Below are positions 1 through 10,721 of a stretch of 10,721 bases of DNA, in pieces. The stretch is from IMG/VR virus record IMGVR_UViG_3300044451_000174, positions 1 to 10,721 of that record; one strand, 5' to 3'. The position numbers and the translations under genes were made by a program. Numbering within the stretch: the first letter of the stretch is position 1; each line of letters begins with the position of its first letter. Origin of the DNA: a virus. Lineage: Duplodnaviria; Heunggongvirae; Uroviricota; Caudoviricetes. A model generated the notes under the pieces. The model saw only the letters and a program-made list of their open reading frames with translations. It ran no database searches and had not been told where the DNA came from.

Positions 1-1
1 C

Positions 2-139
2 CGGCGCGGGTGGCGGGTGTTCGGCGTCCAGAAGCCCGAACACACCCACACCGAAGCGACGATCTTCCTGAAGTGGGACAGCTTGCTGTCTCTGGTGTTG
101 CTGGCCGACGACCTCATCAAGCAGTACGAGGGTAAGTGA
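2..139 (+). CDS. 3' end of hypothetical protein (starts before the window)
   Basis: Frame 2 is open from the window edge (RRGWRVFGVQKPEHTHTEATIFLKWDSLL...QYEGK) to TGA 137-139, which overlaps the next ATG. Confidence 0.7.
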   Translation, partial: RRGWRVFGVQKPEHTHTEATIFLKWDSLLSLVLLADDLIKQYEGK

Positions 140-525
140 TGTTCACGAGCGACGACGCAACGACGGTTTCGACCTACTTCGCGGCGTTCAAGAACACGCC
201 GCCCGTCATCCTCGACGTAGGGCAGAACACCGCCCAAGAAGCGTACATCCTCATCGACGGGTGCGGCTTGTCCATCGGCAAGCACCTTCGGCCGGCGCAA
301 CAGGTGATCTCCAAGCGGTTCGTTCCGGGCTACGTCTACCTCGTGTACGACCACAACGGCGAGGATGACGGCAACGAGTACAAGGATTTCGGCAGCGCGA
401 TCAAGGCGGCAATGCTCGCCTACGCCGCCGAGATGTTCCGCCGCACCAACGACCAGTTGGCAACCGCCGCGCAAGCGGCCGACTTCGCCCTCGACAAGCA
501 AACCCTCAAGGGAGACGGGCAGTGA
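139..525 (+). CDS. hypothetical protein (128 aa)
   Basis: ORF track 136..525; ATG 139 overlaps the upstream stop (TGATG); codon usage matches neighbours. Confidence 0.8.
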   Translation: MFTSDDATTVSTYFAAFKNTPPVILDVGQNTAQEAYILIDGCGLSIGKHLRPAQQVISKRFVPGYVYLVYDHNGEDDGNEYKDFGSAIKAAMLAYAAEMFRRTNDQLATAAQAADFALDKQTLKGDGQ

Positions 526-719
526 CAATCGGCAAGATCAGCAAAGGCACCGTCACGATTGACGGTGTTCTTTACAAGGCGTTCGAGAACAGCTTTAATC
601 GCCTCTGGTACGTCGTCAGAGGCACGAAGTCGAGCGACCCGACCGAAGCCCACTCCATCCGGGCGACGAGCGGGAAGAAGGCTCTGGAGCAGTGGATTGC
701 CACGCTCCAGAAAAGTTAG
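522..719 (+). CDS. hypothetical protein (65 aa)
   Basis: GTGA overlap with the upstream gene; TAG 717-719 abuts repeat element copy 1. Confidence 0.75.
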   Translation: MTIGKISKGTVTIDGVLYKAFENSFNRLWYVVRGTKSSDPTEAHSIRATSGKKALEQWIATLQKS

Positions 720-767
720 CGCAATTTCGGAGACTGCGAACGCGGCGGTGTGTAGTGGTGTCAACCC
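720..767 (+). promoter_or_regulatory. intergenic repeat element, copy 1 (CGCAATTT type, no long hairpin)
   Basis: cgcaatttcggagac-N16-tgtag with the same spacing as other copies; follows TAG directly; GGAG RBS and ATG 790 downstream. Confidence 0.8.
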
Positions 768-789
768 ATCACCCTTCGGAGACACGACG

Positions 790-1515
790 ATGGCCACCCA
801 ACACACCGCCGCTTCGCTGGCCTTCGACATCATCGGCCGCAACAAGGACAAGATTCAGGGCGTGAAGTACGCCCCGCGCGGCGACAAGGCCGAAGCGGTT
901 CGCCGGTTCATGGGCCGCGCCGTCACCGCCGAAATCTTCATCTCCGAGAAGCAGGCCGAGTTCCTCGGCAACCTGATCGGTGACGCGGGCGTCATCACCC
1001 ACGGCACCGGCGACCAGAAGTTCGGCGCGTTCGTCAAGGACATCTACAGCGAGTCGAAAGGCCGCACCTACTACCTGCTCACCTTCTGCGGCTTCGTCCC
1101 GCAACCCGAAGAAGCCGCCCCGATGACGCGGGACGAAGTCGCGGACATGCACGCCGACGCGGAGACGGCCCAACAGAAGGCCGACGATTTCGCCGCCTCG
1201 CTCATCCGCCGGGCGATGGAACAGAACCGCGTCCAGTTCGAGAAGCACGACGACGAGTTCGCGATGACGTGGTTGAGCAAGGCTCAGGCCGACGCCCTCA
1301 CCGCGAACCTCAAGGGCGCGGTCAAGCCGGACGGCTCGTTCATCACGCAGGCGTGCGGGTGCTTCTGCTACTGGGGCAAGAAGCGGACGATGAACGGGGC
1401 CATGCTGCTCTGCTGGATGGGCGAACCGGAAGACGCGCCGGTTGTCGAAGCCGCCCCGAAGGGTATCATCCCGGCCGGCAAGCGGATTCCCCTCGACCCG
1501 GCCATCCCCTTCTGA
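790..1515 (+). CDS. hypothetical protein (241 aa) ending in IPF
   Basis: ATG 790 follows a GGAG RBS; the track start at 559 would run through the upstream gene and the element. Confidence 0.85.
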   Translation: MATQHTAASLAFDIIGRNKDKIQGVKYAPRGDKAEAVRRFMGRAVTAEIFISEKQAEFLGNLIGDAGVITHGTGDQKFGAFVKDIYSESKGRTYYLLTFCGFVPQPEEAAPMTRDEVADMHADAETAQQKADDFAASLIRRAMEQNRVQFEKHDDEFAMTWLSKAQADALTANLKGAVKPDGSFITQACGCFCYWGKKRTMNGAMLLCWMGEPEDAPVVEAAPKGIIPAGKRIPLDPAIPF

Positions 1516-1521
1516 TCGAAA

Positions 1522-1563
1522 ACAAGACGCAATCTCGGAGACAACCGAGATTGCGTCTTGTGG
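1522..1563 (+). repeat. element copy 2 variant inside a perfect 17-bp inverted repeat
   Basis: acaagacgcaatctcgg (1522-1538), loop agacaa, ccgagattgcgtcttgt (1545-1561); contains cgcaatctcggagac-N16-tgtgg. Confidence 0.85.
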
Positions 1564-1578
1564 CACTAGGAGCTACCT

Positions 1579-1816
1579 ATGTCACCCGAACTGCTCGAAA
1601 ACGGCGGCATCAGAATCACCCTGCGGGCGCACGTCGTCTGCGGCCACTGTACAGAGTGTGCCGACTACAACCGCGAGGACACGCGAGAGCCGGGCATGTT
1701 CGGCCCGGAAGCTCAAGCCCACTTCGAGGAAGCCGGCTGGAGCTTCCTCGCTGGTCACAAACAAGGTGCGTTGCCCGACCTGCGTCAACATGAGAAGGAA
1801 GGCGAAGCGAAAATGA
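1579..1816 (+). pseudogene. small Zn-binding protein (CxxC...GW...CPxC), frameshifted as sequenced
   Basis: N-terminal CGHC is in the 1579 frame. VRCPTCVNMRRKAKRK-stop is in the +1 frame, and its TGA overlaps ATG 1813. Removing one A at 1759-1761 restores one ORF. Confidence 0.65.
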
Positions 1817-2202
1817 AACTGATCTACTTCAACCTGCACAAACGCGGCTGGTCCATCAAGAACCCCCAGACGGGGCTTGTGGAGAACAAGCAGGATCTCA
1901 AGACCTTCGTTCTCCTCAAGGGTGTAACGTTCAAGGTCAACGAGCGGGCGCGGCAGCGGGTGATTGCCGAGAAGCGGAAGAACGTTCACGCTTTCGCATG
2001 CGGCGAGATCGCCGGCTTCGAGCCGAGTCTGGAGTTCCTCGACGCAGTCACCCCGGTGACCTACAACCCGTACAAGGCGGGACACTTCGTCCGCAAAGAC
2101 GAGGGTCACGAAGGCGAAGCGGTTCACCAGTGCCGGCTGCTGATCATGGGTACGAAGGAGATCGATGGCAAGCGGGTTCCACAACTCTTCGCAGCACTGT
2201 GA
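1813..2202 (+). CDS. phage-type hypothetical protein (YFNLHK...RKNVHAF...YNPYK motifs)
   Basis: Internal ATG with a purine-rich upstream region and an ATGA overlap; the motif string is recalled from uncharacterised phage proteins. Confidence 0.8.
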   Translation: MKLIYFNLHKRGWSIKNPQTGLVENKQDLKTFVLLKGVTFKVNERARQRVIAEKRKNVHAFACGEIAGFEPSLEFLDAVTPVTYNPYKAGHFVRKDEGHEGEAVHQCRLLIMGTKEIDGKRVPQLFAAL

Positions 2203-2211
2203 GGATCTCGA

Positions 2212-2406
2212 ATGACGTGGGAAGAGATCAAACGCGACTGGGACGAAGGCGAGCGGCGAGACGCTCGTGAGGACTGGGAAATGCGGTTGGAGGCCAGTCG
2301 CGGGGACTGGTTTCCGAGGACCAAGCAAGAAGAGATCGAGTTCTGTTGGCGCTGGTACGACCACGCCGACAGGCCGATTGGCCAACGTTCGGGGAGAAGG
2401 CGATGA
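2212..2406 (+). CDS. hypothetical protein (64 aa, W/E/R-rich)
   Basis: ORF track; ATGA overlap with the next gene. Confidence 0.7.
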   Translation: MTWEEIKRDWDEGERRDAREDWEMRLEASRGDWFPRTKQEEIEFCWRWYDHADRPIGQRSGRRR

Positions 2407-2580
2407 AGGCGGCGTGTTGCAGCGTCTGCGGCCGGCTGACCGCAGAAGGCGATTACGGGAAGCTCCTGATCGCGGTGGCCGACCGTCACCGCAACAAGGC
2501 GGATCAGGAACCTGTTCGTCTCGGAGTGCAACGACGGCGCGGACCACGTTCTGACCATCGTGGAAGCCCCGCTGAAATGA
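2403..2580 (+). pseudogene. small Cys-containing protein, frameshifted as sequenced
   Basis: MKAACCSVCGR... from ATG 2403. The +1 frame reads RIRNLFVSECNDGADHVLTIVEAPLK and stops at TGA 2578-2580, next to element copy 3. The unshifted frame reads through the element. Confidence 0.55.
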
Positions 2581-2581
2581 G

Positions 2582-2628
2582 CGCAATTTCGGAGACTCGC
2601 GAACGACGTGCGTGTAGGCTTGTAACCC
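2582..2628 (+). promoter_or_regulatory. intergenic repeat element, copy 3 (CGCAATTT type)
   Basis: cgcaatttcggagac-N16-tgtag; TGA 1 nt upstream; GGAG RBS and ATG 2642 downstream. Confidence 0.8.
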
Positions 2629-2641
2629 ACTGGAGCTTAAC

Positions 2642-2815
2642 ATGCACGTCGTTCACGCCCCCAAGAGCAAAGAAATCAAGTTCACGGTTTCCACCCCCAA
2701 GAACGTGCCGACCGGCCACACGCAGCACCGCAGCGGCGGCGGCAAACACGGCGACCGCCGCACCAAACGCCTCAACACGCGGGCCGCGCGGTTCAACGCG
2801 GCCACGAAGGAGTAA
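2642..2815 (+). CDS. small basic hypothetical protein (57 aa), not in the ORF track
   Basis: GGAG RBS; MHVVHAPKSKEIKFTVSTPKNVPTGHTQHRSGGGKHGDRRTKRLNTRAARFNAATKE, TAA 2813-2815. Confidence 0.75.
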   Translation: MHVVHAPKSKEIKFTVSTPKNVPTGHTQHRSGGGKHGDRRTKRLNTRAARFNAATKE

Positions 2816-2816
2816 C

Positions 2817-3007
2817 ATGGACCCCATTACGAAGTCAAGGTGAACCGGGGCGACAACTACCGCCACAACTACGAACTGACCGGCTACACCGTGCCGAGCT
2901 TCGAGGAGTTGGAGAAGCGGATGAAGCTGAACCTCGAAAACGAGATTCGGCACGCGACCGCCGAAGTGAGCCGGGTAACGAAGCGAATCGACGCCGCGAA
3001 AGCTTGA
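2817..3007 (+). pseudogene. hypothetical protein, frameshifted as sequenced (or GTG start at 2840)
   Basis: The AAGGAG RBS and ATG 2817 give only MDPITKSR. One extra C in the CCCC run at 2822-2825 gives MDPHYEVKVNRG...KRIDAAKA ending at TGA 3005-3007. Confidence 0.6.
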
Positions 3008-3017
3008 CCCCAACCCC

Positions 3018-3043
3018 GACAACCCGGTTCGCGCCGGGTTGTC
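3018..3043. repeat. 10-bp hairpin sharing the outer stem of the element
   Basis: gacaacccgg-ttcgcg-ccgggttgtc; intergenic, upstream of a GGAG RBS. Confidence 0.8.
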
Positions 3044-3061
3044 CCCCAACCGGAGAGCGAC

Positions 3062-3349
3062 ATGCCCGCGAAGAAGATGGTAAAGCGTGCGAACGTGGAC
3101 TACAAGTTCTTGGTGATCGGGCCGTTCTGCTTCGGCAAGGCCGACACCGAGAAGCAAGCCATCGCCAACGCCAAGAAGAACGCGCCGAGCAGCGAGAAGT
3201 TCGGGAACTACAGCGTGTACCTCGTTCCCCCGGACACCGGCGTTGACGGCCTCGGCCGCATCATCTGGAAGGAAGGCACCGCGAACCCCATCATCCTCTA
3301 CAAGAAGATGAAGGACGGCAAAGAGCAACCCATTACCGAAAGCATGTGA
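3062..3349 (+). CDS. hypothetical protein (95 aa)
   Basis: ORF track; GGAG RBS; typical codon usage. Confidence 0.8.
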   Translation: MPAKKMVKRANVDYKFLVIGPFCFGKADTEKQAIANAKKNAPSSEKFGNYSVYLVPPDTGVDGLGRIIWKEGTANPIILYKKMKDGKEQPITESM

Positions 3350-3352
3350 CCC

Positions 3353-3595
3353 ATGTACGTCTGGATTCTCAAGTTGTGGAACAAAAACAAGATCGAATCG
3401 ACGGTCATTCACGGCGTATACGACAGCCTAGACGCCATCGTGATGTTCTTCACCTCTCGCGGTTACGATTTGGTTGTGGCGTCTGTGGTCAACGAAGACG
3501 TGCATTTTGAGTTCGCGGGCCACGGCGAAACGGCAAAGTACATCGCAGAGCGGCGCGGCTTGGCGACCGTCGCCAGTTGCCAAAAGAAAGACTGA
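3353..3595 (+). CDS. hypothetical protein (80 aa)
   Basis: ORF track; TGA abuts element copy 4. Confidence 0.7.
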   Translation: MYVWILKLWNKNKIESTVIHGVYDSLDAIVMFFTSRGYDLVVASVVNEDVHFEFAGHGETAKYIAERRGLATVASCQKKD

Positions 3596-3644
3596 CGCAA
3601 AACCGAAGACAACCCTATGCCGTGCGTGTAGGGTTGTCTCGCCC
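3596..3644 (+). promoter_or_regulatory. intergenic repeat element, copy 4 (CGCAAAAC type, hairpin)
   Basis: cgcaaaaccgaagacaaccctatgc-cgtgc-gtgtagggttgtct; 14-bp stem with two G-U pairs. Confidence 0.85.
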
Positions 3645-3666
3645 ATTTCGCACTCGGAGCAACGCG

Positions 3667-3951
3667 ATGCCGTTCGTCAAGATCAGCAAGGCCGAGGCCA
3701 AGAAGCGGTTCGCCAAGAACGAAGCCATCTTCCTCTGCCCCTGCAAGCTCGCCCCGGACGGCCCCTTCAGCAGCGCGGCCCTCGTCTACGGCAAGGAATA
3801 CTTGGAGAAGGCCGAGATGTACCGCACGCACGAAACGCTCTGGAAGGGGAGCATCGAGGCGACCGCGTGGGACTTGATGTTCAACAACTGGAAGCACTAC
3901 AACGCGAGCTACGAGTGCGGCTATTACCCCACCTACTACATCCAGAAGTGA
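3667..3951 (+). CDS. hypothetical protein (94 aa)
   Basis: ATG 3667 follows a GGAG RBS after element copy 4. Confidence 0.8.
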   Translation: MPFVKISKAEAKKRFAKNEAIFLCPCKLAPDGPFSSAALVYGKEYLEKAEMYRTHETLWKGSIEATAWDLMFNNWKHYNASYECGYYPTYYIQK

Positions 3952-3958
3952 GGACGAC

Positions 3959-4165
3959 ATGAAGGCCGGCGACTCTGTCCGCACGAAGAACATCATGTTC
4001 TTCGTTGAGGCGACCAACCCCGACACGGGCGCGGAGATCGAAACGCAGTTCCCCCGGTGGCACCGGCTACAAGTGCTGTCGGTCAACCAAGCGGAACGCG
4101 AGGTCACGGTTTCGCTCCCCGATGGGTTCGAGGCGGTGTTGAGCTTCGATGACGTGGAAGTGTGA
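3959..4165 (+). CDS. hypothetical protein (68 aa), possibly a small SH3-like beta barrel
   Basis: GAGG RBS; the KAGDSV start and alternating beta-strand pattern suggest the fold (inference only). Confidence 0.75.
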   Translation: MKAGDSVRTKNIMFFVEATNPDTGAEIETQFPRWHRLQVLSVNQAEREVTVSLPDGFEAVLSFDDVEV

Positions 4166-4188
4166 CGCAACAACCTCAAGGTGCCACG

Positions 4189-4404
4189 ATGTTCACGAAG
4201 TGCTTGGTCAACCTGCAAGACGTGTGTGAGCCGGGCGGCAGCGGCCGACTCTGGTACTGGGCGTTCGAGGACAAGGACGGCAAGGTGTTTCACCGCCCGC
4301 TCACCCTCGGCGCGGTGTTGGATCTCGCGGCCGACCTGATGCCGCAAGAGTGGGCGATGCTGCAACGGGCGATGAAGGAACCCGGAACTTGGGTCGGGAA
4401 CTGA
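4189..4404 (+). CDS. hypothetical protein (71 aa; alternative GTG start at 4162)
   Basis: AAGGTG RBS before ATG 4189; stop is 2 nt before element copy 5. Confidence 0.7.
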   Translation: MFTKCLVNLQDVCEPGGSGRLWYWAFEDKDGKVFHRPLTLGAVLDLAADLMPQEWAMLQRAMKEPGTWVGN

Positions 4405-4406
4405 GG

Positions 4407-4454
4407 CGCAAAACCGGAGACAACTCTACACCGCCCTTGTAGGGTTGTCAGCCC
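4407..4454 (+). promoter_or_regulatory. intergenic repeat element, copy 5 (hairpin)
   Basis: cgcaaaaccggagacaactctaca-ccgccct-tgtagggttgtc; 12-bp stem with one U-G pair. Confidence 0.85.
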
Positions 4455-4477
4455 ATCACCCGCTACTGGAGAACGCG

Positions 4478-4684
4478 ATGAAGATTCGCACGCTCATCAA
4501 GGCCGGCGACCGCGTCACCATCAAGAACCGCTTCGGCCAAGAGAAGACGGGCAAGGCCGTGATGCCGAGCGGCGAAGGTGGGTGGGTGCTGAACATGGGT
4601 GGCGCTCACGGCACGCCCGGCCTCGCCACCGACGACAACGTGACCAAGATCAAAGGCAAACCCTTCAACAAGGAACAATCGTGA
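4478..4684 (+). CDS. hypothetical protein (68 aa), possibly SH3/KOW-like
   Basis: GGAG RBS before ATG 4478; IKAGDRVTI motif. Confidence 0.8.
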   Translation: MKIRTLIKAGDRVTIKNRFGQEKTGKAVMPSGEGGWVLNMGGAHGTPGLATDDNVTKIKGKPFNKEQS

Positions 4685-4791
4685 CCAAGTGCAACATCGG
4701 CATTACCGTACTCGTACTCACACGGCAAGTCACCGACCTGAAGCGGCGGAAGGCCGAAGCGGACGAACTCCGCAAACAACGCGGTTGGTGA
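4681..4791 (+). CDS. small hypothetical protein (36 aa)
   Basis: GTGA overlap preceded by AAGGA; stop is 2 nt before element copy 6. Confidence 0.55.
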   Translation: MTKCNIGITVLVLTRQVTDLKRRKAEADELRKQRGW

Positions 4792-4793
4792 TG

Positions 4794-4841
4794 CGCAAAA
4801 CCGGAGACAACCCTACACCGCCCTTGTAGGGTTGTCTCCCC
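4794..4841 (+). promoter_or_regulatory. intergenic repeat element, copy 6 (perfect 15-bp hairpin)
   Basis: ggagacaaccctaca (4803-4817), loop ccgccct, tgtagggttgtctcc (4825-4839). Confidence 0.9.
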
Positions 4842-4860
4842 CAACCATTCGAGGTGCAGA

Positions 4861-5037
4861 ATGACCACGACGGACATCGTTAACGCCGCCGCGAACGCGA
4901 TGGCGAACCTGCAACTCTTCGGCAACCTCGGCCCGGCCGTTCGACTGGAAATGTGCCACATCCTGAAGTGCAACCCGGCCGACCTCGACGCCGCGCTGAA
5001 CGACGAAGACACGATGCTCGCGTGCCTCGGTTACTGA
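4861..5037 (+). CDS. hypothetical protein (58 aa), not in the ORF track
   Basis: GAGGT RBS; MTTTDIVNAAANAMANLQLFGNLGPAVRLEMCHILKCNPADLDAALNDEDTMLACLGY. Confidence 0.75.
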   Translation: MTTTDIVNAAANAMANLQLFGNLGPAVRLEMCHILKCNPADLDAALNDEDTMLACLGY

Positions 5038-5062
5038 ACCCCCACCTCGAACCCACAGGACT

Positions 5063-5290
5063 ATGGAAAACGTCATCACCTCCGGTCCCGCCGCAACGCC
5101 CGGCGACGGCATCTATGGGCAAGCTCGCGGGCTGCGGCTCACCACCGACGAGCAGGCGATGCTCGCGGACATGAAACAACACTACGGCGAGAAGAACGCC
5201 AGTCAGGTTCTCCGCATCGCCCTGCGGCACCTGTACGACTCGGTCACCGCGCCCTCGCCCGTTGCCGCACCCGAACCCGCAATTTCCTGA
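5063..5290 (+). CDS. putative ribbon-helix-helix (CopG/Arc-like) DNA-binding protein
   Basis: RGLRL strand, helix TDEQAMLADMKQHYG, then helix NASQVLRIALRHLY fit the RHH pattern; AGGA RBS. Confidence 0.6.
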   Translation: MENVITSGPAATPGDGIYGQARGLRLTTDEQAMLADMKQHYGEKNASQVLRIALRHLYDSVTAPSPVAAPEPAIS

Positions 5291-5291
5291 A

Positions 5292-5340
5292 CGCAAAACC
5301 GGAGACAACCCTACGCCGAGTGTGTAGGGTTGTCTCGCCC
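5292..5340 (+). promoter_or_regulatory. intergenic repeat element, copy 7 (hairpin)
   Basis: cgcaaaaccggagacaaccctacgc-cgagt-gtgtagggttgtctc; 15-bp stem with one G-U pair. Confidence 0.9.
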
Positions 5341-5360
5341 ATCCCGAACTGGAGCTTGCG

Positions 5361-5840
5361 ATGCCGACGACCTCCGAAACGATCTTCAACACGGTGTTCT
5401 ACGCGACCGAACACACCGAACGCCCGCAGGCCGTTCTCGACTACTTCAAGGCCAACGACGGCAAGCGGCTGACCGCGCCCTACCTCAAGAAGATGTCGGA
5501 AACGCTCGGCTTCGAGGTCACGACGCACGCCCGCGCCAGCATGACCTACGTCAGCTTCCAGAACGGCGACCAGAAAACGGACATGATCATCGCCTACGCC
5601 CTCAAGAACATCGTCGTTGACGCGAAGTTCTTCGAGGAGTACAACCCGGCTCACCTCGACGCGGCCGTCAAGCGGAACATCGCCCGCGCCGCCGTCCTCA
5701 GCAACCAAGCCTCCATTGACGAACTCGCGGCTGCCATCGAAGGGTTCAAGGCTGCCGAAGCTCGCCTGAAGGCCGCGTTCGAGCCGTTCGGTCACGACCG
5801 CTACACCATCGAACGGAACTTTGACCTCAACAAAAACTGA
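5361..5840 (+). CDS. hypothetical protein (159 aa)
   Basis: ORF track; GGAG RBS; TGA abuts element copy 8. Confidence 0.85.
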   Translation: MPTTSETIFNTVFYATEHTERPQAVLDYFKANDGKRLTAPYLKKMSETLGFEVTTHARASMTYVSFQNGDQKTDMIIAYALKNIVVDAKFFEEYNPAHLDAAVKRNIARAAVLSNQASIDELAAAIEGFKAAEARLKAAFEPFGHDRYTIERNFDLNKN

Positions 5841-5888
5841 CGCAAAACCGGAGACAACCCTAAACCGAGCGTTTAGGGTTGTCTCCCC
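5841..5888 (+). promoter_or_regulatory. intergenic repeat element, copy 8 (perfect 16-bp hairpin)
   Basis: ggagacaaccctaaac (5850-5865), loop cgagc, gtttagggttgtctcc (5871-5886). Confidence 0.9.
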
Positions 5889-5908
5889 CACCCGAATTGG
5901 AGGTTGTC

Positions 5909-6091
5909 ATGCTGATGGCAGAACAGCTCGCGCTGGCTTGGATGGACGGCGAGTACAGCCTGATGGCGAACTTGCTGCGTGAGTTGGACACGCCGCGAGC
6001 GTTCCGCATGGGCGTGCGTGTCTACACGATGATCGAAGCCCAGTGGGGCAACGGCGCGGACTTCCTCAAGTGGCTCGAAGAGAACATCTAG
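5909..6091 (+). CDS. hypothetical protein (60 aa)
   Basis: GGAGG RBS before ATG 5909; TAG stop. Confidence 0.7.
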   Translation: MLMAEQLALAWMDGEYSLMANLLRELDTPRAFRMGVRVYTMIEAQWGNGADFLKWLEENI

Positions 6092-6139
6092 AACTTCGAG
6101 GTCGTCAAGGCCGGCAACGAAGCTGTGGCCGATCACGAC

Positions 6140-6266
6140 AATCGCATAGGATCGCTTCCAAGCCCGGATCGGCGACCCATCGCCCTTCCGGGCTTCTTTC
6201 GTTTCAACGCCCTTCTAGGGCTGTGCAAGGAGATCGCAATGGACATCAACGAAGCTAAGGCGAACG
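6140..6266 (+). repeat. 127-bp exact direct repeat, copy A
   Basis: Identical base for base to 7274-7400 (offset 1134). Confidence 0.97.
6160..6205 (+). terminator. probable intrinsic terminator (in repeat copy A)
   Basis: aagcccgga/tccgggctt stem with inner ggcga/tcgcc, followed by T-rich ctttcgtttc. Confidence 0.6.
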
Positions 6267-6361
6267 CGGGCGAAGCGGTCGATGAGGCGATCAACGACAC
6301 GCTCGGCAGCGGCGTGATGAAAGTCGAAGTGGTCAAAGCCGAAGTCACCGACAGCAAGTGA
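6239..6361 (+). CDS. small hypothetical protein (40 aa, starts MDINEAKAN)
   Basis: AAGGAG RBS at 6227-6232; ATG 6239. Confidence 0.65.
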   Translation: MDINEAKANAGEAVDEAINDTLGSGVMKVEVVKAEVTDSK

Positions 6362-6418
6362 AACAACAACCGCGCAGGAGTAGCTGCGAGCTACTTCCGC
6401 GCGAGGAGATAGCCCCCG

Positions 6419-6448
6419 ATGCGAGAATACCCGACAGGCTTCATATAG
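6419..6448 (+). CDS. candidate mini-ORF MREYPTGFI
   Basis: AGGAG at 6404-6408; shares the Y-x-x-G-F-I-stop ending with 6527-6550. Confidence 0.35.
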   Translation: MREYPTGFI

Positions 6449-6526
6449 CCCCGGCCCATGCTGACGTGACCAGCACGACCTGAGCCGCAGTCGCTAAACC
6501 GGCTCGCCACCCGCACGGAGCAGAAC

Positions 6527-6550
6527 ATGTACACTTCCGGCTTCATATGA
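6527..6550 (+). CDS. candidate mini-ORF MYTSGFI
   Basis: GGAG at 6517-6520, 6 nt before the ATG; same ending as 6419-6448. Confidence 0.35.
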   Translation: MYTSGFI

Positions 6551-6616
6551 CGCAGCGGCTTCAGCGTAGCCGTGGACACGCCGAACGGGGTGCCTGACCA
6601 CGGAACCAACCTTGCG

Positions 6617-6644
6617 TTGTGCGGCGGATTCACCGCACAATTTT
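6617..6644 (+). terminator. possible intrinsic terminator
   Basis: ttgtgcgg-cggattca-ccgcacaa followed by tttt. Confidence 0.5.
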
Positions 6645-6671
6645 GGAGACAAGAAGACGAACGACGTGTAG
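6636..6671 (+). promoter_or_regulatory. intergenic repeat element, copy 9 (degenerate)
   Basis: cacaattttggagac-N16-tgtag; spacing identical to copies 1-8. Confidence 0.7.
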
Positions 6672-6754
6672 AGGCGGGGTCCGGCAGCAGGGTCTGTCGG
6701 GGTAACGGCAGGTACGCCCGCCGCCCCGCCTCTACTTCTCAACCGAAGGTGATC

Positions 6755-7273
6755 ATGGTCAGCCTCAACGACATCGTCAGCATCCCGGCCAGCAGCCGCT
6801 ACGCGGTCGTCATCGGCTTCATCGAACACGGCCGGCGCAAGCTCGCCAAACTCCACTACATCGACCCGAAGACGGGCGACAAGATGGAATGCCCGGACCA
6901 TCGGTGCAACGGCCAGAACGACGCCTGCCCGATCCACGGCCGCAACGTCGATACCTGCGAACTCGAACCGTGGCGTGAGACGGACATCAACTACTACGCC
7001 GCCACCGGGATGCTGACGGCCGAACTCGCTCGGAAGGCGCTCGCCCCGGAGATCGAAATCAGCCGGGTGAACACCTACAAGTACCGGGTTCGCCTCGCGA
7101 AGCACGGCGAGAACATCCGCATCGCCACCGTGACCAGCGAGAACAACAACGACCTCTGGCAAGACGCCATCGCCCTGACCAACGACACCGACCGCATGAC
7201 GACCAAGCTGACCGACCCGGACAACGGCGACTACCAGAACTTCCTCGCCCTGTTCCAACCCGCTACCGTCTGA
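6755..7273 (+). CDS. hypothetical protein (172 aa) with a Cys/His cluster (CPDHRC...CPIH...C)
   Basis: GAAGGT RBS before ATG 6755; sequence upstream of this in the same frame lacks the typical codon usage. Confidence 0.8.
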   Translation: MVSLNDIVSIPASSRYAVVIGFIEHGRRKLAKLHYIDPKTGDKMECPDHRCNGQNDACPIHGRNVDTCELEPWRETDINYYAATGMLTAELARKALAPEIEISRVNTYKYRVRLAKHGENIRIATVTSENNNDLWQDAIALTNDTDRMTTKLTDPDNGDYQNFLALFQPATV

Positions 7274-7400
7274 AATCGCATAGGATCGCTTCCAAGCCCG
7301 GATCGGCGACCCATCGCCCTTCCGGGCTTCTTTCGTTTCAACGCCCTTCTAGGGCTGTGCAAGGAGATCGCAATGGACATCAACGAAGCTAAGGCGAACG
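7274..7400 (+). repeat. 127-bp exact direct repeat, copy B
   Basis: Identical to 6140-6266; begins right after TGA 7271-7273. Confidence 0.97.
7294..7339 (+). terminator. probable intrinsic terminator (in repeat copy B)
   Basis: Same hairpin and T tract as 6160-6205, here about 20 nt after a stop codon. Confidence 0.65.
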
Positions 7401-7714
7401 GGAAGACCAACCTTCCCCACCTCGCCGCACGAACCGCCGACCTAGCGCAGCGACTGCCCAAGCTCAAAGCCTCGCAGCTAGACGAAGTGGAACGCATGTT
7501 CGACACGCTTGTGCTGGCTGACAGCAACGCCGAGGATCTCGCTACCGAACTGCCCGGTCCTTTCGGCATCGAGGACCACGACACACGCTACCTACACTCG
7601 CTCAGGGATCAGAAGGACAGCGGCCGACCACTCACCAAGCAGCAGCTACTATCACTCAAGGTCGTACTACAGAGCGAGCGATACATGCGCCAGTTAGCAT
7701 TGCTGATGCAATGA
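7373..7714 (+). CDS. hypothetical protein (113 aa, starts MDINEAKAN)
   Basis: ORF track; AAGGAG RBS supplied by repeat copy B. Confidence 0.75.
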   Translation: MDINEAKANGKTNLPHLAARTADLAQRLPKLKASQLDEVERMFDTLVLADSNAEDLATELPGPFGIEDHDTRYLHSLRDQKDSGRPLTKQQLLSLKVVLQSERYMRQLALLMQ

Positions 7715-7727
7715 CAACAGTTGGATA

Positions 7728-7763
7728 GTATCCACCACACACTACTATGTGTGTGGTGGATAC
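7728..7763. repeat. perfect 15-6-15 palindrome
   Basis: gtatccaccacacac-tactat-gtgtgtggtggatac. Confidence 0.95.
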
Positions 7764-8044
7764 AAAGGTACAACGCTATGAACAGGACGCTGTAACATTT
7801 TAATGAATGTCGAAATTCAAAAGCAAAAAGTCTGACGATGGTTCCCGTTCGGGGGCGGTCCCCATACCTCTACGGCCTTGTTTTCTTATTAGCGTGTCAC
7901 AAAAAAATCCCGCCCAGGTTTTTCGGCCCCCGGCGTCAGGGTCGAACCTTTTGGAAACAAGAGCCGCGAAAAAATCCCGCCGACCAGCATAACGCAATTC
8001 TCCAGGGTTTTCACGATAGAATATCTGAACTCTGGGGGCGTTAA

Positions 8045-8482
8045 ATGATCTGCACCAAATGCAAAGAAGACAAAGGCGACGAACACTTCTATCGCGGGAA
8101 GAAACACAATGGCAGACGATGCAAGAAATGCCGAAGGCTAGAAAATGTCGCTTGGCTAAACAAGCTGTCTAGCAAGAGGGCTTACGTCAGTTACGTCCAC
8201 TCCAAAAAACGCGCCGAGAAAAAGCATCTCGATTTCGATTTAAGCATTGAATTTCTGGAGAACCTACTTCGGATTCAAAATGATTGCTGTGCTTTGTCGA
8301 AGATTCCTTTTTCCGATGCAGCACCCTTCGTGGCGAGCCTGGACAGAATAGACAACAGCAAAGGCTACTTGCGAGAAAACGTCCGCTACATTCTTTATGC
8401 GTTAAACACTGCCATCTCGAATCACGGGCTTGAAACTTACCTTCAAATCGCCGACGCAGTAAAAAGCAATTTGTCGAAATGA
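8045..8482 (+). CDS. HNH/His-Me finger endonuclease-like protein with N-terminal Zn ribbon (probable free-standing homing endonuclease)
   Basis: CxxC...CxxC N-terminus and SLDRIDNSKGY...NV...N motif; GC is clearly lower than in the flanking genes. Confidence 0.75.
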   Translation: MICTKCKEDKGDEHFYRGKKHNGRRCKKCRRLENVAWLNKLSSKRAYVSYVHSKKRAEKKHLDFDLSIEFLENLLRIQNDCCALSKIPFSDAAPFVASLDRIDNSKGYLRENVRYILYALNTAISNHGLETYLQIADAVKSNLSK

Positions 8483-8519
8483 ATTTGGCCCTCGCCCCAG
8501 GTGCGGCTATTATTTTCAC

Positions 8520-8645
8520 ATGAACCCACTCTTTGCTCAACGCAACAATCCGTTTCAGGGCTGCGGCTGCAACTGTGCGATCATGGTTGCTGTCGGCCTT
8601 TTGACTTTGATCGGTGCGGGTGTCGCAATCGCGATGTGTTTCTGA
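8520..8645 (+). CDS. small predicted membrane protein (41 aa)
   Basis: MNPLFAQRNNPFQGCGCNCAIMVAVGLLTLIGAGVAIAMCF; fills the gap between genes and has a hydrophobic C-terminal stretch. Confidence 0.5.
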   Translation: MNPLFAQRNNPFQGCGCNCAIMVAVGLLTLIGAGVAIAMCF

Positions 8646-8655
8646 GGACTTCAAG

Positions 8656-9096
8656 ATGAACGATTCTGAGATCTTGGCGTTCGTCCGGCGGGTGTTGGCG
8701 GTTTACGACGGTTTCGACGGCCCGGACGGGAGCGAGTTGTGGTGGCGGGTGGACGGCGAGTACGCGCCGGTGACGATGTTCGCGATGTGCAACGACCTCT
8801 TCTATTGGGGGAGTGCGGATCTGGAGAAGATTACCCCTGAGAACGTGGCGGAACTGGAGCGAGCGGTAGAGGACTGCAAGAAGGTTGACGACGTGGTGGG
8901 TGTGTGTGACGCGACGAGTCTGTTCTGCTGCCGGGTGAGGAAGATGAGGCCGCAGGGTGCGGCGTATCCGAAAGACCCGAAGTTCTGGCCGTTGTTCGAT
9001 GAGTGCGGGCCGGAACGCGAGGTGGGGTTGGGGAATCCGAGGAAGCATCCGAAGGAAGAAAATGAACCAGTGGTTACAGAAGAAGTGGTTGCGTGA
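8656..9096 (+). CDS. phage-type hypothetical protein (CNDLFxWG...RVRKMRPQGAAY motifs)
   Basis: GAGG RBS before ATG 8656; motifs recalled from uncharacterised phage proteins. Confidence 0.85.
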   Translation: MNDSEILAFVRRVLAVYDGFDGPDGSELWWRVDGEYAPVTMFAMCNDLFYWGSADLEKITPENVAELERAVEDCKKVDDVVGVCDATSLFCCRVRKMRPQGAAYPKDPKFWPLFDECGPEREVGLGNPRKHPKEENEPVVTEEVVA

Positions 9097-9436
9097 GGCG
9101 GAAACGTACAAAGGCGTTTGGCACAACGACGCCGTAGTTTTCCCGATTGGAACACTACTCAAGGACTTGAAGTCACGGTTGACTGTTAGTTTTTGGGTAG
9201 ACAGCGGTAGCGGCGAGCGTGCGTTCATCAAGGCCGTTTACCCCTTTGAGGAGGTGATCTCTCACCCTTGTGCCGTGGCGACCATGATAGACGGGTTCAG
9301 CATCTGGCTGGACGGCATGACGGAAGTCATGTGGCAGAGCTTGGGAGGCCAGGGCATCCTCGTGCCTGCTGGCGGTTCCCTCGAAATCAGGACGAACTCG
9401 ATACACTTGTCGTTGCTCCCGCCCTCTTCGTCTTAA
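9062..9436 (+). CDS. hypothetical protein (124 aa)
   Basis: ATG 9062 after AAGGAAG; 35-nt overlap with the upstream gene. Confidence 0.6.
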   Translation: MNQWLQKKWLREAETYKGVWHNDAVVFPIGTLLKDLKSRLTVSFWVDSGSGERAFIKAVYPFEEVISHPCAVATMIDGFSIWLDGMTEVMWQSLGGQGILVPAGGSLEIRTNSIHLSLLPPSSS

Positions 9437-9489
9437 CGGCTACCGCTACAATGAAGGCCAGACGTGAAGAAACGTCTGGCCTTCATTGT

Positions 9490-10200
9490 TTACCATTGCC
9501 CGATTACTTCGAGCATTTTGACGGTCACTTCGATTTTCTTGGCGCGGCTTGCTCCCGAAGGTAACTCGGTAGTCAACGACGGTATGCCTTCTTTGAGCAG
9601 TTGATCTTCGAGCGTGTCGAGAGAGGTCTGTTTGCAGGAGACGACTCCGTTTCTGCTCCCGCTGCAACGGTTCTTGAAGGGTCCGTCATTCAATTTGCCC
9701 TTGTGGACCGGGAACTCCTTCTGTATTTCCCCGACCAGTTTTTTCGCCAGCGGCAGGAGGTCACACTTTTTGCCGCTGGACTGGCAGTAGATGAAGGCGG
9801 TTTTGTAATCGACCTCGTGCAAACTGACGACGAAATCGGGTTCGTGTTTCAAAACACGCTTCCAGACCGCTTCGGATTCTTTGGTTTGCTTTTTGGGGTG
9901 GAAGTGCCGGTTAATGTCGCGTCGGTCGGCGTTGGTCCGAACCCCTTTGTCGAACCCGTGTGCGTTCGCGCAGGGTATGAAGATCAGGTGGTTTTTGGGA
10001 TCGGGCTTGCCCCGTGCGTAGGCCACGACCCCACGCGGACCCGACTCCTCGTCGCCGTGAACGCCGCCGACGATTAGTATTTTCTTGCGGCCGGCGGGGT
10101 TGATCTGGAACTCGTGAATGCCGCCGATGTCTTCCGCACCCGCATCCCCCAGGTCGCTGATCAGGTCTTGGTAGTTGAAGAATTCTCGGAAACCGTTCAT
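9490..10200 (-). CDS. M14-family zinc metallopeptidase (succinylglutamate desuccinylase/aspartoacylase or MpaA-like)
   Basis: GGVHGDE (HxxE zinc ligands), NxxG, DINR, SLHE (third ligand) and TTELP (catalytic Glu) occur in canonical order. Confidence 0.85.
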   Translation of the reverse strand: MNGFREFFNYQDLISDLGDAGAEDIGGIHEFQINPAGRKKILIVGGVHGDEESGPRGVVAYARGKPDPKNHLIFIPCANAHGFDKGVRTNADRRDINRHFHPKKQTKESEAVWKRVLKHEPDFVVSLHEVDYKTAFIYCQSSGKKCDLLPLAKKLVGEIQKEFPVHKGKLNDGPFKNRCSGSRNGVVSCKQTSLDTLEDQLLKEGIPSLTTELPSGASRAKKIEVTVKMLEVIGQW

Positions 10201-10222
10201 GCAATATCTATCTGTGCCGCCC

Positions 10223-10231
10223 TGGTATAAT
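10223..10231 (+). promoter_or_regulatory. sigma70 extended -10 promoter
   Basis: TGGTATAAT matches TGnTATAAT exactly, about 40 nt upstream of ATG 10269 in a divergent intergenic gap. Confidence 0.65.
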
Positions 10232-10268
10232 TAGTTGCCGTTGAACTTTTACCACGGGTGGGAACGCA

Positions 10269-10463
10269 ATGGACAAGATTCTCGACATGATCGCGCACTG
10301 GAGTCCGTTGGGTCAGGGATTCTTTTTCTTCTTGATCTTGATCTTGGTTTTCGCTACGTTCAACAACGTCTGTCGTTTGGGTGTCGTGTTGATGCGGGGC
10401 TGGCCCGCGTGCAACTGTCAACTCCCGATGGCGGAAGAAGAGGACAAACCATGTTCGCAATGA
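10269..10463 (+). CDS. small membrane protein (64 aa)
   Basis: ORF track; hydrophobic segment GFFFFLILILVFATF. Confidence 0.7.
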   Translation: MDKILDMIAHWSPLGQGFFFFLILILVFATFNNVCRLGVVLMRGWPACNCQLPMAEEEDKPCSQ

Positions 10464-10721
10464 TCCTGTCGGTGGCGTTGGGGGTCGGGGCCGGCGAAGA
10501 GGCGAAGCCGGTCGAGGGCGTTCTGGAGACGATCCAGTTCATGCCGGCCGGCAACCGCCCGTGGTTCGTCAAGATCACGCTCGAAAAGAGCAAAGACGTT
10601 TACAACATCAGCAGCGCGAAGATCAAGCTCGACGGGAAGAAAATCACGACGACCGAGTTCGTGAAGTGGCTGACCGAGAACGAGCAGCCGAAGGTGAAGA
10701 TCTACTTCGACGGCTACCTCG
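10451..10721 (+). CDS. 5' part of a secreted hypothetical protein (runs off the window)
   Basis: GAGGA RBS before ATG 10451; MFAMILSVALGVGAG resembles a signal peptide; frame is open to the window end. Confidence 0.75.
   Translation, partial: MFAMILSVALGVGAGEEAKPVEGVLETIQFMPAGNRPWFVKITLEKSKDVYNISSAKIKLDGKKITTTEFVKWLTENEQPKVKIYFDGYL

Follow-up and report, generated by a model that had tools for sequence, protein, structure and literature searches.

Promoter elements with an attached stem-loop have been described between small genes of T4-type phages, namely the promoter-early stem-loops (PeSLs) and promoter-middle stem-loops (PmSLs) of RB49/phi1, T4/PST and KVP40/nt-1 (PMC2839356, PMC4122927), and a role of PeSLs as crossover points for cassette shuffling has been proposed. 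In halovirus HF2, repeated intergenic sequences likewise proved to be promoters, but HF2 infects archaea and its promoter motifs are AT-rich ones of archaeal type, and the abstract does not describe an overlapping hairpin (PMC8707807). Integron attC arrays are also built of small same-strand gene cassettes with imperfect palindromes between them. Phage N4 has three early promoters, whose small hairpin is fixed in form and which are read by a giant virion RNA polymerase.

The locus described here lies in a stretch of 10,721 nt (the window) that forms the edge of a genome fragment from an uncultured huge lake-water phage. The analogy with PeSLs drawn in the initial annotation holds, in that the repeated element has a promoter anatomy, often with a hairpin. 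The likeness extends to recurrence in a variable region among small genes without known function, to a lineage-specific consensus with degraded "half" elements, and to a two-box promoter of fixed spacing set between the upstream stop codon and the ribosome site and start codon. However, the boxes here are GAGAC and GTGTAG instead of the sigma-70-like TTGACA-N17-TATAAT, and whereas the PeSL stem-loop, which acts as a terminator, is located just upstream of the promoter, the hairpins here overlap the spacer, the -10 box or the upstream box and lack a U-run. The host phylum is also a different one (probably Planctomycetota), the phage is far larger, and indels flanked by two elements, which together with minicircles are the defining evolutionary evidence for PeSLs, are absent among the five resolved here. 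Judging from sequence, the repeats are most likely promoters, many of them with an overlapping hairpin; a promoter plus hairpin between small genes is already known from T4-type phages, and the box sequence is new.

Nine copies of the element, all on the + strand, start at window positions 720, 1528, 2582, 3596, 4407, 4794, 5292, 5841 and 6636, as initially annotated. The loose pattern CRCAA-N3-YGRAGAC (nine forward and no reverse matches, and none in the remainder of the 125,807-bp contig) and an nhmmer profile of the nine copies agree on these positions; the array copies score E = 7e-10 to 1e-5, and the profile scan of the whole 125.8-kb contig that had been proposed reveals no tenth copy, the best match outside the array having E = 0.14. 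Several other details of that annotation were borne out: the upstream stop codon is located 0-2 nt before CGCAA in seven of the nine copies (12 nt in copy 2, no stop at copy 9), a GGAG-type ribosome site and then a start codon follow every copy, and the modules hold 1-4 small ORFs nearly all without a known family, the sole match in family scans being a mycobacteriophage L5 gp82-like domain. The array does not begin at 720, which reflects the contig edge: contigs of the same phage (100% identical) extend it by at least 14.5 kb upstream, and the full array comprises at least 23 full copies and one split copy over about 21 kb. The contig itself covers 25% of the genome. The upstream box is present in all nine window copies and TAG follows GAGAC by 18 nt in eight, but the copies are heterogeneous, five of them (3596-5841) having one common hairpin, copy 2 another, and copies 1, 3 and 9 none in the core:

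720 to 764, + strand: copy 1, with upstream box CGCAATTTCG, GAGAC, a 15-nt spacer and GTGTAG; no hairpin (fold z = +0.4)
1522 to 1572, + strand: copy 2, with a perfect 17-bp hairpin at 1522-1561 that has the upstream box as its left arm (-37.7 kcal/mol, z = -7.7; inverted repeat I20); -10 box degenerate (TGTGG)
2582 to 2626, + strand: copy 3, two boxes without a hairpin (z = +0.4)
3596 to 3643, + strand: copy 4, two boxes and a 13-bp hairpin in which the spacer is paired to the -10 box (z = -2.8)
4407 to 4451, + strand: copy 5, two boxes and a 12-bp hairpin (z = -2.4)
4794 to 4842, + strand: copy 6, two boxes and a 15-bp hairpin with a loop identical to that of copy 5 (z = -4.3)
5292 to 5339, + strand: copy 7, two boxes and a 15-bp hairpin (z = -3.8)
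5841 to 5889, + strand: copy 8, two boxes (TTTAG variant) and a 16-bp hairpin, inverted repeat I24 (z = -6.1)
6636 to 6733, + strand: copy 9, CACAATTTTGGAGAC and further on GTGTAG; the -10 box opens a long downstream hairpin at about 6667-6733, which stands ahead of a 172-aa gene (region 6631-6745, -48.5 kcal/mol)

The pair of boxes is constant in the element; the palindrome is not. The upstream box, about 10 nt long, abutting the stop codon of the preceding gene and ending in a -35-like GAGAC, is followed after 15 nt (±1) by a -10-like box, GTGTAG(GGT), and then by a leader of about 25-30 nt with the GGAG ribosome site and the start codon. The geometry GAGAC-N18-TAG is fixed with or without a hairpin (eight of nine copies), and the spacers of copies 1, 3 and 9 are unrelated. 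A spacer of 15 nt with variants of 13-16 nt is in keeping with sigma-type promoters, and in each of the five lineages measured the median distance from the -10 box to the start codon is 31.5-37 nt. GAGAC-N15-GTGTAG occurs in every window copy except copy 2 (eight of nine), and relatives have at least 120 further copies of it; the same two boxes are found in six further related lineages, about once per gene and always on the gene strand (19 in 16 kb of L025, 33 in 20.7 kb of L027, about 29 in L029, 14 in 8.5 kb of L032, and also in L184 and, as a GACAC variant, L031). Copy 1 is the putative promoter that most likely drives the 241-aa gene, and its ortholog precedes the same gene in L025 and L184. 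On metagenome-assembled (MAG) contigs of Planctomycetota the motif faces genes of either strand, including one back-to-back divergent pair, and within host-like MAGs it is confined to mobile-element contigs. Upstream boxes are specific to the lineage rather than to the position and change between lineages in all copies together, which points to a lineage-specific reader. Neither box matches a known consensus. Canonical sigma-70 promoters show no excess in the window (four found versus 2.4 expected), and the sigma-70 consensus scan gave no + strand call on any of the nine elements, which are thus the only candidate start signals. On the contig, which is 25% complete, no gene was found for a sigma factor or for an RNA polymerase of the single-subunit or multisubunit type.

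We therefore consider it likely that the elements are two-box sigma-type promoters of new sequence, often combined with a hairpin, that serve small early genes, and there is a similarly good chance that this promoter class is restricted to the present group of huge phages and to some mobile elements binned with Planctomycetota genomes. Such an anatomy ahead of the genes would provide nearly each gene or small gene group of this early-type array with its own start signal. The basis is a combination that is kept in seven lineages: a pair of boxes at nearly constant spacing, a constant distance from there to the ribosome site and start codon, and orientation with the genes.

The hairpin is optional, six of the nine window copies having one, and it occupies different positions in different copies and lineages; in each lineage, roughly one copy in two lacks a significant hairpin. 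Nevertheless, 60-nt element regions fold at -20.1 kcal/mol versus -14.1 kcal/mol after shuffling (mean z = -2.2, n = 128). Covariation in 24 copies (90.3% of cells pair, five pairs have changed on both sides, and none of 500 shuffles reaches the score) indicates that the hairpin is real and under selection, being maintained by compensatory changes, and at the copy 2 junction it is kept in three lineages (also L184 and L025) by arms that differ yet remain complementary. Since the hairpins have no U-run, unlike the ordinary terminators of the same region (6160-6205; D3, I5), efficient intrinsic termination by them is improbable. In about half of the copies the spacer or the leader has become complementary to the -10 box or to the upstream box, and the resulting hairpin of 12-17 bp stands immediately behind the stop codon of the upstream gene. 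This hairpin might work on read-through RNA of the upstream module, by attenuation, as a site of processing or as a 3' end that protects the message, and might insulate neighbouring modules as the stem-loop of T4-type PeSLs does. The -10 box of copy 2 and of its ortholog in L184 is either degenerate or in overlap with the ribosome site, and copy 2 may thus act solely as a hairpin. One intergenic site has the hairpin and neither box:

3018 to 3043, + strand: hairpin-only intergenic site with arms GACAACCCGG and CCGGGTTGTC like those of the element (-20.9 kcal/mol)

Selection on the hairpins, and the exact fit of the elements between one stop codon and the ribosome site of the following gene, would also be expected if the boxes acted in RNA, such that a nuclease or RNA-binding protein cuts a long polycistronic transcript into single-gene messages or stabilises these, comparable to the RNase III sites of the T7 early region. 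CTTCGG-type loops, which are present in hairpin-only sites between further genes of the array, suggest RNA structure as well, and wobble pairs in the aligned set modestly favour the + strand (30 G.U versus 13 A.C), whereas fold-based counts over all copies do not (209/2157 versus 227/2182). However, the box spacing is kept whether the boxes are paired, unpaired or on opposite arms, two short boxes with variable spacing are what a polymerase holoenzyme typically recognises in DNA, the divergent back-to-back copies in MAGs fit promoters, and no upstream master promoter is seen in 21 kb. This reading appears quite improbable.

Even less credit is given to an N4-like mechanism, in which a phage-encoded polymerase would read the promoter in extruded or single-stranded hairpin form. 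N4 resembles our case in having a DNA-hairpin-associated promoter at the early genome end, a box (-10 or upstream) always forms one hairpin arm, the boxes match no host-type consensus, and the restriction of the motif to mobile-element contigs in host-like MAGs is in line with a reader of this kind. On the other hand, a significant hairpin is missing from about half of the copies of every lineage, the stems are long (12-17 bp) and variable in register instead of a small fixed hairpin, and neither type of polymerase gene was found on the contig, which covers 25% of the genome.

The initial annotation had also ascribed to the core the geometry of a tyrosine recombinase site and suggested a search for such an enzyme elsewhere on the contig. 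Five copies do have inverted arms of 12-16 bp around a 5-7-nt loop, like a core-type site, and one motif-carrying MAG contig (L090) encodes a tyrosine recombinase. Yet neither a tyrosine (PF00589) nor a serine (PF00239) recombinase was matched in the 125.8 kb of this incomplete genome, and integrase families are absent among the Pfam families listed for the relatives' arrays. The palindrome is missing in three of the nine copies, its register differs between copies and lineages, and its arms covary instead of staying conserved; arms that change in sequence and stay complementary behave as a nucleic-acid structure and not as a recombinase-binding site. Moreover, RYYYAAC / GTTRRRY-type cores are absent (the arms read AGACAAC / GTTGTCT), the cassettes bear their own promoter boxes, unlike integron cassettes (upstream box in nine of nine copies, both boxes in eight), and resolved breakpoints are situated in ORFs or at ORF borders and not in the loop. 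An integron-like gene-capture array with a site-specific tyrosine recombinase site is thus highly improbable. As to specific candidates, an attC array with IntI is largely refuted by the lack of PF00589 in the 125.8 kb and in the gene lists of the related arrays, by the lack of core sites and by the promoter-bearing cassettes, and a dif, lox or FRT-type core site does not agree with covarying arms, loops of 5-10 nt and breakpoints outside the spacer.

It is also conceivable that the elements are promoters and at the same time the main crossover points, at which homologous recombination deletes, inserts or swaps modules of an element with its genes, perhaps via minicircles. Relatives differ widely in gene content and order, including relocations of single genes (families 27, 18, 6, 3 and 21). 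Some of the differences are bounded by elements. The three modules at 3596-5291, between copies 4 and 7, are missing in L025, which has at this place a single element ahead of the ortholog of the 159-aa gene, but this case is ambiguous because the left-hand gene is replaced too; at 6300-6622, L025 has a module with an element on either side, in place of which our phage has a promoterless ORF. Concerted evolution of the copies is suggested by copy 7, which shares 51 of 53 nt with an element copy 7.6 kb upstream, and by hairpin-type copies that are closer to their paralogs (0.74-0.86) than to positional orthologs (0.53-0.56, three of four cases), although functional constraint on the hairpin could by itself account for the similarity of paralogs. 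Elements also occur as halves, split copies and remnants, as reported for degraded PeSLs (PMC4122927).

However, gene order is broken at 183 of 207 junctions with an element (88%) versus 148 of 180 without (82%), p = 0.11 in pairwise comparisons that are not independent. Five indels could be resolved in the three closest lineages, and not one of them has an element at either end of the same event: in two, an element is lost and both breakpoints fall within ORFs, while the other three are gains or losses of promoterless ORFs. The expectation that breakpoints fall at element boundaries was thus not borne out, and the outcome comes close to the one, breakpoints unrelated to the elements, that the initial annotation had itself named as refuting it. 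Gain, loss and reordering of cassettes through the elements had been proposed as well, but the near-identical strains show no cassette variation: the five contigs of this phage are 99.99-100% identical across the array and, apart from one mismatch (L020), differ solely by a 67-bp deletion outside any element. We found no evidence for the elements as recombination sites, and a main role in crossover is unlikely. Of the self-contained expression and recombination unit initially envisaged, the expression half is retained and the recombination half is not, breaks not being enriched at elements and a recombinase not found on the 125.8-kb contig. The array does gain and lose genes, but most of this would have arisen by illegitimate events located at gene borders or within them, with the elements serving at most as occasional substrates for ordinary homologous exchange; occasional exchange of this kind between copies is possible. 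There is a small chance that the boxes are read by a lineage-specific transcription factor or polymerase encoded by the phage or mobile element and that the elements double as PeSL-like crossover points; if true, self-expressing modules would move among huge phages and other Planctomycetota-associated mobile elements.

The genes served by the elements, a probable element remnant and the remaining features are as follows:

within 790 to 6361, + strand: small same-strand genes served by elements (gene calls, ORF list and family scans), at 790-1515, 1579-2202 (L5 gp82-like), 2212-2406, 2642-2815, 2840-3007, 3062-3349, 3353-3595, 3667-3951, 3959-4165, 4189-4404, 4478-4684, 4861-5037, 5063-5290, 5361-5840, 5909-6091 and 6239-6361
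2403 to 2580, + strand: chimeric frame-broken remnant from a 369-bp deletion relative to L184, which removed one element and parts of two flanking genes (L184 3192-3302 and 3672-3988 abut at window position ~2508-2510)
4163 to 4188, + strand: probable element remnant read from the sequence, a stop codon with CGCAA (4166) directly after it and the remainder absent, in a 23-nt intergenic gap
6140 to 6266, + strand: first copy of an exact 127-bp repeat (direct repeat D3) with a terminator with T-run, a ribosome site and the first 9 codons; the second copy is 7274-7400, and L025 has the downstream copy only
6755 to 7714, + strand: 6755-7273 and 7373-7714, the two genes with which the block ends (families 9 and 10), kept in L025, L027 and L029
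7728 to 7763, no strand assigned: perfect 15-6-15 palindrome at the end of the GC-rich array, read from the sequence

All nine copies of the element proposed in the initial annotation were confirmed, every one on the plus strand.

Element copies in the window (start, strand)
720, plus, copy 1
1528, plus, copy 2
2582, plus, copy 3
3596, plus, copy 4
4407, plus, copy 5
4794, plus, copy 6
5292, plus, copy 7
5841, plus, copy 8
6636, plus, copy 9

When the whole 125,807-bp contig was scanned with a profile of these copies, they scored between E = 7e-10 and 1e-5 and the next best site outside the array E = 0.14; a loose pattern gave nine forward and no reverse matches, with none elsewhere in the contig. 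A stop codon lies 0-2 nt before the element in seven of the nine copies, a ribosome site and a start codon follow downstream, and the modules hold one to four small ORFs each, all as first described; a single module ORF has a Pfam/PHROG match (L5 gp82-like domain). An upstream box ending in GAGAC is common to all nine copies, and TAG follows 18 nt after GAGAC in 8/9 irrespective of the spacer sequence, the -10 box of copy 2 being degenerate. A strong hairpin was detected in six copies (z = -2.4 to -7.7 versus shuffles), in one register common to five copies and in another in copy 2, and copies 1, 3 and 9 have no core hairpin. The nine copies are not uniform in these respects.

The parent IMG/VR record, of which the window forms the first 10.7 kb, is 25% complete (CheckV) and has no terminal repeats. 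G+C content is 57-66% from position 1 to about 7,700, where the small genes are all on the plus strand, and drops beyond that point, where gene directions are mixed. The end of the GC-rich array carries a perfect 15-6-15 palindrome without a T-run (7728-7763), unrelated in sequence to the elements, and the lower-GC stretch contains the sole minus-strand gene of the window (9490-10200), coding for a 236-aa protein with a succinylglutamate desuccinylase/aspartoacylase-type (zinc hydrolase) domain. Sixteen metagenome runs from lakes or fresh water, dated 2018-2025, contain the window stretch, and none of those listed is an RNA run. Megablast of the whole window against phage GenBank records gave no match.

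By searching a large protein collection for homologs of the 241-aa protein encoded at 790-1515 and examining the carrier contigs, we found contigs that encode the identical protein, share 99.99-100% identity with the window where the two overlap, and reach further upstream. Once joined, the array spans about 21 kb and contains 23 or more full copies plus a split one, and the extending contig itself ends within the array. Five contigs of the same phage differ only by one mismatch and one 67-bp deletion unrelated to the elements. The 67 bp (9189-9255 of L021, one of these contigs, spanning the window start and including window 1-44) lie within an 87-aa gene and are absent from the Logan contig L022, where the frame is shifted; the IMG/VR contig begins inside this segment and another contig, L023, just after it, and the segment may be polymorphic and interrupt assemblies. 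In the split element, the 21 nt at L021 8844-8864, within the end of a 115-aa ORF, match the first half of copy 1 perfectly; the corresponding -10 box, GCGTGTAGTGG, lies 73 nt later (8938-8951), past the stop codon. At the equivalent position the related lineage L025 carries the element intact.

The same two boxes were identified in six further lineages, whose neighboring proteins are 46-81% identical to those of our phage and which were obtained via protein database and contig look-ups plus one metagenome scan.

Two-box consensus in related lineages
L025: CGCAsnTnGAGAGAC ... GTATAG or GTACAG
L184: upstream box as in L025; downstream GTGTAG
L027 (586-kb NCBI contig, JAWVGZ010000010.1): TGATTTTCCGAGAC-N14-16-CGTGTAG
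L029 and L032: ACRCGGTTTCCGAGAC-N15-CGTGTAG
L031: GGTTTCCGACAC ... CGTGTAG

These relatives carry 14-33 copies per 8-21 kb, on the gene strand throughout, with a spacer of 15 nt (variants 13-16 nt), a median distance of 31.5-37 nt from the end of the -10 box to the start codon in every lineage measured, and a preceding stop codon a fixed few nucleotides ahead of the upstream box. The upstream box differs among lineages and is identical at all positions within one lineage. An IMG/VR search seeded with three window proteins and an AAA alignment returned no relatives; the window-type pattern gave 19 single matches there, none confirmed by the profile and thus considered chance matches, and the pattern of the relatives gave 14 single matches.

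Taken together, the two short boxes, the slightly elastic spacing, the fixed leader and the gene orientation would describe a promoter class. Judged from the sequences, the element is a real, well-conserved regulatory repeat with a putative new promoter motif in a layout of known kind, which gives a clade of huge, as yet uncultured freshwater phages a concrete, searchable candidate promoter motif and could allow their early (probably host-takeover) gene sets to be delimited by sequence alone. A consensus scan of the window showed no excess of sigma-70-type promoters and called no element on the plus strand, Rfam has no family for the window or L021, and our literature search found neither a description of this motif nor a published Planctomycetes promoter consensus. 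On the 125,807-bp contig, which represents a quarter of the genome, neither sigma region 2 nor a polymerase domain of the single-subunit or multisubunit type was found; the lone match in the search for sigma, polymerase and recombinase domains was a weak, sub-threshold sigma region 4-like hit at about 64.8 kb.

Among one-genome-per-species contigs, all loci with at least two motif copies were located in Planctomycetota MAGs (Gemmatales or Schlesneria), and four of these contigs (L090, L055, L048 and L070) each carry several copies. In L090, a 16.9-kb Schlesneria MAG contig, genes for an integrase and for an ArdC-type anti-restriction and metallopeptidase protein neighbor the motif, as does the gene for a RuvB-like ATPase, which is a distant relative of the conserved ATPase of the phage array. 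Because the motif clusters are confined to few Planctomycetota MAG contigs, they suggest that the host is a planctomycete and that mobile elements use this promoter class, with binning as weak evidence, and they may help to trace the host phylum and other mobile elements related to the phage. That the motif is a host housekeeping promoter was rejected for now: under both strict and relaxed patterns it occurs on only one or two contigs in each of five Planctomycetota MAGs, with background levels elsewhere. Few promoters in any host genome match the consensus perfectly, however, and a host sigma factor may still be the reader.

Folding of the 60-nt element regions (n = 128 copies) gave -20.1 kcal/mol versus -14.1 for shuffles, and 34%-71% of the copies per lineage fall below z = -2. 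When 24 copies of the hairpin type, taken from our phage and L025, were aligned, 90.3% of the cells paired, five pairs had changed on both sides, and the covariation score (0.26 versus 0.145) was matched by none of 500 shuffles; pairing was lost when the partner was shifted by 1-3 columns. The register varies, in that the -10 box forms the right arm in our phage and L025 and the left arm in L029 and L032, and the upstream box may itself be the left arm, e.g., in copy 2. Both L184 and L025 have the copy-2 hairpin at the corresponding gene junction, with arms that differ in sequence yet are perfectly complementary. Selection evidently acts on pairing and not on arm sequence, which argues against a protein-binding palindrome, and a palindromic operator for a dimeric repressor was rejected since the arms covary. 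Wobble pairs in the aligned set favor the plus strand (30 versus 13), whereas fold-based counts show no such asymmetry, so that the structure may form in RNA or in DNA. Block ends carry ordinary terminators with U-runs, whereas the element hairpins have no U-run; with modest confidence, we infer that the element hairpin would act on read-through RNA as an attenuator, a processing site or a 3'-end protection. Hairpin-only sites with CTTCGG-type loops also occur between other genes. A minus-strand terminator called by a scan (a hairpin followed by GGTTTTGCG) was rejected, as the T-run is missing in L025, the closest relative.

The initial annotation had also proposed that the elements are recombination sites at which gene cassettes are gained, lost and reordered. 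No tyrosine or serine recombinase was found in the 125,807 bp. In five lineages the gene families share a backbone on which genes have often been gained or lost and sometimes relocated, and gene-content breakpoints did not concentrate at elements: junctions with an element were broken in 183/207 cases and those without in 148/180 (Fisher p = 0.11, the pairwise comparisons not being independent). Among the three closest lineages five indels could be resolved, none with both ends in elements. Two are segments of L184 missing from our phage: 369 bp made up of an element and portions of the two genes beside it, leaving a frame-broken ORF (2403-2580), and 652 bp that take in one gene, an element and two thirds of the gene after it, leaving a GTG-start 55-aa ORF (2840-3007). 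Two others are extra promoterless genes in our phage, one of 64 aa (2212-2406) with an element at neither border and one of 72 aa immediately ahead of an element; the fifth is a promoterless 92-aa gene lost from our phage, which four relatives retain immediately ahead of an element. Window 3596-5291 and L025 6300-6622 could be element-to-element events, and are ambiguous because adjacent genes were replaced too. In four runs that contain part of the window, the Logan contigs were all short, of low depth and from the same strain; their loose ends are paralogous element copies, and the single weak joint (4631 to 5680, with 24 nt on its shorter side) lies away from element borders. Recombination at the elements is therefore not supported by the indels, the breakpoints or the contig's gene content, and the integron-like or recombinase reading is not supported either, with membership among integron attC sites and core-type tyrosine recombinase sites failing on several defining features. 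Since the copies evolve in concert, occasional homologous exchange or gene conversion between them is plausible.

Among described systems the closest is the promoter-early stem-loop (PeSL) found in T4-type phages: a stem-loop immediately precedes a strong sigma-70-like promoter, the unit lies between small genes of hyperplastic regions, and inter-PeSL recombination and minicircle formation were demonstrated experimentally (PMC2839356, PMC4122927). Our element appears alike as an expression module of promoter boxes and hairpin, but it has neither the sigma-70 nor the recombination feature (none of the five resolved indels is bounded by two elements), and its hairpin overlaps the promoter. The arrangement of one promoter plus hairpin per small gene known from T4-type coliphages thus recurs in a distant phage group with unrelated sequence and different geometry; no new kind of mechanism is opened, the exceptional look having come from the recombinase reading.

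Several further features were observed. An exact 127-bp direct repeat (6140-6266 and 7274-7400) contains an ordinary terminator with T-run, a ribosome site and the first nine codons (MDINEAKAN). The pair encloses 1,134 bp including element copy 9; the upstream copy is a recent duplication, because L025 has the downstream copy only, and has produced a chimeric 40-aa ORF (6239-6361). A gap of 149-170 nt after the conserved AAA ATPase gene (L021 5562-5710; L031 7085-7254) ends in a tRNA-like T-arm (GGTTCGA(C/T)TCC); ARAGORN called no tRNA or tmRNA in this gap and no tRNA in five loci. A gene-free leader of 150-195 nt after one promoter copy, GGGGCGTGAGGAACGCCCC ... AACGGATAG, is conserved in five lineages and is a candidate small RNA or structured leader, with no Rfam match in L021.

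Gene-free leader
L021: 8935-9086 (125-276 nt left of the window start)
L025: 8977-9149
L027: 8680-8874
L029: 9473-9551
L184: 705-876

Distant relatives share a conserved 17-nt word, TTCATAGCGTTGTACCT, which always lies in long gaps beside ordinary terminators at block borders and forms an inverted pair in L031; it might act as a second regulatory site or as an origin-like one.

17-nt word
Window: 7766-7782 (minus-strand sense)
L027: about 740 and about 12,190
L031: about 3,720 and about 11,560

Follow-up and report, generated by a model that had tools for sequence, protein, structure and literature searches.

The window, a stretch of 10,721 nucleotides of phage DNA, carries a short repeated element in the junctions of a same-strand gene array, and the question it raises is whether the hairpin formed by several copies is the element itself or is superimposed on another signal. 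The initial annotation held that the hairpin is selected as a single-stranded structure and proposed RNase III-type stems, attC-like sites or N4-like promoters. Its description of copies 4–8 is reproduced here: these copies start at 3596, 4407, 4794, 5292 and 5841, are intergenic and on the + strand, and position i pairs with 56−i, position 1 being the C of CGCAA. Pair 23/33 is T-G at 3596, C-G at 4407, 4794 and 5292, and A-T at 5841, pair 24/32 is G-T or A-T, and pair 19/37 is C-G, or T-G in the copy at 4407, all as claimed; the loop is variable among the five. Mismatches had been said to occur only at the stem ends, which holds for copies 4–8 (pairs 10–12, and C·T at 25/31 in the copies at 4407 and 4794), but not for the wider set described below, where rare internal ones are found (T·T at 16/40; A·C at 14/42, 15/41 and 17/39; C·A at 21/35).

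The conserved core of the element is a pair of boxes at invariant spacing: a phage-specific 9-mer plus GAGAC (box 1), exactly 16 nt, and then T(G/A)(T/C)AG (box 2). About 67 same-strand copies of this pair occur across eight contigs with G+C contents of 43 to 65%, all on the coding (+) strand. The 16-nt spacing was found in 53/53 true box matches on the + strand, compared with at most one match at any other true spacing and four on the − strand. [quoted passage not shown] Box 1 includes an A/T-rich 4-mer (AAAC, ATTT or TTTT) and is kept where it overlaps the upstream coding sequence (L086, positions 2011 and 3162). The sequences of the boxes vary between related phages, box 1 and box 2 co-varying by lineage. 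A scan with the sigma-70 consensus (TTGACA/TATAAT), which may not be that of the host, did not flag GAGAC(A) or TGTAG/TATAG. The −10-like box reads TAGGGT in hairpin copies, while its last-position T is not conserved in non-hairpin copies. Because unfolded copies (e.g. at 720 and 2582 of the window) still carry both boxes at the same 16-nt spacing and placement, the hairpin is an optional layer and not the primary feature. The view of the hairpin as the element itself is thus not sustained, the register of the hairpin also varying between copies and between phages.

Within the window, where all these features lie on the + strand, copies 1 (720–765) and 3 (2582–2627) consist of the boxes only, which in copy 1 read CGCAATTTC-GGAGAC, 16 nt and TGTAG, and form no significant hairpin (z = +0.90 and +0.96, respectively; fold z scores are relative to dinucleotide shuffles). 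Copy 2 (1522–1563) forms a 17-bp hairpin, 1522–1538 with 1545–1561 (−30.7 kcal/mol, z = −9.1), in which the spacer pairs with the 5′ half of box 1; box 2 of this copy, TGTGG, is degenerate. Four relatives form a hairpin of this type at the orthologous junction, in each case from the phage's own box 1. The junction at 3018–3043 has a hairpin (GACAACCCGG / CCGGGTTGTC; −20.9 kcal/mol, z = −3.3) and neither box; downstream of it come a C-run, a ribosome-binding site and a start codon. Boxes and canonical hairpin occur together in copy 4 (3596–3641; pairs 12–25 with 31–44, wobbles T-G at 23/33 and G-T at 24/32, z = −4.8), copy 5 (4407–4452; T-G at 19/37, z = −3.2), copy 6 (4794–4839; 15 bp, z = −7.9), copy 7 (5292–5337; z = −6.0) and copy 8 (5841–5886; a perfect 16-bp stem, z = −7.8), where the double change to A-T at 23/33 also makes box 2 TTTAG. 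Copy 9 (6636–6735; −46.3 kcal/mol, z = −4.0) has boxes reading CACAATTTT-GGAGAC, 16 nt and TGTAG, with box 2 serving as the 5′ arm of a long downstream structure (6668–6735). The window also contains a classical hairpin with a T-tract at 6160–6205.

Folded as RNA, copies 4–8 give stems of 12–16 bp with energies from −17.8 to −28.1 kcal/mol and z scores from −3.2 to −7.9; hairpin loops are of 5–11 nt. In these canonical copies the spacer complements box 2 and the stretch 3′ of box 2 complements box 1. About half of all copies have a hairpin over the boxes, and about one third have no significant hairpin. At least four registers are seen across copies and phages, besides the hairpin-only junctions (3018–3043 of the window and four in L086). 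At the junction after the 241-aa gene, a hairpin of 11–17 bp is present in five phages, whose box-1 sequences, from which it is made, all differ. A 1-nt register shift blurs the RNAalifold result for the five orthologous copy-2 junctions, and the single folds are clearer.

Five window copies with one double change are thin evidence of covariation by themselves. The enlarged set comprises 29 copies in the same register, 13 from the window's phage, 15 from a relative at 68% protein identity and one from a third contig, the three phages being related and from lake water. Each copy was included on the basis of at least 10 of the 12 core pairs, so that the fractions of cells paired (88% overall, and 98% for core pairs 14–23) are biased upward; the double changes are unaffected by this rule. 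Changes on both sides were found in 6/16 pairs (28 such cells), the covariation score was reached by 0/500 shuffles, and shifting the partner by 1–3 columns lowers pairing to 34–56%. Pair 17/39 appears as AU, CG, UA or GU, 19/37 as CG, AU or UG, 22/34 as AU, GU or GC, and 23/33 as UA, CG, UG or AU. The larger set supports the compensatory pairing that the initial annotation had proposed. The cell counts overstate independent events, because duplication or conversion relates the copies of a given phage to one another, and we estimate about 6–7 independent double changes, some of which could have arisen free of selection, by template-switch correction of quasi-palindromes. Mutual information over all copies mainly reflects phage lineage and, inside each phage, the split into copies with and without a hairpin, such that the 56−i diagonal could not be ranked.

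The two strands are not equivalent. Core pairs include 33 G·T versus 4 A·C (15 versus 4, p about 0.01, when the two loop-adjoining pairs are removed), and the hairpin of the + strand exceeds its reverse complement in stability by a mean of 1.9 kcal/mol (19/28 copies, Wilcoxon p = 0.005), background 37-nt windows having no such asymmetry. Folding is thus better in the sense than in the antisense strand, which indicates that the former is where pairing is selected. Both biases disfavor a plain double-stranded operator, in line with what had been argued from wobble tolerance. Such an operator, with a dimeric phage regulator binding the inverted repeat over both boxes and shutting the promoters together, would fit the high conservation of the arms, which have 12 invariant columns and span the −35-like and −10-like boxes, but we consider it quite unlikely: symmetric positions within one phage change jointly to other base pairs, half-sites 24 bp apart in a 37-bp span would be unusual, and phage B, for all its 15 palindromic copies, has no homologue of the 75-aa array protein (5063–5290), which also has no Pfam match. 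Alternatively, the pairing itself may be without function, with template-switch repair and gene conversion keeping the palindromes perfect and the repeats being recombination patches only. Consistent with this, copies within a phage are more alike than they are to their orthologues, a sign of concerted evolution, and cassette exchange occurs at the elements. We nevertheless find this very unlikely, since unrelated sequences fold hairpins at the same junction in five phages, hairpin-only junctions are made from other sequences, and a mismatch-blind correction is not expected to give the G·T versus A·C bias.

A sense-strand-selected hairpin located exactly between cistrons, which at some junctions stands alone, is what RNase III-type processing stems would look like, with a long polycistronic RNA cut into single-gene messages and the boxes serving another purpose. 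The RNase III sites of the T7 early transcript are likewise sense-strand RNA stems between cistrons of a same-strand gene array; they extend over about two turns of helix and often contain an internal loop, whereas the stems here are perfect and, at 12–16 bp, short for sites of this type, are missing at one third of the box-bearing junctions, and are tied to DNA boxes whose fixed 16-nt spacing processing leaves unexplained. A search of the 125-kb record gave no RNase III gene, but an RNase III of the host would suffice, and overall this reading seems unlikely. The remaining candidates depend on a single-stranded DNA fold, as do N4 promoters and attC sites. In one, supercoiled or newly injected DNA forms a cruciform or a single-strand hairpin, which a polymerase recognizes, as in N4, or which gates the promoter. 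Both boxes do fall within the arms in canonical copies, and G·T is the least harmful mismatch in DNA hairpins too, but copies unable to fold keep box spacing and placement, and a cruciform would fold both strands, whereas only the + strand is favored. The N4 virion RNA polymerase, a giant enzyme, uses promoters with a 5–7 bp stem and a 3-nt loop, unlike the stems and loops found here, and the 2690-aa protein of the record gave no polymerase match, its position upstream of baseplate genes suggesting a tail protein. A DNA-level role of the hairpin is therefore highly improbable, and we give equally little weight to the related idea that palindromic copies are structure-dependent promoters, their boxes being read only upon hairpin extrusion, on injected or supercoiled DNA, by a lineage-specific polymerase or sigma factor; if it were true, the unstructured copies would be a second temporal class, and the lineage co-variation of box 1 and box 2 would track the reading factor. 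Least probable of all, to the point of being barely credible, is an integron-like system in which the hairpins are attC-like single-strand recombination sites. The array does resemble gene cassettes split by imperfect palindromes, with one cassette moved, yet attC sites have an imperfect stem with extrahelical bases, RYYYAAC/GTTRRRY cores and an integron integrase nearby, whereas the stems here are perfect, the right arm GTTGTCT misfits GTTRRRY (the arms AGACAAC/GTTGTCT match the AAC/GTT part only), and no tyrosine recombinase was found in the 125-kb record. In addition, attC sites lie 3′ of promoterless cassettes, while the elements are 5′ of genes and carry promoter-like boxes. For both N4 promoters and attC sites, then, neither the dimensions of stem and loop nor the conserved cores agree with those seen here, no partner enzyme was found in the 125-kb record (the polymerase search being silent for its control as well), and these two proposals of the initial annotation are not supported.

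The PeSLs (promoter-early stem-loops), combined terminator/promoter cassettes reported from the T4-type phages RB49/phi1, T4/PST and KVP40/nt-1, are a better-fitting analogue than any of the candidates first proposed. According to two reports (PMC2839356, PMC4122927), a PeSL has a stop codon in an A/T-rich stretch, then −35 and −10 boxes and then a ribosome-binding site, its stem-loop can sit at any of five positions, some of them between the boxes or over them, with G-T pairs present, promoter and terminator activity were tested, and PeSLs mediate modular shuffling. Measured against PeSLs as described there, the element also sits on the coding strand between an upstream stop codon and a downstream ribosome-binding site, with an A/T-rich stretch 5′ of the −35 box, two boxes at fixed spacing, and a stem-loop of variable position, between or over the boxes, with G-T pairs in its stems; it is likewise repeated in regions of small genes of unknown function, at boundaries of gene gain, loss, movement, insertion and replacement between related phages. 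Within the same comparison, it differs in that the boxes are GAGAC and TGTAG/TATAG rather than the E. coli sigma-70 consensus and vary between relatives, that the boxes themselves supply the arms in the main class, making a long perfect palindrome, that most stems have no U tract, and that the phage carrying it is uncultured, G+C-rich, probably very large and from lake water, with a capsid gene only distantly T4-like. A looser resemblance is to the start-associated and extended start-associated sequences of cluster K mycobacteriophages, which reportedly also combine a short conserved motif and an imperfect inverted repeat upstream of many genes; their motif is said to include the ribosome-binding site beside the start codon, whereas the boxes here are about 38 nt upstream, adjoining the previous stop codon.

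We hold with moderate confidence that the element combines two layers in a composite, PeSL-type regulatory cassette. The first, present in every copy, would be a promoter-like signal read on double-stranded DNA, composed of the A/T-rich phage-specific 9-mer adjoining the upstream stop codon, the −35-like GAGAC(A), the invariant 16-nt spacer and the −10-like T(G/A)(T/C)AG; from this arrangement transcription is predicted to start about 20–25 nt 5′ of the start codon, before the ribosome-binding site. The second, in about half of the copies, including copies 4–8 of the window, would be the hairpin superimposed on the boxes: sense read-through transcripts from upstream would fold it directly past the stop codon, where it most likely attenuates or ends upstream transcription, or else shields or sets the 3′ end of the preceding message. 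Hints of a terminator are seen in L088, where the same stem (CAACCCTAC/GTAGGGTTG) is followed by TTTTCTTTTG, and in the L079:2403 copy, with GCTTTTTCTT directly after. Efficient intrinsic termination is doubtful, because the majority of canonical hairpins have a C-rich tail and no U tract, while the window does have a hairpin with a T-tract at 6160–6205. A minus-strand terminator (hairpin then GGTTTTGCG) was also considered, and this reading fails because box 1 has no T run in its ATTT version or in that of phage B. Rfam gave nothing, ribozymes included, and no trans-acting RNA complementary to the boxes was seen. Neither a sigma factor nor a phage RNA polymerase turned up in the 125-kb record, about one quarter of the genome: a sigma-70 region 2 search gave no match in it, and a Pfam search for a T7-type polymerase was silent, as was its control. 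Two weak region-4-like matches at 64.7–65.0 kb are part of a LAGLIDADG/HTH endonuclease-like protein.

The cassettes of this PeSL-type reading may double as homology patches for gene-cassette exchange, because they are repeated. Differences between the phages are bounded by the elements: phage B lacks the block at 3596–5290 of the window, which comprises four elements and eight genes, and has one gene and one element there instead. After copy 8 come a ribosome-binding site and the 60-aa gene (5897–6091, + strand), whose homology begins at the ribosome-binding site and ends at the stop codon; in a related phage this cassette is found about 13 kb away in the array, between two elements. These comparisons show that the 60-aa gene has moved between element-flanked slots and that gene cassettes are gained, lost and moved at the elements. 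The relatives were obtained solely by exact-protein look-ups. Scans of IMG/VR and JGI metagenomes with DNA patterns (box 1, the palindrome and the box pair) returned single chance matches only, and protein-based locus searches of IMG/VR and GTDB genomes returned no relatives. Contigs from four partial DNA samples belong to the same strain, at low depth and with breaks at the repeats, and gave no usable variants. The phage itself is an uncultured, G+C-rich and probably very large lake-water phage with a distantly T4-like capsid gene; in its 595-kb relative LR756511.1 (capsid identity 78%), the box pair is not matched, and no repeat family surrounds the AAA ATPase homologue.

The hairpin is thus real and kept by compensating mutations; the design has precedent in T4-type phages, and the system is not of a new kind. 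A promoter/terminator cassette design published only for T4-type phages would thereby be extended to a lake-water lineage of probably very large phages. The approximately 30 hairpins, with several independent compensatory changes, constitute a natural data set of an RNA-level signal laid over a DNA-level signal. As the box sequences differ between related phages, they can guide the search for the sigma factor or polymerase reading them, and the cassette boundaries would explain the swapping of small genes among these phages.

The pattern CGCAAWWYYGRAGAC matched the window nine times, always on the + strand (0.67 expected), and at the same stringency had no match in the rest of the 125-kb record; scans of public collections by DNA pattern returned chance matches only. 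Relatives of the array were obtained via proteins rather than DNA patterns, its 159-aa and 241-aa proteins having relatives at 35-78% identity. We thereby gathered a further 13.5 kb of the window's phage (phage A; contig L079), upstream of the window, a 20-kb contig of a syntenic relative (phage B, L078/L073; 159-aa protein 68% identical), and six more, shorter contigs from relatives, with a G+C content of 43 to 65%. Each of these contigs carries the element; phage A accounts for 21 of the about 67 copies, phage B for 24, L086 for 8 and L083 for 6, and L084, L088, L089 and L091 have one to three apiece. A GAGAA-16 nt-TATAG match without box 1 in the mini-ORF region (window 6413-6448), which is kept in phage B (L073, 18687), was excluded from the element count.

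The pair of boxes is the primary feature of the element, and the hairpin is a second, optional layer. Every copy has a 9-mer whose middle is A/T-rich and whose sequence depends on the phage (for example, phage A has CGCAAAACC or CGCAATTTC, phage B CGCAGATCG or CGCACTTCG, L086 CACGGTTYC and the 43% G+C contig TTTTT), and this 9-mer is followed by (G/A/C)GAGAC (with the 9-mer, box 1), exactly 16 nt, and T(G/A)(T/C)AG (box 2). This spacing is invariant, with 53 + strand matches at 16 nt and none at 15 or 17; the matches at 18 are the phage B elements again, read two bases earlier. Median distances are 0-2 nt between the upstream stop codon and the start of the element, and 38 nt between box 2 and the next start codon, an interval that holds a ribosome-binding site; about half of the genes have an element in front. 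Between phages, position 33 in box 2 changes together with positions 5, 9 and 10 in box 1, a pattern that fits either concerted evolution or a reader specific to the lineage. Taken as a promoter, GAGACA and TAGGGT with 17 nt between them have a sigma-type geometry, but in a consensus scan GAGACA/TAGGGT did not match the promoter consensus. The GAGAC-16-TGTA arrangement would resemble the -35/-10 layout of extracytoplasmic-function sigma promoters. GAGAC, 16 nt and (T/C)GTAG, without the box 1 9-mer, can also be read on the minus strand of window 4794-4839, 5292-5337 and 5841-5886, because these copies are near-perfect palindromes, and they could fire antisense into the upstream gene.

The initial annotation had described, in copies 4-8 (starting at 3596, 4407, 4794, 5292 and 5841), a stem in which position i pairs with 56-i (position 1 being the first C) and in which changes preserve pairing; the register and all the named pairs held on direct check. 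These hairpins have energies of -17.8 to -28.1 kcal/mol (z of -3.2 to -7.9 against dinucleotide shuffles). When the first 60 nt of each copy were folded, about half of the copies showed strong structure (z of -3 or lower) and about one third, window copies 1 and 3 among them (z of +0.9 and +1.0, dinucleotide shuffles), were unstructured (z above -1). The pairing register is not uniform. In the canonical class, box 2 is complemented by the spacer and box 1 by the stretch that follows box 2. The junction that follows the 241-aa gene pairs the spacer with box 1 (its 5' half). Window copy 9, L079:5844, phage B:3324 and L086:6291 form the stem between box 2 and downstream sequence, and in L084 and L086:4318 a short stem is confined to the spacer. 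Hairpins without boxes occupy window 3018-3043 and four junctions in L086.

We aligned the 29 canonical-register copies without gaps and scored the named structure. Pairing was kept in this larger set, with 88% of cells paired overall and 284 of 290 in pairs 14-23, against 34-56% in register-slid controls. Both sides have changed in 6 of 16 pairs (28 cells), and the covariation score was matched by 0 of 500 shuffles. Pair 17/39 is AU in 23 copies, CG in 3, and UA and GU in one each; pair 19/37 is CG in 27, and AU and UG in one each; pair 22/34 is AU in 16, GU in 8 and GC in 5; and pair 23/33 is UA in 15, CG in 11, UG in 2 and AU in one. Within phage B, pair 22/34 is A-T in 4 copies, G-C in 5, G-T in 6 and never A-C. 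Because the copies share ancestry, we estimate only about 6-7 independent double changes, which is still far above the expectation for unselected drift. An independent line of support for selected pairing is the junction that follows the 241-aa gene: five phages retain a hairpin of 11-17 bp there, each with its own box 1, which means that the spacer has followed box 1 in every case.

Among core pairs, G.T outnumbers A.C by 33 to 4, or by 15 to 4 when the two loop-adjacent pairs are removed (binomial p about 0.01). In 19 of 28 copies the hairpin of the + strand exceeds its reverse complement in stability, the mean difference being 1.9 kcal/mol (Wilcoxon p 0.005), whereas random 37-nt windows of the arrays have no strand asymmetry (-0.08 kcal/mol). 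Since these windows are symmetric and T is less frequent than any other base on the + strand, composition or a C-to-T bias does not account for the asymmetry. The favoured reading is that the sense strand folds, in the simplest case as read-through RNA from upstream. The proposal that the stem is selected as a single-stranded structure is thus supported by the compensatory changes and the G.T excess, and for the sense strand specifically.

The hairpin lies immediately 3' of the stop codon. In L088 this same stem precedes TTTTCTTTTG, and at L079:2403 the stem precedes GCTTTTTCTT; these two have the appearance of intrinsic terminators. In most G+C-rich copies the tail is C-rich instead, and a classical hairpin plus T-tract is present elsewhere in the window (6160-6205), so it is doubtful that the canonical copies terminate strongly. 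The hairpin could equally well attenuate transcription, protect the 3' end or serve in processing. The ssDNA readings that had been offered beside processing did not survive: for attC-like recombination sites no recombinase was found in the 125-kb record, the stems are perfect and the cores do not match, and N4-type hairpin promoters fail because the boxes persist in copies without stems. A 75-aa ribbon-helix-helix-like protein, proposed as regulator, lacks a Pfam match and has no homologue in phage B, where 15 copies are palindromic. Separately, a hairpin of 18 perfectly paired bp with a loop of 6 nt lies between two convergent genes (window 9448-9489) and resembles a bidirectional terminator.

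Phages A and B are syntenic apart from blocks with elements at their borders. In the place of window 3596-5290, with its eight genes and four elements, phage B has a single gene and a single element. Copy 8 is followed by a 60-aa gene (window 5909-6091) that is 71% identical to a phage B gene 13 kb away (L078:4269-4445); elements flank it in both phages and the homology is limited to the stretch from ribosome-binding site through stop codon. This cassette has moved. An exact 127-bp direct repeat (window 6140-6266 and 7274-7400) lies on either side of a 1134-bp module and contains a terminator-like classical hairpin, whose tail is T-rich, and a ribosome-binding site, together with the opening codons of two genes, which diverge past the repeat.

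The 125.8-kb IMG/VR virus record, of which the window forms the opening 10.7 kb and whose DNA is found in lake-water metagenomes, is about 25% complete (CheckV). Its genes include those for terminase, portal, baseplate wedge proteins and a gp23-type major head protein, which is 78% identical to its counterpart in a 595-kb uncultured phage (LR756511.1), and only about 28-35% to those of cultured T4-like phages. LR756511.1 also shares an AAA ATPase (45%) with the record; it has no box-pair match, nor a repeat family in the neighbourhood of the ATPase gene. Upstream of the baseplate genes, an open frame of 2690 aa (G000:C1:45853-53925, in coordinates of the 125-kb record) may encode a giant tail or tape-measure protein; PHROG and PDB searches gave no match and Pfam one weak below-threshold hit. 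The array (window 1-7700) consists of small genes on one strand, a single one of which has a family match (L5 gp82-like domain). The element array ends just ahead of window 7715-8482, where non-coding A/T-rich DNA precedes a gene of low G+C (46%) that has endonuclease VII / HNH PHROG matches and is probably a mobile homing endonuclease.

The promoter-early stem-loop cassettes (PeSLs) of T4-type phages are described as extending from the upstream stop codon, in A/T-rich sequence, by way of -35 and -10 boxes to the ribosome-binding site. Their stem-loops contain G-T pairs and are grouped by position into five subclasses, among them stems between the boxes and stems that overlap them, and tests have covered promoter and terminator activity as well as modular shuffling (PMC2839356, PMC4122927). 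The present element matches all these architectural features except identity to the sigma-70 consensus. The initial observation of a selected hairpin is sound, and by this likeness the element as a whole appears to belong to an already known kind of promoter/stem-loop cassette.
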